The notes beneath the pieces are model-generated. The model had not been told where the DNA came from, searched no databases, and saw nothing but the letters and a program-made list of their open reading frames with translations. 64,000 nucleotides of DNA, taken from the IMG/VR virus record IMGVR_UViG_3300033072_001141, positions 17,794 to 81,793 of that record; one strand, written 5' to 3'. The DNA is from a virus. Lineage: Duplodnaviria > Caudoviricetes. The first letter of the stretch is position 1, and every line of letters starts with the position of its first letter. Below, in pieces: positions 1 through 64,000 of the stretch. The position numbers and the translations under genes were made by a program.

Positions 1-131
1 AAGTCGATCAGCTCCGCCCTGGACTTGTCGTCGAACGAGGTCTCGCTCGGGCGCGGCGGATCGAACTCGGGTCGGCGGATGGCACCGTCCGCGTTCTGCT
101 GCTCGACCAGGCGCATCATCGCCGAGTACAT
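1..131 (-). CDS. Hypothetical protein, 5' part only (runs off the window)
   Basis: ATG at 131 after AAGGAGAGG RBS at the end of the HNH gene; reads MYSAMMRLVEQQNADGAIRRPEFDPP..., open to position 1. Confidence 0.65.
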   Translation of the reverse strand, partial: MYSAMMRLVEQQNADGAIRRPEFDPPRPSETSFDDKSRAELID

Positions 132-133
132 AC

Positions 134-661
134 TCACCTCTCCTTCGACTCGTGGGCACGCATCCACGCTGCGATGCGGACGTGTTCTTCTGGCGTTCCG
201 TTGCTCTTGAGCGTGTTGGCGCGACCACTGATCACCGCGATGTTGCCGCACACATAGCCCAGCGACGGCTCAATCCTATCGAGCGTGGGCGAATGGTCAC
301 GGCGTCCCTTACCACGACCCTGCTCCAGCTTGATTCCGAGCACCGGACAGAACTCCGGAACGAAGATGTCATCGACCGAGATCTCGAACGGAACGCCCTT
401 CCGCTTTGCCCTGGCACGAGCCGACAGCCAAAGCTGTCTTGCTCTCGTCCTGTGAAGCCACTCGCGGCGCCACGCGGTGTACTTCTCGTGGTTTTTCTCT
501 CTGTACTTGGCGTGCGCTCGCGATCTGCACGCCTTGCACTGGTGGCCGCGTGCCCTCCTCTCGCTCTCCGGCTTGCTCTGCTGGCAGGTCGAGCAAACGA
601 ACGTCTGCTCTTCCGCCGGCTGAACAAGACGAAGATGCGAATCGAACATGACCGTCCTCAC
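134..661 (-). CDS. HNH/His-Me finger homing endonuclease with N-terminal CxxC pairs
   Basis: CSTC..CKAC, 'ARARAKRKGVPFEI', 'CPVLG', 'SPTLDRIEPSLGYVCGNIAVISGRANTLKSN'; start may be ATG 649. Confidence 0.8.
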   Translation of the reverse strand: MRTVMFDSHLRLVQPAEEQTFVCSTCQQSKPESERRARGHQCKACRSRAHAKYREKNHEKYTAWRREWLHRTRARQLWLSARARAKRKGVPFEISVDDIFVPEFCPVLGIKLEQGRGKGRRDHSPTLDRIEPSLGYVCGNIAVISGRANTLKSNGTPEEHVRIAAWMRAHESKER

Positions 662-1395
662 TTCGCGCGGCGCGCGGGCTTCTTGGGGGCTCGACCGTCG
701 CCGCTCTTGATCTCGCCGTCGTCGGCGAAGACCCGGAACGTCCCTGACCGCTGCCCGTTGTTCACGTCCGGCGGTGCCGAGTTCGGGCTGGTCGATCCTC
801 CGCGCTGGGACGAGGTCCTCACGGCGAAGTCGATCCCGAAGCGTTCACTCATGGCGCGCGCGGGGACCGGCACGCGGCCCTCACGAAGAGAGCGGATGAG
901 CGATCCCAGCTCGGGAACCGCCCTGTTCGCCGCCGCCGCCTCCAGCCTGCTGACCCAGCCGCGCCACTCCGTCCACTGCTCGTCGGTGGACTCGAACGCC
1001 GGCACGACGATGCGGTGCTGAACGAAGCTCTGGAGAAGGTCGATGAGCTTGTCGGTGGCGGGCCCGCGCCTCCAGCGCCCCGCCTCCTTGACCGCCCTGC
1101 CCGCCACCTCCGCGAGCCGCGACACCCACCGGAGCCAGTCCACCTCCGGGTCGGAGGTGGCCGTGTCGCGCTCCATGAGCGCCGAGAGCCGCACGAACGT
1201 CCTCGACTCGCCCTTCTGGCCGGCCGCCACGATCTCCTTCGCGGACATCTTCCGGTCGTCGTCTGGAACGCCGCACGCACGCTTGAGCGTGCTGAGCGCG
1301 ATGGCGATAGCCTGCTTCTGCGGCCTCCCGGCCTTCATCTCAGTAGAGATGTTGCGGCTAACAGCGCTGGCTACGCACGACTTGTCAAGCGGCAC
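658..1395 (-). CDS. Phage protein with 'NISTEMKAGRPQKQAIAIALS' N-terminal motif, possibly virion-associated
   Basis: GTG start after GGGGAGG RBS; N-terminal motif recalled from many phage hypothetical proteins. Confidence 0.7.
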   Translation of the reverse strand: MPLDKSCVASAVSRNISTEMKAGRPQKQAIAIALSTLKRACGVPDDDRKMSAKEIVAAGQKGESRTFVRLSALMERDTATSDPEVDWLRWVSRLAEVAGRAVKEAGRWRRGPATDKLIDLLQSFVQHRIVVPAFESTDEQWTEWRGWVSRLEAAAANRAVPELGSLIRSLREGRVPVPARAMSERFGIDFAVRTSSQRGGSTSPNSAPPDVNNGQRSGTFRVFADDGEIKSGDGRAPKKPARRAK

Positions 1396-2002
1396 GGCGG
1401 ACCTCCCCCTTCTGGTTCAGTTCACGGATGTTGGCGATGATCTTCGTCCGTGCTTCAAACTTCTCTTGCCCGATCGGGCCGCCGTTCGCCGCGATGTCGT
1501 CGAACTCGACCACCAGTTCGGCCTGCCTCTTCTTGACCACGAGCATTGAAGCGACCGCATCGAGCAGCCGACGCGCCTGCGCCGACGTGACGGTCCACTG
1601 CCAACTTGTCTTCCACTTCTCGTGGGTCTTCTTCTTGCGACAGACGTGACCACCGATCTTCCGCTTGAGCCACTCGACGAGGGGATAGCTGGTGTTGGTG
1701 ACGGTCACGCGGAGCTGCGCTTTGGCTGCGTTGCCCCAAGTGAACCCAACGCATCCCTCTCCGTCGATGATGCCGGCGATGTAACCGCGCTCCGCGTCCG
1801 AAAGGACCAGCGGTCCAAGCCTGCGCCGCTGAGCGTTCACCCGCGGAACGCCAGCCTCCTTGAGAGCCGCAGACACCGTCGCGTCACCCACTCGCTGATC
1901 CTTGGCGATCTTTCGGATCGACCACCCGGCGCGGTAAAGATCCACGATCCGACCACGCCGGTCGTTGGCCATGTGCTCAATGGCGCTCTTATCCAGCGGC
2001 AC
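1385..2002 (-). CDS. LAGLIDADG homing endonuclease with N-terminal HTH
   Basis: 'GYIAGIIDGEGCV' motif; HTH-like 'WSIRKIAKDQRVGDATVSAALK'; start re-called at GTG 2002 after CAGGAGG RBS. Confidence 0.85.
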   Translation of the reverse strand: MPLDKSAIEHMANDRRGRIVDLYRAGWSIRKIAKDQRVGDATVSAALKEAGVPRVNAQRRRLGPLVLSDAERGYIAGIIDGEGCVGFTWGNAAKAQLRVTVTNTSYPLVEWLKRKIGGHVCRKKKTHEKWKTSWQWTVTSAQARRLLDAVASMLVVKKRQAELVVEFDDIAANGGPIGQEKFEARTKIIANIRELNQKGEVRRAA

Positions 2003-2234
2003 GTCGAGCCTCCTGACGGAGCTTGGCCATGTACTCCTTGACCTGGTCGGATCCGTTGCGCTCGATGTAGTCGCTGACCGCCCGCGAGAGGATGTCGCCG
2101 GGCTCGCACTTCTCATCGACCGCCTGGAGCCCGAGCACGTCCCAGACGGAACGCGAGATGAGCATCATCATGGCGTCTCCGCCACGTGTCACCTCGCGTT
2201 CGAGGGGGGTCTCGACTGGTTGGGCCTTCGCCAC
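1989..2234 (-). CDS. Small hypothetical protein, possible ribbon-helix-helix
   Basis: 81 aa; 'MLISRSVWDVL...GDILSRAVSDYIER' fits an RHH pattern. Confidence 0.5.
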   Translation of the reverse strand: MAKAQPVETPLEREVTRGGDAMMMLISRSVWDVLGLQAVDEKCEPGDILSRAVSDYIERNGSDQVKEYMAKLRQEARRAAG

Positions 2235-2275
2235 GCACCCGAATCTACCGGATGCCCGGCGCCCGGTCTACGCGA

Positions 2276-3055
2276 TCAGCGGTAGCCGCCCTGGGGGATG
2301 CGCGGCCTCAGGTAGGAGGGTAGGACCCTCGACCCGCGCATGTTCTTGCGGTCGTGGAACCGAACCCGGTTCCCGAACTGCACGACCTCCGCGAACTCCA
2401 GGCTGACCTCCAGGATGCGGGGCACGCCGTTCGGGAACCACGCCTCGTAGGTCACGTCGCACTGGGTCATGACGCACACGACGTAGTCGGATCCGTCGTG
2501 CCCGAGCCTGGTGTTCGGGAGGACCAGGATGGCCTTGGGAGGCTCGTAGGCCCGAAGGTCCGCGCCGTCGCCGTACGACGGGTAGGTGAAGTACCGGAGC
2601 CAGTTCACGGCCGACCGGATGTCCATGTCCCTGGTGCCCTTCTGGATGGCCGTCAGGAGGGACACGTCGGCGTACGGGTCGTCACGCCCCGAGGTCTCGT
2701 CGGGGGGTGCCGTGTCGGTCGTGAAGACCGCCTGGAAGGAGATCCGGCGCTCGCCGCCGTGGGTCCACTGGTAGATGGGATGCGACCCGCCAGGGATCGA
2801 CCTCGGGTTCCACTCGGCGCCCCGGCTGTCCGTCAGGCTCTCGGGCCAGTATTGCAGCGCCAGGTAGGTGTTCCTGGCCGTCTCGAACGAGTCGAACGTC
2901 GAGAGGTCACCTGTCGGCGCGTCGGCGAAGTCGTTTGCCCACGGCACCGTCTCGCCCGGGGCCGTGTCCATCGCTCCGATGAGCGCCTGAGCCAGGCGCG
3001 TCTCGTGCTGGACGTTGAGCGCCTGGGTGATGATGTTCTGCGGGACGGCGACCAC
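2276..3055 (-). CDS. Tail tube initiator (CIS-tube / T4 gp48-54 / P2 gpU-like)
   Basis: 'LQYWPESLTDSRGAEW...PIYQWTHGGERRISFQAVF...PPKAILV...VCVMTQCDVTYEAWFPNGVPRILEVSLEFAE'. Confidence 0.7.
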   Translation of the reverse strand: MVAVPQNIITQALNVQHETRLAQALIGAMDTAPGETVPWANDFADAPTGDLSTFDSFETARNTYLALQYWPESLTDSRGAEWNPRSIPGGSHPIYQWTHGGERRISFQAVFTTDTAPPDETSGRDDPYADVSLLTAIQKGTRDMDIRSAVNWLRYFTYPSYGDGADLRAYEPPKAILVLPNTRLGHDGSDYVVCVMTQCDVTYEAWFPNGVPRILEVSLEFAEVVQFGNRVRFHDRKNMRGSRVLPSYLRPRIPQGGYR

Positions 3056-3058
3056 GGA

Positions 3059-3250
3059 TCACTCCGTGATGAGTCCGCCGCGGATCGCGAGCTGGCGGAG
3101 CAGCTCGTCCTTCTCGGCCTTGTTCATCGACTCGAACGTCTTCCCGCCCGAAGAGGGCGCGGGGGCGATCCGCTCGTTCATCCTGTCCGTCGCCGCGTCG
3201 GCCTGGGGGTCGATGCCGCGGACTGGGCGCGCAGACTTGGCCATGGTCAC
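3059..3250 (-). CDS. Hypothetical protein
   Basis: 63 aa ORF coupled to its neighbours. Confidence 0.5.
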   Translation of the reverse strand: MTMAKSARPVRGIDPQADAATDRMNERIAPAPSSGGKTFESMNKAEKDELLRQLAIRGGLITE

Positions 3251-3618
3251 TCCTCCTGCTTCTGCTTCTTCCGCCTGTTGATGATGAGCGTGACCTCGCT
3301 CCCGCGCACGGAAACCTGCGCCAGCACGAAGTGCCGCCGGAAGGTGCCGATGACGATGCCTCCGATGGGCATGTGACCTGGCTTCACGTGGTCGGCGAGG
3401 ACCTCGACCGCGTTGGTCTCCGTGTTCTGCGCCAGGTAGACGAGATGGTCCCCTTCGGCGGAGCAGTCCACTTCGTAGTCGTCGTCGAGGCCGAGGTCGC
3501 GCCCGTCGGCGATGAAGGAGCCCTTCTTCACGGAGAGAACGGACCCGTTCATGGACACGTCCATGTCCACTTCGAGTCCGGTCAACGCCGGAAGCACGCT
3601 TTCCACGATCTGCATCAC
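3247..3618 (-). CDS. Hypothetical protein (tail region)
   Basis: 123 aa ORF, 4-nt overlap with the downstream gene. Confidence 0.6.
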   Translation of the reverse strand: MMQIVESVLPALTGLEVDMDVSMNGSVLSVKKGSFIADGRDLGLDDDYEVDCSAEGDHLVYLAQNTETNAVEVLADHVKPGHMPIGGIVIGTFRRHFVLAQVSVRGSEVTLIINRRKKQKQEE

Positions 3619-3627
3619 GCGCTCCGA

Positions 3628-5787
3628 TCAGGTCTGAGTCCCGAACAGGATGAAGTTGAACGTCGCCATGCGGCCGGCCACATCGACGGCGAGGCCCGTC
3701 GCGGTGTCGAACATGGCGAAGTAGTGGGCCGTCGGCGACACCTGGACGTACGCGAAGGAGTACCCGAGCGTGTTGGTCGAAGCGAACCCGACCGCGTCAT
3801 CGATCCCCACTCCGGTGGTGACCACGATGATGTGGCTGCCGCCCGCGAGCTGCCTCACCTGGGCGAAGTTGTAGCCGCCGACCACCGTCATGAGCGTCGG
3901 GAACGCCACGCCGGTGTTGGACTTGCCCCACGACTTGCAGATGTTCTTGGCGTAGAGCGTGTTCTTCGCCGTCGTCGAAGTGGGGCTCGGGTTCGACTCG
4001 GTCGTGGACGGTCTGTAGAAGTGCAGCGAGCCGTTCTCCAGGAGCATCTTCCCGGCGCCCACCTCGTATCCGCCGGGCGAGAACGGCACGCCGCCGATGC
4101 CGGCTCCGCCGAGCATCATGTTCGCGTAGTCCCACCCACGCGGAGAGTCCACGGGGATCGACGTGAGCTGGTCGAGCCAGCCCGCCGCGACGGAGCTGAT
4201 CATGTTCATCTCGAACACGCCGAAGATCGTGTTGCAGAAGGAGAACTTCTGGGCCTTCTGCGCGGCTCCGCTGGTGTTGTCCGCGTACCAGAGCGCGTCC
4301 GCGACATCCCACCTCGCGTTGATCGTGAACTCGAACCCGATGGCGGTTCCGGCGGAGGTGATGTCCTCGAACCTCGTGAGGTAGAGGCGGCACCTCTCCG
4401 TGATGCCGCTCAGCGTGCCCTCGTAGATGAGGACGCGTCGATCGCCGGTCGTGTCGCCCATGACCAGACGGGGGATCTCCGACTGGTCGGTCCCGGTGAA
4501 CCCAGAGAACTCGATCTGACCGTTCAGCAGCACGTCGCGCCAGAGACCCTGGCCGCGCATGAGGCGGAACACCTGCTCGATGACCGGAGGCCCCGCGAGC
4601 TGCGACGCCTTCACCATGAGCGCGGTTCGCTGGAGGAACTCGGCCATGGTCGTCGGCGCGTTGCTGTCGAACCCACCGCCGGGGTTCAGCGCGAGGCTGT
4701 CGAACGCCTGGGTGTCGCCCAGGTGAGCCTGCTCGAACACGTCGTCGATCGGGTGGATGCCCTCCACCCAGCACTTCACGTCGTCGAAGTAGATGGACCC
4801 CGCCGCCAGCGACGCGCCGTTGTTGTTGATGCCGACGTGCGGGCGCATCCAGACCGCGCCGGTGGGCACCTCGACCACACCGTCCACGAGCGTGTACGCG
4901 AACGACCCCGACAGCGTGTTGTCCTCGATCCACACCGTGGAGAGGAGGGTCATGTCGTTGTCGTAGAACAGCAGGGCCATGCCCTGGTGACCGCCCACCG
5001 CGATGCCTGGCCACGCGTTGCCGCGCATCCTCAGGCGCCCGCGCACGTACATGCCCGCGGAGACGCGCACGCGACGGTCGTGGATCAGCAGCCGGTTGTT
5101 GACCACGCCTGGGGCCGGCTGTTCGAGCTGGAACTCGCGGGTCCCCTCGTACGGGGCCGTCGTCGAGATGCGGTAGTTCGGCGTGCCGAACCCCGTGCCG
5201 GTCCACCCCTCGATCCCGAAGAACGACGAGAAGCCGGCAGCGAACGCGCGCTCGAATCCGCCGTTCTTGATGATCTGGTGCCAGGAGTCCGGAGCACGAT
5301 CGTCCCACGCCATCCGACGCGCGGTCGGCGTGATGTTCGCCGCCGGGATCGGACCGACGCCAGGGACGACGACGCGCCCGAGGATGACGACGAACGGCGC
5401 CTCGGCCACCGGGGCCGTGAACAGCTCGGCCTGCGTGTAGGCGCGCCAGTTCACGACGGTGGTCGAGCCGATCGTGTAGCCGACGAAGAGGCAGATGTAG
5501 ACCGTCTGGCCAGCCAGCGCGGCGAGGTCGAGCGAGACGATGCCGTCCTGCCTGACGGTGAACTGGAGGTCGTTCACGTCCTGGTAGGAGTAGATTGAGT
5601 CGCCCTCGACCGAGTCGGGGACGATGTTGATGCCGAACCCGGCGCCGGTCGTCTGGAGCTTGCCGCCCCGAACGACGCCCGAGCCGACGAGGCCGAAGAG
5701 CTTCTTGTTCAAGCCCTGCGAGACGTAGGGCTCCTTGAATCGCACCTGCGCGATGGAGTCCCCGGGGTTGTCGAGCGTCGTCGGCAT
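3628..5787 (-). CDS. Tail fibre/receptor-binding protein with carbohydrate-binding-module-like domain
   Basis: 719 aa, beta-rich; 'IIKNGGFE...GW' CBM4/9-like start; position after baseplate genes. Confidence 0.6.
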   Translation of the reverse strand: MPTTLDNPGDSIAQVRFKEPYVSQGLNKKLFGLVGSGVVRGGKLQTTGAGFGINIVPDSVEGDSIYSYQDVNDLQFTVRQDGIVSLDLAALAGQTVYICLFVGYTIGSTTVVNWRAYTQAELFTAPVAEAPFVVILGRVVVPGVGPIPAANITPTARRMAWDDRAPDSWHQIIKNGGFERAFAAGFSSFFGIEGWTGTGFGTPNYRISTTAPYEGTREFQLEQPAPGVVNNRLLIHDRRVRVSAGMYVRGRLRMRGNAWPGIAVGGHQGMALLFYDNDMTLLSTVWIEDNTLSGSFAYTLVDGVVEVPTGAVWMRPHVGINNNGASLAAGSIYFDDVKCWVEGIHPIDDVFEQAHLGDTQAFDSLALNPGGGFDSNAPTTMAEFLQRTALMVKASQLAGPPVIEQVFRLMRGQGLWRDVLLNGQIEFSGFTGTDQSEIPRLVMGDTTGDRRVLIYEGTLSGITERCRLYLTRFEDITSAGTAIGFEFTINARWDVADALWYADNTSGAAQKAQKFSFCNTIFGVFEMNMISSVAAGWLDQLTSIPVDSPRGWDYANMMLGGAGIGGVPFSPGGYEVGAGKMLLENGSLHFYRPSTTESNPSPTSTTAKNTLYAKNICKSWGKSNTGVAFPTLMTVVGGYNFAQVRQLAGGSHIIVVTTGVGIDDAVGFASTNTLGYSFAYVQVSPTAHYFAMFDTATGLAVDVAGRMATFNFILFGTQT

Positions 5788-5799
5788 CTGCTTCTCCTA

Positions 5800-6417
5800 C
5801 TACCTCGGCGGCGAGAATACCGCATCCTTTGGATCCCACCCAGCCTTGAGCCGCGAGTGGATGGTGACCGCCTTCACGCCGGAGACCTCCGACCAGCCGG
5901 CCACGCACTTCGCGACCCCGTCGATGGTCAACATGACGTTCGACCGCCGGTTCCGCTGTTGCTGGCGCCACGTCTCCCACCGAACGTTGCCAGGTTCGTA
6001 GCCCTTGTCGTTGTCGATCCTGCCGACCGAAAACCCACTCCCTGGACGCCGACCAATGTGCTCCAGGAACAGCGTGAAGCCGCCCTCGCCAATCCATTCA
6101 GCGCACACGCCGATCCCACGATCGTGGTAGTCGGCGCGATCACGGTGCCCCGGCTTCGTGCGAGCCAGCATCGCCTGCCAGGCTGCGTACTCCGCTGACC
6201 GTCTGTCCTTCGAGCTTCCTCCAGACTCTCCGTGTCCCACCGACTTGCATCTGGTGCATGAAACCCTCTGCGGAAGCTCGTACGACCGCATCATCTTCTC
6301 GGTGCCACAGTCGCATCGGCAGAGTTGACGTGTGACGCCGCTGGATCCATCGGGAAGTGACACCACCGTCCACTTCCCAAACCGCGCTCCGACCGGATGC
6401 ACAACCCTGTGTCGCAT
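5800..6417 (-). CDS. HNH/His-Me finger homing endonuclease
   Basis: 'GKWTV...CRCDCG', 'YAAWQAMLAR', 'RGIGVCAEW', 'SVGRIDNDKGYEPGNVRW..QQRNRRSN'. Confidence 0.85.
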   Translation of the reverse strand: MRHRVVHPVGARFGKWTVVSLPDGSSGVTRQLCRCDCGTEKMMRSYELPQRVSCTRCKSVGHGESGGSSKDRRSAEYAAWQAMLARTKPGHRDRADYHDRGIGVCAEWIGEGGFTLFLEHIGRRPGSGFSVGRIDNDKGYEPGNVRWETWRQQQRNRRSNVMLTIDGVAKCVAGWSEVSGVKAVTIHSRLKAGWDPKDAVFSPPR

Positions 6418-6440
6418 CCAGGCGTTGTAACTCAGTCAGA

Positions 6441-6452
6441 ACGATAGCACAA
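6441..6452 (-). promoter_or_regulatory. Putative extended -10 promoter TTGTGCTATCGT upstream of the HNH gene
   Basis: TGnTAnnnT match in an AT-richer gap; the same TTGTGCTA occurs at 34331-34342. Confidence 0.45.
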
Positions 6453-7157
6453 CTAGAAGACAATCTGGATTATGTGATTGAGCTGGACGGCGCCCGTCTT
6501 CGTCTCCAGATCGAACGTGATGTAGGCGACCATCACGCCGTTCGAGTCGAACAGACCCAGCTCGAAGAACTCGGGAGGGTTGCCGAGCTGATCGAGGTTC
6601 GCCTCGGCCGCGAGCACGATGGCGTCGATCTCCGTGATCGCCGGCAGCGACGAGAACAGGGTCACGTCGGCGGCGAGGAGCGTCTTGCGGAAGGTGAAGA
6701 GGGGCTCATCCGCCTTCCTCACCGATCGGCCCGCCAGCGTCGCACCGCCGTACCCGGCCGTCAGAGTGACCTGGAGGTTGTTGTCCACCGTGAGGATCTG
6801 ACCCCAGGTGTCCACCTCCGTGCCGGGAGTCCCGGCCGACCCGGGGGACACGCTCGGAGTGGGCCCTGGCTTGATCCAGTCGCCGACCGCGAGGTCCGCG
6901 ATGAACGACGTGCCCACCCCGGTCACGATCGGTGAGCCGTTCGTGAACGTCGCCGTGCCTCCGCCGGCCAGCTCCGCTCCTTCGGATTCGAGGTCCACGC
7001 GCGTCGCGGCGGGAGCGACGGGCTGCTTCGGAGGGACATCGACGAAGCCGCCCTCGCCGATCTTGAAGAAAGTGATCTCGGCCTGCGTGTCGCCGCGGGC
7101 GAAGACGCGCGCGAGGACGGTTCGCCAGACGTTGGGGATGATGCCCTGGACCGCCAC
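6453..7157 (-). CDS. Tail collar/fibre attachment protein (P2 gpH N-terminal-like)
   Basis: 'ITFFKIGEGG...FFELGLFDSNGVMVAYITF..TKT' pattern; follows the gpI-like gene. Confidence 0.65.
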   Translation of the reverse strand: MAVQGIIPNVWRTVLARVFARGDTQAEITFFKIGEGGFVDVPPKQPVAPAATRVDLESEGAELAGGGTATFTNGSPIVTGVGTSFIADLAVGDWIKPGPTPSVSPGSAGTPGTEVDTWGQILTVDNNLQVTLTAGYGGATLAGRSVRKADEPLFTFRKTLLAADVTLFSSLPAITEIDAIVLAAEANLDQLGNPPEFFELGLFDSNGVMVAYITFDLETKTGAVQLNHIIQIVF

Positions 7158-7178
7158 TTCTTCTGCTCCTGCTCCTGC

Positions 7179-8747
7179 TTACGGGATCGTGAAGACCGTC
7201 CCCGTCACTACCATGTGATCGGGGTCGATCGGAAGCTCGTCCGCCGGGACGATGTCGTAGTAGTACCCCAACGGGCCGTAGGCGAACACCACCGGGGATG
7301 TCGTCACGGTCAGCGAGATGTTCATCGGGATCTGGACCGGCCCGATGATGTGGACGATGTCGGTGATCCGCACGTGGACCGGCACCACCTGGAGGATCTT
7401 GCGGATCAGGCGCGTGAGAGCGCCGTCCAGGAGCGCCGTGGGGTCGGACAGCACCTCGACCGGAACCACCTCGATGCGGATGACCGAGGCCGCGCAGAAC
7501 CCGCACCCGGTCACCTCTCGGCACTCGTACTCCAGATCCATCGTGGCGCCGAACGTCGGGGCCGTCCCGGCCAGAACCTCGAACTCCCACACGCCCGGAG
7601 CGGTCTCCTCCGGCAGCGTCTCCAGCCAGAGCTGGCTGGCCGGCATCCCGGCGGCCACCGCGTACCACTGCCCGATGCCCACGATGGGCGAAAGATCTGC
7701 GCCTGGCCCCAGGGCCACCCGCCACCGCCCACCGCCCAGGTTCGTGGTCGAGAGGATCGGCGTGGCGTTCATCGTCCAGCCGATGGCCTCCTGGAGCGTG
7801 ATCCCTGGAGGCAGGCCGACCGGCGGCGGAACTGGATCGGCGAGGCTGTCTTCGACCTCGAAGGTGCCGGCCTGGTCGAACGATCCGCCGGTTCCATCGT
7901 CCGACACCTCCCAGCAGAAGGTGTCGAGCGGGATCACGTCGGCCGCGATCTCGTCGAACCGCGGGAGCATCGGCTCCACCCGCGTGTAGTACCTGCCGCT
8001 GCCCGACGGCAGCTCGAAGATGTCGGACGGATCGATGGCATCCGGGAACGGAGGCCCGGACAGCGCCCAGAGCTGGAACGGGGTCACCCTGTAGCCGGCG
8101 ATCTTGCCGAGGATGTCGTAGCTCTTCGCCGACCCCTTGAGATCGAGCCACTGGACCGCGTTGCGGACCGAGCTGCGCTGGAACGCCTCCGGCTCGTGGA
8201 AGTCCACCTCGATGCCGTAGTCGGCCCCGAGCAGTTCGATCAGGCTCGGCGGACGGAGCGTGGCGTCCGGCACGCCCGACACGGCGCTGACCGCCGGCAG
8301 CTCGGCGATGCCGGTCACCTCGACGACGTTCGGCCGGAGCTTGTGGACCGCGTTGACCTTGTACTCCCTGCCCAGCCGATCCTTGAGGATCCAGCCGAGG
8401 CTCGTGTCTCCGAGCGGGACAAACGGGTCGCTGGGATCGGGGTCTCCGAGCGTCACCTCGATGACGCGACCGACGGAAACCGCGCTGGTGATCTCGACGG
8501 AGATGTTCTCGTTGAACTGCGTGCGGACCGTGTCCGAGTCGCGCAGGTCTCCGAAGTGGAGGACCTTCTCGAAGAGGTAGTCGAAGCTCGGTCTGATCGA
8601 GTCGGCGAACTTCTCCAGGCGACCACCGCCCACGTCGATGTCGAGCTGGCGATCGATCTCGGGCAGATCGTTGAAGAGCACCTGCTTCGACCAGTTGAAC
8701 CGGCCGAAGGGTCCGTACCCGAAGGGTCCTGCTCCGAAGCCCGGCAT
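7179..8747 (-). CDS. Baseplate wedge protein (P2 gpI/T4 gp7-like)
   Basis: 'LIELLGADYG...QRSSVRNAVQWLDLKGSAKSY..LG..AGY..T' and C-terminal 'ILQVVPVHVRI'. Confidence 0.65.
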   Translation of the reverse strand: MPGFGAGPFGYGPFGRFNWSKQVLFNDLPEIDRQLDIDVGGGRLEKFADSIRPSFDYLFEKVLHFGDLRDSDTVRTQFNENISVEITSAVSVGRVIEVTLGDPDPSDPFVPLGDTSLGWILKDRLGREYKVNAVHKLRPNVVEVTGIAELPAVSAVSGVPDATLRPPSLIELLGADYGIEVDFHEPEAFQRSSVRNAVQWLDLKGSAKSYDILGKIAGYRVTPFQLWALSGPPFPDAIDPSDIFELPSGSGRYYTRVEPMLPRFDEIAADVIPLDTFCWEVSDDGTGGSFDQAGTFEVEDSLADPVPPPVGLPPGITLQEAIGWTMNATPILSTTNLGGGRWRVALGPGADLSPIVGIGQWYAVAAGMPASQLWLETLPEETAPGVWEFEVLAGTAPTFGATMDLEYECREVTGCGFCAASVIRIEVVPVEVLSDPTALLDGALTRLIRKILQVVPVHVRITDIVHIIGPVQIPMNISLTVTTSPVVFAYGPLGYYYDIVPADELPIDPDHMVVTGTVFTIP

Positions 8748-8750
8748 CGG

Positions 8751-9041
8751 TCAGTCCTGCACCAGTTCGCGGATCTTGACGATCGAGTGCGAGGAGATGG
8801 CGCCGGTGTAGTTCGGCGTCGTCTCCGTAGAGAGCGGGGTCGGATCGACCTCGGTCTTCTCGTAGTAGCACCAGCCGAAGGTGCCCGCGTCCCAGACCCG
8901 CTGGAGGTAGATGAGCGACGGCTCGGGCCACGGATCGAAGCCGCCCGCCGTGGGCGCACCGGTCGTCGTCGTCGCCACCGTGTAGAGCGGCTGGAACGTG
9001 CCACCGGTGAGCGCCTGCGTGTTGGTCCAGACGACGGCCAT
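8751..9041 (-). CDS. Small virion structural protein, hypothetical
   Basis: 96 aa, Thr/Gly-rich, within the tail cluster. Confidence 0.55.
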   Translation of the reverse strand: MAVVWTNTQALTGGTFQPLYTVATTTTGAPTAGGFDPWPEPSLIYLQRVWDAGTFGWCYYEKTEVDPTPLSTETTPNYTGAISSHSIVKIRELVQD

Positions 9042-9045
9042 GGTG

Positions 9046-10131
9046 TCACGCCAGCGGCGTCGTAGCGCCGTCCCAGAGGAGCCAGAGGCCGCCCGTCTGA
9101 CCCATCCTGGTCAGCGCGGCGTTCGTGTCGAGGTTGTTGAACCCGGCGGCACTGGAGATGCCCTTGATGAACGGACTCTCCCCCTTGATGAGGCCGATGC
9201 TGCCAGGGTTTCCGAACGGCGGGGTCCCGGTTGCCGGAACCAGGTTCGTCGAAGCCCAGTAGGCGGGCTCGACGATGTCGATGTCGTTGTCGTACGGGTT
9301 GTTGCCGCCAGGGTCGTGAACCTTACCCCCGGTCCAGTACCCAGGACGAAGAATCGTGTGTCGCTGAGCGGCATCGACCCGTGGTGCCATGTGAGCCGGG
9401 CGCCCCCACGGGCCCTGGTTCGACTGGGTGATGTCGCTGACGCTGCCGACGCCTGCGTCACCGTAGGTCCATCCGGATCGCTGATCCCAGAGCGTACCGG
9501 TCGTGGTCGTGAACGGGTTGCTGTAGCAGCCGGGCGACCAGACGATGTACGGATCGGTGTCGGATACGTGCGGGTTGACCACGCGTTCGTAGAACAAGCC
9601 GCCCACGATCGCACCCGACGAGTTGCGCAGGTACACGGCGAACGAGTAGCCCTCGGACGCGTCGCCGATGATGTAGTCCACCCTGGTGATGGTGGCCGCG
9701 TTCGACCACGAGTTGCCCGTCATCGCGAGCGATGGACGCTGCTCGCCGACCGCGATCCATGCGTCGGTCGCGGTGGGCGCAACGACTGCGCCGACGGTCC
9801 CATCACCCGATCCGGTGAAGCCGGCTCCTCGCGAGTAGAGCACCGAGATGTCGTCCGTCGCGACGCCGAACGCGCCGTGCTGGAAGAGCAGCTCGCGAAC
9901 GCCGGCCGGGTCGCGCATCCGCCACCAGGCGCGCCGGTTGGTCACCGCACCAGGAACCGCGTCGGCCACGGTCGAGTACGTCGTGAGGATGTCGCCGACG
10001 CCCGAGAACGTGCCGCCGTTTCCGTCTCCGGATCCGAGGACAGACCACCCGGCCACCTTGAGCCGCTCCTTGAGTTCGTAGAGCGCCTGCTGGGGCGAGT
10101 GGACGTTGTTGAGGCTGAACGTGAAGGCCAT
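9046..10131 (-). CDS. Putative tail fibre/appendage protein, paralogue B
   Basis: 'MAFTFSLNN...LYELKERLKVAGWSVLGSG', aligns along its length with 10141-11124. Confidence 0.6.
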   Translation of the reverse strand: MAFTFSLNNVHSPQQALYELKERLKVAGWSVLGSGDGNGGTFSGVGDILTTYSTVADAVPGAVTNRRAWWRMRDPAGVRELLFQHGAFGVATDDISVLYSRGAGFTGSGDGTVGAVVAPTATDAWIAVGEQRPSLAMTGNSWSNAATITRVDYIIGDASEGYSFAVYLRNSSGAIVGGLFYERVVNPHVSDTDPYIVWSPGCYSNPFTTTTGTLWDQRSGWTYGDAGVGSVSDITQSNQGPWGRPAHMAPRVDAAQRHTILRPGYWTGGKVHDPGGNNPYDNDIDIVEPAYWASTNLVPATGTPPFGNPGSIGLIKGESPFIKGISSAAGFNNLDTNAALTRMGQTGGLWLLWDGATTPLA

Positions 10132-10140
10132 GCTCGCTCC

Positions 10141-11124
10141 TCAGAAGATCGGGATGGTCGAGCCGTCCCACGGGATGCTCACGACGCCGAGGCCCATGCG
10201 GGTGCGGCCCACGTTGGGCCTCATGATCCCAAGTCTCGGCTGGAAGGTCCGGAAGAGACGCGACTTGCCCTTGTAGCCGCGCTCCGTCGCGAACGTGGAA
10301 CCGCCACGCCAGTACCAGACCTGGAGATCCTGGAAGAGCCCAGCGGGGTCCACCGTCTGGCGATCGTTGTTCATCGGAATGGTGGAACCGCCCTCAAGGC
10401 CGCCCCAATAGACGTTGGGGAATGCGACGAAGGCGGCCCCGCTCAGCCCCTTGCGGTACCAGCCCCGCTGGCACCCGGTCGTCTGCGACACCGCCGTCGC
10501 CGATTGCTGCACATTGGCCGCCTCGGCGAACCCCGCCGCGCCCTGGAGCGTGGTGCCGATGATCGCCGGGTCCGTGTCCGCCGGGTCGGCGTCCGAGATC
10601 ACGTCGAGGCTCAGCACCGAGGCGTACGACTGCTCGTTCGTCCTGCGGCATCCCCAGAAGAACGAGAAGCCCTCCGCCGAGTCGCCGACGATGATGTCCT
10701 CGCGATAGGTCGCGTTGGTGGGGAGCCACTGCGTGGCGCCGCTGGGCGTGTTGGTGATCCCCTGCTCGTCAGCCGCGGTGCCGCGCGTGGTCGCGTTGGG
10801 CGCGCCACCTGTGAATCCGGTGCCGTCCGACGAGTACCACGTCCTCCAGGTGTGCCCGTTCGTGTTGGGGGTCTGGAAGAGGATGGACCGCCTCGGGCTC
10901 GCCGCGACTGGCTGTCGGATCTCGAACCAGGCGTTAGCCAAGTCGAGCGTGCCGCCATAGGGACCACCCGGCGCGTGAACGTCGCCAGCGCCATTGAACG
11001 CGCCGCCGGTGCCGCTGCCCGACCTGGCAACGACCCATCCCTGTGCGACGAGGAACTCCTTGAGCAGCCAGAGAGCGTGCCCTCCGGTCGTCGGCAGGTT
11101 GTTCAGAGAGAAAGCCCAGGCCAT
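10141..11124 (-). CDS. Putative tail fibre/appendage protein, paralogue A
   Basis: 'MAWAFSLNN...LWLLKEFLVAQGWVVARSG'; C-terminal WDG.T.P shared with the neighbour. Confidence 0.6.
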   Translation of the reverse strand: MAWAFSLNNLPTTGGHALWLLKEFLVAQGWVVARSGSGTGGAFNGAGDVHAPGGPYGGTLDLANAWFEIRQPVAASPRRSILFQTPNTNGHTWRTWYSSDGTGFTGGAPNATTRGTAADEQGITNTPSGATQWLPTNATYREDIIVGDSAEGFSFFWGCRRTNEQSYASVLSLDVISDADPADTDPAIIGTTLQGAAGFAEAANVQQSATAVSQTTGCQRGWYRKGLSGAAFVAFPNVYWGGLEGGSTIPMNNDRQTVDPAGLFQDLQVWYWRGGSTFATERGYKGKSRLFRTFQPRLGIMRPNVGRTRMGLGVVSIPWDGSTIPIF

Positions 11125-11134
11125 CGCGCTCTCC

Positions 11135-12856
11135 TTACTCCTGCACCGTGAGGAGCATGACGCCCTTCACGAGGGCCGTCTCCGCGACGCCGCCCGCGTA
11201 GAGGTAGAAGTCGTACCAGTCGTCGGCGGGGATCGTCACGTCCGCGACGAGCTGCACATCTCCGAGCGCGGCCGTGACCGACCAGGTCGCGATCACTGCG
11301 CCGCCGGTGAACCGACGCAGCTCCAAGGTGGCGGTCTCGGACGGGATGGACCCTCCGAGCATGGCCGCGCTGGCCGCCAAGAGGCGCTGATTGGAAGCCA
11401 GCTTCACCGATCCGACATGGAGCGCGGTCGTCCCGACCTGCTGCTTGTCGAGGACGATGTCGCGGTACGTCGGCGTGAACAGGAACACCGACCCGGAGAA
11501 CCCGGACTGGGTCTGGAAGATGGTCGTGTCCGGGTCGGTGAACTGGACCGAGATCGAACCGAAGGCTCCGGAGACAGCGTCGCTGTCCAGGCGCGATCTG
11601 TCTCGCAGCTCGAAGTTGCACGCGCCGCCGTTGTTGAGGACCGCGGTCGAGAAGAGCCTGGACTGGCCACGGAGGACGAAGTTGATGCCGCCGGACGCCA
11701 GGATGGCGAGGATGCCGTTCGACGCGACGCCGCCGTCCCAGTCCGCGTCCTCCAGTTCGTACCTGGAGAAGCCGCTTCCGAAGAAGGTGATGGGCGAAGC
11801 GGCGCCAGCGGCGAGCTGGAGCACCAGCCTCGTCGTCCGGAAGTTGCCGGTGATGGTGGCGCCGTTCTGGATCTGGATCGTCGGCCTGCTGCCGGTGAAG
11901 GTGTTGTAGGCGCCGACCAGTTCCACGTCGTCGAGGTTGTATGGGCCTCCGGCCGAGATCACCGGGGAACCGAGCGCGTCGCTGACCCTCACGATCTTGG
12001 GCCCAGCGACCGCGCTGATCGCCGCGTAGAGCGTGGCCCAGGTGTTGTAGACGTTGCCGGTCTCGACCCCGCCCTCCTCGTACACGAAGACGGCCGTCGA
12101 GCCTCCCGGAGCCGGCGACGAGACCCACTGCGTCCCGTCCCACAGGAGCACGTCGTTCAGCGCCGGAGCGATGCTCGGATCGATGGGGTCTCCGCGCAGC
12201 GCGACGACCGACACCGCGGTGATCGGGCCAGAGATGTCTCCGCCGATGGTCACCGGCGTCCAGTTGGGGCTGACGAACGCGAGGAGCTGGTTCGCGGTGG
12301 GGGCCGTCCCGACGACGTTCGTCCCCCGGATCCTCTCCACCACGTTCGTGCCCGAGGGCCCGGTCACGTCGCCGGCCAGGGTCACCGCTCCGCCGCCCTG
12401 CGTCGATCCGATGCCGGAGACGGTGTCTCCGTTCGACATGAGCAGGCCGTTCCGCCAGAAGAGCTGCGTTCCGCGGCGGATGCAGAGAACGACGGAGTTG
12501 TCGTTCGAGAGAGCGAAGCCGGCCGACGAGACGGCCATGGAGGCGTTCGCTCCGAGCGCGCGCGCGACGTTGCCGCGCACGACCTGGCCGTCCGCGATGG
12601 TCACGCTGCCCGCTGGGATCTGGTTCAGGAAGCCCGTGTTGGGGCTGAGGAACTCGATGGCAGAGGACCAGCTCAGCACGCCGGTGCCGGAGTTCCACGC
12701 GACGGTCCCGCCGCCCATGATGAGGAGGTTGCGGTCTTCGCGCGCGGCGTAGCCCGACGCATCCATCCCACGGATGAGATCGACGAACCTCTCCCACCAC
12801 GGATCTTCGTTCTCCGATGGGTAGGACCACTGCATCCTGGGGGAGGACTCGGTCAT
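11135..12856 (-). CDS. Tail fibre protein
   Basis: 573 aa; 'LAGDVTGP/IGGDISGP' and 'DVLLWDGTQW' fibre-type repeats; directly after baseplate J. Confidence 0.6.
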   Translation of the reverse strand: MTESSPRMQWSYPSENEDPWWERFVDLIRGMDASGYAAREDRNLLIMGGGTVAWNSGTGVLSWSSAIEFLSPNTGFLNQIPAGSVTIADGQVVRGNVARALGANASMAVSSAGFALSNDNSVVLCIRRGTQLFWRNGLLMSNGDTVSGIGSTQGGGAVTLAGDVTGPSGTNVVERIRGTNVVGTAPTANQLLAFVSPNWTPVTIGGDISGPITAVSVVALRGDPIDPSIAPALNDVLLWDGTQWVSSPAPGGSTAVFVYEEGGVETGNVYNTWATLYAAISAVAGPKIVRVSDALGSPVISAGGPYNLDDVELVGAYNTFTGSRPTIQIQNGATITGNFRTTRLVLQLAAGAASPITFFGSGFSRYELEDADWDGGVASNGILAILASGGINFVLRGQSRLFSTAVLNNGGACNFELRDRSRLDSDAVSGAFGSISVQFTDPDTTIFQTQSGFSGSVFLFTPTYRDIVLDKQQVGTTALHVGSVKLASNQRLLAASAAMLGGSIPSETATLELRRFTGGAVIATWSVTAALGDVQLVADVTIPADDWYDFYLYAGGVAETALVKGVMLLTVQE

Positions 12857-12872
12857 CGCTCACTTCCCGTCT

Positions 12873-14987
12873 TCATGCTGCCGCCACCTGTCCGGTCAGG
12901 GTGACGGTTCCCTTGGTCACCACCTGCTTCGACTCGATGACGAGGTTGCCGTCTCCATCGACGAGCAGAGCGGGTCCGGTGATGCGGAAGATCGCGTACA
13001 TGATTCCGTCCACGCCCTTCTGACCGGTCGATGGATCGGGGACGATCGAAGCGTAGAGGTCGCTGAGGCGCAAGGACTTCCCGAACGGGCGGACCTGGAG
13101 GAGGCCGTCGAGCGCCTTGCGGACGTTCGAGAGAACGGTCGCCTGGACGTACCCGTCCCGGATGCCGATCGTGCCCGTGATGTCCGCGCGGACCAGGTAC
13201 GGGCCGCCGGAGACAACCTCCACCACCTGGGTGACCTCCTTCCGCTCTTCGAGGTACGCCTCCAGGCTGCGCATGAGGGCGATCGGGGGCTCGGTGAGGA
13301 AGCCGTCCACGTCCCGGGTGAGGATGGGCACCTGGACGAGGTTCGCCTGGCAGTCGGCCGCGAGGAAGGCATCGACGTGATCGAAGATCGCTTGCAGCTC
13401 GTCCTCGACCAGGTTCTCGAACTGGGTCGTGACCCTCGTGATGATGGCGGCGATCGTCGTCTGCTGCGCGGCCAGCTCGGTCGTCTGGACGGAGAGCGCG
13501 TTGGTCACGTCCACGATCGAGGCGTTCGCGTCCGCCGTCGCCTGCTCGATGTTCCCGGTCGCCGTGACGATTGCCTGGACCTGAGCTTCGACGTTCGAGA
13601 GCTGCGTCTTGATGTCGTTGAACGCCGCGTCCTTGAGCAGAAGCGTGGCCGCAGCAAGCCCCTCGTCGGCTCGCACCGACGCGTTGTTCGCGATGACGCG
13701 GATGGACTGTGCCGCCGACCGCGCGTCGATGGCGTCGCCCGCCGCGCTCGGCGTCTGCGGAGCAGTCACGATGGCGTCCAGCGACGCCTGGATGTCGGTC
13801 GTGACGGCCGTGTCGATGTCCCCGCGCGCGCCGTCGATGGCGACGCGGTTGGCCTCGGCGGAGTTGGCCAGCGCCGTCACGTCGTCCGCGACCGGCTGCA
13901 CCAGCCCGCGGATGTTGTTCAGGAGCGCCTGGAGTCCAAGGTCGTTGTCGGCTCCACGAGCCACGAACGCCTGCGCCACGGCCACGGAGCCGGCGAGAGG
14001 GTCGCTGAACGTCTGCGAGAGGCCGACGTAGTCCTCCTGCGTCACGGCGACGTTGCGGGCCTTGAAGAACCGCGGCGCGTTCGCCTTGGCGGTGGTCGTG
14101 TCCTCGGGGTCGGCTCCACCCGAGCTGGGCGCCGGGTTCGTGATGGTGAGGGGGATGGCCTGGAACATCACCACCAGAGGCGCGACCACATCGGTGATCG
14201 TTCCGTTCAACACGAGGCCGCTCTTGCCAGAGGTCGCGGTGTAGACCACCACGATGCTCGCGCCGGAGGCGGGCACGTTGCCGGCGACGCCGTCTCCGAA
14301 ACGAACGGTCGTGGGGTCCGAGTTGAAGTCCACCTCGACCTGGTTGGTCTGATCGAAGGTGATCAGGTCCGTGATGTCCCACGGCACCCCGGCCACCGTG
14401 ACCGAGACGGTGCCCTCCGCGACGAACTTCCCGTCGCCCGGGTTCAGCCGGAAGACCTGGTTCTTGGACCCGTTGGACGTGAACGTCTCGGTCCTGGTCG
14501 TGCCCTCGCGGCAGGCGATGGTCCTGGCTGGCGAGAGGGGGCCCTCTCCGGCCAGGAAGGTCACCGCCTCGGTCGCCTCGAACACCAGGCCGGACGGGCC
14601 CTCGAACTGGAAGCCGACGGGGACGGGGACGTTGAAGGCGTAGATCTGCCGGAGGTTCACCTCCAGATCCACGGAGGCGGCGATGCCGCCAGCCATCTTG
14701 TAGCCGATCTGCCGACAGAGCCGGTTGACGGCCTTCCTGGTCCGCGCCGTCAGGAGATAGCTCTCCGACGCCTGGCGATCGATGTAGAAGCTCAGCGTCT
14801 CCGCGGCCCACGCCACGATGTCGATGAGCATCTGGCCGGTCCCCGAGACGACGAAGTCGTTGAACTCGGTGACGAAAAGGGTCTGAATCCTCGCGACGAT
14901 GTCATCGACGAAGCTGAAAAAGTCCTTGCCGGCGAAGCGGGCCCTGTTGATCTGCGCGGCAGGGCTCTCGATCTGGATCGGATCCAT
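12873..14987 (-). CDS. Baseplate J / T4 gp6-like wedge protein with helical insertion
   Basis: 'KDFFSF...GQMLIDIVAWAAETLSFYIDRQASESYLLTARTR...IGYK', 'VRFGDGVAGNVP', 'GGADPE...NAPRFF..RNVAVTQEDY'. Confidence 0.85.
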   Translation of the reverse strand: MDPIQIESPAAQINRARFAGKDFFSFVDDIVARIQTLFVTEFNDFVVSGTGQMLIDIVAWAAETLSFYIDRQASESYLLTARTRKAVNRLCRQIGYKMAGGIAASVDLEVNLRQIYAFNVPVPVGFQFEGPSGLVFEATEAVTFLAGEGPLSPARTIACREGTTRTETFTSNGSKNQVFRLNPGDGKFVAEGTVSVTVAGVPWDITDLITFDQTNQVEVDFNSDPTTVRFGDGVAGNVPASGASIVVVYTATSGKSGLVLNGTITDVVAPLVVMFQAIPLTITNPAPSSGGADPEDTTTAKANAPRFFKARNVAVTQEDYVGLSQTFSDPLAGSVAVAQAFVARGADNDLGLQALLNNIRGLVQPVADDVTALANSAEANRVAIDGARGDIDTAVTTDIQASLDAIVTAPQTPSAAGDAIDARSAAQSIRVIANNASVRADEGLAAATLLLKDAAFNDIKTQLSNVEAQVQAIVTATGNIEQATADANASIVDVTNALSVQTTELAAQQTTIAAIITRVTTQFENLVEDELQAIFDHVDAFLAADCQANLVQVPILTRDVDGFLTEPPIALMRSLEAYLEERKEVTQVVEVVSGGPYLVRADITGTIGIRDGYVQATVLSNVRKALDGLLQVRPFGKSLRLSDLYASIVPDPSTGQKGVDGIMYAIFRITGPALLVDGDGNLVIESKQVVTKGTVTLTGQVAAA

Positions 14988-15493
14988 TAGGCCACCTGCT
15001 TCCAGGTCCGCCCGACCACGATGTGGTTGACGGTCTGCTCGGCCACCCCGAACTCACGCGCGAGTTCGCGCTGAGTGGAGCCCTCGCGAACCCTCGACTT
15101 GATGACCGATACCTGAGCCTCGGTCAGCCTGGCGCGAACGTGAGCGCTTCCGCGAGGTCTTGCTTCCGGCTTCGTCCTGGCGCCGCTACGGTCCCCTGCG
15201 GCGGTTCTGCCCTTGGCACCTCGGTCAGCCGCGTTGTCCGCATCGGACCCGGCGAAAAGGTGGTCGGGACGAACGCAGCCGGGGTTGTCGCACTTGTGAA
15301 GAGCGCACATCCCATCTGGAAGCGGACCGTTCGTCAGCTCGAACGAAAACCTGTGCGCCCGTACGGTCTTGCGCCTGGTGATCGCGAAGCGGCCATAGCC
15401 CTTCGATGTGGCACCAAGCCAGATCCAGCAGGTGTCGGTCTTGCTGACCTTCGACCAGAACCGGTCTTCGATGGCTTGCGTCTTGACGAACAC
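14987..15493 (-). CDS. HNH homing endonuclease with C-terminal HTH
   Basis: 'RFWSKV..TDTCWIWLG..GYGRF..RAHRFSF..LHKCDNPGCVRPDHLF.G...N' plus 'RLTEAQV..I...TQRELAREFGV'. Confidence 0.9.
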   Translation of the reverse strand: MFVKTQAIEDRFWSKVSKTDTCWIWLGATSKGYGRFAITRRKTVRAHRFSFELTNGPLPDGMCALHKCDNPGCVRPDHLFAGSDADNAADRGAKGRTAAGDRSGARTKPEARPRGSAHVRARLTEAQVSVIKSRVREGSTQRELAREFGVAEQTVNHIVVGRTWKQVA

Positions 15494-15545
15494 GGTGCCG
15501 CTGCTCCTTCACTCCCTGGACCAGGGAGCACTGCTTCTTCGACGA

Positions 15546-15914
15546 TCACGCGCTGAACGAAGTGCTCGCCCGTCGGATGACTCCTACCACCTCGAAGGTC
15601 ACATCGACCAGGATCTCCACCCCGTCCGAGGTCTCGCGCTCGGTCACCTCGACGAAGAGGATGCGCGCCCGCGGCTCTCCAGCCGAGATCGCGCGGCGAA
15701 CTTCGTGGTCTACCCGCGCCCGAAGCAGGGGCCCGGAGTTCTCGAAGATGAAGCTGTAGGTGTCCGACCCTGCGTCCGGTCGCATGACCCTGGATCCACG
15801 GGGGGTCTGGAGGATGCGGGCGATGTTGTCCGCGACCACGTCCTCGTCGGTCCTCGGAGCTGGCAGCCCGAACGCCGAACGGGTGAACGGGAAGGCAATC
15901 CCTCTGATCGTCAC
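15546..15914 (-). CDS. Baseplate wedge/sheath initiator (gp25/gpW-like)
   Basis: 'VADNIARILQTPRGSRVMRPDAGS...FIFE...AISAGEPRARI'. Confidence 0.9.
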   Translation of the reverse strand: MTIRGIAFPFTRSAFGLPAPRTDEDVVADNIARILQTPRGSRVMRPDAGSDTYSFIFENSGPLLRARVDHEVRRAISAGEPRARILFVEVTERETSDGVEILVDVTFEVVGVIRRASTSFSA

Positions 15915-16423
15915 GCCGCCCTCCAGTTACGGCCCGCCAGGGCCATCCAGATTGCCCCCTGTGACACGCCGTATTCGGCCGCAAGCGCCCTCTGCGTCAC
16001 CCCTCCCTCGACGTATCGCGATCGAATCTTCGCGACCTGCTCCTCCGTAAGCCTCGACCTTCCGTTCTTCCCCCCCGCGTTTGAGGTGCCCTTGTAAGAG
16101 GCTCGGCCCTTGGAGGCCATGTCCCTCATATTGTCTCGCTGCGTACCGATGAACAGGTGGTCGGGTCTCACGCACCTCGGGTTGTCGCAGCGGTGGAGCA
16201 CGCTCATTCCCGGCGGAAGCTCACCGTTCGTCAGTTTCCACGCGATCCTGGCCGCTCCCTCCGGTCGCCTGGATCCATCCGCCTTCGACCCAACGTTGAG
16301 GAACCCATAGCCGTTGCCGAAGTAGGCGCCATCCCACTCCCAGCAGTCGCTCGGACCGGCTCCGCAGAAGCGGACCTTCTCCCAGAACCGCGTCTCTAGC
16401 GGAGTGGTGAACCGGATGGTCAT
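15911..16423 (-). CDS. HNH homing endonuclease with C-terminal HTH
   Basis: 'RFWEKV...CWEWDG...GYG...LHRCDNPRCVRPDHLFIGTQRDNMRDM'; start re-called at ATG 16423. Confidence 0.9.
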   Translation of the reverse strand: MTIRFTTPLETRFWEKVRFCGAGPSDCWEWDGAYFGNGYGFLNVGSKADGSRRPEGAARIAWKLTNGELPPGMSVLHRCDNPRCVRPDHLFIGTQRDNMRDMASKGRASYKGTSNAGGKNGRSRLTEEQVAKIRSRYVEGGVTQRALAAEYGVSQGAIWMALAGRNWRAA

Positions 16424-16596
16424 GCCGCCGCCTCGACGGGACGGAAGGTCTTGCCCGAGAGCACCTGCCAGATGGCCATCTGCGAGACGCCGTACTTCTC
16501 GGCGAGCGCACGCTGGCTCACTCCACCCTGGCTGTACTCCGCCCGGATGATGTCTGCCTGCTCGACGGTGAGCTTCGCTCGTCCTCGCTTCTTCAC
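16420..16596 (-). CDS. 58 aa stand-alone HTH protein paralogous to the HNH C-terminal domain (absent from the ORF track)
   Basis: Translated by hand: MKKRGRAKLTVEQADIIRAEYSQGGVSQRALAEKYGVSQMAIWQVLSGKTFRPVEAAA; ATGA overlap with the HNH start. Confidence 0.75.
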   Translation of the reverse strand: MKKRGRAKLTVEQADIIRAEYSQGGVSQRALAEKYGVSQMAIWQVLSGKTFRPVEAAA

Positions 16597-16608
16597 GGCG
16601 CCCTAAGT

Positions 16609-17121
16609 CTACAGGATCGTCTGCGTGACGGGAGCCGCCGGAGCCACCACCGTCTGGATGGTCCCGCCGATGTTCGCCAGCGACAGGACCCTGGCGACGG
16701 CCTGAGCGGCCGACTCCAGCGTCATGCGACCGCTGGTGTTGGAAAGGAACTCGGAGGTCAGGACGGCAGCGATCGTTCCGACGCCGGGGGGCGGGATGAG
16801 CGTTCCCGGTACGATGACGGCAGGTCCGGGCAGCACCCAGATCGCCGAGGCGAGCGGGCTGCACGCCAGCCAGAACGCCGCGACCGCCGCCTGGATCTGC
16901 ACTGGCGCCACGTTGGCCTGGGAGAAGCCCTGGAGCGCCGCGCTGAACGCTGCCTTGGGCGCGGTGTCGAGGATGGGCCTGGCTGCCGGAACCCCGAGCA
17001 GCGATGCTCCTTGGAAGTAGTCCAGCCACGCGCGCGTGAGCGTGTCGATGGCCACGCTCTCCTGGTCCGTGCCCACCATGCGCGAGAGACCGTTCGCCAG
17101 AACTCCCGTGACGAGCGGCAT
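16609..17121 (-). CDS. Hypothetical baseplate-region protein
   Basis: 170 aa Ala-rich ORF abutting the spike gene. Confidence 0.6.
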   Translation of the reverse strand: MPLVTGVLANGLSRMVGTDQESVAIDTLTRAWLDYFQGASLLGVPAARPILDTAPKAAFSAALQGFSQANVAPVQIQAAVAAFWLACSPLASAIWVLPGPAVIVPGTLIPPPGVGTIAAVLTSEFLSNTSGRMTLESAAQAVARVLSLANIGGTIQTVVAPAAPVTQTIL

Positions 17122-17853
17122 CTACTTCACCTTGACGGTGCCCGAGAGGAAGTTCCTCCAGCGCGCCTTGATCCCCTGGAACTGCGCCGCGTTGATGGGC
17201 GTGCCCGACGGGCCCATGCCGGTGGGCACGGTGAGCGCGTTGATGGCGTCGATCAGCTCGTCGAGCAGGCCCTTGAGCGTGTCGCCGAGCACTGCCGCCT
17301 CGTTCGCGTCGAGCCCGATGTAGACGGTCTTCCCGCTCGCGTTGAACGCGCGCACGTTGCCGTCGTTGTCCATCTCGACGTAGGCGCCGTTCGCGTGCTC
17401 GATCCGCACCTTCTTGGCGTTGTCGCGCCCGTCGAGCGTGATCTTGTGCCCGTGAGGCGTCCACCATCCCCACGTGTCCGGGTCGCGGAGGTCCTCGGGG
17501 ATCTGATCTCGTCCCCAGACGCCCGCCTCCCAGACCGGCATGTCGAGCTTGCCGTTCTCGAAGGTGACCCAGACGATTGAGTCCACCGGCGGTGGCGCGC
17601 GGAACCCGTACCCGTTTCCAGCTCCACCTGGGAGCTTGGGGTACGCGATCCGCGAGACACCCTCCGCGTCGCCCACGGATGGAACGCGGACCCTGATCCG
17701 GCCCTGGTTGTTGTCGTCGGTGTTGCCGACGACGATGCCCCTGTAGACGCCGTAGTAGAGCCGGAACGACTCCAGCCCGTGCATCATGAGTTGGTCGAGG
17801 AACCGGAGGAACCCGGTGGCCGTGTAGGCGGGACCCGCACGCGTACCCATCAC
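17122..17853 (-). CDS. Baseplate spike (gp5/gpV OB-fold)
   Basis: 'YGVYRGIVVGNTD...GRIRVRVP...GYGF..PP.VDSIVWVTFENG..DMPVW'; C-terminal 'VPTGMGPSGTPIN'. Confidence 0.85.
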   Translation of the reverse strand: MMGTRAGPAYTATGFLRFLDQLMMHGLESFRLYYGVYRGIVVGNTDDNNQGRIRVRVPSVGDAEGVSRIAYPKLPGGAGNGYGFRAPPPVDSIVWVTFENGKLDMPVWEAGVWGRDQIPEDLRDPDTWGWWTPHGHKITLDGRDNAKKVRIEHANGAYVEMDNDGNVRAFNASGKTVYIGLDANEAAVLGDTLKGLLDELIDAINALTVPTGMGPSGTPINAAQFQGIKARWRNFLSGTVKVK

Positions 17854-19259
17854 CCCTCCTCTACCGGATCGACCTCGACGGCCCCTCCGCCAACTGCGTC
17901 TCCGGACGGCTCTGGCGGCGTGGATGTATTGACAACGGCTGGCGAAAAGGAGATCACGGACGACATCATTCTGGCACTGGTGGCGTTATTCAACAGCTCC
18001 AATGTCATCGTCCATTCTTCGGCGGACACCCTGTGTGTTACTTTCTGAACACCATACACACCGTCGAACACTCCTGTCCCGATAATAGTCACCGTCACAC
18101 CCGGAAACAGATCCGGGATTCCGATGGTGGTGATCGTTACCTGGATACCGCCACCCCTTATCGCAGACTCGGACAAGTGGGAGCGCGCCGCGATCAGCGG
18201 CCTTCGCGGGTCTCGCTCCGATACGTATAGATGTGTTCCTACTGTGTCATCTGTTGGATCGTGAGCTACGCGTACAGACGTGTCTTCTACCGTTGTCCCG
18301 CCCGGGACCGCGACAGACTCGCCGGTAGCAGTGGTCGTGTCGTCCTCTCGACGAACCACCACCGTGGTCGCAGTGAGATCGTCGGGACTAACGCCACCGA
18401 TGCGCACGCTGGTGGCATCGCCTGGTAGCCACGTGCCTTCCGCGGAAGTCTCGAACTCCAGGATTGGGAAGTATACGTCGAAATCAGGGTTCCCCCTCAT
18501 AACGAATCCGTATCTCGGAACAGCTCCAGTTAGTGAGTCTCGTGTCAGTATCTTTAGCGTCTGCCTCCCCTCTGTCAGCCTAGACGGCTCCATCCACGCA
18601 TCGCAGTCTGCGGACCTAACAAGGTGCTGAATGAAAAACCAGTCGGACTGATTTTGCTGAGATACAGACGGTCTTCTCTCCAAAAGCGGATGGTCCGACC
18701 TAAGAATCGACGGAGGTTCCAGGTCGATGTGTTCGTAGCCTGGGCGATCAAGGATTGATTCGATGATGTCGAGGTATGACCTGTTAGTGTACTCCGCGGA
18801 TCTGGATCCGCGGAGGGCGATGAACGCACCGCCTTCTCCGTTCAGCGTCACTGACAGCCCCTCGTCCGGAGTGATCCGGACATCGGGCCTTTGCGACATA
18901 GAGGAAATCCACGGAACAAACCTTCCGATTCTCGGATAGCCGACCTGGCACTCGATCACGTTGCCGATCCTCAGCAGAGGAGAAGCAAGCACACCCATCC
19001 CGATGTCGAATGGAGTGGCCAATGAAACAGTCACCTTACTGTTCATCCCCAGCGACACCTCAATATCAACCGATTCAACGCACGGGAGTCCAGCGATCAG
19101 GGTGTCCCCGTCCAAGCCAAGCGCGGCATCAACGATCGCAAGCGTGTCAGCCGTATGCGCACCTGGGCTGCCTGGGCTCATCCACAGTGGATACACATCG
19201 CCATCTGTGGTCACGATGCGGATAGAGATCTGAAACCCAGACGGATCGATCACAGGCAC
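17850..19259 (-). CDS. Baseplate hub (gp27/P2 gpD-like)
   Basis: 'QQNQSDWFFIQHL', 'IGIPDLFPGVTVTIIG.G.FDGVYGVQKVTH'; lies between LysM and spike genes. Confidence 0.75.
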   Translation of the reverse strand: MPVIDPSGFQISIRIVTTDGDVYPLWMSPGSPGAHTADTLAIVDAALGLDGDTLIAGLPCVESVDIEVSLGMNSKVTVSLATPFDIGMGVLASPLLRIGNVIECQVGYPRIGRFVPWISSMSQRPDVRITPDEGLSVTLNGEGGAFIALRGSRSAEYTNRSYLDIIESILDRPGYEHIDLEPPSILRSDHPLLERRPSVSQQNQSDWFFIQHLVRSADCDAWMEPSRLTEGRQTLKILTRDSLTGAVPRYGFVMRGNPDFDVYFPILEFETSAEGTWLPGDATSVRIGGVSPDDLTATTVVVRREDDTTTATGESVAVPGGTTVEDTSVRVAHDPTDDTVGTHLYVSERDPRRPLIAARSHLSESAIRGGGIQVTITTIGIPDLFPGVTVTIIGTGVFDGVYGVQKVTHRVSAEEWTMTLELLNNATSARMMSSVISFSPAVVNTSTPPEPSGDAVGGGAVEVDPVEEG

Positions 19260-19263
19260 GACA

Positions 19264-19593
19264 TCACCTTCCTTCCAAGCCGCGCGTGGGACGCCGCAGG
19301 ATCTCGGAGAAGACGCGCCGACCAGACGGGATGCGGATGGTGTCGCCGCTGTTCAGGTCGTTGGGAAGCAGCTCGAACCCGTTCGCGATGGCGATGATCC
19401 ACCACAGCTCGGGCGAGCCGTAGAACCTGGTCGCGATCTTGTCGATGCGGTCGTTCCGATCGACCTTGTACTTGATGTCGTCGGGCGCCACGTCGATCAC
19501 CGGGTACTCGGGGTACTCCCAGTGCTCGACGCCGTCGATGGTGATGAGCCTCGCGTTCTTGAGCCGGCTGGTCTCTCGTAGAGAGACGGTCAT
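19264..19593 (-). CDS. LysM/gp53/gpX-like baseplate protein
   Basis: 'YKVDRNDRIDKIATRFYGSPELWWIIAIANG...DLNSGDTIRIP'. Confidence 0.85.
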   Translation of the reverse strand: MTVSLRETSRLKNARLITIDGVEHWEYPEYPVIDVAPDDIKYKVDRNDRIDKIATRFYGSPELWWIIAIANGFELLPNDLNSGDTIRIPSGRRVFSEILRRPTRGLEGR

Positions 19594-22500
19594 CTAGTCA
19601 TCTCCTCGCCGGACCCACCAGCGCGACTGCCCCTTGCTCTAGTAGGCCCGCCGCCCCTGGCCAGCGCCGACCCGAGCTGGCGAACGGCCTCTGGGCCGAA
19701 CGCGGAGACGACCATCTCCCTGGCGATGTCGCGCGCGCGCTCGCGCCCAGTCGCTTCTTCCGCCGCGGCTGCTGCTTCCATGCGCGCACGTGCTCTCGTG
19801 CGCGGAGCGCCGATGTCCGCGCCTCCACCAGCTCCGCCGGCCGCATCCTCGACGGTGCGCGCCGCGACCGGCGGTCTCGTGTCGTCGTCCTCCGTTACCG
19901 GGGTGACCACGGTGGTCCCGGTCTCCGTGGTCGTGGTCGCCACGTCCGGCAGCGCCCCTTCGAGGTCCTGCACGTCGGTGCCGATAGCGCCCAACCGTTC
20001 TGCCGCACGCTCCAATGTTGAGTCGAGACGTTCTCCGAAGGAGTCGATCCCGGCAAGCTCGCGGGTCATGGCCGCAGCCGCTTCGGACCTCTCGCGGGCC
20101 GCGCGGGCCCGGTTCTCCGCCACCACCGCCGCCAGGGCCGCTTCCGCCGCCACCACTTCGGCGTCCTGCGCCGCCACGGCCGCCGCGCGCTCTCTGCGCT
20201 CGTTCTCGATCTCAGCCCTAGCCGCAGTGATGCGACTCTCCTCCCTGGTCACCTCGGCGTTGAGTGAGGAGACTGCCGCGTCGAGGGAGTCACCCACCAG
20301 ACCCATCGCGGATCGAAGCGGCTCAGGGATGGCGTTGAACGCTGTCTGGATCCCGCTGACGAGCGACTGGATGATCTGCAAGAACGAGATCCGGAGACCG
20401 GCCACGGTCATCTGGATGTTCTCGAAGATGGTCATGAACGAGTCGCCGGCCTGGAGGATCGGCTGCGTGAAGAACCGCCTCACCCTGGTGCCGATGAGCT
20501 GCCAACCCGCAGCAAGAGTGTCACGCGCTCCCTCGAAGGTCGTCCGGAAGTTCCGGATGGCGGAGTTGATAGCAAAGAACGACCTGACGGCGAACCGAGC
20601 GACGGACTGGAAAACAGGAATCCACCCTCTGAACCTGTTGATCGCGTCTGCCTGAGAACGGACGAACGCGTACAGGGCGGGCCGGATGAAGCGCTGCCAC
20701 ATCATCCGGAACGAATCGCCGGTGCTGATGATCTGCTCCTGAGCGCCTTCCTGGCCATCCACGAAGTCCACGGTCCACCACTCGCCGACCAGATCAAGGA
20801 TCGGCTGAATGGTCTCGGACCACAGATCCGCGAACGCGGACCCCACCTCAGAGGTCACGTCCCACGCGATCTCCGCCATCGGCGCGATCACGTCGTCCCA
20901 CGCGTCGCCCATCACTTCGAATGTCGCCACGACGAAGTCGTAAAAGTCGTAGAAGATGGCCATCACACCGCCCTGGTGGAACAGCATGGAAATCTGGTCG
21001 GAGCCGAAAACCTGCTCGAACGGCCACAGCATGATGCCAAGGATCCCGTTCACCTGGTCCATCATGCGGCTCGGCAACGACGCAATACCCTCGATAACTG
21101 AGTCCACCACTTCCTCGCCGAAAAGCCCGCCGAGGATGCCTCTCGCGATCGTCGGAATCTGCCCGATCGTCTCTGAAAAGATGTCACCGAGCAGACCGAG
21201 AATGGTTGGTACGATCTCGTCTGCCGGCATGTCGAATGCGTCTGCGAAGAAGTTCGCGATGTCCCCGTTGAACTCGCCCGTGAATAGGTTCGCGACGAAC
21301 TCGAACGCCTGGCGGAACCCGTCGCCGATGGTTTGACCGACGCTGACCCAGTCCACCGACCGGATCCAGGCGCCAATGTTGAATGCGCCTGCGGCAAGCC
21401 ATTCGAGCCCACCCATGAACGACTGCGCAGCCTCGTGCGCGATCCCGGCCCAGTCGATGCTCTCGAAGAGGTTGGAGATGTCCTCCCAGTAGTAGGTGAT
21501 CAGCCCAGCACCAGCCGCGACACCTGCAACAAGCAGCCCCCATGGGCCGAGGAATCCGACAATGGAGGAGGCGCCGGAACGCAGCCACCTGAACGCCGAA
21601 CCGATTCCAAGCTGGTTCATCGCAAGCAGCATCGGAACGAGCGTGGGTGCGATCTCGGCAAACGCGCTACCCAGTTCTCCTACGAACGGAAGCGCGTCCC
21701 GAAGGTGGCTGGACAAGGATGGAAGGTATCGGTCGGTCACCTCGGTGACCGATTCGACGAATCCTTGCATACCGTAGCGACGGACGTTCAAAAACGCCCT
21801 CGTGAGCAAACCAAGACCTCCATCGCGTGAAGCAAGGTTCCTAACCGTGCCTGCGACACGATCGTAAGCTTCCCGCTGCCGCTGCATCATGACGCGGTCC
21901 ATGTTCATGCCGCGCTGGTGCCTCGTGATCGAGTTGAGGCTTGTCTCGAACCCGTCGCGCAGCCGGTCCATCGACTCGGAGAACGTGCGCGCGGTGCCAG
22001 CTCCAGACCTGGCCATGCGGTTGAACGCGCCCTCGAACTCGCCGACCGGCTGCGTCGCCGCTTCCAGCGCCGCAGAAGCCTCTTCTCCTCCTGTCACGAG
22101 AAACTGAAATTGCTCCGGCATCTGAGCGAGTGCCGTTTGAAGCCGATTGTAGGCGGGACTAGACCTGTCCATCGTAGACACGAGACCACGCAAGCTCTCT
22201 GCGAACCTGATGGGGTCCGACATGAGCATGTTCATGGCCCCATCCACGTCCCCCGATGCGATGGCCAGTTCTTCGAGGAGCGGAGACAGTTCGGATCCGG
22301 TTCCCGTCACCAGTTCCGTCATGGCGCCACGAACGTCCGCCAATCCAGTGAATACGCCAATGGCGGCCTGAGATGCGTCCTCAAAAGATCCGCCAAGGTA
22401 CCTTTGCATCGCCAAGGAGAGACGGGTCACCGATTCAGTCGTCTGCTCGATGGAGAGACCAGAAAACCTTGCTAGCACCGGGTCCGCCGCCGAGATGATC

Positions 22501-23156
22501 TCAGGAAGCCTCCTGACCGCGTCTGCCCCGAACCCAAACGCCTCGCCGATGGCCGTCACACGATCCACCAGCGCCGACGCGCCGTCTGCCCCCAGTTCGT
22601 AGCCCTCGGAGAGCCTGGTGAGCAGGGATGCGAGCTGCTCGCCGGAGAGGATGTTCGCCTGGATGCTGCCCGCCACGGTGCGCAGCGAGATCCCGAAGTC
22701 GTCGAGGCTGTTGCCGCTTCTGGCGATCCCGGTGACCGCGGAGATCATCTCGTTCGCGTCGATGTCGAGCGAGTAGGCGAGGCCGGAGATCTCGCCACGC
22801 ATCCCTTCCACCTGGTCACGCAGCGGACCAAGTCCGACCGTCGCTCGTCTCCACGTGTTCGAGAACTCGACGCCGAACGACTCCAGACCCGTGTCGCTCG
22901 GGTCGATGCCAGCGCGATCGGCCAGGCCCTCCAGCGAGTCGCCGATCCGATCGAGCTGGGCAAGGCTGATCGCTCCGATCGCGTTGCCGAGCCGCTGGAG
23001 CGAGCTGGATGCACGGCCCGCCTCCTCCACGGAGGTGGCAACACGGTCCATGCCCTCGGCGACGTTGCCGGCGGCGCGAGACGCTCCCGCGTCCCTGGCT
23101 CCGAAGACGAAGCCGAGACCCAGGAGGCGCCCCATGCCAGAGCCAACTCCAGCCAT
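19590..23156 (-). CDS. Tape measure protein
   Basis: 1188 aa, helical, central hydrophobic segments, C-terminal coiled coil; lies between tail chaperone and LysM genes. Confidence 0.8.
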   Translation of the reverse strand: MAGVGSGMGRLLGLGFVFGARDAGASRAAGNVAEGMDRVATSVEEAGRASSSLQRLGNAIGAISLAQLDRIGDSLEGLADRAGIDPSDTGLESFGVEFSNTWRRATVGLGPLRDQVEGMRGEISGLAYSLDIDANEMISAVTGIARSGNSLDDFGISLRTVAGSIQANILSGEQLASLLTRLSEGYELGADGASALVDRVTAIGEAFGFGADAVRRLPEIISAADPVLARFSGLSIEQTTESVTRLSLAMQRYLGGSFEDASQAAIGVFTGLADVRGAMTELVTGTGSELSPLLEELAIASGDVDGAMNMLMSDPIRFAESLRGLVSTMDRSSPAYNRLQTALAQMPEQFQFLVTGGEEASAALEAATQPVGEFEGAFNRMARSGAGTARTFSESMDRLRDGFETSLNSITRHQRGMNMDRVMMQRQREAYDRVAGTVRNLASRDGGLGLLTRAFLNVRRYGMQGFVESVTEVTDRYLPSLSSHLRDALPFVGELGSAFAEIAPTLVPMLLAMNQLGIGSAFRWLRSGASSIVGFLGPWGLLVAGVAAGAGLITYYWEDISNLFESIDWAGIAHEAAQSFMGGLEWLAAGAFNIGAWIRSVDWVSVGQTIGDGFRQAFEFVANLFTGEFNGDIANFFADAFDMPADEIVPTILGLLGDIFSETIGQIPTIARGILGGLFGEEVVDSVIEGIASLPSRMMDQVNGILGIMLWPFEQVFGSDQISMLFHQGGVMAIFYDFYDFVVATFEVMGDAWDDVIAPMAEIAWDVTSEVGSAFADLWSETIQPILDLVGEWWTVDFVDGQEGAQEQIISTGDSFRMMWQRFIRPALYAFVRSQADAINRFRGWIPVFQSVARFAVRSFFAINSAIRNFRTTFEGARDTLAAGWQLIGTRVRRFFTQPILQAGDSFMTIFENIQMTVAGLRISFLQIIQSLVSGIQTAFNAIPEPLRSAMGLVGDSLDAAVSSLNAEVTREESRITAARAEIENERRERAAAVAAQDAEVVAAEAALAAVVAENRARAARERSEAAAAMTRELAGIDSFGERLDSTLERAAERLGAIGTDVQDLEGALPDVATTTTETGTTVVTPVTEDDDTRPPVAARTVEDAAGGAGGGADIGAPRTRARARMEAAAAAEEATGRERARDIAREMVVSAFGPEAVRQLGSALARGGGPTRARGSRAGGSGEEMTR

Positions 23157-23632
23157 TACGAGACCCTCCCAAAGACCGCTTCGGCGTCAGGCCATCCACG
23201 AATCAAACGCCCCCACACGCGCTTCGGATCCACGCCCGCTTCTTCGGCCCATTCGACTAGCAGCGCCGTCCTTCCTCCAATGGTCAGCGACCGACTGTTT
23301 CGCCGGTTCCGGTTTTGCTCGACGGACGTGGCCCACCGCACGTTGCCCGGCTCATACCCACGGTTCACGTCGATGCGATCGAGCGAATGCTTGGAGCTGG
23401 GGCGCCTACCGATGTGCGCAAGGAACGCCGCAAACCCGTCCGTGCCACGCCATTCGTCTGCGACCCGAACACCGCGTCCGCCGTAGAGCGCCCGCTTGGG
23501 GTGGTTCTCGTTGTGGCATCGGGCCTGCATCTCCGACCCGTACATGAGGTTGCCGGACTGGATCCGCGGCGACGTGGACAGGACGGACCACTGCCCGACC
23601 GAAGACGGAACCGCCTTGCGATGTGCAGGCAT
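23156..23632 (-). CDS. HNH/His-Me finger homing endonuclease
   Basis: 'YGGRGVRVADEW..FAAFLAHIGRRP..SLDRIDVNRGYEPGNVRWAT..QNRNRR'; paralogue of 5800-6417. Confidence 0.85.
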   Translation of the reverse strand: MPAHRKAVPSSVGQWSVLSTSPRIQSGNLMYGSEMQARCHNENHPKRALYGGRGVRVADEWRGTDGFAAFLAHIGRRPSSKHSLDRIDVNRGYEPGNVRWATSVEQNRNRRNSRSLTIGGRTALLVEWAEEAGVDPKRVWGRLIRGWPDAEAVFGRVS

Positions 23633-23671
23633 CTACCGTACCTCCATTCCGCCGCCGACACCACCAGCCAC
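23633..23671 (-). pseudogene. 12-codon mini-ORF resembling the tape-measure 5' end (MAGGVGGGMEVR*)
   Basis: GTG GCT GGT GGT GTC GGC GGC GGA ATG GAG GTA CGG TAG; its stop abuts the HNH ATG; tape measure begins MAGVGSGM. Confidence 0.6.
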
Positions 23672-23674
23672 CGA

Positions 23675-23863
23675 TCACCTCTTGCCCTTGCCCTTCGGCT
23701 TGTTCGCCGCGACGTACCTGTCGAGGTGTTCCTTCTCCTGACAGAACCGCTTCCGCCTGCCCGCCGGCATCGACATGATCGCGTCGTACGGCTGGCGGAG
23801 CCGCTCCATTAGGTAAAAGACCTCCTGTTCGAGTGCTTCCGCTGAGCCGATGGGAAGAAAAAA
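23675..23863 (-). CDS. -1 frameshift extension of the tail assembly chaperone (lambda gpGT-like)
   Basis: Open -1 frame after the slippery site: '..AEALEQEVFYLMERLRQPYDAIMSMPAGRRKRF..'. Confidence 0.7.
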   Translation of the reverse strand, partial: FFLPIGSAEALEQEVFYLMERLRQPYDAIMSMPAGRRKRFCQEKEHLDRYVAANKPKGKGKR

Positions 23864-24783
23864 CTGCGCTGCCCCAGGTCGAGACGACCGATGAACGACT
23901 TCTTGCACTTGGGGCAGTCGAAGTCGATGTCGGTCTCCACGCCCGGCTCATGCCTCATGAACTCGTCGCGGAGGTACTGCCGATCGTTCACCGGGAGGTT
24001 CTTGATGACCTGCCGGATCTCAGCGAGGCGCCGCGCCATGTTCTTGAGCATCTTCCCCTTGTCGGGGTCGATCACCTCGCTGGGCCGCACGTCCACCTTC
24101 ATGCCGTTCAGCATCGTCAGGCGGATGAGGATGCCCCAGGTGAACATCTCGTGCTGAGCCATGTCGTTCTGGATCACGGCCGAGAGGATCTGGTCCTGGT
24201 CGAACGAGGTGACGCGCCACGAGTAGTCGAAGCCCGAGTCCGGGAGCTTCCCCTCGAAGCTCCTCTGGGTCGGGTCCTCCATCTCGTACAGCTCCAGGTC
24301 CGAGAGGTCGATCTTGAAGTCCGAGTCGGCCCCGCACTTCGGGCACTCGACCCGCATGTCGTAGATGTCCTTCGTCGTCCTCCAGTGGCTCACGCGCCGG
24401 AGGCAGATGAGGAGATGCTGTCGCGACCCGGCCGGAAGACTCCGGATGGCCTTGATGATCTGCTGCTTCTCCGTGAACGTCCCGAAGCGCTCGCAGCACT
24501 GCGTGAGGACGCCGGTCATGCGGGTGAAGAAGGGGACCGCGTCGTTGGAGAGAAGGTCCTCCTCGTGACCCGTCATCGCTCGGAGCTGGACCTCGGTGTG
24601 GACGATCCCTTCGTCGTCGAGGTAGCCGCCGACGATGTGGAAGACCCCCTTCTCGGCTGCCCCGTCCGTGATCGGCTGATAGCCGTCGTCGGTGTCGAGG
24701 ATGCCGCCCTCGGCCTGCGAGAGGTACTTCGACTTCTGACCGCGCTCACCGCCGCCATCGGCGACTTCGTCCTTGCCTGCCAT
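23809..24783 (-). CDS. Tail assembly chaperone / T4 gp26-like protein
   Basis: 'LRAMTGHEEDLL', 'L..G.RQHLLICLRRVS', two CPKC motifs; start re-called at ATG 24783. Confidence 0.7.
   Translation of the reverse strand: MAGKDEVADGGGERGQKSKYLSQAEGGILDTDDGYQPITDGAAEKGVFHIVGGYLDDEGIVHTEVQLRAMTGHEEDLLSNDAVPFFTRMTGVLTQCCERFGTFTEKQQIIKAIRSLPAGSRQHLLICLRRVSHWRTTKDIYDMRVECPKCGADSDFKIDLSDLELYEMEDPTQRSFEGKLPDSGFDYSWRVTSFDQDQILSAVIQNDMAQHEMFTWGILIRLTMLNGMKVDVRPSEVIDPDKGKMLKNMARRLAEIRQVIKNLPVNDRQYLRDEFMRHEPGVETDIDFDCPKCKKSFIGRLDLGQRSFFFPSAQRKHSNRRSFT
23857..23863 (-). promoter_or_regulatory. -1 ribosomal slippery heptamer T TTT TTC
   Basis: Zero frame AGT TTT TTC; XXXYYYZ in the correct phase near the end of the chaperone ORF, upstream of tape measure. 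Confidence 0.75.
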
Positions 24784-24823
24784 CTTCTTCTCCTTCTGCT
24801 GCGCAGCCACGGGCTGCGCCACT

Positions 24824-25492
24824 TCACGCGCCCATCGAGCGCGAGAGCCTGTCCATCCACTTCTTCCGCTTCTTGCCGTCCATGGGCATCCGCCGAACCA
24901 TCGGCGTGCCGATCGGCCTCGGGAAGGCCGCAACGTTCGCGGTCGTGGTGTCCTCGTCGATCTTCCTCACGTAGACGACCTCGCCGTCGCCGACGGTGTC
25001 GTTCTTCTTGATGGTCGCCCGCCCCTTGTCCTCGTGCTCGTCGCACACCGGAACGTACGCGCGCCCCTCGGCCCAGATGAGGCTCTTGCTCGCCTGGTGG
25101 GCGCAGAACGCGCACTTCTGGGGCTTCGACGCCGTGCCGGTGAACTGCTCCGCCTCGCCGAGGTCCTTGCGCGGCTTGGCCTTCGGCCTGGGCCCCTTGA
25201 GGGCCGTCGTCCGATGCTTCTCGGACGCGTCGAAGTGCATCGGCCCCAGCGGCTTGTCGCCGGCTGTCTTGGCCCTCTTGGCCTTGTCCTTCTCGACGTA
25301 GCCCTGGATCTGACCTTCGCCGTCCTGCCCGTCCTCGCCGGCCAACTGGAGGAAGAAGACCGAGAGCGGAACGAACTTCGATCCCGGGACAGCTCGACTG
25401 GCCGCCCCCGCGCTGGCCATGCCGTACGGCGCAGCGGCGCCAGCCGTGCCGATGGGGGACGAGATCGCGCGCGTGGAATGACCGAGGGGCAC
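24824..25492 (-). CDS. Hypothetical protein, possible internal head protein
   Basis: Contains CAFC..VCDEH and 'IDEDTTTANVAAFPRPIG'. Confidence 0.55.
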   Translation of the reverse strand: MPLGHSTRAISSPIGTAGAAAPYGMASAGAASRAVPGSKFVPLSVFFLQLAGEDGQDGEGQIQGYVEKDKAKRAKTAGDKPLGPMHFDASEKHRTTALKGPRPKAKPRKDLGEAEQFTGTASKPQKCAFCAHQASKSLIWAEGRAYVPVCDEHEDKGRATIKKNDTVGDGEVVYVRKIDEDTTTANVAAFPRPIGTPMVRRMPMDGKKRKKWMDRLSRSMGA

Positions 25493-25501
25493 GTCCCGAG
25501 A

Positions 25502-25969
25502 CTACTCGATCCCGGCCGCGGTTGCCCTACGCGACTGGTATGCGCGCTCGCACGCCCGGCAGACACGCCATCCGTTTCTCCGGATCCTGGTGTTCTCCTC
25601 GGTGTACGGATGCCCGTTGGCGCAGTGGGTTCGCGCCGCCGGTTCGGAGAACGGCTTCCTCGCGGCCATGTGCAGGCGGTGCGTCCGGATCCGGTGGCAG
25701 TTCGCGCACACCACGTCGCACTTCGCGACCTCCTTCAAGATCTCCGTCTCGTTGAACTTTCCAGACGAGACGGCTCCACCGAGCGCGATGCGCTTCGTCG
25801 ATGGATCCCGATGGTCGAAATCCATGACGTACGGCGGGTATTTGATTCCACAGTCAGCGCAAGGCTTGTCCTTGAGCGCGTACAGAAACTCGCGACGCCG
25901 CGCCCTCAGCCTCCGCAAGCTCTCGGCGACCGCGGCCTTCCGCGCTGGGCTGGCGTCGTACGCGCTCAC
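25502..25969 (-). CDS. HNH endonuclease with C-terminal Cys/His finger
   Basis: 'PCADCG..YPPYVMDFDHRDP...KCDVVCANCHRIRT' plus 'THCANGHPYTEENT...RVCRAC'. Confidence 0.85.
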   Translation of the reverse strand: MSAYDASPARKAAVAESLRRLRARRREFLYALKDKPCADCGIKYPPYVMDFDHRDPSTKRIALGGAVSSGKFNETEILKEVAKCDVVCANCHRIRTHRLHMAARKPFSEPAARTHCANGHPYTEENTRIRRNGWRVCRACERAYQSRRATAAGIE

Positions 25970-26346
25970 GCGAACTCGGTCACCGAGTCCTCGACGTGCA
26001 GCTCGGCATACTGCACGACCGGATGTCGTACCGGAGGGCTCGTCCCGTGCGCCGGGAACTCGACCCAGATGTCGTACCTGTACGTTCCGGCCTGTAGCTG
26101 CGCCGTGTCCGTCGTATCGAGGGTGACGACCGCCACCCCCTTGAACGGATCCGTCACCACGATCCCGCTTCCAGTGGTCTTCGAGATCAGCACCGGCGAC
26201 CCAGCCGTCTTGCGGACGCTCATGTAGAGCGTCGCGCCCTCAAGCCTGGCCTCTCGCCCCTCCTTGGTCTTCACTCGGACGGAAAACGTCTTCGTCTGGC
26301 CCTGGACCAGACGAAGCGCGTTGAGTCTGTTCGGGGGGTGGGGCAC
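25966..26346 (-). CDS. BppU N-terminal-like structural domain protein
   Basis: 'LVQGQTKTFSVRVK...LEGATLYMSVRK...KGVAVVTLDTTDT..AGTYRYDIWV'. Confidence 0.6.
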   Translation of the reverse strand: MPHPPNRLNALRLVQGQTKTFSVRVKTKEGREARLEGATLYMSVRKTAGSPVLISKTTGSGIVVTDPFKGVAVVTLDTTDTAQLQAGTYRYDIWVEFPAHGTSPPVRHPVVQYAELHVEDSVTEFA

Positions 26347-26372
26347 AGATCACATCCTACCCGGAGGCGCGA

Positions 26373-26675
26373 TCAGCATCCAGGATCCTCGTCCTCGACA
26401 ACGGCAACCAGATCGCTGTCAGCCGCCACGAGCGCGTCCAGCTCGGCATCCTCGTACACGGCGGCCTGCAACGAGAACACGGCGTGCTCCTCGACGACCG
26501 CTTCGAGGTCCAGATCGTCGATGATGCCGATGACCCAGCCATCCTCGACGTACCCGCCGCTCGGGAACGCCGGGACGATGTCAGGCAGGACGATGTAGCC
26601 GCGGGTGGCGATCCCGTACTCACCGTCGAGCCGGCCCCTCGTTGCGATATGAAGGGGCTGGATCAGCACGATCAC
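26373..26675 (-). CDS. Hypothetical acidic protein
   Basis: 100 aa, 4-nt overlap with the upstream gene. Confidence 0.55.
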   Translation of the reverse strand: MIVLIQPLHIATRGRLDGEYGIATRGYIVLPDIVPAFPSGGYVEDGWVIGIIDDLDLEAVVEEHAVFSLQAAVYEDAELDALVAADSDLVAVVEDEDPGC

Positions 26676-27484
26676 TCCTGACGCTGAACGCGGACCGTCT
26701 TGCCCACCTCTGTCTGAACGAGGGTGATGTCGCCGGCCGTCTGGCCAGACTTGGCGACGCAGAGAGGCGCTTCTGGATCGAGACCAAGGATCCGGTGGAT
26801 CTCGGCCAGCTTCACGGCGAACTCGGTGTCCATGGCGATGGCCACCTGGCCGAGGTGACCAAGCACGATGACCTGGTTGCCCACCGCCGGAACGAACGGA
26901 AGATCTGGCTCCAGCGTGAAGGCACCACCAGCGTACGCCGCGATGCGGCGCGCGACCGCCCCAGAGGCGCTTCGCACAACCACTACCAGGCCATCATAGA
27001 AGCCGTTCGGCTGCCCGGCAGCAGTGTTGACCACGGAAGCCGTGGAGCCCGCCGTGGCCGTCAGGTTGGCCATCACGAGGGCCTGGCCAAGCAGTTCCAC
27101 ACGGTCGTCGGTAGACGCCAGGCGCTCGCCAGCCGACCCCGCCGGGTAGATGCCAGGGAGGGGTTCCGACCACACCGCGTCAGCGATGTCCTCCACGATG
27201 TCCGCCGGGAGCGGACCGACCTGCACCTCGAAGGCGTAGGTGTCCTCCTCCGGGGTGGTGACCTCGACGTACCAGAGACCGTCGGCGTTCGGCGTGAACT
27301 GAATGTAGTACCGGCCGAGACTGATCTCCGTGACGACCGATGCGACACCGGAGACGGATCCGTTGACGGCGATGTACCGGCCAAACGCTCCGTCAAGCAG
27401 ACCCGACACCGGCGTCACACCGTCCACGTCGTACGCGGGGAACTGTAGCTGGACTGGGACGCCCTGTGAGCCGAGGATCGCCAT
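26672..27484 (-). CDS. Virion structural protein, hypothetical
   Basis: Beta-rich; 'GRYYIQFTP...GLWYV', 'ADAVWSEPL'; start ATG 27484 (or GTG 27490). Confidence 0.6.
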   Translation of the reverse strand: MAILGSQGVPVQLQFPAYDVDGVTPVSGLLDGAFGRYIAVNGSVSGVASVVTEISLGRYYIQFTPNADGLWYVEVTTPEEDTYAFEVQVGPLPADIVEDIADAVWSEPLPGIYPAGSAGERLASTDDRVELLGQALVMANLTATAGSTASVVNTAAGQPNGFYDGLVVVVRSASGAVARRIAAYAGGAFTLEPDLPFVPAVGNQVIVLGHLGQVAIAMDTEFAVKLAEIHRILGLDPEAPLCVAKSGQTAGDITLVQTEVGKTVRVQRQE

Positions 27485-27516
27485 GGGCACAGCTTACCCT
27501 GACGAGGTCGCGAGCG

Positions 27517-27717
27517 TTACGCCGGCCGCTTGAAGCCCATCGTTTCGAGGACCTCCCACAGCGCAAGGTAGGCACGCCCCTCGTACTTCGTCGCCTCTTC
27601 CTCGGACGCGAACGTCATCCCATGGCTGACCAGAAGGTCGAACTTCTTGATCGTCCAGACTACGTGAAACTGATCTCTGTCCAACCGGTGCTCACTGATC
27701 CGAATCAGATCCTCCAT
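27517..27717 (-). CDS. Small hypothetical protein
   Basis: MEDLIRISEHRLDRDQFHVVWTIKKF..., 66 aa after an AGAGGG RBS-like site. Confidence 0.5.
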   Translation of the reverse strand: MEDLIRISEHRLDRDQFHVVWTIKKFDLLVSHGMTFASEEEATKYEGRAYLALWEVLETMGFKRPA

Positions 27718-27728
27718 AAAGCACCCTC

Positions 27729-29015
27729 TCAGAAGTCCGTCTCCAGATACAACGAAACAAGATCGAGTCCCACAGCAAGAGCCGTGGCGTTGTTCGTTCT
27801 CCACGCCTGAACCGCGAGCAGCGTGGTGCTAGTAGGAATGTCGGTGGTCCACGTTCCCTCTGACACGTCTCCAGTGTTGAGTCGCTCCACTCTATATCCG
27901 ACCTGTCCATCGCCACTGTTGGAGAACAGGATCAGCTCGTAAGCGTCAGCACTCAGTGTCGCTGCTGGAAAGTTGGCGCCAAGATCAACGGTGGTGGCAG
28001 TTCCGGAACCATCGTTGCGGATAAGATGGAGGTTCGTCGAGGTGGAGAGCTGGCATACGCCGAGCACGTTGGTCAACGTATTCGGCTCTACGTTGGTGGG
28101 CGCTCCGGTCGCGGTGCTCAGGCCGCAGAACATTCTCGCCCCGGACACGGTGGCGGCGTCGCTCGGTACGAATCTCATGACAAGCATGAATCCGCCACCG
28201 ACGCCATCGCCGATGTAGATCTGAGCCGCAGCCAACCTCGCACCGGCAAGAGACCCAGCCGCAGCCGCGGACACGTACCCGAGTCTACGCATGGACGTAG
28301 CCATGTTCGTCACGGCTACCGTTCTCGATGTTGCCGTTCCGGTGGCCGTTGGAGCAGCGATCCCATCGGCCAATGGAGCGATTGTAGCGTTACCAATAGG
28401 CTTCCACTCGCCAATCCTGTTTCGACCCAAAAACGGCTGTAGACTCGTGTTTCTGCCGCTTGGACCAATGGCGGCTGGAAGCACTCGACCGGCGAGACCT
28501 CTACCGAACAGCTTCACCCGACTCGCCGCTGGCGGTGCCGGCGTCGCGATTGATTGAAGCGCCAGCTCGGATCCGTCGATGAGCGCATTCCCAGCAGCGG
28601 CAGGTGACCCTGCTGACACGTACAGGATCGATCCGTCTGAGCCGCTGAACCCAAAACTCCTTTCGCCACCGTTCGCCTCGATGACCTTCCAACCCTCTCC
28701 TCTGACGTACCAGATACCGCTTCCGGCGGGAACCGCGTACGTCCTCGTGAGTCTGGTATTGGTAGTGTCGAACTGGTGAATCGTGACGTTGTGGGTGATC
28801 GAGTCGCGGTTCACGATCTCGACGTATGTGATTACCCTATTCCCGGACCCAGGCGCCGAGACAATCGTTACCGGGGTCGTTCCGTTGCTGCTTCCTCGTT
28901 CGTTGACGTACGAAAGCGTCGTCCCGGAGTCATCCACGCTGTGCGTGACGAAGTCCACCGACGTACCGGCGGCGCCGAGAAGCATTCTGAGCTGCCACGG
29001 GGACGTGAGAATCAT
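27729..29015 (-). CDS. Putative fibre/appendage protein (lower-GC segment)
   Basis: MILTSPWQ... ATGA-coupled to the upstream gene; Thr/Gly/Ala-rich, beta-rich. Confidence 0.6.
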   Translation of the reverse strand: MILTSPWQLRMLLGAAGTSVDFVTHSVDDSGTTLSYVNERGSSNGTTPVTIVSAPGSGNRVITYVEIVNRDSITHNVTIHQFDTTNTRLTRTYAVPAGSGIWYVRGEGWKVIEANGGERSFGFSGSDGSILYVSAGSPAAAGNALIDGSELALQSIATPAPPAASRVKLFGRGLAGRVLPAAIGPSGRNTSLQPFLGRNRIGEWKPIGNATIAPLADGIAAPTATGTATSRTVAVTNMATSMRRLGYVSAAAAGSLAGARLAAAQIYIGDGVGGGFMLVMRFVPSDAATVSGARMFCGLSTATGAPTNVEPNTLTNVLGVCQLSTSTNLHLIRNDGSGTATTVDLGANFPAATLSADAYELILFSNSGDGQVGYRVERLNTGDVSEGTWTTDIPTSTTLLAVQAWRTNNATALAVGLDLVSLYLETDF

Positions 29016-29968
29016 GACTTGCTCCCGAACATGAGAAGGCGCCTTGCCACATCGTATGTGGTGAGTCCTCCGCCTCCGTACGGCGTGTAACCACCCATAT
29101 CCGCCACTGGAAGCCTGACGCTGATTCCGGTTGGTGATCCGACCTTCGTCAGATTTCCCGTTCCTACGGCAGGTGTCACCGTGGCTGGCACCGTGAAGAA
29201 CGATGCGCCGGTGTACGCGAGAGTCCACGACACAACGTCGGTAGGCAACTCTCTCCTGCTCAGGGCCGTGCCAATCGCCGTTCTGAGCTGATCGTCGGTC
29301 AGGGTGCCGGACAGATAGCCAAGTCCGAAGTATCCAGACCTAGCGTCTCTCTCGTCAGTGAACGCGGTTGTCCACCCGATCCTCAGCGTACCGGCTGACG
29401 CTGGGCTCACCGCTCCCGACTGAGATGCCGTGAACTCGTGAGGACCAGGCCCGACCCACACACTCACCGTGGTCGTTCCAGCGCTCTCTGTGACCCTAAG
29501 CGCCACGGCAAAGAACGAACCGACACGAATGTTCGAGAACAGAAGGTTCTGCGGAATCTGTAGCGCCGTTTCGACGCCACCGACATAGACGCGCGCCTGG
29601 AACTGTCCGTACTGCCACCACATCTCCCATCCGGTGGTTCCGTTGATGTTCCTGGCAATCGGATGAACCTTCGACACATCGAGGTTTCTGGCCGGTGAGA
29701 AAAGCACCAGTACGATGAACTGCGTTGCCCCTGGGGCCAGCCCGGTCGTCGCGCCTTCGTAGTAGTTCGACAGCGAGTCCGTGAAGAACCCTCGGGCGAG
29801 AGGAGCCTCTCCCTCGCGAGGATCGAACACACCCGACCCGTCGCGCATCCGGAACGCGTTTCCGTTCCTTCGGATGCCACCCAGAGCAGACGGATCCGCC
29901 AAAGCATCGTCCAGGATGATGCCCTCTTCGTCCGACTCTCCAGGTCTCCTGTCAGGAGTCTGAGCCAC
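29012..29968 (-). CDS. Virion protein with LamG/ConA-like domain
   Basis: Beta-strand pattern 'FIVLVLF...GWEMWW..QARVYVGG..FFAVALRV..VSVWVG..LRIG..LTDDQL'. Confidence 0.55.
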   Translation of the reverse strand: MAQTPDRRPGESDEEGIILDDALADPSALGGIRRNGNAFRMRDGSGVFDPREGEAPLARGFFTDSLSNYYEGATTGLAPGATQFIVLVLFSPARNLDVSKVHPIARNINGTTGWEMWWQYGQFQARVYVGGVETALQIPQNLLFSNIRVGSFFAVALRVTESAGTTTVSVWVGPGPHEFTASQSGAVSPASAGTLRIGWTTAFTDERDARSGYFGLGYLSGTLTDDQLRTAIGTALSRRELPTDVVSWTLAYTGASFFTVPATVTPAVGTGNLTKVGSPTGISVRLPVADMGGYTPYGGGGLTTYDVARRLLMFGSKS

Positions 29969-30539
29969 GCTTCACGCGTCTCCTGGTCGCCTGGACCGCT
30001 CTCTTGGCTACCGGAGATGACGGCACCGCCTGAGCATCCGCCTGAGCATCCTCAGACATGGCCTCGCGGAGACGCTGCTCCTTGATGGACACTGGGGCGC
30101 GCCTTCCCTCCGGCCTGCCCTCCGACGCAGCATCGAGCACCGGCTGCTCGGATGCCTCCTTCTCCAGCTCGATCAGCTTGGCGCGTTCGGCGTCGAAGCG
30201 CTTCTTCACCAGACCCACGAGCTTCTCGGTCTGCAACACCGCTCCGCTCTTGGCGATGACGGCGTTGGTAGCCTGCGCGTGCAACGTGGTGCAGACGCCC
30301 ATGGCACGCTGCACCCACTTGGAAACAACCGACGCCGTCTCCATCGGGATTTTGCCGTCGTTGAGGTCCTGCTGTAGGTGCGGGAGGAGCTGCCCGATCA
30401 ACTTCTCCGCCGTCGCATAGGCCGCCTTGGCACCTTCCTGCTGCTGCACCTCGACCTTCGCCGCTTCGAGCTGGTCGTCGAGGTCCGCGCCGATGTCGTT
30501 GGTGACCGCGACGCGAATCTGCTGCTTGAGCACACTCAC
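29952..30539 (-). CDS. Hypothetical coiled-coil protein
   Basis: 195 aa, helical heptads. Confidence 0.6.
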   Translation of the reverse strand: MSVLKQQIRVAVTNDIGADLDDQLEAAKVEVQQQEGAKAAYATAEKLIGQLLPHLQQDLNDGKIPMETASVVSKWVQRAMGVCTTLHAQATNAVIAKSGAVLQTEKLVGLVKKRFDAERAKLIELEKEASEQPVLDAASEGRPEGRRAPVSIKEQRLREAMSEDAQADAQAVPSSPVAKRAVQATRRRVKRGSDS

Positions 30540-30557
30540 CTCATGCCTCCATCTGAA

Positions 30558-32138
30558 TCAGGTGTAGCGCGCGTACGGGACGACGCAGATCACATCGGGC
30601 GTGGCACCGGTTCCCTTGAGGGCGAACTCGAACCGGAGCTGGCCGTTGGCCAGCGACGTGCCGGGGTAGTAGTCGTTGTTCGCCGCCGCGTTCGCGCCAG
30701 GCCGGAGGAGCTGTCCGTTCAGGAACACGTCGTAGTCGGTGAGGAAGTCGCCGATGCTCATGTCGGGTAGCTGCGCGCTGAGGTTCGCACCTCCTCCGAC
30801 GCCACCCACGTCCGTGTCGGCCGCCGTGTTCGCCGTAACGGCGGCATACACCTTCGGCCGACGGCGCGCCTGGGCGATCGCGCGCAGGAGCGAGACCTCG
30901 CCGAAGGCGGTCTCGAACCTGTCCCACTCCGCCGTGGTGTCGGAGAGCTTGATGCCGGCCGTCTGCGCCCAGGTGGAGCCGGCCTGGTTGCCGTCGTCGA
31001 GGTACAGTTCGGCGAAGCCGCGCACCTCCAGGTCGCCGGCCGTCGTCGCGAGCACGCCGTCCGTGACGCCGACCGCGATGGGCCTGGTGCCGCCGGACCG
31101 GATGGTCGCGCCCGCCGCGAAGTCGTTCACGACCGCGTCGTTGTTGAACATGTCCACGTCCGTGCCGAACTGGATCTGAGACGTGCCGCCGCCGCTTCCC
31201 TCCAGGACGCGGAAGAGCAACGCGTTCGTGAGGTCGCGGATGCGCCACGCGATGCCGGCGCTGTTGAGGTCCAGGTCGGCGTTGGTGGTCAGCTCGACGG
31301 GCGTGGTGCCCTGGTTGTCGTAGGCCACCTGGCGGGTGACGGTGGATCCCGAGGGGGTGTCCACGATCGCTCCACGGAGGAAGTCCTGCTCGTTGAGGTC
31401 CTCCAGCGCCTTGCGCTCGACCGACGCGTAGTTGACCGTCCGACCCTCGATGTCGGAGACCGGACACGCCTCCAGGTCGTCTCCCGCCGCGTTGATGCGC
31501 ACGAACGAGAGCTGCGCCCTGTTCGGCGTGGTGCCCGTCATCGTGTGGCCGTCGGTCGCGGTCTCGGTCTGGAAGAGCGCGTAGACCGTGCGGCCAGAGG
31601 AAACGATGGGATCGCGAGACGCACCGTCCACCACCTCGCAGAGGTTCTTCGGGCTGATCGCCGTCGATCCGGACACCTCGGTCAGCGAGTGCGAGGTGCC
31701 GAACGAGCCGCCATGAGCTGCCGCCACCGTGCCGCGCGTCGTGACCGCGCCGACCGCCGCCGTGGTGTTGCTCGGAAGCTGGGCGAGCGAAAGGACGACG
31801 TAGTTCTGGGTCGCCGGAACCGCCACGTCGGAGAGGTTCGTGACCGTCACGAGAACGCGCTTGCGCTCCAGCGCGTGGAGGTCGTCCGCGATGGTCTGGA
31901 CGCCACGAACTGCGCCCTCGGACGGAAACACCGGCGGAGCCGTGAAGGCGTCGTACCAGTTCCCGGTCTGGAGGTCGTTGAAGTACGACAGCATCGACCG
32001 GATGTTGTTCAGGTCATCTGCGAGGCTGACCGCTCCCGACTCCATGGTCGCCGCGGGAGCCACGTTGTCCACGAAGCCGACATCCGACTGGTTCGTCGAG
32101 CTGACCTGAGCATCCTGACGAATGAAGGTGCGGGCCAT
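30558..32138 (-). CDS. Virion structural protein (fibre/whisker-like)
   Basis: 526 aa; AGGAG RBS; C-terminal 'YDVFLNGQLL..G..NDY' module shared with 32172-32858. Confidence 0.65.
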   Translation of the reverse strand: MARTFIRQDAQVSSTNQSDVGFVDNVAPAATMESGAVSLADDLNNIRSMLSYFNDLQTGNWYDAFTAPPVFPSEGAVRGVQTIADDLHALERKRVLVTVTNLSDVAVPATQNYVVLSLAQLPSNTTAAVGAVTTRGTVAAAHGGSFGTSHSLTEVSGSTAISPKNLCEVVDGASRDPIVSSGRTVYALFQTETATDGHTMTGTTPNRAQLSFVRINAAGDDLEACPVSDIEGRTVNYASVERKALEDLNEQDFLRGAIVDTPSGSTVTRQVAYDNQGTTPVELTTNADLDLNSAGIAWRIRDLTNALLFRVLEGSGGGTSQIQFGTDVDMFNNDAVVNDFAAGATIRSGGTRPIAVGVTDGVLATTAGDLEVRGFAELYLDDGNQAGSTWAQTAGIKLSDTTAEWDRFETAFGEVSLLRAIAQARRRPKVYAAVTANTAADTDVGGVGGGANLSAQLPDMSIGDFLTDYDVFLNGQLLRPGANAAANNDYYPGTSLANGQLRFEFALKGTGATPDVICVVPYARYT

Positions 32139-32159
32139 CTTTTCTCCTGCGGTTGTGGG

Positions 32160-32168
32160 AGCCTACCA
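32160..32168 (-). promoter_or_regulatory. Putative extended -10 promoter TGGTAGGCT
   Basis: TGnTAnnnT in the gap upstream of the RBS of 30558-32138. Confidence 0.35.
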
Positions 32169-32171
32169 CGC

Positions 32172-32858
32172 TCATGGAGCGGGCACGTAGTCGATCACCA
32201 GCTTGTCCGTTGAGCGCGGAGGGAACTGCATGTGGATCGTGTCGTACCCGGTCCCGATGCCACCGCTCTCCTCGGCCACGTAGTCGTTGCCTGCGCCCTC
32301 GTCGAGCAACACCCCGTTGAGGTACACCGACTCGCGCTCGTAGCCCACGTGGACGAACTTGGCGCCCACGGTGAAGATGAGGTTCACCGAGTTCTTCGTG
32401 CCGAGGACCGGCTCCCGGTATCTCCGCACGGCGGATCCATCGGGTCCGCCGAAGGCCACGTCCTGCGGCGAGACCAGCAGCTCGTTCGAGCTGGTCGCCA
32501 CCGCCATCTGCTGGAAGAAGACGGATCCGGACGGGTAGGTCAGGTCTCCGACCTTTGCCAGACGCCCATCGGTGCCTACCAGGTACGCCACACCGGCGAC
32601 GAGACCGGTGTAGATGCCCACCATCGGACCGTGGAACTGCACAACGCAGAGCGTCGGGCTGTCCTTTCGGACAATGACGCCGACCGCCGGTGGGCTGCCG
32701 GGGACCGTGATGTCCACCCTGGCGACCTGGTATCGGTTCGCGACCTTCGGCCCGGTGATGCGAACGCAGTCGCCGACGAGATCTCCGGCCAAGCAGTTGG
32801 CCTTGCCCAAGATCTTCTGCGCGCGGGGAATCGAGGCTGCGTTCACCTTCGCGGTCAT
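32172..32858 (-). CDS. Virion decoration-type protein
   Basis: N-terminal 'GIYTGLVAG..YLVGTDGRL' and C-terminal 'VYLNGVLL..G.GNDY' modules. Confidence 0.55.
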   Translation of the reverse strand: MTAKVNAASIPRAQKILGKANCLAGDLVGDCVRITGPKVANRYQVARVDITVPGSPPAVGVIVRKDSPTLCVVQFHGPMVGIYTGLVAGVAYLVGTDGRLAKVGDLTYPSGSVFFQQMAVATSSNELLVSPQDVAFGGPDGSAVRRYREPVLGTKNSVNLIFTVGAKFVHVGYERESVYLNGVLLDEGAGNDYVAEESGGIGTGYDTIHMQFPPRSTDKLVIDYVPAP

Positions 32859-32872
32859 CGGGCCCCAGCCTA

Positions 32873-33508
32873 TCAGAGCCGCGCGTCGTCGTTCCTCGTC
32901 ACGGCGCTCACGATCTCGACCGCCGCGGAAGTTGCGCGCGCGGCCACCGGGCTGACCGTCGCCAGCGTCAGTTCGGCCACATGCTCTGGCTGGACCTCAA
33001 GCTCCTGGATGGACACGTCCGAGGAGGTCGCGTCGAAGTCGGAGCCCGCCTTGTACCTCGTCGGCAGGCAGTCGTAGAGGATCCACCCGCGGCCTGGAGT
33101 TCGTAGTGCTGCCTGGAGGAACGCCGTGTCGGGGAACGAGAGATTCGAGCCTGTGACCTGCGACTGCACCTTCCAGCCGAGGAAGTGGACGATCACGAGC
33201 GTGCGCCGAATCGGCTGCCGCCCGACGATGGCCCCGGTGATCCAGTTGTAGAAGTCGGAGTCGTAGAAGCGCGCCCCCCTGGACATCGAGACCGGACCTG
33301 CCTCGGCCTTCTTCACGATCCGGCGCTTGTACTCCCAGTTCCCCGGTTGCACATCGCGCAGCTCGACGGAGATCTCCGGAGCGGTGCAGGCCGAGAAGCC
33401 GAGCGCCGGATCGAAGATGCTGAGCAGCGAGTTCCCGCTGGGTCCCGACGCATCGAAGACCCAGAACGGGAACGCCTGCATCATGTCGAGAAGCCGCGCT
33501 CTCGCCAA
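32873..33508 (-). CDS. Tail tube protein, paralogue 2 (T4 gp19-like)
   Basis: 'GFSACTAPEISVE...GNWEY...VSMSRG..FYNW...W.LYDCLPTRYKAGSDFDATSSDVSIQELEV'; TTG start. Confidence 0.85.
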   Translation of the reverse strand: MARARLLDMMQAFPFWVFDASGPSGNSLLSIFDPALGFSACTAPEISVELRDVQPGNWEYKRRIVKKAEAGPVSMSRGARFYDSDFYNWITGAIVGRQPIRRTLVIVHFLGWKVQSQVTGSNLSFPDTAFLQAALRTPGRGWILYDCLPTRYKAGSDFDATSSDVSIQELEVQPEHVAELTLATVSPVAARATSAAVEIVSAVTRNDDARL

Positions 33509-33511
33509 AAC

Positions 33512-34324
33512 CTACCGTCCTTCCGAGAAGATACCGAACTTGCGTTCGCAACGGATGCCGAGGCTGTCAGCGTAGATTGCAAGCCCAAGCGCGTCCACGT
33601 TCTGACCGAAGAACCGGAGCTGTCCGATGCCGGTCTTCAACATCGACCTCGTACCCTTCGCACCATACTCCATCGCGAGTGCCTGAGCGTCGTCGAGCAT
33701 CCGAACGCTCTTCGATGTCAGCGCGCCAACCAGGTACGACCTCGTGCGTCGCTTGTCCGCCCAGCGGTTCCACGACCCATCGGAGTCCCAGAGTCCGCGA
33801 AGGAAGTGGGTGCGGTGGCCGCCGGCCTGGGGGATGCGGATCCTCTCTGCCTTGTTGCCGTAGCTGAGGCCCAACATCTCCTCGGCCAGCTCCACCAACG
33901 TGATGCCGCCGAGGTAGACGCTGACGCAGCCCTTGCGCTCGTAGAGGGAGCCGCCGCCGCTGAGGTCGCGAACACGCTCGCACACCTCCCGCGTCCCGCA
34001 CAGATGGACCGCCCTCCGCTCGATCCACCCGTCGCCGGAGATGAGGCCCCATGCCCACGCGCTGGCCGGCGTCCACGTCGCCCAAAACTCGCTCTTGAAC
34101 GGCAAGACGCGGTTCATGCGCCCGTTGGCCGAGCGGTAGTCCTCCGGCGTCCGAAGAACCCCGCGCGCCTCTAGGAAGCGCCTTGCACGGTCGCGAGGGA
34201 ACCCTGTGACCCTCGATGCCGCCGCGCTGGAGCCCAGTTCCTCGTAGGCACGAAGGAGCGCTGACTCCATCTCTGGAGTTACCTCACGTCGGTTCCAGGC
34301 AGCGGCGCCGACTACGAACACCAC
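33512..34324 (-). CDS. Two-motif LAGLIDADG homing endonuclease with N-terminal HTH
   Basis: 'AWAWGLISGDGWI' and 'HFLRGLWDSDGSW'. Confidence 0.85.
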   Translation of the reverse strand: MVFVVGAAAWNRREVTPEMESALLRAYEELGSSAAASRVTGFPRDRARRFLEARGVLRTPEDYRSANGRMNRVLPFKSEFWATWTPASAWAWGLISGDGWIERRAVHLCGTREVCERVRDLSGGGSLYERKGCVSVYLGGITLVELAEEMLGLSYGNKAERIRIPQAGGHRTHFLRGLWDSDGSWNRWADKRRTRSYLVGALTSKSVRMLDDAQALAMEYGAKGTRSMLKTGIGQLRFFGQNVDALGLAIYADSLGIRCERKFGIFSEGR

Positions 34325-34330
34325 GCCTGC

Positions 34331-34342
34331 ATCCTAGCACAA
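34331..34342 (-). promoter_or_regulatory. Putative extended -10 promoter TTGTGCTAGGAT, 6 nt before the endonuclease GTG
   Basis: TGnTAnnnT, overlapped by a CCTAGC/GCTAGG inverted repeat; no SD before the start. Confidence 0.5.
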
Positions 34343-34346
34343 GAGG

Positions 34347-34622
34347 CTAGGACTGGGCGACGATCTCCATGGCGCGCGGAAGCGGATCCGAGCACCGAGG
34401 GAAGTGCATGGCGCTGGTCTCCGGGTACGCGGCCGTGCCGAACTCGGCGACCATCACGCCGTCTCGCCATGCGCGAGACCGGCCCGGGTACTTCCGGTCC
34501 TTTCCGCCGGGCACCGTCACAGTGATGATGTCCACGGTGACCTCGTCGGCCTCGATCACCTCTCCCGATTCGAGTCTGACCTGCATGAGCGCCTCCATGT
34601 CGAGCAGCCGCGGACGAGCCAC
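34347..34622 (-). CDS. Small protein whose first 9 codons match tube paralogue 2 (MARPRLLDM)
   Basis: Direct sequence comparison with 33482-33508. Confidence 0.6.
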   Translation of the reverse strand: MARPRLLDMEALMQVRLESGEVIEADEVTVDIITVTVPGGKDRKYPGRSRAWRDGVMVAEFGTAAYPETSAMHFPRCSDPLPRAMEIVAQS

Positions 34623-34652
34623 AGGGAGACCCCCTACGGGAGGATCCCGTGG

Positions 34653-35222
34653 TCAGACGCCGATGCGGGTGCCGTCCGGGCGGATGACGCCCCAGCGCTC
34701 GACGGCCACGTCCATCTCCATGATGCCCACGTCCGAGGTGGAGGCGTCGAGGTCGCCCGCGATCTTCACGCGGATGGGGAACGCCTCGAAGAGGAAGTAG
34801 CGCTTCGCCTCGTTGTTCGGGAACGAGGTCGCGAGGTCGTGCGGGAACGACCGGCCGGCGCGCGTCGCGTGGAACACCGTGATGTCCGTGCGGTACTCGC
34901 GACCCTCGATGGCCGCCAGGACCCAGCTCAGGAACGCCGTGTCGTTCCTGCCGACGCCGCGGGAGAAGGTGCAGTCGTTCACCGTGGGGACGCCCGGGTA
35001 CTTCTCGGTGTAGGTCTTGATGCCCTCCCGGTACTCGGCCGCCTCGACCGTGAACTCCGGGGTGGTGACCGCCGTGAAGCCCGCCTCGGACGTGTCACCC
35101 ACGCCTGGCGAGGGAACACCACCGGGCTGCATCGCGTCGATGGCCGCGAGTCCGTCGATCGCGCCAGCGCGCGCGTGGAAGCGGAAGTTGTGCAGCGGAT
35201 CCGTCGCCTGAGCCCTCGCCAT
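34653..35222 (-). CDS. Tail tube protein, paralogue 1 (T4 gp19-like)
   Basis: 'DPLHNFRF...AGF..VT.PE.TVE..EYREG...KYPG..T..D.TFSRG...FP.RV..GDLDASTSDV.I.EM.V..E'. Confidence 0.9.
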   Translation of the reverse strand: MARAQATDPLHNFRFHARAGAIDGLAAIDAMQPGGVPSPGVGDTSEAGFTAVTTPEFTVEAAEYREGIKTYTEKYPGVPTVNDCTFSRGVGRNDTAFLSWVLAAIEGREYRTDITVFHATRAGRSFPHDLATSFPNNEAKRYFLFEAFPIRVKIAGDLDASTSDVGIMEMDVAVERWGVIRPDGTRIGV

Positions 35223-35240
35223 GTGCCTGCTCCTTCTTCG

Positions 35241-35789
35241 TCAGTAGCTCGGAGTCAGAACCACGTTCCGACCGATGATGTCACCCAGGGTGGTGAACCT
35301 TCCCTCGCCCAGTTCGAGTGGGGTGGGAAGCTGGGACACCCGGTTGATGAACTCTCGGAGGGTCATGTCCTCCTCGGCCATCTCCGTAGCGATCAGGTTG
35401 TACAACGACGGCCACTTCTCGACCATGGCCAGCACGTACAGCCCGCGGTTGAGGGACCAGTGGTTGCGCGACTCGCTCCTCCACCCACCGGAAGAACGCA
35501 GCGCGCGACCGAAAGCCCTGGTCGGATCCATCTCTCGCAGGTCGATACCCTGCTGCGCGAACCTCTCCGCCGCGGACAGACCGTAGGCCGACGCCGCGTT
35601 CTCGCGGATCCATCGGCGCCAGCTCGCCTGGTCCAGACCCTCGTGGCCCATGACCATGACTGGCAGGACGCCCTGCGCCTCCTGCGCCGGCCGAGATGCG
35701 TTGTCGAGACGCACGACACGCACGATCAGCCCCTCGTCGTCCGGAGGGGCGAAGGCGAGCGCGGAATCGAGCTGCTCGGAGAGCTTCAT
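35241..35789 (-). CDS. Hypothetical protein
   Basis: 182 aa; starts MKLSEQL (compare 43382-43705 MRISEQL). Confidence 0.6.
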   Translation of the reverse strand: MKLSEQLDSALAFAPPDDEGLIVRVVRLDNASRPAQEAQGVLPVMVMGHEGLDQASWRRWIRENAASAYGLSAAERFAQQGIDLREMDPTRAFGRALRSSGGWRSESRNHWSLNRGLYVLAMVEKWPSLYNLIATEMAEEDMTLREFINRVSQLPTPLELGEGRFTTLGDIIGRNVVLTPSY

Positions 35790-35802
35790 GGTCTGAACCG
35801 TA

Positions 35803-36585
35803 TCACGCGGCTGGCCGCGCGGTCACTCGGGCGAGCATCGCTGCCGCCGCTCCGGCGGTGACGAGACGAAGTCGCTCGTCGCCGCCCAGCATGATGGGCG
35901 AGCTGATCAGGATCACTCCGCCGGCACCCGTCTGGATCGTGGCCGCCGTGCCATCTGGCAGGACGGTGGAGAGGGTGTAGCTGGCCGCGCCGGTCACCTG
36001 GAGCAGGACCCTGTCCACCCTCCACAGGGCCGGCTTGGACACGGGCTGACCGTCCACGAGCTTCTTGACTGTGAAGTCGAAGTCGAAGACGCCGCCGAAC
36101 GTCGCCTCGGGGAAGAGACGCACACCATCCACATCCACCGGCTCCGACGGAAGATTGGCACCTCCGGTCAGCGACGACACAACGAAGCCGGCGTTCACCA
36201 CCGTGTCTGGCAGCGCCGGCAGGTTACCAGCGGCACCTCCCAGCGCGTTCAGCAGGTTCACCTGGTTGCCGCCGCCGACCGACGCGTAGAGCGCGATACC
36301 CGGCGTGCGGTTGATGGCGGCGATGATGGCGTCGCGGACCGCCGATGCCGACATCGCGTCGGTGACGAAGACGCGCCTCGTCGTGGTCGTCTCCTGGACG
36401 CCGCCGGCCGGGTTCTTGTCGAAGACGAAGGTGAAGACCTCCTTCGCGCGCGCACGCAGCTTGAAGGTCTCCCCCTGCGCCAACAAGAGACCGGCGACGG
36501 TGGTGATCGTGCCCGACGAACCGCCGTTGGCTCCCGTGAACTGGGAGCCCGCTGCGATTCGCTGCTCGATGGTCAGAAAGCTCAC
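35803..36585 (-). CDS. Virion structural protein, hypothetical
   Basis: 260 aa Gly/Ala/Thr-rich; 'DAMSASAVRDAIIAAIN...V.L.N...G.AGN' fibre-type module. Confidence 0.55.
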   Translation of the reverse strand: MSFLTIEQRIAAGSQFTGANGGSSGTITTVAGLLLAQGETFKLRARAKEVFTFVFDKNPAGGVQETTTTRRVFVTDAMSASAVRDAIIAAINRTPGIALYASVGGGNQVNLLNALGGAAGNLPALPDTVVNAGFVVSSLTGGANLPSEPVDVDGVRLFPEATFGGVFDFDFTVKKLVDGQPVSKPALWRVDRVLLQVTGAASYTLSTVLPDGTAATIQTGAGGVILISSPIMLGGDERLRLVTAGAAAAMLARVTARPAA

Positions 36586-36626
36586 CTGCGTCTCCGATCA
36601 GACCGCCCCGAGGAGCGGGCCAGAAA

Positions 36627-37046
36627 TCAGACCGCGACCGCCGCGTCCGTCGAGAACACGCGCCAGGCACCGTTGTCGTAGTACACGGGAACGCCCGTGC
36701 CGGCACCGGCCCCCTGCCCCACCTTCCGTCCGTTGGTGCAGAAAGCGACGAGCCCATCGACGGCGTCCGGAGCGACCGGAAGGTCGGCGAACGCGTAGCG
36801 GGGAAGCATGTCGATCCGCATCGACCCGCGGGTTGGGGCCGCCCTGTCGGGGATCTCGTCGCCGACAGAGACGCTCACCTTGCCGGCGACGACGAGGCTC
36901 TTGAGCTGGGTGTCGCCGTCCAAGTCGGCGATGGTGAGGCCGGCCAGGACGACCGACTGCCCTGCCTTGACCTCCACCTTGGGGGTGGTCAGGAAGACAT
37001 CGTCGTCGGGGGACGTGGTTCCGAGGTTCGTGACTGTCGCATCCAT
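36627..37046 (-). CDS. Hypothetical structural protein
   Basis: 139 aa; GGAGGAG RBS; C-terminal 'AFCTNGRK...GTGVPVYYDNGAW'. Confidence 0.6.
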   Translation of the reverse strand: MDATVTNLGTTSPDDDVFLTTPKVEVKAGQSVVLAGLTIADLDGDTQLKSLVVAGKVSVSVGDEIPDRAAPTRGSMRIDMLPRYAFADLPVAPDAVDGLVAFCTNGRKVGQGAGAGTGVPVYYDNGAWRVFSTDAAVAV

Positions 37047-37070
37047 GTTCGCGCTCTCCTCCGAGGGGGT

Positions 37071-37391
37071 TCAGATCTGTCCGGACTTGCGTCCGATGTA
37101 GGCACACAGGGCCTTGGGGTCCTTCACCCCCTTGCAGCACTCCGTGAACATCTTCTCGCACGACGAGAACTCCTGCCCCGTCGCGTTCTTGCCCTTGAAC
37201 GAGCCGTCCGCGTCCATGTACTTCTTGCGGCACTCGTTGTCGCAGCTCATCGCTTCGAGCAGCGCTTCCTCCTGGAGACCCGAGGAGCGAGCGAGCGTGC
37301 GGATGACCTCGTTGAGGTCCCCGCAGCACGGCCTGGCGGCGCCCCCTTCGAGGACGCCGTTCAGCTCTTCGCTCAGCTCCCTGAGTCCCAT
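37071..37391 (-). CDS. Small Cys-rich protein (8 Cys)
   Basis: 106 aa; AGGAG RBS; directly after the sheath gene. Confidence 0.6.
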   Translation of the reverse strand: MGLRELSEELNGVLEGGAARPCCGDLNEVIRTLARSSGLQEEALLEAMSCDNECRKKYMDADGSFKGKNATGQEFSSCEKMFTECCKGVKDPKALCAYIGRKSGQI

Positions 37392-37417
37392 TCGGTCTTC
37401 TCCTGGTCAGCGGTCGA

Positions 37418-39913
37418 TCAGCCGGTCGAGCTGAACTTCTGCTGGATGCGGAAGATGATGAACTCGCCCGGCTTGTTGGGCGCGATGTAGATGTCGCAGA
37501 TGACCTCGCCCGCCTCCTCGTTGTCCGCCGTGTTGTTCGACTCGTCGCAGATGACCGAGACGGCGTCCGTGAAGGTGGTGCCGGCGAAGTAGCCCTGGTT
37601 GAAGAGGTTCCGGAGGAACGACTCGACCGAGACCTGGATGCGCTGCCGGAGCGACGCGCCCACGTTCTCGAAGACGAAGCCGTGCGTGCCGTTGTAGATG
37701 CTGCTCTTGAGGAAGTTGAAGAGCCGGCGCACCTGGACGTAGCGGAAGTCGTCCGGCGGGTTCTCCAGCGTGCGCGCGCCCCAGACCGCGCGGCCGGTCT
37801 GCGGGGTGTCCACCAGGGCGTTGACCTGGCTCTGGAAGAACGTGTCGATCTCGGCGAACTCCAGCCGGCGCTCCAGGCCCTCCGAGAAGAGCAGGCGTCC
37901 GTCCTCGGTTCCCGCGGGGGCCTTGGCGACGTTCTTGTTCGTGTCCGTGCGCGCGTACACGCCCGCGACGTGTCCGATCGGCGGGATGTTGGCGCCGCGC
38001 TCCGTGAACGGATCGGTCACGCGGATGTACGGGTAGTAGAGCGCGCCGTAGCTCGACGAGATGCCGAGCGTGAAGCGCCTCCAGTCGCGCACCTGCTGGG
38101 GCGTCATGCCCGGCGGGCTCGCGAGGATGATGAACCACTTCTGGTTCGTCTCGGCCTCGGCGATCTGGTCGCTGGCCATCGTCACGTCGCCGGCCGCGTC
38201 CGGGATGCCGACGTTCAGCAGCTCGTCGGTGGTGAGCAGCGCGTACATGCCGCGCCGATCGGACTTGAGGGCCGGGCTGGTCATCTCGGCGCGACCGATG
38301 CCCGCCACACCGTCCGACCCGCCGGTGAGGGCGTCGGAGGTGGCCGTGTCCGCCGGGGTGACACGCGACGAGATCTGGATGATCGAGCCGGGGCGCGCAC
38401 CGGTCGGGACCGCGAGGTTCGAGGTCTCCGCCTCCGAGACCGCCGCCACGGTCCGGAAGGCGATCTTGCCGGACGTGTAGTTGACCCGGTTGTAGCCGGT
38501 GGGGGGCGCCGGATCGACATCGCCGACCAGGTTGCCGTTGCCGTCGTCCGTGATCGTGCGCGAGACGCCGGCCACGTCGGTGTAGGTGATCGAGACCGAG
38601 CCCGGCTGCACCGGCGTCGCCAGCGCGTCCGTGCGGAACCCGACCGGGATCGACGGGAAGCCGTCCGGGTCGGCCGCCGCGGTCGAGCCCCAGTTCTGGT
38701 TCGAGCCGTTGCCCGAGCCGCCGGAGCGGGTGCGCAGCTTGCCGTTGAGCGACGACGGGATGACCGGCTCGTTCGCGGGATCGACCAGCGTGATGAGGTC
38801 CGACCCCTGGGTGGGATCGTTGATGGCGGTGATGACGTAGTCCGGGTCGGACGGGTCCGTCATCGAGAGGTTCAGGAAGGTCTCCTGGACCTCGCCGTCG
38901 AGGAGAACCTGCACGTCCGCGCGCGAGTAGGTCGCGGTGGAGCGCGTGAAGGAGTCCTCGTTGCCCCGGACCTGGACCTCCAGGTCGTTGCCCCACGCGC
39001 CCTTCGAGATCGGATCGATGTCGAAGGCGCGGCACGTGTAGGCCGCGAGGACCGAGTTCCCGCGGGCCGGCGTCGCGGGGACCGTGGTGGTGAACGCGTA
39101 GGCGCCCGTCGCGTAGTCGATGGTGCCGGGCGCAGCGAGGTCGGCACCGGTCAGCGCGCCAGATCCATCGTCCGTGATCGTCGAGAGCGCGCCCTCCGGC
39201 GTGTAGCTCATCGTGATCGCGGTCGCGTTGTCCGGAGCCTGCCCCGTCTCCGCCGACAGCGCCCAGTGGCCGGTCTTGTAGTCGATGAAGCCGCGCGTGT
39301 CGCCCGCGCCGTCCTTGAGGATGCCGTCGAAGGCCGGGTCCGTGTAGGTGTACGGCGCGGCGGCGACGGTCGTCGTCAGCGTGACCGTGCCAGGGACGAT
39401 CTTGGCTCCGCCAGCGACGGATACACGACCGGCGAAGTCGAGCAGGACGCTGTCCGTGGCCGGGGAGTTGTTGGTGGCCGCCGCGACGACCGGCGTGCCG
39501 AGCCGGCGCCAGGTGATCGACACCGACGACGCCTGGACCTGCGGCGCCTGCGCGAGAGACCCGGCGAACGCCACGACCGTTCCGTCGCCGGTCTCGATGG
39601 CCTCCTCGGTCACGTCGCTGGTGATGAAGCCGTCGGCCGCCACGGCGTCCGAGGCGACCACGCGCACGACGTACGCACGCCGACCGCCGTTCGCGAAGAA
39701 CGCGAAGAGGTGCAGCGGCACGCCGCTCTGGTCGGTGAAGTCGCCGAAGGTCCGCGTGAACTGCTCGAACGACGACACCAGGACGGCCTCGTCGGTCGGA
39801 CCGCGGAGCGTGAATCCGACGGTGCCGAAGGTGCTCGTGGACACGCCCGTGATGGGGGCGACGCCACGACGCCGCTCCTCGACGTAGACGCCCGGGTGCA
39901 ACCTTTCGACCAT
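37418..39913 (-). CDS. Contractile tail sheath protein
   Basis: 'HPGVYVEE...STGTFG..RGP..AVLVSSFEQF.RTFG..FFANGG.RAYVVRV'; C-terminal 'PPIGHVAGVYARTD..VAKAPAG..VWGARTL..YVQVRRL..FE'. Confidence 0.95.
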   Translation of the reverse strand: MVERLHPGVYVEERRRGVAPITGVSTSTFGTVGFTLRGPTDEAVLVSSFEQFTRTFGDFTDQSGVPLHLFAFFANGGRRAYVVRVVASDAVAADGFITSDVTEEAIETGDGTVVAFAGSLAQAPQVQASSVSITWRRLGTPVVAAATNNSPATDSVLLDFAGRVSVAGGAKIVPGTVTLTTTVAAAPYTYTDPAFDGILKDGAGDTRGFIDYKTGHWALSAETGQAPDNATAITMSYTPEGALSTITDDGSGALTGADLAAPGTIDYATGAYAFTTTVPATPARGNSVLAAYTCRAFDIDPISKGAWGNDLEVQVRGNEDSFTRSTATYSRADVQVLLDGEVQETFLNLSMTDPSDPDYVITAINDPTQGSDLITLVDPANEPVIPSSLNGKLRTRSGGSGNGSNQNWGSTAAADPDGFPSIPVGFRTDALATPVQPGSVSITYTDVAGVSRTITDDGNGNLVGDVDPAPPTGYNRVNYTSGKIAFRTVAAVSEAETSNLAVPTGARPGSIIQISSRVTPADTATSDALTGGSDGVAGIGRAEMTSPALKSDRRGMYALLTTDELLNVGIPDAAGDVTMASDQIAEAETNQKWFIILASPPGMTPQQVRDWRRFTLGISSSYGALYYPYIRVTDPFTERGANIPPIGHVAGVYARTDTNKNVAKAPAGTEDGRLLFSEGLERRLEFAEIDTFFQSQVNALVDTPQTGRAVWGARTLENPPDDFRYVQVRRLFNFLKSSIYNGTHGFVFENVGASLRQRIQVSVESFLRNLFNQGYFAGTTFTDAVSVICDESNNTADNEEAGEVICDIYIAPNKPGEFIIFRIQQKFSSTG

Positions 39914-39916
39914 GAC

Positions 39917-40459
39917 TCAGCCTCCTGCGACGTTGGCGAGCCTGAAAGCCCGCTGATCCTGGATCCGACCCACCAGCGACACGACGTTGTCTACATGCTC
40001 AGGGAATCGACGAATCCATCCCTTTTTGCCGTGGAGGTTCTGGTGGATGAACACCACGAGCTGCCTCCAGAGAGCGTAGTCGAGCGACTTCTTGCTCTGG
40101 AGCGGAAAGCGATCGAAGTGGGGAATGACCTTCTCGACGAGTGAGTCGATATCCTCCACGCGCAGCGACACGGACGGGTTGGCACCTGGAACCGAAGCCC
40201 TGCGTTTGGACGAAACGGGCTTCTCCCTGACGGTGCCGGCCCCGAAGTACGCGACCAGCTTGTCGAGCGTCCGTCTGTCGTCGGCGCGAAGCTGGACTTG
40301 CAGTCCTACGTACTGATTGAAACACCGGTGGATCCGTCCCGACTGGGCCAGCTTCTCCTTGGCGGAGTACGAGGCGTAGAAGCATCCCTCGCCATCGATC
40401 AGGCCGGTGACCCACCAGCCGAACGACGGATCGTCGGGAAGCCTCAGACGCTCGACCAT
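39917..40459 (-). CDS. Single-motif LAGLIDADG homing endonuclease
   Basis: 'WWVTGLIDGEGCFY', 'VIPHFDRFPLQSKKSLDYALW'. Confidence 0.9.
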   Translation of the reverse strand: MVERLRLPDDPSFGWWVTGLIDGEGCFYASYSAKEKLAQSGRIHRCFNQYVGLQVQLRADDRRTLDKLVAYFGAGTVREKPVSSKRRASVPGANPSVSLRVEDIDSLVEKVIPHFDRFPLQSKKSLDYALWRQLVVFIHQNLHGKKGWIRRFPEHVDNVVSLVGRIQDQRAFRLANVAGG

Positions 40460-40495
40460 GACAGTGACCTCCGTCCCAGTGGGATGAGAAGAAAC

Positions 40496-40933
40496 TCAGC
40501 GGCGCCTTCGGCGCCTTCCGCTGCTCTGCTTCTCCTGCTCCACCGGCGGACTGGCCCCTGGGCCATCCTCCGAACCTGCTTCTACTTCTGCCTGGGCAGC
40601 CTGCGATGCCGACCCTACCACATCCTGATCGACATCCGACCCATCGTCCTTGACGATCGGTTCGGCCTCGACCTGCGCCTCTTCTTCTTGGGGCGCCTCC
40701 GGAGCTGCCGGCGCTGACGCCACCGGCTGCTCTGACACCGCGTCGGACCGCGGATCGACCGGATCCGTCGTCGGCTTCGCGTCCTTCACCCGGACCACCA
40801 TGTTGGACCGCAAGAGGTGCGAGACCGAGGCGATGGGTGCCTCGAACCTGGCCTTGGGCCGGATCACCACAGATCCACGGCCGGGGATCTCGACCGGGGT
40901 GGGAGACGTGCCCTTGTAGTGCCAGGTGGCCAT
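40496..40933 (-). CDS. Hypothetical protein with low-complexity acidic tail
   Basis: MATWHYKG...; start re-called at ATG 40933. Confidence 0.6.
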   Translation of the reverse strand: MATWHYKGTSPTPVEIPGRGSVVIRPKARFEAPIASVSHLLRSNMVVRVKDAKPTTDPVDPRSDAVSEQPVASAPAAPEAPQEEEAQVEAEPIVKDDGSDVDQDVVGSASQAAQAEVEAGSEDGPGASPPVEQEKQSSGRRRRRR

Positions 40934-40935
40934 CG

Positions 40936-41640
40936 TCACCGGATCCTTGCCAGCTTCGTCCTCAGAGGTCCAGTCCTGACGGTCAGATTCGGAGAAGTGG
41001 GGGCCTCGAACGGCTCCTCGAAGTCCAGTTCGCCCTCGACCCTGACCGGGATGGTGTGCCCGTGCATCCGTTCGGCGACGCCGCCGATCTCCGCCAGGTT
41101 CTCGTAGCTGTCCACGAACGCGTGGTAGCCGCGCTTGTCGCCCTCGGAGTCGGTCAGGAACACCTGGCCGTAGGCCGGCAAGCGCCTTCCCACGACCCGC
41201 AGGATCCGATCGGCCTGCCCCCGCAGACGCGCGCGTAGGTGTACGTCGTAGGAGATGTCGAAGGGGTACGTCCAGCCCTTGATCTCGACACGGCTCGGAC
41301 CCTTGAGCCCGCCCGACGAAGTGACCTCCCGTGCGCCCTGCGCGGGGACCATGTACTCGTGGCCGCCGCCGAACCATCTCGCCATCGCCGGCTGGATCGA
41401 GCCGCGAGAGATGACGATCTGGGGCAGTAGTTCGTCCGAGAACGCGTCCTCGGCGTCCGACATGACGATCGGGACGAGACCGCTGTACTGGTCCGGTCCG
41501 GTCACGTTCGGGACGCGCAGCGCGTAGACCTCGGCGATCTCGCCATCCAGCTCGATCTGGACCTTCTCGCCTCCGATGGTCTCAGCCAGCCCGATGTCGA
41601 AGTCTTCGATGAAGACGGTGCCGGTCCGACCATTCGCCAT
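40936..41640 (-). CDS. Tail terminator/completion protein (T4 gp15-like)
   Basis: 'VPIVM..LPQIVISR...PFDISYDVHLRAR...ADRIL' pattern; position before the sheath. Confidence 0.55.
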   Translation of the reverse strand: MANGRTGTVFIEDFDIGLAETIGGEKVQIELDGEIAEVYALRVPNVTGPDQYSGLVPIVMSDAEDAFSDELLPQIVISRGSIQPAMARWFGGGHEYMVPAQGAREVTSSGGLKGPSRVEIKGWTYPFDISYDVHLRARLRGQADRILRVVGRRLPAYGQVFLTDSEGDKRGYHAFVDSYENLAEIGGVAERMHGHTIPVRVEGELDFEEPFEAPTSPNLTVRTGPLRTKLARIR

Positions 41641-41713
41641 CGGGTGACCTCACGTCAGCGCGCGCCGCCCGGAACCGATGTCCCGAGCGGCGCGACCCAC
41701 GAAGGAGGAGCGA

Positions 41714-42178
41714 TCAGCCGACGCCGCCGCCGACGTTCTGCGTGATGTCGCCGGCCGCATCGAGGCAGGCGCGAATCACCTCGGCGCCGAGCTGGGCGGT
41801 CTTGGCCGCGCCGGCCCACGCCGACAGATCCTCCGCCGAGGCCGAGTCGGGGTCGGGCATCGCGGGGATGAGCCCCTGCTCGGCCATCTCGTCGGCGACC
41901 GTCACGAGCATGTCGAGCGCGTCGTCCATCGACACGTCGCACCGAGCCGAGACCGCCATCATGGTCTGCTCGATGTAGGACTCGAACGCCTCGGCGTCCG
42001 AGTTCATGTTGTTGACGCCGCCGTCGCCACCGCGCAGCGGATCGCCCGACGGCGCCGTGTCGGGCGCGCCGAAGCTGCCACCGGTCCCGGTGTACATCTC
42101 GATGAGCCCGTGGTTCTCCGTCATCTGGAAGACGCTGAGGCCCTTGAGAAGGGCACCGTTGACTCGATGGACGTTCAT
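41714..42178 (-). CDS. Hypothetical acidic protein
   Basis: 154 aa; GGAGG RBS. Confidence 0.6.
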   Translation of the reverse strand: MNVHRVNGALLKGLSVFQMTENHGLIEMYTGTGGSFGAPDTAPSGDPLRGGDGGVNNMNSDAEAFESYIEQTMMAVSARCDVSMDDALDMLVTVADEMAEQGLIPAMPDPDSASAEDLSAWAGAAKTAQLGAEVIRACLDAAGDITQNVGGGVG

Positions 42179-42204
42179 GACCTTGTTCCTCCGCAGATCG
42201 TCGC

Positions 42205-43011
42205 TCAGGCCCGGATGTAGCGCTGGAAGCGCTGGACCTTTCGGATGTCTGAGACCTTACCAGTTTTCGCGACCAGCGGCCTCTTCCATCGCCTCTCGGA
42301 GGGGACCGCCAGCCACCGGAGGTACTTCTTGAGCTGCTGCTTGGCAAGCACCGTCTTCACGTAGCGGACGGCCGGCCTCCAGTGGGACACATGGGGTGCA
42401 TCCCCGAGACCGAACTCCCTGCGGAGGACCTCGTACGCCAGATCCACGGTGACCCTCTGGTCGAGGAGCACCTTGTTCCTTCGGAAACTCTCGATCCCAT
42501 GGGTCCTCAGCTCGGCCTCGATCCGCGGTCGCTCGGCCATCCTCATGGCCTCGATCTTCTCCGCGTCCTTGAGCGAGACCCTCCTGGAGATGATCTGCGC
42601 CACCCTCTTGGACGGCTCGTACGGGAGGGTGTCCATGGTCCACGGGTTGGACCTCCAGAGGGTCACGGCAGCCGGATCCATCGTCTTGCCCCCTGCGAGC
42701 TTGGGCTTGACGTAGAGCACGGTGCGGGGAGCGTCCGCCTGGGTCAGCCTCCTCCGGTGGGCGTACGCGGGCAGCCCGATCATGGCCACCCCCGCCATCC
42801 CGCGAAGCCTCACTCGACGAACCGTCAGGAGCTTCGCGTAGTTCGGGATGTCGGACGGCGCCATCCCTCTCAGGATCGGGAGCAGCGCCTTCGCGAGGTC
42901 GAAGGAGTAGTTCTCCTCGATCGCCTCGACGCGCCGACGCATCTCGTCCGCGAGCTTGTAGATGCGCTGGTTCTGCGCATGCTGGGTGACCTGGAACGAA
43001 AGCCCCGTCAC
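42205..43011 (-). CDS. Hypothetical basic protein (neck region)
   Basis: Start re-called at GTG 43011, coupled to the upstream stop. Confidence 0.6.
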   Translation of the reverse strand: MTGLSFQVTQHAQNQRIYKLADEMRRRVEAIEENYSFDLAKALLPILRGMAPSDIPNYAKLLTVRRVRLRGMAGVAMIGLPAYAHRRRLTQADAPRTVLYVKPKLAGGKTMDPAAVTLWRSNPWTMDTLPYEPSKRVAQIISRRVSLKDAEKIEAMRMAERPRIEAELRTHGIESFRRNKVLLDQRVTVDLAYEVLRREFGLGDAPHVSHWRPAVRYVKTVLAKQQLKKYLRWLAVPSERRWKRPLVAKTGKVSDIRKVQRFQRYIRA

Positions 43012-43409
43012 CTCTCCACCCCCGTGTGCGAGTCGATCGGCTTCCACGGGTCGTCGCCAGACTCCATGACCCGCGTCAGCACCGGCAGGTGCTTCTTGCA
43101 CACGCCGACCAGCCCGGGTCCCTTGTTCCCCTCGACGATCTTCGAGGCTGGCTGACCGCACCGGAAGCAGAGCTTCGCGATCATGTCCCGCGTGAGCGGC
43201 CCCTCGTACTCCGGGAACCCCATGCCTCCCAGCGGTCCGGCGCAAGCCTTCTTCTCGAAGGCCGCGCGACACTGGTCAAGACCTCGGTCGAGTCCCCAGT
43301 GGAGCTTCACGCACATCGCGCACGGGAAGGCGTAGCCCTTGGCGAGCGCCGACTGAACCTGGTCCTTCGGGATGGTGTAGATCACTGGCCGGCCGTGCTG
43401 TGCGCCCAC
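43008..43409 (-). CDS. Cys-rich putative Zn-binding protein
   Basis: CAMC, CFRC, CKKH. Confidence 0.6.
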   Translation of the reverse strand: MGAQHGRPVIYTIPKDQVQSALAKGYAFPCAMCVKLHWGLDRGLDQCRAAFEKKACAGPLGGMGFPEYEGPLTRDMIAKLCFRCGQPASKIVEGNKGPGLVGVCKKHLPVLTRVMESGDDPWKPIDSHTGVER

Positions 43410-43705
43410 TGCCTTCCGTACGGGCCGGGCTTGTTCGACCTGACGAAGAGGTTCGGTGGGTCCGATCCCTGGGGCGCCCCGAACTCCGGCGGCGTGACCC
43501 AGAGCTTGTAGAGCGAGGTGTCCACGTCGAAGTTCACGTCGGTGCCGTCCTCGTTGGACCTCACACGCACAAGACCGCGCTTCGGATCCACGTCCTCGAC
43601 GTAGCCGCTGGTCACCACCTCTCCGCCCGGCGTGCGCACGACGACGAGCTGCCCCACGTGGATGGAGACCTTGATGGCATTTTCGAGCTGCTCGGAGATC
43701 CGCAC
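43382..43705 (-). CDS. Hypothetical protein
   Basis: 107 aa; starts MRISEQL. Confidence 0.55.
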   Translation of the reverse strand: MRISEQLENAIKVSIHVGQLVVVRTPGGEVVTSGYVEDVDPKRGLVRVRSNEDGTDVNFDVDTSLYKLWVTPPEFGAPQGSDPPNLFVRSNKPGPYGRQWAHSTAGQ

Positions 43706-43706
43706 G

Positions 43707-44285
43707 TCAGATCCTCGTGTTCTCGGTCTTGCGCGCCGGGTCGAACGTGGTCCTCGCCTCCAGACCGATCTTCCACTGCACGAAGACCTCCGACGACATG
43801 ATGTTGCCGTCCGGGTTGGCCTTCACGATGTCCCAGAACTGGAACTTCCCCGCGCGCGCGTAGGGCTGGAGATCCCAGAACTCGATCACGTCGCCGATCT
43901 TGGGGTCGGGCGACCCGGCGTCCTCCAGCTCCTTGCGCGCGAGCCACAAGGTGGCGGTCGCCGTCTTCTTGAGGCCCTCGGAGCCCGACTGCGTGTCGAT
44001 GTCGTCGCCCTGGCTGAACTCGACGGCGCCCATCATCTGCCACGGGCCCTGGAACGACCAGTCCTTGGCCTCGGCGCTGGGCTCCCTGTAGAGGGGGTGC
44101 ATGTTCTTGGCGCGCCGGATCGAGTAGAGCTTGATGGGCGTGCCCGACAGGCGCGCCGGCTCCTGGGCGACCGAGTCCCAGAGCGGGCGCTCCACCGTGA
44201 CCTCGGCCTCGTCCGGGAAGATCCTGCGGATCCGGTCGATGCCTCCGTCTCGGTAGAGCGTGTCGAGCTTCGGCTTGCTCATCAC
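43707..44285 (-). CDS. Neck/head-closure protein (T4 gp14-like)
   Basis: 'HPLYREP...F..P.QM', 'PKIGDVIEF..FWDI'; in the neck cluster. Confidence 0.55.
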   Translation of the reverse strand: MMSKPKLDTLYRDGGIDRIRRIFPDEAEVTVERPLWDSVAQEPARLSGTPIKLYSIRRAKNMHPLYREPSAEAKDWSFQGPWQMMGAVEFSQGDDIDTQSGSEGLKKTATATLWLARKELEDAGSPDPKIGDVIEFWDLQPYARAGKFQFWDIVKANPDGNIMSSEVFVQWKIGLEARTTFDPARKTENTRI

Positions 44286-44563
44286 CGGCCCTGGAAGAGA
44301 ACGTCTCCGACGTTGACGAACCCGGGCGCCGACAGCTCTCCGGCCAGCGCCGCCTTGGTCTTGGCGAGGTTCGCACGGAGGACCGTCTTCATGACGCTCT
44401 CGGTCTTGCCCTTGGCGCGATGCAGCCTTCGGAGCTGCCTCACGACGCGCAGCCTTTCCCCGTTGCGGTTGGCGGTGACCGCCGACGCAGGCGAAGCGAA
44501 GCGACCGTCCTTCCCGTGGTAGGTCGTGCGCGCGATGATCTTGTCCTTGAAGTCCTGGTCCAT
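44282..44563 (-). CDS. Small basic hypothetical protein
   Basis: MDQDFKDKII...; 'YHGKDGRFAS' motif; 93 aa. Confidence 0.5.
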   Translation of the reverse strand: MDQDFKDKIIARTTYHGKDGRFASPASAVTANRNGERLRVVRQLRRLHRAKGKTESVMKTVLRANLAKTKAALAGELSAPGFVNVGDVLFQGR

Positions 44564-44565
44564 GG

Positions 44566-45282
44566 TCACACCGTAGGCTCGATGTCCTTGAAGATGCGCC
44601 GGAACTTCTGGAACTTCGAGGGCGGAGACCCCGGGATTCCTCCGTTGAGCGGCTGCTTCTCGTTCGCGTGCTGCATGGCCCGGCGCGCGCCCTTCTGGGT
44701 GGGCTTCACGTCCTTGACCTTGCCGTCCTCGCGGTACGGCCCCTTGAGGTAGCCGTGCTTCGTGAGGCTCGCCCGGCAGATGTTCCACGCTCCGCGGACG
44801 CTCTTCTTGCGCTTGACCTGGACGGCGAGGATGCAGTGGGCGAGCTGGGCGTTGATCTGCCCGGCCTTGTCCGCCGCCTTCTCGGCCGACTTCTTCATGA
44901 CCTTCTCCAGGCTGGCCTTCCTGCGCGCCTGGCGCTCCGACTTCCGGGCCGCCTGGTTCTTCTCCCTCGCCGCCTTCATGGCGGCACGCCGCTGCTTGGC
45001 GATGGTCGCGAGTCGCTTCTCCTGCGAGGTCTTCTCGCGACGCTTCTCGGCCGCCGCTTGGGCCACCGCCTGGGCGGCCTTCTTCTTGGCCGAGGTGGCG
45101 TCCCTCTCGGCCTCCGCCTCGTTGTCCTTGATCGCCTTGGCCACCGGCTTGGGCGGCTCCGGCGGCTCTGGCTCCTTCGGCTTCTTGGCCTCACCGAGAC
45201 GGCGCACCGCGATCTGGCCTCCCGACACCGCGTAGGTCGTCGGCCGATCTGACCTGAACAGTGCGTCGATGGAGACCAGCAC
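44566..45282 (-). CDS. Lys/Ala/Arg-rich basic protein
   Basis: Start re-called at GTG 45282; long KA-rich helix. Confidence 0.6.
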   Translation of the reverse strand: MLVSIDALFRSDRPTTYAVSGGQIAVRRLGEAKKPKEPEPPEPPKPVAKAIKDNEAEAERDATSAKKKAAQAVAQAAAEKRREKTSQEKRLATIAKQRRAAMKAAREKNQAARKSERQARRKASLEKVMKKSAEKAADKAGQINAQLAHCILAVQVKRKKSVRGAWNICRASLTKHGYLKGPYREDGKVKDVKPTQKGARRAMQHANEKQPLNGGIPGSPPSKFQKFRRIFKDIEPTV

Positions 45283-45286
45283 GGAG

Positions 45287-46072
45287 TCACCCCGTGATGA
45301 ACGGAACCGGCTCGCTGAGGGCCTTGATCTCCTCGTTGAGCGCCTCGATCTCCCCCTGAGCTTCACCCAGGAGGGTGTCGCCGTCCATGTTCTTCGACCC
45401 GCCGGCAGACGGCATCCCATCCGTGTACTTCCCTCGGACGCGCGCCAGCATCCACTTCGTCTTGGCGTGCGCGTAGCGAAGGATGATGTCCCGGTCCCGG
45501 AAGGTCATCCTCCGGCGGAAGTCGTTGACCGGCGTCACGGCCGGCGCGACTGGATCCTCCGTGACCACGACGGTCGAGAGGTAGTACGCGACCATCGCTC
45601 CTGACCGCTGCGCGTTGGGGTAGACGTGGACCGTGTTGGTCCCCTTGTCGTACTCCCACGCGGGCTCCGAGCCGACGATCCGACGGGCCGTCTCCGCGTG
45701 CTGGAGGATGAGCTTGAAGGTCCCGTAGAAGCTGCCGCCAGGTACGCCGCTGATCGAGCTGCAGGCGACCGGCACCTGATCCACGTCGATGAAGGCGTAC
45801 GGGTTGACGGTCCCGATGATGTCGAGCGCCACGCCTGGGAAGACGACCTGGAAAACCACGTCGCAGTCGTCCGGCATCACGTAGTCCACGATGCCGGGAA
45901 CGAGGTTGACGACGGCTCTCCGCTGGATGCCCTTGCGGGCCGCGTACCAGCGGAGAGCGTCGTTGAAGGCCGTGTCGAAGTGCTCCTGGAGCAGTTCGAT
46001 CACGACCGAACCGCCACCGAGCTGGAGTTTGAGCCACTCGATGGCCTCGGTCCTGTTCATGGGGTCGGTCAC
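45287..46072 (-). CDS. Neck/head-tail adaptor (T4 gp13-like)
   Basis: 'IEWLKLQLGGGSVVIELLQEHFD.AFNDAL.WY', 'YAHAKTK..L..RGKY..MPSAGG..MDGDTL..EA..EI'. Confidence 0.8.
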   Translation of the reverse strand: MTDPMNRTEAIEWLKLQLGGGSVVIELLQEHFDTAFNDALRWYAARKGIQRRAVVNLVPGIVDYVMPDDCDVVFQVVFPGVALDIIGTVNPYAFIDVDQVPVACSSISGVPGGSFYGTFKLILQHAETARRIVGSEPAWEYDKGTNTVHVYPNAQRSGAMVAYYLSTVVVTEDPVAPAVTPVNDFRRRMTFRDRDIILRYAHAKTKWMLARVRGKYTDGMPSAGGSKNMDGDTLLGEAQGEIEALNEEIKALSEPVPFITG

Positions 46073-46101
46073 GATCTACCTCCAGGATGCTTCGGTCTCG
46101 G

Positions 46102-46548
46102 TCACTCCTTGTCGCCAGCTCCGGCGTCGGAGCTGGCCCCGGGGCCAGGCGCCTCCGGATCGGTCTGACCGGTGCTCTCGGTCTTGGGATCCTCGTCGGT
46201 CTTGGTCGCCGACTCCTCGGCCGGCTTGGTGGCCGACTCCTCGGCCGACTTGCCCTTGCCCTTGCCCTTGCCCTGAGCAGACAGCTTGGCGGCGTGGGAC
46301 TTGGTGGTGGTCCCTTCCGACGTGGACGCGGGGGGAGCGGCGGGCGGGGCCGGCGGGGCCGCGGGCTTCGGCTGAGCCGCGGCGGCCGGCTCCTTGACCT
46401 CCTGGAGGAACCCCATCCCCACGAACCTCGCCCACTGCGGTCCTTCGAGGATGTCCTTGTCGAGGATGCGGCGATCGCCTCCGCCGACGTGCAGCGTGAG
46501 GTCCTTGCCGAGCCACTGCCTGGCCTTCTTGAACTTGGGGGTGCTCAT
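46102..46548 (-). CDS. Hypothetical protein with Pro/Ala/Lys-rich tail
   Basis: 148 aa; AGGAG RBS. Confidence 0.65.
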   Translation of the reverse strand: MSTPKFKKARQWLGKDLTLHVGGGDRRILDKDILEGPQWARFVGMGFLQEVKEPAAAAQPKPAAPPAPPAAPPASTSEGTTTKSHAAKLSAQGKGKGKGKSAEESATKPAEESATKTDEDPKTESTGQTDPEAPGPGASSDAGAGDKE

Positions 46549-46580
46549 GGGTCGCTTCTCCTGGAGGTGTTGTGTCCCGC

Positions 46581-46622
46581 AAAAGCGAGACGGGCGAGAC
46601 CGTTGTACCGGTCCCGCCCGTC
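46581..46622 (-). terminator. Intrinsic terminator-like hairpin after the major capsid gene
   Basis: 14-bp stem GACGGGCGGGACCG / CGGTCTCGCCCGTC (one G-U), 6-nt loop, then TCGCTTTT. Confidence 0.7.
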
Positions 46623-46653
46623 GTCGTCTACCGAGACGCGCTCGGCCGTCGGC

Positions 46654-48165
46654 TCAGAGGCCGCCGGTGATCGTCACGCGGCCGTACCACTCCGAGCGGA
46701 GCAGCTTGGTCGCGTACCGCGTGCGCATCCCCTTCCGGTACGTCTGGTCCTCGGGGTCGAGGAACGTCGGCGTCATCTGGAGGGGGACGTACGGCGAGAA
46801 CACGAACCCGGCGTCCAGGTAGCTCTGGCCGCGGAGGCCGAGCATGATCTGGTTGAACCGGAAGAACGGGTCCTGGTAGCCGTACCACTTGTTGGCGACG
46901 GGGCCGAGCTTGATGATGCCCTGGTGCGACGAGATCGGGCCGTAGCTCGGGGGAACCACGGAGCCGTCGTACGCCGCGCCACCGGGCGTCGCGGGGCCCA
47001 TGCCCGACAGCCACGGCGGCTGGTAGTCGCCGTGGGTCTGGAGCTGGACGATCTTCGCCGAGACCTCGGGGGAGGTCACGAACCAGTTCGCGGGCGCGCG
47101 CAGCGTCTTCTTGTGGATGAGGAAGCTGACCGCGCTCATGCGGGTGAGGACCGAGCGGATGTGATCCACCTCGGAGATGCCCGCCGGCACCGTGAAGTCG
47201 AACGTCGAGGTCGTCGTGGCCGAGGCCGCGAAGAGCTGGTCGAGGATGTCACGGTCCAGTTCCAGCGCGATCTCCTGCGAGATGCCGGCGACCAGCTCCG
47301 TCTCCGCGTCGATGCCGTGGAGCGAGCGCAGGTCGTCCGCCGCCTCCGCCGACCAGCGCGCCTTGAGCTTGCGCGTGCGGGCGCGGATCGTCTCGAAGTC
47401 GATGTCGATGAACACGTCCGGCACCTGACGGTTGCCTTCCGAGTCGTAGAAGTAGGTGGCCACGATCTTCCGACCAGCGCCCGCCGCCGGAGCCGCGGTG
47501 AACAGGAAGCCCGTCACCTGACCGGTCGCGTAGTTGATCGAGCCCGCCGCCACGTCACCGGTGAAGCCGCCGGAGCCGTTGTCCACGGCTTCCTGGACCA
47601 CCGTGCCGTCCGCGTCCACGTCCTGGATGGTGACCGAGTAGCCCTCGGACGCGTCGAGCGGCCGAACCGGGCTGTACTGGAGAACCACCGAGAGCGCAGT
47701 GCCGGCGCCGCCGTAGGCCACGCCGTCCGGGATCGCGAGCGTCTCGTCGGTCACCTTCTCCGAGGTGTAGTCACGGTCGAAGTTCTGGATGAGGTTCGAC
47801 CCCGCCGAGGTCGTGCCCTTCGCCTTGCCGTGCTTGTACTCGAAGTAGAAGACCGCGCCGACCGGCGCCGTCATCGGCTGCACCGAGACGACCTCGTTCG
47901 CGATCAGGTTCGGGAACACCCTCCGCAGGACGGGGAAGATGTACTTGGTGTACGCGCCCGCGTTCGCCGCGAGCGTGTCCTCCTGGAGCTGGCGCTGCAT
48001 GTCGCGCAGCTCGTTCTCGAAGAGGATCGCCATCACCTTGCGGGTGTAGGGATCCTTCACGCCACCCAGGAACCGCTGGAACTTCTGCTCCAGGAGGGCG
48101 GTGTAGGACTCGTCGCGGATGGTTCCGCCGCCCGCCTCTCGGAGCATCTGCCTTGCTTCGCTCAT
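46654..48165 (-). CDS. Major capsid protein (T4 gp23-like)
   Basis: 'RRVFPNLIANEVVSVQPMTAPVGAVFY', 'ARTRKLKARWSAEAADDLRSLHGIDAETEL..EIALELDRDIL', 'F.PYVPLQMT..DP.....KGMRTRY'. Confidence 0.95.
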   Translation of the reverse strand: MSEARQMLREAGGGTIRDESYTALLEQKFQRFLGGVKDPYTRKVMAILFENELRDMQRQLQEDTLAANAGAYTKYIFPVLRRVFPNLIANEVVSVQPMTAPVGAVFYFEYKHGKAKGTTSAGSNLIQNFDRDYTSEKVTDETLAIPDGVAYGGAGTALSVVLQYSPVRPLDASEGYSVTIQDVDADGTVVQEAVDNGSGGFTGDVAAGSINYATGQVTGFLFTAAPAAGAGRKIVATYFYDSEGNRQVPDVFIDIDFETIRARTRKLKARWSAEAADDLRSLHGIDAETELVAGISQEIALELDRDILDQLFAASATTTSTFDFTVPAGISEVDHIRSVLTRMSAVSFLIHKKTLRAPANWFVTSPEVSAKIVQLQTHGDYQPPWLSGMGPATPGGAAYDGSVVPPSYGPISSHQGIIKLGPVANKWYGYQDPFFRFNQIMLGLRGQSYLDAGFVFSPYVPLQMTPTFLDPEDQTYRKGMRTRYATKLLRSEWYGRVTITGGL

Positions 48166-48229
48166 CTTCGTATCTCCTCGGGTTCAGGTCTCTGGCAGTT
48201 GGTCTCGCGCTGCTTCTACCGACAGACGC

Positions 48230-49834
48230 TCACTGGGGGCGGGGGTTGCCCACGAGCCTGTCGAACTCCTCGTCTCCGAGACCGAGCTGCTCCAGGAGGC
48301 CACCCCCCTGGATCCCGTTGCCGTTCTTGGAGCCGGTAGAGGACTGATCCTCCACCAGGCTCGAAGCCTTGCCGCGCTGCACCCTGGTGCGGATGCGGTC
48401 GGCCGCGTCACCGGACAGGTCCGGCGACGAAGACATGCTGAACTTGCCCAGCCACGAGTCCACGTCCTCGGTGGTGACGAAGGACGCGCTCTCGGCGAGC
48501 TGACGCACCCTGGCCGCGTCGGGGCGGCCGGCGATCTTCTTCTCCAGATGGAGCTGGAGCTGGAAGCCCTCGGAGATGCGCACCGCCTCGCGGGCCTTGC
48601 CCAGGGCCGAGTCGCGCTCCTCGTGGGCCTTCGCGATCTTCCGGTCGGACTCCGCCACCTGGGCGCGCAGGTCCTCGATCTGCTTCGTCAGCTCGTCGTG
48701 GCGCTCCGCCGCCTCCTGCGAGGCCGGCTTGGCGTGGACGAACTCCTTGAGCAGCGCGCTCACCTTCTCGTCCATCTCGTCCATGGAGCGGTAGGTGGTC
48801 ACGTCGCCGATCAGGCGGATGATCGTGTCCTTGGACGGGTGGTCGCCCACGCGCCGCTCCAGGTGGAGCTGGTAGCCCGCCTTCTTGGCGAGCTTCTCGA
48901 ACTCCTGCCGCTCACGGATGGTCTTCTGGACCTCCAGCTCGCGGTCGGCGAGCTGGGCGCGGAGCTTGGAGTTCTCCTGCTCCTTCGCCTCCATGTCGGC
49001 GCGGATCTTCTCGTTCATGCCGAACGAGGAGACGAGCGAGACGATCTGCTCCACCACCGTCTTGGCGGCGGCGACCTCCGGGTCGCTCTCCAGATCGGAG
49101 CGCGCCTTGCGGTACGCCTCCTCGGAGAGGTTCTCGATGGTCTTGCGCAGCTCCGCCTGGAACGTGCTCTTGAGCCGCTCCTTGGCGCGATCCTCCGCCT
49201 CCGTGATCTGGCGAGCCACGTCGCCCAGCGACGACTCGGCGATCTCCTTGAGGAGCCCCGGGTAGTCGCGGCGGAGCGACTCGATCGTCATGCCGGACTC
49301 GGCCTGCGAGATGTGCTCCCGCTCCTCCTGGAAGACCTTCGGGTAGGCCGTCCTCGTGGCCGGGTCGGCCACGAAGTCGAAGGTGTCGAGGCGGAAGTCC
49401 TCCAGGACCTCCTCGGTCCCGTCGGGCAGGCTCTTGGTCGATCCGTAGCCGCGCGACGACACGCCGACCTGGGCGCCGGCCTGGAAGAGGCTCTTGAGGA
49501 TGCGCCCGTTCGGCGTGTCGAGGATCTGGGCCTCGCCGACGACCTCGTTGCCCTCGATGCGCAGCCCGGTCATGAGGTGCGAGACGCGCTGGAGCTTGGT
49601 GCGACCGTCGGCCGGGTGGTCCAGCTCGCCGTACGCCCGGCGAGCCTTCATGGACTCGTTGAGCCTCCCGATCTCACGGCGCCAGAGGTGCTCCTTGTAC
49701 AGGCGCTTGTTCTCCGTCGCCTTGTCCGAACGCGCGAACTGACCACGCACGACGTAGCGCGCGTTGCCGGCGCTGTCCTTCGACTCCTCCAGGCGGAGGA
49801 CGAAGGGCGCGTTCTCGATGAGGAGCTGGGTCAT
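48230..49834 (-). CDS. Prohead protease (T4 gp21-like) fused to coiled-coil scaffold
   Basis: 'NKRLY...AYGELDHP...VSHL...G.AQILDTPNGRIL..L..GAQVGVSSRGYGS...DFVADPA' then about 350 aa of helical heptads. Confidence 0.9.
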   Translation of the reverse strand: MTQLLIENAPFVLRLEESKDSAGNARYVVRGQFARSDKATENKRLYKEHLWRREIGRLNESMKARRAYGELDHPADGRTKLQRVSHLMTGLRIEGNEVVGEAQILDTPNGRILKSLFQAGAQVGVSSRGYGSTKSLPDGTEEVLEDFRLDTFDFVADPATRTAYPKVFQEEREHISQAESGMTIESLRRDYPGLLKEIAESSLGDVARQITEAEDRAKERLKSTFQAELRKTIENLSEEAYRKARSDLESDPEVAAAKTVVEQIVSLVSSFGMNEKIRADMEAKEQENSKLRAQLADRELEVQKTIRERQEFEKLAKKAGYQLHLERRVGDHPSKDTIIRLIGDVTTYRSMDEMDEKVSALLKEFVHAKPASQEAAERHDELTKQIEDLRAQVAESDRKIAKAHEERDSALGKAREAVRISEGFQLQLHLEKKIAGRPDAARVRQLAESASFVTTEDVDSWLGKFSMSSSPDLSGDAADRIRTRVQRGKASSLVEDQSSTGSKNGNGIQGGGLLEQLGLGDEEFDRLVGNPRPQ

Positions 49835-49855
49835 GGTCTGTCTTCCTCGTGGCGG

Positions 49856-50059
49856 TCAGAAGACCCGCCACCGCTTGTAGGCGAAGGGGGTCCGCGCGAT
49901 CAGTCGTCCGGGCTTCTTCTTCGGTGGCTTCCGCTTGGGTCTCGGAACGATGTCCTTGGGGATCTCGTATCCGATCAGTTCGCGTCGTCCGCTGGAGTAG
50001 GCGGTTCGCCGCTTGCGAGCCCCCTCCCCCAGCAGGAGGGAGAGGGGGATCAGCGTCAC
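49856..50059 (-). CDS. Small basic hypothetical protein
   Basis: 67 aa, Lys/Arg-rich, fills the gap in the head operon. Confidence 0.5.
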   Translation of the reverse strand: MTLIPLSLLLGEGARKRRTAYSSGRRELIGYEIPKDIVPRPKRKPPKKKPGRLIARTPFAYKRWRVF

Positions 50060-50060
50060 C

Positions 50061-50948
50061 TCAGGCCCCCGCGCCCGCTCCGGCGTGCTCGATGGCCTGG
50101 AAGAGCGTGGGCGAGCCCATGCCCTCCCAGACCTTGAGGGCCTTCGTGGTCTGGTCGAGGACGCGGCGGAGCTTCTCCTCCTGCGCCTCGGAGATGTCGC
50201 TCTCGGCGATCTTCTCCAGGTCCTCGGAGAGGTCGGCGGCGATGTCCGAGACCGAGTACATCGTCTCGGCGCTCTCCTTGTCGCCCACCGCCTCGAACAC
50301 CTCGCCGAGGTGCATCGCGAGCAGGCCGGCGTTGTAGGCCGCCTCCTCGTACGAGTTGTCGTTGTCGGGGGCGCCCGAGGTGTTGTTCAGCGCCTCGCGC
50401 AGGTTCGCGAGCGCCTGGTCGTTGTGCTGCATCACGACGCGCTTGCCCGCGGCGTGGAGCTTCGCCAGCATCTTGCTGCCGAACTTCTTGAGCTTCTTCT
50501 TGGCGCGCAGGAGGATCTTCCGGCGGTTGCGCTTCCGGTACATCCGGCTCGCGACGCGCAGGGCCGCCTTCTTGCCCTTGCGGTAGAGGCGCGCGGCGAG
50601 CTTCTGGGCCACCGACTTCCGGATCTTCTTGACGGCCCGGAACGCCTCTTCCTTGTTCGCGGCGGGATCCACGCCCGCCTGGCGCAGCTCGGCGCGCGCC
50701 TGCTCGGCGAGGGTCTTCACCTTGCCGCCCGAGGCGGCCGGACGGCTGCCTCCGAGCAGGTTGCGGTCCTCGGCGAGGCGCGACGGGACCTGGCCCTGCG
50801 GGGCCACCGGCGGTGACGCCGAGCCCGGACGGGCCTCGGCGAGCTTGCCGGTCATGCGGTCGATCTCGCCGAGGACCTTCCCGGCGTCGAGACCGACCTC
50901 CTTGAGATCCTCCTCCAGCGAACCGACCTTCATCTTGGTGCCCAGCAT
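50061..50948 (-). CDS. Putative prohead core protein
   Basis: Start at ATG 50948 after AAGGAG; very basic central helix; lies between portal and protease like T4 gp67/68. Confidence 0.55.
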   Translation of the reverse strand: MLGTKMKVGSLEEDLKEVGLDAGKVLGEIDRMTGKLAEARPGSASPPVAPQGQVPSRLAEDRNLLGGSRPAASGGKVKTLAEQARAELRQAGVDPAANKEEAFRAVKKIRKSVAQKLAARLYRKGKKAALRVASRMYRKRNRRKILLRAKKKLKKFGSKMLAKLHAAGKRVVMQHNDQALANLREALNNTSGAPDNDNSYEEAAYNAGLLAMHLGEVFEAVGDKESAETMYSVSDIAADLSEDLEKIAESDISEAQEEKLRRVLDQTTKALKVWEGMGSPTLFQAIEHAGAGAGA

Positions 50949-50965
50949 GTCTCGCTCCTTCGTTC

Positions 50966-51910
50966 TCAGGCGGCCTGCGACTCGAACCGGCGCGCCATCT
51001 TCTCGGTGAAGGCCGCCGCGAGGGACCACTCCCTCATCTGCTCAGCGATTCCATCGTGGAGACGGGCCAGGCACTTCGCGCACCCGTCCTCTGCCACTGC
51101 CAGTGCATCGTCCACGATGGAGATCATGCCGTCCAGGTCTTCCGCGAACCCGGAGGCGAACTCGACGAAGTCCGCGGTCGTCTCCGCATCGTCTGCGGAT
51201 CCACGGACCCTGTGACTCTCACCCACCTGCCTGGCGAGCGAGGTCTGGTCACGAAGCCGGCCGAGGAACTCCCTCAGCGACTTCACGGCACCGACGACCG
51301 ACTCCCTACGGCCCTCCGCCACCGACTCGTCGATGGCGTCCGCGGTGATGTTCTCGAACTGCGGCTTCGGGTAGGAGAGCCTGAGCGCCTCGGCACCGAG
51401 GAACTTGCGGATGTCCGCCTCCCTCTCGGTGACCATCTTGACCCAGTCGGCTTCCGTGAAGCGGTCCCTGTTCTCCAGGAACAGGTGCTCCACCGCCTCG
51501 GCCGTCATGGGAACGCCGCCCGTCGCGAGATCGAGCAGCTCCTTGAGCTTCTCCTCGGCCGAGTCGGAGTTGCACTCCAGCAGGTCGGAGACCGCCTCCT
51601 CGTACTTCTTGCGGATGGTGGACTGGCGGACCTCGCCCTCGATCACGGGGACATCGATCTGCCTCACGTTGGTGAGGACCACATCGCCGTCCTGCTCGGT
51701 CCACTCGCACCGGAAGAACTCGCCGTCGGTGTTCGCGACGATGGCGTGGTCGGTGTAGGTGCCGATCACGCGAACGGACGACTCGTCCTCCGCGCCGAAC
51801 AGCTCGGCGTGGCCAGCCACGGCCTCCTCGACCGCGCCCATGCGGACCTCGAACGAGCCCGCCAGGAGCTTCGCCAGGAAGTCGCCGTCCACCAGCTTCT
51901 CAGAGGCCAT
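50966..51910 (-). CDS. Putative prohead core/scaffold protein (acidic)
   Basis: Start at ATG 51910 after GGAGG; immediately after the portal gene. Confidence 0.55.
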   Translation of the reverse strand: MASEKLVDGDFLAKLLAGSFEVRMGAVEEAVAGHAELFGAEDESSVRVIGTYTDHAIVANTDGEFFRCEWTEQDGDVVLTNVRQIDVPVIEGEVRQSTIRKKYEEAVSDLLECNSDSAEEKLKELLDLATGGVPMTAEAVEHLFLENRDRFTEADWVKMVTEREADIRKFLGAEALRLSYPKPQFENITADAIDESVAEGRRESVVGAVKSLREFLGRLRDQTSLARQVGESHRVRGSADDAETTADFVEFASGFAEDLDGMISIVDDALAVAEDGCAKCLARLHDGIAEQMREWSLAAAFTEKMARRFESQAA

Positions 51911-51989
51911 TGGTTCCTCCGTATGACACTCGTTTCGTTCGCCTGTCAAGTATGGTCAGACCACATATTGTCACGTCACCACGGTCTGT

Positions 51990-53834
51990 TCACCGCAAGG
52001 TCTGCCGGATGTCGGCCAGCATCCCCTCGATCGAGGTGAGCCTCTTGGCCAGCGCCCGGTCGTTCTTCAACGCCTCGTGGAGCTTGTCCTCACCGTACCT
52101 GGTTCGGTTCTTGGACTCGAACTCCTTGCGCCAGCCCTCCCTGGTCGCGCGCATGACCTCGGAGAGCCTCTTGGCCCGGACGGCGTTCCCCTTGCGCTTT
52201 TCCTGTAGCGCCTTGCCGTACCTCCGGGCCGCTTCCTGACCAGGCTCTCCGCCCTGTTCTTCGTCCTCGCCGCCGGCCGGTTCTTCTTCGGCGCCGGCCT
52301 GGAAGTCGCTCTGCACCTCGGCCTGGGCCTGCATCGCCATCTGCTGGACGTTGGCCTCGGTCTCGCCCTTGCGGAGCTGCTCCTCTTCCCGCTCATCCAT
52401 GAGCTGGGCGGCCTCCTCTTCGGAGAACTTGTAGAGCTTCGTGAGGATCCATCGTGTGCTGACCTGCTCGCCCATTCGGGCGGCCACGTCGGCCGTCGCG
52501 CTCAGGACCTCCAGCTTCGCCAGCTCCAGGATCGCGCTCGGAACCGACATCTGAACGTCGAAGTCCAGCCGGTCGGCGTCGGCGCCGATGGCCACCAGAT
52601 GGACACGCAGGGCCTTCCGGAACCCCGAGCGCGTCTCGCGCTGGATGCGCATGACGGTGCGCGCGAACCGGATGTCCTCGGACGACAGAGACGCCCTGGT
52701 CGCCTCGCCCCCATAGCCGAGGTACGTCTTCGGCACCTTGAGGCCGGCGACGAGCTTGTCGCGGTGGTAGTCGAGCGTGTCGGTCTCGGCGTAGTCGGGA
52801 CCCTGGAGCACCTCGATGCGCGTCGAGTCCTTGCCGTTGCGGCTCGGAATGAAGAAGTCCTCGTCGTGCGCCAGCGGGTTGTGGCGCATGTCGAGCTTCC
52901 CCGTCTGGGGGTTCATGAACTTCTTCTTGATGAAGTTGTTCTTGACCTGGTTCACGTAGGCGAGACCGCGGACGTTATCCAGCTCGCCCACGTCGATGTA
53001 GAACGCGTACCGCGCGGGCGCGCGCGAGAGCTTGTAGATGAGGATCGCGTCCTCCAGGAGGGCGAGCCGCTTCCAGATCCACCTGGCCGGGTCGGCGACG
53101 CCGTGGCCGTAGACCGACCTCATGTGCTTGCCGCGCAGCCTCCAGTGGACGACCTCCCAGTCCTCGAAGACCGTCATCTCGCCAGGCGTCCGTCCGCGCG
53201 ACCTTCCGGCCGCCTGCTCCTTGGCGAGCTGGTAGAAGTCCTCCAGCGAGATATTGAACTCGCCGCGCGTGTCCTGGATGAACCCGAGGAGCTTCCCCTT
53301 CGGATCCTCGACGCGGCGAACCGTCGGCGGCGGGAGGTAGTTGATGCCGACGAGCCCCTGCTCGGCGACCACCAGCTCGCCGAACCCGTTGCCGTACTTC
53401 CCCAGCGTCCGGTTCAGCCCCCAGATGTCGTCCTCGACCTGGATCCTCTTGTGGAGGACCACGTCGAGTTCCTTGGCCACCTGACCGTTCTCGCTGGTGA
53501 CCCAGATCGACTTGCCCTCCTCCATGTCGGGCATCGTCGAGTCGTCGGCGTAGATGTCGTACGCGGAGCTGATCTCCGGGTACTCGTCCATCTCCTCGTA
53601 GTCCGCGTAGCGGGCCATGAGGTCCTGGTCGATCCGAAGGTGCTCGGCGAGCGTGTCGTAGCCGAACTGGGAGACGAGGTTGTAGGGCAGGCCGGCGCGT
53701 TCGACCGATGGCATCCCGCCCTTGCGGAGATCGGCGGCGACGAACTCGGGGGACCTGGCAAAGAACTGCCTGAGGCCCTGGCCGACCTGCTGGATGAACC
53801 CCTCGACGAGGGAGCGCTGCTTCTTGGGTGCCAC
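51990..53834 (-). CDS. Portal protein (T4 gp20-like)
   Basis: 'YEEMDEYPEISSAYDIYADD', 'LEDAILIYKLSRAPARYAFYIDVGEL', 'EDFFIPSRNG..TRIEVL.G', 'LKVPKTYL'. Confidence 0.95.
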   Translation of the reverse strand: MAPKKQRSLVEGFIQQVGQGLRQFFARSPEFVAADLRKGGMPSVERAGLPYNLVSQFGYDTLAEHLRIDQDLMARYADYEEMDEYPEISSAYDIYADDSTMPDMEEGKSIWVTSENGQVAKELDVVLHKRIQVEDDIWGLNRTLGKYGNGFGELVVAEQGLVGINYLPPPTVRRVEDPKGKLLGFIQDTRGEFNISLEDFYQLAKEQAAGRSRGRTPGEMTVFEDWEVVHWRLRGKHMRSVYGHGVADPARWIWKRLALLEDAILIYKLSRAPARYAFYIDVGELDNVRGLAYVNQVKNNFIKKKFMNPQTGKLDMRHNPLAHDEDFFIPSRNGKDSTRIEVLQGPDYAETDTLDYHRDKLVAGLKVPKTYLGYGGEATRASLSSEDIRFARTVMRIQRETRSGFRKALRVHLVAIGADADRLDFDVQMSVPSAILELAKLEVLSATADVAARMGEQVSTRWILTKLYKFSEEEAAQLMDEREEEQLRKGETEANVQQMAMQAQAEVQSDFQAGAEEEPAGGEDEEQGGEPGQEAARRYGKALQEKRKGNAVRAKRLSEVMRATREGWRKEFESKNRTRYGEDKLHEALKNDRALAKRLTSIEGMLADIRQTLR

Positions 53835-53835
53835 G

Positions 53836-55968
53836 TCACCCCTTCACGAAGGGAAGAGGAGGAGCGCCGCTGCCGCCGCTGCCTCCGGAACCTGAGCCGG
53901 GCTTCACCATACCGCCTCGGGGCGCACTTCTGCCACCTTCCTCTCCTACCATGACCGACCCACCGGTCACCCAGGACGGATCGTCTTTCTTCTCCGAGGC
54001 CGTGTCGCTCACGCCCAGGAGCGGCGGAATCGGCCTCCCGGGGCTTCGCTGCGTGACGGAGTAGATCAGGCCGCCGAGGGCATCCGCTAGATCCTTCGAC
54101 CCTCGAACCTGGTTGCCCTTCGGGCCGGTCATGGTCTTGGGGTGGTCGATCTTGACCTTCCCGCCGGAAGTTGGGACCCGCTGGAGGTTCCTCAGCTCGG
54201 CGGCGAGGTAGAGGTGCCTCTGGGTTCGGAGACGCCGCTCGTAGAGCGCGCCCTTGAGCACGTCGTACGGCTCGGTCGTCCGGTCGAGGGAGATGATCTC
54301 CGCCTCGATCCCCCGCTTCTTGAACTGCTGGATGCTGTCCGCCGACTGGTACTGGTCCATCGAGACGAAGCCGATCTGGAAGCCGTGCTCGATGAACTGG
54401 TAGATGATGGACCGCACGTCGCTCAGCAGGATCTCATCGCCGGGGGGCGGGACAATCCGGAGCAGCAGGTCGGTCTCGATGACCGGCGCCAGCTCGGAGA
54501 ACTCCTCCCCGCGCCAGTCCCTCCGAACCACCTCGGTCCAGTTCGCGATGTGGCCGATCGCCAGGCCGGTGGCATCTCCGGTGAGCGACGCGTCGATGTG
54601 GGCGTACCTGATCTGGTTCGGGTGCCGGTGGGGTAGCCATGCCATCTCGACGAAGCCACCGGCCAGCTTCCTCTCGTACTGCCTGGCGATCGCCTGCCAC
54701 TGGATCTGGAGAGGTGCCGACGGGACCCACTCCTCGATGACCGCTCCGCCGTCGTCTCGCGTGCCGATGGGCAGCGTTTCGTCCACCGCGTCGAAGATGG
54801 TGTCCGTGCGCTGAATGAACGGGCTGACCGACTCCGTGGCGACGCCAGCGATGTCTCGGAGCGAGCCGTCGATGTCGCGCTCGAAGTCGTTCCGGTAGTC
54901 GATCGGGACATCGACGATCTGGAGGCCCAGCTCCTTGTAGCGGAGGATCTCGCGCTCGTCCGCGTTGTCGGCGAGGATGCGGCTCTGCACCTTCTCGTTG
55001 CCGGCGACGACGCGGAACGTGCCGCGGGAGAAGAACTCGGGCGGCTTCACGTCCCAGGTCGCGTACTCGCGGACGAAGAAGTGCTGGTCGCCGGTGTCCC
55101 TGGCCTCCTTCACGCGCTTCTCGATGAAGGCCGTGGGCCTCTCCTTCGACGACACGGTGAGGAGCACGCCGGGAAGCCGTCCGCTCCGCTGGAAGCGCGA
55201 CTTCATTCGGCGGATGATCGACTTGTAGATCTTCTCGCCCGTGTCGGTCGCGACGAACTTGCCGCTCCGATCGACCTCCTTGTCGTTGCCCATGAAGGAG
55301 GTCTCGTCGATGAACCCGGCGAAGACGTTGAGGCCGATGATCGCCGACGAACCGGTCGAGCCAGCGACGACCTGGACCTGGTTCGGGAACTTGATTTCGA
55401 GCTGGCTGGGCGCGGCCTTGAGCGGGAAGTGCTCCTTGAAGTAGCGGCTGTGCTCGATCTTGCCGACCAGCTCGTTCACCGCGACGCGGCGCGCGACCTT
55501 CTCGGTGACGCTCAGCATCGCGACGTAGATGTACGACCCAGAGTCGATGCCGTATGCCTTCTGCGGGCTGCGCAAGCACGACATCTGGTAGACGACGTAC
55601 GCCATCGCACACGTCGCGAAGAAGCTCTTGCCCCATCCGAGCGAACCGCCGAGAACGCCCTCGTAGTAGTCGCCCTCGAACAGCTCCACCATGTCCTCGC
55701 GGAGCCTCGGCCATAGCGACTGCCCCGTCTCTCCGAGGAAGTACGGATCGGTCAGGAAGGTCTCGATGGAGACCGGCTTCCGGATGTACTCGGCCTCGGC
55801 GAGCCGCTCGTACTCGCCCGCGCGCCCGCGCACGAGCTGGTTGTGGACCTCCTCCAGCGCCTCTCGTTCGTGAGGCTGGAGCCTGGAGATCTGTTCGAGG
55901 AGCAGCTCTTCCTCTTCGTCCTCGGTCCGGACCGACCGAGGGCGGCCCTTGTCATCGAGGATGGGCAC
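53836..55968 (-). CDS. terL: Terminase large subunit
   Basis: Walker A 'GSLGWGKS', Walker B 'GFIDE', nuclease 'AHIDAS..GDATG', 'SMDQYQS', 'KIDHP...SKDLADA'. Confidence 0.9.
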   Translation of the reverse strand: MPILDDKGRPRSVRTEDEEEELLLEQISRLQPHEREALEEVHNQLVRGRAGEYERLAEAEYIRKPVSIETFLTDPYFLGETGQSLWPRLREDMVELFEGDYYEGVLGGSLGWGKSFFATCAMAYVVYQMSCLRSPQKAYGIDSGSYIYVAMLSVTEKVARRVAVNELVGKIEHSRYFKEHFPLKAAPSQLEIKFPNQVQVVAGSTGSSAIIGLNVFAGFIDETSFMGNDKEVDRSGKFVATDTGEKIYKSIIRRMKSRFQRSGRLPGVLLTVSSKERPTAFIEKRVKEARDTGDQHFFVREYATWDVKPPEFFSRGTFRVVAGNEKVQSRILADNADEREILRYKELGLQIVDVPIDYRNDFERDIDGSLRDIAGVATESVSPFIQRTDTIFDAVDETLPIGTRDDGGAVIEEWVPSAPLQIQWQAIARQYERKLAGGFVEMAWLPHRHPNQIRYAHIDASLTGDATGLAIGHIANWTEVVRRDWRGEEFSELAPVIETDLLLRIVPPPGDEILLSDVRSIIYQFIEHGFQIGFVSMDQYQSADSIQQFKKRGIEAEIISLDRTTEPYDVLKGALYERRLRTQRHLYLAAELRNLQRVPTSGGKVKIDHPKTMTGPKGNQVRGSKDLADALGGLIYSVTQRSPGRPIPPLLGVSDTASEKKDDPSWVTGGSVMVGEEGGRSAPRGGMVKPGSGSGGSGGSGAPPLPFVKG

Positions 55969-55971
55969 GGA

Positions 55972-56751
55972 TCACCCGGCCGCCCGGCCCTTGTCCTCCC
56001 CGCCCTCCGACTCCTTCTTGCGCTTGCGCTCCTCCATCCTCGCGAGCTTCTCCACGAGCGAGACGATGCGGTGCCTGGACTCGGGGTTGGACAAGGTCTG
56101 CTGCGTCTTCTCGGAGTAGCCCTTGATGTCGAGCTGCTCTCGGAACTTCTGGTCGCCATCGGTGAGACCGAGGGTCTTCTTCATCTCGATCCGGAGACCG
56201 AGCATGGCGTGCGCGACGGCGTACTCGCGGTTGAGGTTGTCAATGTAGCCGCCCTTCTCCGCCTCCATCCGGGTCAGCCTGTCGATGCGGTGCCGCTGCG
56301 CCAGGTAGAGAGCTTCCACCTCCACCAGCTCGTCGATGCCCCTCTCGACGTGGCGGTCGTAGATCTTCCTGGCGATGACGCTCGGCAGGAGGCTGCCCAC
56401 CTCGCCCGCGCGCCCGCCGCCGGGGAACTGGATCGCCTCGCCGTCGCCGTCGCCGGGCTCGTCGTCGTCGTCCTCGTCGAGCAGCTCTTCGTTCGGCGTC
56501 GTGTTGAACCAGCGCTTGCTGTCCTCGGCGAAGCGCTCCGACGCCTGCTTCCGCAGATCGTCGCGCCTGCGGAGCAAGGCGTTGGCCAGCGAGACCTGCT
56601 TGACTTCGGTCAGCGCGTTCTGGTCCTCCTGGATGAACTTGGCCACATCGACGGCGGACGTGCCCTCCATGAGCATGAGGTCCACCGTCTTGACAAACGG
56701 AAGATTCCCGATGAGAACGGGGATACTCGGCTTGTTCTTGATGTGCGTCAC
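55972..56751 (-). CDS. Candidate terminase small subunit
   Basis: Directly upstream of terL; N-terminal HTH-like region, coiled-coil C-terminus. Confidence 0.45.
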   Translation of the reverse strand: MTHIKNKPSIPVLIGNLPFVKTVDLMLMEGTSAVDVAKFIQEDQNALTEVKQVSLANALLRRRDDLRKQASERFAEDSKRWFNTTPNEELLDEDDDDEPGDGDGEAIQFPGGGRAGEVGSLLPSVIARKIYDRHVERGIDELVEVEALYLAQRHRIDRLTRMEAEKGGYIDNLNREYAVAHAMLGLRIEMKKTLGLTDGDQKFREQLDIKGYSEKTQQTLSNPESRHRIVSLVEKLARMEERKRKKESEGGEDKGRAAG

Positions 56752-56757
56752 ACCAAA

Positions 56758-56786
56758 AGGATGCCTGAGCGGTCGTTATCAGGCAA
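56758..56786 (-). promoter_or_regulatory. Putative sigma70-type promoter TTGCCT-17-CATCCT overlapped by a 7-bp inverted repeat
   Basis: -10 ends 6 nt before GTG 56751; TGCCTGA/TCAGGCA arms at 56762-56768 and 56779-56785. Confidence 0.4.
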
Positions 56787-56798
56787 GTTCCGTTGGTA

Positions 56799-57047
56799 TC
56801 ACTCGCCCGAGGACGACACCGCGAGGATGATGCCGGCCATCGCCGTCAGCTCCCCCTTGAGCTGGTCGCACGGGATCCCTTCCATGGACCCCACGGAGAT
56901 GCCCTTCGGGATGTCGCCGTTGGGGTAGACCTTGACCTCCTTGCCGTTCTCGATGATGGAGGGGTCCTCCAGTTCCCTGATCCAGTCGCTCAGTCCCTTG
57001 CGGACCTGCTTGAGACTGGCGAGCACGAACTCCCTGGACAGGTTCAT
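56799..57047 (-). CDS. Hypothetical protein
   Basis: 82 aa, ATGA-coupled. Confidence 0.55.
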   Translation of the reverse strand: MNLSREFVLASLKQVRKGLSDWIRELEDPSIIENGKEVKVYPNGDIPKGISVGSMEGIPCDQLKGELTAMAGIILAVSSSGE

Positions 57048-58369
57048 CGGTCTTCTCCTTCTGGTTCCTCGGTCTCCTCACCGGAGACCAGACTCTCGAT
57101 CCGCTGGGCGGTGTCCCACCCGTACACCACCTCGTTGGTGCCCTTCTTGATGGCGACGATGTCCACGCCGAGCTTCGCCTCGATGGACTCCAGCGCCTCG
57201 TCCGGCACTCCGTAGACCACGGTGCCCTTCTTCTGGTCGAGCGCGATGACGAAGACGCCGAAGTTCTTCTCCAGCCCCTTCATGATGTCGCGGAAGTAGA
57301 TGCGGCTGCGGAGGTCCTTCACGGTTGCCGCAGCACCCGAGTAGAACGAGAGGAAGTGGGTGGCCATCATCTCCAGGGCCAGACCCCTTCCCACCTCGGA
57401 CTTCGCGGGCCTCTTCGTCAGGTCCATCGTTTCCTTGAGCACGTCGTAGGTGGCAGCCACCGCCATCTCGATGTGATCTTCCTGTTCGCGGTCGATCTTC
57501 GCGGTCCACTCGATGCGAGTGGTCGCCCGTTCCTCCTCGGTCGGGACCGAGATGCCTTGGCGAATGTCCGCCGGATCGCCAGCCGCGTGGCTGGCCGTGG
57601 TGCCGGTGGCGACCGGAGTCGTGTTCACCGGCGCCACGTCCACCCCCTTGGAGGTGGCCTTCTTGACCGGATCGACATCCACCCGCTCGTCGGCGTCGCT
57701 CGCGATCTGACCCGAGTCGCGGCTCTCCTGGCCCTGGGCCAGATCGGGGACCTCGGACTTGGGCGGCGGCGGCGGCAGCGCGCTCTTCTCGGCCGGTCGC
57801 TGGAGCGCCAACCCCTGCCGGCGCGACACCCCGGCCTTGTCGAGCGCGACGCGCGCCACGCGCTCCAGGTCCGGCCTCGCGAGCGCGCGCGCCTCCGCGA
57901 ACCACTGCTCGTAGTTGCCGTCGTCCACGAGGCCGACGAGCACACGCGCCTTGGTCCACCCCACTTCCCGGATCAGCTCGCGGATCTTCGGAAAGTGCTG
58001 GAGGGCGCTGAACCACCACCACATCGCGACCATGTGGTGGATGTTCCGCACGTGGAAGTGGGTCTCCACGTCCACGTACTCCTCCCAGGTCTGGAACGGC
58101 TTGCCGGTCTGAGGGTTCACCCACTTGGAGTAGATGGCCTTGGAGCGGACGCTGTAGAAGAGCGCTCCCAGCTCCAACCGGTCGTCGTCGAGCCGCTTCG
58201 AGATCTCCTGGATGCGAGCGCGGATGCGGTCGGCGTTCTGGTCGGTGACGACCTCCGTCGTGATGTAGCCGCCGGTCAGCGCCACCAGGTTGCTGGTGCT
58301 TCTGTCCTCGACGACTCCGTCCACGGCGCCGTCGATCTCCTGCTCGTCGTCGTCCTTCTGCTTCGTCAT
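57044..58369 (-). CDS. Hypothetical protein with helical N-domain and low-complexity linker
   Basis: 441 aa, coupled to both neighbours. Confidence 0.65.
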   Translation of the reverse strand: MTKQKDDDEQEIDGAVDGVVEDRSTSNLVALTGGYITTEVVTDQNADRIRARIQEISKRLDDDRLELGALFYSVRSKAIYSKWVNPQTGKPFQTWEEYVDVETHFHVRNIHHMVAMWWWFSALQHFPKIRELIREVGWTKARVLVGLVDDGNYEQWFAEARALARPDLERVARVALDKAGVSRRQGLALQRPAEKSALPPPPPKSEVPDLAQGQESRDSGQIASDADERVDVDPVKKATSKGVDVAPVNTTPVATGTTASHAAGDPADIRQGISVPTEEERATTRIEWTAKIDREQEDHIEMAVAATYDVLKETMDLTKRPAKSEVGRGLALEMMATHFLSFYSGAAATVKDLRSRIYFRDIMKGLEKNFGVFVIALDQKKGTVVYGVPDEALESIEAKLGVDIVAIKKGTNEVVYGWDTAQRIESLVSGEETEEPEGEDR

Positions 58370-58929
58370 CCGAACTCCTTCTCCTCGACGACTCTCTTGT
58401 CGAAGAGGAACCGTGCTACCACGGCGGCGTCAGCTTCGTGGTCGGTCTTCACGTCGTACCCGAGGCCGTCGCGAACGACCTCGACGATCTGCTCCTTGGT
58501 CGGCCTTCCGTACCCCATGACGTGCTTCCGCCCGGTGTTCGGCGGCACGATCTCCGGGATGATCCGCAGCGCGAGATAGAGCTGGGTCTTGAGGACTCCC
58601 GCCACCTCGCCGATCTGGTGCGCCTGGAACCTGGCGTCCATCGCGTAGCCCTCGATGCCGACGTGACGGATCTTCCAGGTCTTGCAGATGCCGATGACCT
58701 CGTTGGCGACCGCAAGCATCCGCTGGATGCGGTCCGCCTCCGTGATGGGCGGATCGCTCTTGCGTTGGCGCGACAGCGGGTAGTGCAAGGTCTGCGCGCG
58801 AAGGAAGATGCCCTGCTCCGACAGCACTACCAGACCCGTGTTCGCCGGAGCGAGGTCAACGCCGAGAACGCGCCCAGAGCACTGCCACCTCGACACACGG
58901 GCACTCGCCGTACGTGCCTGCTCCATCAT
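58366..58929 (-). CDS. RuvC-like Holliday junction resolvase
   Basis: 'VLGVDLAPANTG', 'VGIEGY', 'KHVMGYG.PTKEQI', 'DHEADA' catalytic acids; start uncertain. Confidence 0.85.
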   Translation of the reverse strand: MMEQARTASARVSRWQCSGRVLGVDLAPANTGLVVLSEQGIFLRAQTLHYPLSRQRKSDPPITEADRIQRMLAVANEVIGICKTWKIRHVGIEGYAMDARFQAHQIGEVAGVLKTQLYLALRIIPEIVPPNTGRKHVMGYGRPTKEQIVEVVRDGLGYDVKTDHEADAAVVARFLFDKRVVEEKEFG

Positions 58930-59788
58930 GCGGGCAGCGAGGGACGGGTCGTGTTTCGTCTTCGAGCGCTTCGCGGAGGCCACGAACCTTCTCCTTCTGG
59001 GCGTGGATGTACGCCGCGTCGTATGCGACCTGGTGCTCCACCAGCGCCTCTTCGAGCGTGGCTGCTCCCGGGTTGAAGTACAGCAACCTGCCCGACCGGA
59101 ACGACCCGGCGTCCAGGTACCACTGGAGCTGAGCCACGTCGTTCTTCCTCGGCGCGTCTCGCACCGACGGGATGATCGTCCCGTCCCTCCTGGTGAACGA
59201 CTTGTCGAGGTTCTCGGTCGTCTTGAGGTCGAGGACCTCGATCGGGTTCGGCGCGAGATGCAAGAGGCCGTCGCTCTTGCCCTGCACGAACAGATCGAAG
59301 TCGCGGAACTCCGGCTCGACGAACCTGAACCTGGTCCACTTGCCGTTCTTGAGCGCGCACCTGCGGCACTCGGAGGGCCTTGGGACCGACGACCGGAACG
59401 AGACCGTCGGGATCGACTTCTGGTCCTGCTCCTCGTCCGAGCACGCCGCCCCGTGGATGAACGCGCACCTCGGGCACTGCCACCCGCCGAGCAGGTTGCC
59501 CATGGGGCCGAGCCATAGCTCCTGGACCACCATGTGGAGCGCTGTCCCGCGGTCCATCCTCCATCGACCCTTGAGGTCGATGTCATCGACCATCCTCACC
59601 TTGAGCCGGTGAGCCATCACCAGCGCGCGCGGGCACATCTCCGGGATCCGCGAGACGCCGAGCCACAACTTCGGCCCCGGCGGATCGTCCTCGCGGTGGA
59701 CGATGAGGCTCTCCATGAGCAGCGGCACGAGCGCACCGCGCTGATCACGCAGCTCTCGAATTTTTCCGATCAGGTCGGCTAGAGCCAT
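58856..59788 (-). CDS. Cas4/RecB-like PD-(D/E)XK exonuclease
   Basis: 'CPR', 'RGTALH', 'GKSDGLL..EVLDLKT', 'QLQWYL', C-terminal Cys cluster; internal CPRC..CRRC. Confidence 0.8.
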   Translation of the reverse strand: MALADLIGKIRELRDQRGALVPLLMESLIVHREDDPPGPKLWLGVSRIPEMCPRALVMAHRLKVRMVDDIDLKGRWRMDRGTALHMVVQELWLGPMGNLLGGWQCPRCAFIHGAACSDEEQDQKSIPTVSFRSSVPRPSECRRCALKNGKWTRFRFVEPEFRDFDLFVQGKSDGLLHLAPNPIEVLDLKTTENLDKSFTRRDGTIIPSVRDAPRKNDVAQLQWYLDAGSFRSGRLLYFNPGAATLEEALVEHQVAYDAAYIHAQKEKVRGLREALEDETRPVPRCPHDGAGTYGECPCVEVAVLWARSRR

Positions 59789-59791
59789 GGT

Positions 59792-60640
59792 CTATTGCTT
59801 CTTACCACCCAAGATGCCGCGATTCAAGAGAACCGACCGCACGTTGGCCAGGGTTGTCGCGGGGGTCGGGACCGGGTCTTCGGCGACAAGCCCCTCGGGG
59901 GTCTGTCGCACCTTCGCGCCCGGTGGTCCCCAGAATCGCAGCTCGTAGGCGGCGTAGGTTCCGTGCTCGCCCTTCTCGGCCGCGAGGAGTCTCTGCATCA
60001 CGTCCACGAGCGATCTCGTGTTCAGCAGCCACATGGCGACGATCTGCACGGCGGGATCGGGGTCGAGCAGCGACTCGTGAAACGCTCGCTCCTGGAGGTC
60101 GTTCAGCGGCTTCTGGTACCCGCGTCGCTTCGCCTGCTCCATGCACCCGAGCATCTCTCGGTGGACCAGATCCCACACGTCGTCGTCCATGAACCTGGAC
60201 GACAGGGAGATGCGGTCGGTCCTCATCCGGCCGATGGCGTCGGCCGCGTGGGCGAGAACCGAGCCCAGCACATCCTCCCCCGGCCGGACACCCTCCCACC
60301 TGGACGGCTCCCCCGGTGCATCCTCGGGTCGGATGTCGAGGACCTTCCAGAACCCGTCGCCCGCGTCCTCGGACAGGTCCTTGTCCGCGAAGACACGCTT
60401 CCTCCACGCGTCGTCGAGGTAGACCGCCAGCTCGCCGCGCGCGACGAGCATCCCCTTGAGCACGTTGTAGTTGATGAGCCGCTGGTCGTTGCACTTCTCG
60501 AACGCCATCCACTTCGACAGCCTGGTGACGTACGCCTTGTAGCGCTTGACCTCGTCGGCGGGCGGCTCCGGAAGGTCGATCTTCCGGAACGTCGGGCGCG
60601 CCAGCCTGGGATCTGGCCCGGGGCCATCCACGGACATCAC
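59792..60640 (-). CDS. Hypothetical protein
   Basis: 282 aa, coupled to its neighbours. Confidence 0.65.
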   Translation of the reverse strand: MMSVDGPGPDPRLARPTFRKIDLPEPPADEVKRYKAYVTRLSKWMAFEKCNDQRLINYNVLKGMLVARGELAVYLDDAWRKRVFADKDLSEDAGDGFWKVLDIRPEDAPGEPSRWEGVRPGEDVLGSVLAHAADAIGRMRTDRISLSSRFMDDDVWDLVHREMLGCMEQAKRRGYQKPLNDLQERAFHESLLDPDPAVQIVAMWLLNTRSLVDVMQRLLAAEKGEHGTYAAYELRFWGPPGAKVRQTPEGLVAEDPVPTPATTLANVRSVLLNRGILGGKKQ

Positions 60641-61065
60641 CCGCCACCACCGGCTCGCTCCAGGAGCGCCTGGAACGCCGTGAGCGGCAGTGCCACCCAG
60701 GTTGCCTCGGGCGCCCCTGACATCCCGCGCATGACCTCGTCGTCGAACTCGATGCTCAGGGCCGGATAGCTGTCTCTCGCGTGCGCCTCACGCGTGACCT
60801 TGGCCAGCCACTCCGCTTCGACACGGATGGACTTCTGACCGCTCGTCCGCTTGCACTCGATCACCAGCGGGAACTCGCCTCCGGCCCCAGCTCGCACATC
60901 GCCCTTCGCGTCGAATGCACCTGACCCGGGTTGTCGGCGACCTCCAACGGCCGCGGCGACCTTCTGCTCGTGTGCCTTCGGCTTCCTGCGGTTGGTCTTG
61001 TCCTTCTTCCGCTCCTGCTCGCTCCCGGCGCGAAGCAGGAACGGAACGGGTCCGTCCTTCGCCAT
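60637..61065 (-). CDS. Hjc-like PD-(D/E)XK resolvase
   Basis: 'HEQKVA...GGRRQPGSGA...KGDV...LVIECKRT..KSIRV..EWLAKV'; start re-called at ATG 61065. Confidence 0.8.
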   Translation of the reverse strand: MAKDGPVPFLLRAGSEQERKKDKTNRRKPKAHEQKVAAAVGGRRQPGSGAFDAKGDVRAGAGGEFPLVIECKRTSGQKSIRVEAEWLAKVTREAHARDSYPALSIEFDDEVMRGMSGAPEATWVALPLTAFQALLERAGGGG

Positions 61066-62630
61066 CACCCCTCCGCTGGCGCCGACTTGCCTGCGCCGAT
61101 GGCGCCCTGCGAATGCAACACGTGATCGAGCAAGGCCGCCCGGACCCGGCGCTTGAACGCCGCGTCTTCCCGCACCTTCGCGAGAATCTCCTTCTGCGAG
61201 GTCCAGGTGTAGTCGCCGATGATCTCCCGCATCTCTTCGTCGCGCGGCATGTAGATCGCCTTCTTCTTGTCGTTGACGATCAGGTAGTGCATCGCGAGCT
61301 TGAAGATGTAGTCGTCCTCCAGGACGGTGCCCTGGGGCCCGCGGTCGTTGTCGCGCATCGACTGGACGTACTCGCCCTCGGATCCGTTCGTGGCCGCGAC
61401 CCTGTTCTTCGTCGTCTTGAAGCTGATCGTCTCCTCGATCGGGATGGTCACCACCTCGTCCTTGGCGCCGTACTGCTCGGCGACCGTCTTGCGCTTGCTG
61501 CGCAGGAACTTCACCTCGGCGTGGATGGCGAAGTCCTGACCCTTGCCGCCGGGCTTCACGGTCGGGTCGCCGAACATGACGCCGATCTTCTCGCGCGTCT
61601 GGTTCGTCCACATCTGGGTCATCGGACGTGACCTCACCTCCTGCTGGATCATCGCGGAGACGAGCTTGCGGCCGGCCTTGTTGACGATGCGCGCCTGGAG
61701 GCCCTGCTGCCACTCCTCCATCGAGGCCGTGATCTCCTTCTGCGGCACGAGCTGAGCGATGGAGTCGATGACCATGAGGTCCACCTCGTTGGTCAGCGCC
61801 ATCGCGTGGCAGATGTCGATGGCCTCCTCTGCGTTCGTCGGCTTGATCAGGAGCACGCGTCGGCTGTCCACGCCGAGCTTGGCGAACCACCCCTTGTGGT
61901 ACGCGTTCTCCAGATCCACCCAGGCGATCACGAACTCCTCGTAGGAGTTGAGCTGGAGGCAGAGCTTCCAGCGCTCGACGCGCGCCGCGTACTCCTTGGG
62001 CTTCTCGGACGACTCCTTCTTGGGCTCCTCCTCGGTCCTGAACAGGCCCTCGGCGAAGCAGTCGCAGTAGCCGCTCGCCGACCACCTTGCATCGTCGCCC
62101 AGCTCGGCGATCTCCTCTTCCGACGGAGGAACGCTCTCGACCTGACCGGGGATGCGCTCGATGCGAGCCGAGACGTTCTCGGCGGACCCGTAGTAGACGT
62201 GTCCGGCCTCGGCCGACCTGGCCGCCAGCTCCATGCCCATCCCGACCAGGTAGTCGTGAGCCTCGACCCTGGTGAACACCCTGACCTCGCCGTCGTCGCC
62301 GTCGGCCATGCACAGCGACCCGCCGGTGCCGTCGCCATGGGTGCCGACGAAGACCTGCCACGCGTCACGCGATGCCGGCCGGAAGCAGTTGCGGCAAACA
62401 CCCTGGGCGATGCCGCACGTCCTGGCGATGGACGTGGTCTTGCCGCCCGACTTCTCGCCGTAGAACATCGTGATGTACCCGACGGCGACACCTCCGCCGA
62501 GCGCGGTGTCGAGGGTCAGCGAGCCGGTCGAGAGCCACCTGTCGTCCCTCAGCCTGGAGGCCACGCCCCCGACCTTCTTGGCCTTCACGGTGTTCTTGGA
62601 GAACAGGAACAGCTCCTTCTTCTTGGCCAT
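61065..62630 (-). CDS. recA: RecA/UvsX-like recombinase with about 155 aa insertion
   Basis: 'STGSLTLDTALGGG', Walker A 'GEKSGGKTT', 'WVDLE', Walker B 'MVIDSIAQL', 'GLQARI', 'WTNQTREKIGVMFGDP..PGG'; start at ATG 62630. Confidence 0.9.
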   Translation of the reverse strand: MAKKKELFLFSKNTVKAKKVGGVASRLRDDRWLSTGSLTLDTALGGGVAVGYITMFYGEKSGGKTTSIARTCGIAQGVCRNCFRPASRDAWQVFVGTHGDGTGGSLCMADGDDGEVRVFTRVEAHDYLVGMGMELAARSAEAGHVYYGSAENVSARIERIPGQVESVPPSEEEIAELGDDARWSASGYCDCFAEGLFRTEEEPKKESSEKPKEYAARVERWKLCLQLNSYEEFVIAWVDLENAYHKGWFAKLGVDSRRVLLIKPTNAEEAIDICHAMALTNEVDLMVIDSIAQLVPQKEITASMEEWQQGLQARIVNKAGRKLVSAMIQQEVRSRPMTQMWTNQTREKIGVMFGDPTVKPGGKGQDFAIHAEVKFLRSKRKTVAEQYGAKDEVVTIPIEETISFKTTKNRVAATNGSEGEYVQSMRDNDRGPQGTVLEDDYIFKLAMHYLIVNDKKKAIYMPRDEEMREIIGDYTWTSQKEILAKVREDAAFKRRVRAALLDHVLHSQGAIGAGKSAPAEG

Positions 62631-62632
62631 GA

Positions 62633-62986
62633 TCAGAAGCTCCTGCTGGTGCTCTTGCCGCTCTTCTTGCTGCTTCCGCGCACCGCCGACACCTCGGCCT
62701 GGCACCGCTCCTCGGTCCACGCTGCGCACCACTTGTCGCACGCGTCCACATCCTCGGGGTAGCAGGGCATGGAGATCGACACGTCGAAGCGCGCCGACTC
62801 GTAGTTCCCGAGGTTGAGCGTGAGCCCGTAGCCGCGCGTGACGATGGCCGGCGTCGTCTTGAAGACCGCCGGCTCGATGATCTCCTCGGTCTCGGCGATG
62901 ACCTCTTCCTGGCCGCTGCGGACGAAGCGTCCACTGATCCTGGCGATGCCCGCGTACTCTCCGGGCTTGCGCTCCGTGGTGCCCAT
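62633..62986 (-). CDS. Hypothetical phage protein
   Basis: 117 aa; AAGGAG RBS; 'TLNLGNYESARFDVSI'. Confidence 0.7.
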   Translation of the reverse strand: MGTTERKPGEYAGIARISGRFVRSGQEEVIAETEEIIEPAVFKTTPAIVTRGYGLTLNLGNYESARFDVSISMPCYPEDVDACDKWCAAWTEERCQAEVSAVRGSSKKSGKSTSRSF

Positions 62987-63026
62987 CCTCTTCTCCTTCG
63001 GCTGCTGCTTCTTCTGGATGTGGTGG

Positions 63027-63551
63027 TCAGACCTTCGGCCTGGTGGTCAGGCGGATGGCCTCGTCGAGGTCCTCTCCGGCGTAGGCCACGGGGACTCCGA
63101 GCGCCGCCCACTGCTGGCGGATCCTCTCGCGCATGTCCGGATCGACGGGGAAGAGCCGACGCTTGGAGCCGACCTCGGCGGAGATGGCGTCCATCATGGC
63201 CGGCGTGTAGAAGCGGAACCCACGGCCATCGCGGTAGGGCGTGTCGGGGATCAGCTCCTTCTTCCGCCAGTGGTTGATGGCCTGGACGCTCCGCTGGAGT
63301 CGGATCGCCAACGCGCCCACCGAGCAGAGCTGGACCTCGGTGCCGTCCGCGCTCGTCTTGATGATGGGCTTCTGGTAGCGACGGGTCTTCACCCGCGACT
63401 CCCCACGTTGGTTCCTGCGGTACTCCCGCGAGGACTTGAGCACCTTCTCGCGGTACTCGGGGTCGGAGGCGTACCGATCCCTTCGCGCCTTGAGAATCGT
63501 GTCCTTGTTCTCCTGGTAGTATCCCTGGAAATAGCCTGGCCTGTTCGCCAC
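63027..63551 (-). CDS. MerR-like HTH DNA-binding protein
   Basis: 'SVGALAIRLQRSVQAINHWRKKELIPD...RGFRFYT'. Confidence 0.7.
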   Translation of the reverse strand: MANRPGYFQGYYQENKDTILKARRDRYASDPEYREKVLKSSREYRRNQRGESRVKTRRYQKPIIKTSADGTEVQLCSVGALAIRLQRSVQAINHWRKKELIPDTPYRDGRGFRFYTPAMMDAISAEVGSKRRLFPVDPDMRERIRQQWAALGVPVAYAGEDLDEAIRLTTRPKV

Positions 63552-63582
63552 TTTGTGTAACTCCTCCGCCTTCTAACCTTAG

Positions 63583-63610
63583 ATCTTACGAGGTGAGAAG
63601 GAATAGTCAA
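63583..63610 (-). promoter_or_regulatory. sigma70-like promoter TTGACT-16-TAAGAT
   Basis: Near-consensus hexamers in an AT-rich gap, followed by a GGAGG RBS. Confidence 0.55.
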
Positions 63611-63999
63611 GTCCTCACTTCGGCCACCTTCACGCCGTTTTCCCTGTAGAAGTCGAGGCGGTAGCGCTGCGACCTCTTGGCGATGGGGACCGTGACATCG
63701 ACGATGTCGAGCGCGATGGGCTTCGGCTTCCCGGTACATCCAGACGCTCTCCATGGGCAGAGGTGTTCGCACGTCGCCGGGTCGATCTCTCCGCCGTGCG
63801 CCTGGGGCACGCAGTTACGCCTGGCCCGCCCGAACGACTGCTCGATGTCGGACATCGGGGTCGCGAAGACCAGCGTGTCCACGGCCGGGATGTCCACGCC
63901 CTCGGAGCACATCTGGTAGGTGTTCCCGGTGATGAAGATTCCACCCGCCGCAGACCTTGCCACCCAGGTCCCGTTGCGGGTGCGCGGACACCAGACCTT
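63607..63999 (-). CDS. SF2 helicase C-terminus preceded by an intein C-terminus (partial)
   Basis: Frame open to the window edge; motif V 'TYQMCSEGVDIP', motif VI 'EQSFGRARR', 'DIVD'. Confidence 0.8.
   Translation of the reverse strand, partial: KVWCPRTRNGTWVARSAAGGIFITGNTYQMCSEGVDIPAVDTLVFATPMSDIEQSFGRARRNCVPQAHGGEIDPATCEHLCPWRASGCTGKPKPIALDIVDVTVPIAKRSQRYRLDFYRENGVKVAEVRT
63922..63999 (-). mobile_element. Intein C-terminal splicing blocks F/G
   Basis: KVWCPRTRNGTWVARSAAGGIFITGN followed by Thr(+1) at helicase motif V. Confidence 0.8.
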
Positions 64000-64000
64000 G

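Follow-up and report, generated by a model that had tools for sequence, protein, structure and literature searches.

To our knowledge, homing endonuclease genes are thought to persist inside essential coding sequences only by means of an intron or an intein, and otherwise to lie between genes or to split the gene that they enter. Among the closest described systems are the mORF ‘gene hybrids’ of fungal mitochondria, known from atp6 of Allomyces macrogynus (Paquin, Laforest and Lang 1994, as relayed in PMC3630166) and from atp6, atp9, cox2 and nad3 of Glomus (PMC3630166). In these hybrids an endonuclease ORF has entered a conserved gene in phase, and the element brings along a second copy of one terminus of that gene, so that the gene is whole without splicing. 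The carried copy has diverged far more in DNA than in protein, and the native copy matches a close relative. It is the C-terminus that is replaced, in organelle genomes, by duplicates of tens to hundreds of bases, with the native remnant located downstream. The free-standing seg and mob nucleases of T4-like phages are intron-less and sit in or beside conserved genes, and their stop-start junctions, which are tight or overlap, hint at coupled translation; they are patchy among relatives and their flanks are co-converted (PMC2988022). These enzymes are of the GIY-YIG or HNH type, not LAGLIDADG, and they are either intergenic or split a host gene into two polypeptides, as mobE does in nrdA of Aeh1 and mobA in gene 39/60 of T4 (PMC2988022). 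In ‘fractured genes’, a free-standing nuclease lies between the halves of a split intein and thus inside an essential coding sequence that it does not destroy, at the price of protein trans-splicing (PMC2677866). Finally, LAGLIDADG enzymes of the I-TnaI and I-OnuI type are encoded within group I introns that interrupt rRNA or organelle genes.

The locus analyzed here lies in a 64,000-nt stretch of DNA (the window) from an uncultured phage that is known only from one 81.8-kb contig; the host genome of the cassette is that of a large T4-like myovirus. All of the features lie on the minus strand. The tail sheath gene (37418..39913) encodes an intact protein of 831 aa, identified by PHROG 23 (tail sheath, E 5e-58) and by Pfam Phage_sheath_1/1C, and residues 1-829 align to L005, L054 and L069, colinear with these nuclease-less orthologues. 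Directly upstream is an ORF of 180 aa (39917..40459) with a single LAGLIDADG motif. The first-pass annotation of this DNA had pointed out that both ORFs open with MVERL, and this is so: the upstream copy ATGGTCGAGCGTCTG (40445..40459) now serves as nuclease codons 1-5, the downstream copy ATGGTCGAAAGGTTG (39899..39913) opens the sheath gene, and the two differ at 4 of 15 nt, all synonymous (GAG/GAA, CGT/AGG, which accounts for two differences, and CTG/TTG). It had also placed the RBS of the sheath inside the last codons of the nuclease, and the sequence bears this out, with GGAGG (39921..39925) lying within the final codons GCA GGA GGC TGA at a gap of 7 nt from the sheath ATG. A comparable ...GG-stop ending of the nuclease is also found in L002 and L025.

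To establish what the site looks like when unoccupied, we compared the window with L005 (L060 is the same contig); on the sheath tree this is the nearest relative that lacks the nuclease, and its sheath is 83% identical. A gene for a 145-aa protein without a Pfam or PHROG match (40496..40933) marks the native left flank and has homologues at the equivalent position in both L002 and L005. Downstream of it lies the native sheath RBS, GGAGG with an 8-nt spacer (40468..40472), which now drives the nuclease ORF and is continuous with the homologous L005 spacer (...GGACGGAGGCTCTGTC ATG). In L005, the homologous upstream gene and spacer are followed by ATGGTCGAGCGTCTT and then immediately by CATCCGGGCGTCTAC. 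The uninterrupted allele had been predicted to read ATGGTCGAGCGTCTG joined to CACCCGGGCGTCTAC, and relatives had been proposed as the place to look for it; L005 matches at 28 of 30 nt, with both mismatches at third codon positions, so that a near-exact empty site is present in a nuclease-less relative. Judged by these alignments, the window carries a 546-bp (182-codon) in-frame insertion (39899..40444) between sheath codons 5 and 6, and the nuclease ORF therefore takes its RBS, its ATG and its first five codons from the sheath gene. Within the insert, nuclease codons 6-180 and TGA are accompanied by a fresh RBS, a second ATG and sheath codons 2-5 in altered spelling; 525 of the 546 bases are coding. 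Because it ends in a stop, GGAGG, a new ATG and codons 2-5, a full-length sheath ORF restarts 3 nt past the nuclease stop. The GC content is 0.575-0.63 in the insert versus ~0.70 in the sheath, with GC3 of 0.79 versus 0.957, and after the junction the spelling of the sheath returns to an L005-like, GC-rich form.

The same comparison upholds the view that the upstream copy is native and the downstream copy supplied by the element, since against L005 the former matches at 14/15 and the latter at 10/15 nt. This polarity is repeated in a second filled/empty pair, L025 versus L048, in which the native flank runs on into the nuclease start, where MAE is retained, and the sheath behind the nuclease opens with MSERL. 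L054 hardly separates the two copies, the downstream one being slightly closer to it than the upstream one (12/15 versus 11/15 nt). The upstream copy still reads MVERL in the window, whereas L002 has the decayed form MVERS and L025 the decayed form MAEKT; L002 shares the downstream copy ATGGTCGAAAGGTTG without a change.

On the evidence of sequence profile and predicted structure, the ORF is a single-motif LAGLIDADG homing endonuclease that is predicted to cleave DNA. It matches Pfam LAGLIDADG_1 (PF00961) over residues 18-134 (E 8e-15, 56 bits versus a cutoff of 23.1), and a profile built from eight homologues matches I-OnuI-family chains at E 1e-35 to 1e-22; its matches are to the halves of I-OnuI, I-LtrI and I-SmaMI and to I-TnaI. 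The motif VTGLIDGEG lies in residues 15-25, WWVTGLIDGEG (40385..40417), where the alignment of eight members shows no variation at G19, L20, D22, G23, E24 and G25; the conserved acidic E24 aligns with the E of the DAEG/DGES motif in solved enzymes. An AlphaFold2 model (mean pLDDT 79.4) has the alpha-beta-beta-alpha-beta-beta-alpha core of this fold, and Foldseek matched it at probability 1.00 to I-OnuI, I-SmaMI, I-LtrI and I-TnaI, with TM 0.67 on I-TnaI. The motif helix is poorly modelled in the monomer, and residues 1-15 lie outside the fold, given that their pLDDT is below 50. The phage enzyme has the sequence profile, the motif and the predicted fold in common with I-TnaI (5gkk), I-OnuI, I-LtrI and I-SmaMI, whereas it differs from the I-TnaI/I-OnuI type in standing alone in a structural gene and in a conserved C-terminal helical extension of ~45 residues beyond the Pfam domain. 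With one motif in 180 aa a homodimer is expected, and by analogy the nuclease probably acts as one, like I-TnaI. LAGLIDADG enzymes cleave site-specific double-strand sites of ~20 bp, leaving 4-nt 3' overhangs. When the surroundings of the L005 empty site were searched for pseudo-palindromes of 22 bp, the best score was 7/11, which is ordinary against background; the empty site is without palindromic symmetry of the kind that a homodimer would prefer.

In nine phage lineages (the window, L002, L025, L028, L031, L032, L037, L038 and L039) a homologous nuclease, of 36-82% identity, lies immediately 5' to the sheath gene, and every homologue with readable context, a set that leaves out P0006 and P0008, occupies this position. 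Empty sites were seen in L005/L060, L054, L069, L048 and 24 more, and 28 of 28 metagenome loci encoding M[AV]ERLHPGVYVEE are without the nuclease. Relatives that are colinear otherwise thus differ in whether the nuclease is present at this one fixed site; on the sheath tree its presence is scattered, requiring at least five changes (5-6) for seven carriers. Across the nine lineages, the spacing between the stop of the nuclease and the ATG of the sheath is 3, 3, 1, -8, -8, -8, 1, 9 and 2 nt. Seven of the nine nuclease N-termini open with the residues of the sheath, including a MAELLS/MAELLS twin start in which 6 of 18 nt differ, all silently, and a shared MAEL. Not every member of the family has captured a start, since the L028 and L038 nucleases have their own, unrelated starts. 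A BLASTN search of 37400..41700 against 50,697 deposited phage records returned no match and hence no annotated relative, and in GTDB genomes the profile of the nuclease family found only distant LAGLIDADG genes (24-36% identity) outside the sheath-associated subfamily, largely from MAGs that belong to Patescibacteria and further uncultured phyla, which gave no clue to the host.

Compared to the mORFs, the phage cassette shows the same in-phase entry and duplicated terminus (546 nt, with the host ATG ahead of it and a carried ATG plus codons 2-5), and its native copy matches a relative both against L005 and in the pair L025/L048. It does not show the mitochondrial duplicate of a C-terminus: here the N-terminus is duplicated, over 15 nt plus an RBS, the native remnant is the nuclease's own start, and, unlike the mORFs, the cassette also takes over the translation signals of the host gene. 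It is therefore a mirror-image variant that works like an mORF and falls outside the described mORF set. With the seg and mob genes it shares an intron-less, free-standing organization beside a conserved gene, a tight stop-start junction and a patchy distribution among relatives, but the review of those genes describes none that borrows the host start and supplies a re-spelled replacement (PMC2988022). The trans-splicing on which fractured genes depend (PMC2677866) is not needed by the phage cassette, because the five lost codons are supplied again. In the literature, which we covered incompletely, we did not find a phage nuclease cassette described with a captured and replaced gene start.

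The reading that we consider likely is that of a free-standing LAGLIDADG homing element, with neither intron nor intein, at the 5' end of the sheath gene; its homing, cleavage and protection are inferred. In such a cycle, the nuclease would cut nuclease-less sheath alleles in the conserved stretch encoding ERLHPGVYVEE, near codons 5/6, and repair from a nuclease-bearing co-infecting genome would install the nuclease along with its portable start. The upstream copy would then be the recipient's own start, free to decay later as in L002 and L025, and the downstream copy would move with the element. The silent differences may keep the regenerated sheath 5' end from being cleavable, and may also lower the repeat recombination that would delete the element. 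Sheath translation would begin again at the new RBS, probably through coupling to the end of nuclease translation.

One part of this reading that can be challenged is the protective role of the re-spelled codons. As the first-pass annotation had observed, the codons of the sheath copy are atypical: they include the only GAA among 35 Glu codons, the only TTG among 48 Leu codons and one of just two AGG among 47 Arg codons, all at positions 3-5 of the gene. It took this rarity as the clearest indication of which copy is foreign, a weight that it does not carry alone, because the same tendency is seen in the nuclease-less L054 (GTG GAA AGA CTG) and L069 (GCT GAG AGG CTT), whose genes have GC3 of 0.93-0.96. 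For the same reason, the re-spelling could stem from the ancestry of the donor, or from selection that keeps the start region unstructured, rather than from protection. By this account the insertion is real, and the four silent differences are either the synonymous divergence of the donor or the outcome of general selection for A/T-richer, weakly folded codons beside the start codon; a random synonymous spelling of VERL is expected by our own calculation to give ~3.4 differences, close to the 4 observed. We regard this account as rather unlikely. The combination of an AGR Arg codon with a TTR Leu codon occurs in the window, L002 and L025 and in 0 of 28 nuclease-less alleles, yet it is found in two nuclease lineages that are only 50% identical. 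In L032 (TCC/AGT and CTC/TTG), and in a further cassette of the window that opens with MPLDKS (AGC/TCG), the two copies differ by comparable changes of codon box at six-fold degenerate residues. The return of the sheath to L005-like spelling right after the junction also argues against it, as do RNA folds: the native, element-supplied and L005 start regions were no different in stability from shuffled controls, so that the new start region folds no more weakly than expected, and the folds of these three regions gave no evidence of a regulatory hairpin or of a deliberately open start.

A second alternative, which we judge improbable, accepts the insertion and denies that the nuclease is still mobile: it would be resident, as an old insertion scar or a domesticated protein, with the twin start a by-product of one imprecise insertion. 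Domesticated roles that can be envisaged are the exclusion of co-infecting relatives and the setting of sheath translation through coupling, and an intron endonuclease that serves competition between phages is documented (PMC11620839). Between the window and L002, dS is 0.63 for the nuclease versus 0.28-0.29 for both flanks, and identity is 95-98% immediately beside the insert, which, like the purifying selection on the nuclease, is an indirect sign of copying into empty alleles. The greater divergence of the nuclease argues against very recent transfer and fits long residence and allele exchange equally well. Nuclease and sheath divergence rise together across lineages, and the tight stop-start spacing is conserved, both as expected of a resident gene. 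Against this, a dN/dS of 0.17 (window versus L002), which indicates purifying selection, together with the invariant catalytic motif, points to a protein that is kept functional, and its patchiness on the sheath tree runs counter to a single old insertion. The state of the upstream copy, fresh in the window and decayed in L002 and L025, fits repeated re-entry. Furthermore, exclusion of relatives would still operate through cutting of the same site.

An intron or intein is far less probable still. A group I intron ORF or intein would make the upstream MVERL exon or extein 1 and the second MVERL irrelevant, and an ORF in frame with upstream host codons is indeed common among intron ORFs of organelles. 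However, the insert is almost entirely coding and comes with a stop, an RBS and an ATG of its own, and in L025 the nuclease and sheath starts are 550 nt apart, which means that they are not in the same frame. A group I intron was rejected: a permissive Rfam scan of 39000..41500 found no match to a ribozyme core at E <= 1, and the sheath ORF is complete and colinear with nuclease-less orthologues. An intein was likewise rejected, as there is no Cys, Ser or Thr at either junction (L|R upstream, a new Met downstream) and no His-Asn end, the ORF ending ...VAGG and then TGA. A transposase-like target-site duplication was rejected, because the repeat is 15 nt versus the 4-nt overhangs of LAGLIDADG enzymes, and its silent sites have already reached saturation, whereas the flanks next to it are 95-98% identical between carriers. 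A chance match of neighbouring genes over MVERL, five residues of which one is the initiator, is refuted by the L005 empty site, which ends and resumes exactly at the borders of the repeat, by recurrence of the sharing in other lineages as MAELLS and MAEL, and by an exact-prefix scan for twin starts that gave six pairs in the window and none in reversed sequence.

The homing reading may extend beyond this gene, since at least two further twin-start LAGLIDADG cassettes lie in the same window. We propose tentatively, at somewhat less than even odds, that the ‘portable start’ is a general device by which unrelated nucleases in this group of large phages invade essential late structural genes at their first codons, with the re-spelling selected both as self-immunity and against deletion between repeats. 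If so, sheath, tube and other genes would be entered by way of a borrowed RBS and ATG and a carried replacement start, and this would be a third solution, besides introns and inteins, to life within a coding sequence. Because the window holds these additional cassettes, the phage group lends itself well to work on the strategy. The tail sheath gene is among the most heavily expressed of the late genes, and here a LAGLIDADG family occupies its first codons with an add-on of only 27 nt, comprising RBS, ATG and four re-spelled codons. The nuclease gains the expression signals of the host gene free, and translation of the sheath becomes tied to the element. Gene callers and comparative pipelines would read such cassettes as ordinary intergenic genes, missing the host-derived codons of the nuclease. 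The cassette is, in addition, a natural test of how few silent changes give immunity to a target, which bears on the recognition rules of meganucleases.

The LAGLIDADG_1 endonuclease ORF (180 aa; 39917..40459, minus strand; Pfam match at E 8e-15, scoring 56 bits where the cutoff is 23.1) is followed, after a gap of 3 nt, by the ATG of the tail sheath ORF (831 aa; 37418..39913, minus strand; PHROG 23, E 5e-58; Pfam Phage_sheath_1 and Phage_sheath_1C). The first-pass annotation had read both ORFs as starting MVERL, and the minus-strand sequence confirms this: the nuclease opens with ATG GTC GAG CGT CTG and the sheath with ATG GTC GAA AGG TTG, the 4 differences in 15 nt all being synonymous. The GGAGG reported in the last nuclease codons is likewise present (39925..39921, minus strand; 3' end GCA GGA GGC TGA), 7 nt 5' of the sheath ATG, an arrangement that may couple translation of the two genes. 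A spacing of 546 nt between the starts places the ORFs in a single frame; they are separated solely by TGA GTC (39914..39919, minus strand), and stop read-through would yield a nuclease-sheath fusion. The two genes are also in frame at the related locus L002, but because they are out of frame in another relative, L025, this layout is probably incidental. GC content is 0.575-0.63 across the nuclease versus ~0.70 in the sheath, and GC3 is 0.79 versus 0.957.

The window belongs to an 81.8-kb IMG/VR virus contig. Genes in its neighbourhood, among them those for a T4 gp19-type tail tube, a major head protein and a head maturation protease, together with relatives' contigs of ~186-191 kb, indicate a large T4-like myovirus. 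The catalytic motif of the nuclease, GLIDGEG with E24, is invariant across its family, and profile and predicted fold match the halves of I-OnuI, I-LtrI and I-SmaMI and the homodimeric I-TnaI; the enzyme is presumably active. Beyond the Pfam domain, the family also conserves a C-terminal extension (GKKGW.RRFPE...V..L....R; residues about 136-180, 39917..40054, minus strand), modelled as helices at 148-170, which may be an additional DNA-binding or dimer element.

The closest nuclease-less relative, L005, lies on a 186-kb contig that also appears as L060; the L005 and window sheaths share 83% identity, with L005 sister to the window and L002 on the sheath tree. There, the homologous upstream gene is followed by a homologous spacer (...CCCCACTGAGGGGACGGAGGCTCTGTC) and then ATGGTCGAGCGTCTT CATCCGGGCGTCTAC. 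Homology with the window extends from the upstream gene across the spacer into the nuclease ORF, where it ends after 15 nt, and restarts at CACCCGGGC (39898), thus defining a 546-bp insertion in the window after sheath codon 5. The empty site reconstructed in the first-pass annotation is found in L005 with identity at 28 of 30 positions, both mismatches falling at third codon positions. It had been proposed from the sequence alone that the upstream copy (40445..40459) is native and the downstream copy (39899..39913) supplied by the element, and this polarity is supported: the former matches the L005 sheath start at 14 of 15 nt and the latter at 10 of 15. A second pair of filled and empty loci, L025 and L048, has the same polarity, with the native flank running on into the nuclease start (GCGTCGAGGCTAG...ATGGC); the sheath behind the L025 nuclease has the odd start MSERL, and its nuclease-less sisters have MAERL. 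In relatives (L003, L004, L005 and L006), a short hairpin lies directly 5' of the sheath RBS, with stems that differ but stay complementary (L003 CATCCCC-GCAAA-GGGGATG; L004 CGTCCC-ACCGGC-GGGACG; L005 CCCC-ACTGA-GGGG). The window's counterpart, TCCC-ACT-GGGA (about 40476..40487, minus strand), remains beside the start of the nuclease, as expected of native flank.

Codons 3-5 of the sheath are atypical, as first noted: GAA and TTG are found nowhere else in the gene, and AGG just once more. They are striking but not conclusive as a sign of an element origin, for which the first-pass annotation had taken them as the clearest indication, because the nuclease-less loci L054 (GAA AGA) and L069 (AGG) are comparable at the matching codons in equally GC-rich genes; the downstream copy is even slightly nearer to L054 than the upstream copy is. 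That the silent differences reflect plain donor divergence, or a codon preference of the start region, is a reading we consider less likely than not, though still plausible. None of 28 empty alleles pairs Arg-AGR with Leu-TTR, a combination that the window, L002 and L025 share across nucleases of only 50% identity; past the junction the window sheath reverts to L005-like spelling; and switches between six-fold codon boxes also distinguish the paired copies in L032 and in the MPLDKS cassette of the window (AGC/TCG). These comparisons support the downstream copy as an apparent part of the mobile unit, passed between genomes. Since the downstream junction restores the 5' end of the sheath gene in full, a target around codons 5/6, the putative cleavage position, would be regenerated unless re-spelled, and re-spelling would plausibly guard against self-cleavage and against deletion between the repeats.

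Homologous nucleases from sequence searches are 36-82% identical, and all those with readable context, from nine lineages (the window, L002, L025, L028, L031, L032, L037, L038 and L039), are located immediately 5' of a sheath gene, so fidelity to this site is a trait of the family. The stop-to-ATG spacing between nuclease and sheath is 3 nt in the window and L002, 1 in L025 and L037, 2 in L039, 9 in L038 and -8 in L028, L031 and L032. The 8-nt overlap (L028:4488, L031:2509, L032:806) places the nuclease stop TGA within sheath codons 2-3 (ATGGCTGA), a tighter and distinct coupling layout compared with TGAGTCATG in the window. In seven of the nine lineages the nuclease opens with residues of its own sheath (nuclease/sheath: MVERL/MVERL in the window, MVERS/MVERL in L002, MAEKT/MSERL in L025, MAEGLH/MAEILS in L031, MAELLS/MAELLS in L032, MAEL/MAELLS in L037 and MAEIL/MAEFL in L039); L028 and L038 have nuclease starts of their own, unrelated to those of the sheath. 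The L032 copies differ at 6 of 18 nt, all silently, including Ser TCC/AGT and Leu CTC/TTG. Because 3 to 14 residues precede the conserved WW, depending on the family member, and residues 1-15 of the window nuclease are disordered in the predicted structure, the borrowed residues are passengers, outside the enzyme proper.

Several features point to a selfish element that is still live. None of the 28 metagenome loci starting M[AV]ERLHPGVYVEE carries the nuclease, and mapping the seven carriers onto a 34-sequence sheath tree takes 6 changes, at least five of them forced by well-supported branches. A dN/dS of 0.17 (window versus L002) shows that the protein is being kept; that it has been domesticated or is immobile we judge improbable. 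Between the same two genomes, dS in the nuclease (0.63) is twice that in the sheath (0.28) and the upstream gene (0.29), and identity is patchy within the nuclease (65-95%), rises to 95-98% abutting the insert on both sides and is lower further out, a pattern consistent with nuclease alleles having been exchanged and the nearest flanks co-converted along with them. Chance sharing of MVERL is excluded by the empty site in L005 and the recurrence in other lineages, an intron by an Rfam scan of 39000..41500 with no match at E <= 1 and by an insert that is nearly all coding, and an intein by the junction sequence.

Twin starts occur elsewhere in the window. A 205-aa ORF (1385..2002, minus strand) with HTH_23 plus LAGLIDADG_3 (E 1.7e-4, just under cutoff) shares the start MPLDKS with the next gene (658..1395, minus strand); the first 18 nt, GTGCCGCTGGATAAGAGC versus GTGCCGCTTGACAAGTCG, have 5 mismatches, all silent, including the Ser AGC/TCG box switch. 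A cassette at 32873..34622 (minus strand), which follows closely on the gene for the T4 gp19-type tail tube (34653..35222), comprises a 91-aa ORF starting MARPRLLDME (34622), a 270-aa LAGLIDADG_3 ORF (33512..34324, E 4e-6) and a 211-aa ORF starting MARARLLDMM (33508); here too a start has been captured and replaced, this time with an additional small ORF. Two MTVSL starts (19593 and 19034, minus strand), 559 nt apart, differ at 6 of 15 nt, all silently (ATGACCGTCTCTCTA versus GTGACTGTTTCATTG). The 109-aa ORF between them is not recognisable as a nuclease and has a weak gp53-like match (E 0.004), and the ORF downstream of the second start has a weak baseplate-hub match; this pair may be coincidental or represent a cassette in decay.

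The nearest described counterpart is the mobile endonuclease ORFs of mitochondria, in which the C-terminus of atp6, atp9, cox2 or nad3 is replaced by a carried duplicate (PMC3630166, citing Paquin et al., 1994 on such ORFs). Compared with these, the phage case is an N-terminal mirror image, and it alone adds the turning of the native remnant into the nuclease's own translation start. Free-standing nucleases of T4-type phages are GIY-YIG or HNH enzymes located between genes or splitting them (PMC2988022), and in our incomplete coverage of the phage literature we found no paper on a gene start captured and replaced by a nuclease. The sheath-start nuclease is one case of a recurrent strategy, a recurrence that gives this case wider general interest and makes it less unique.
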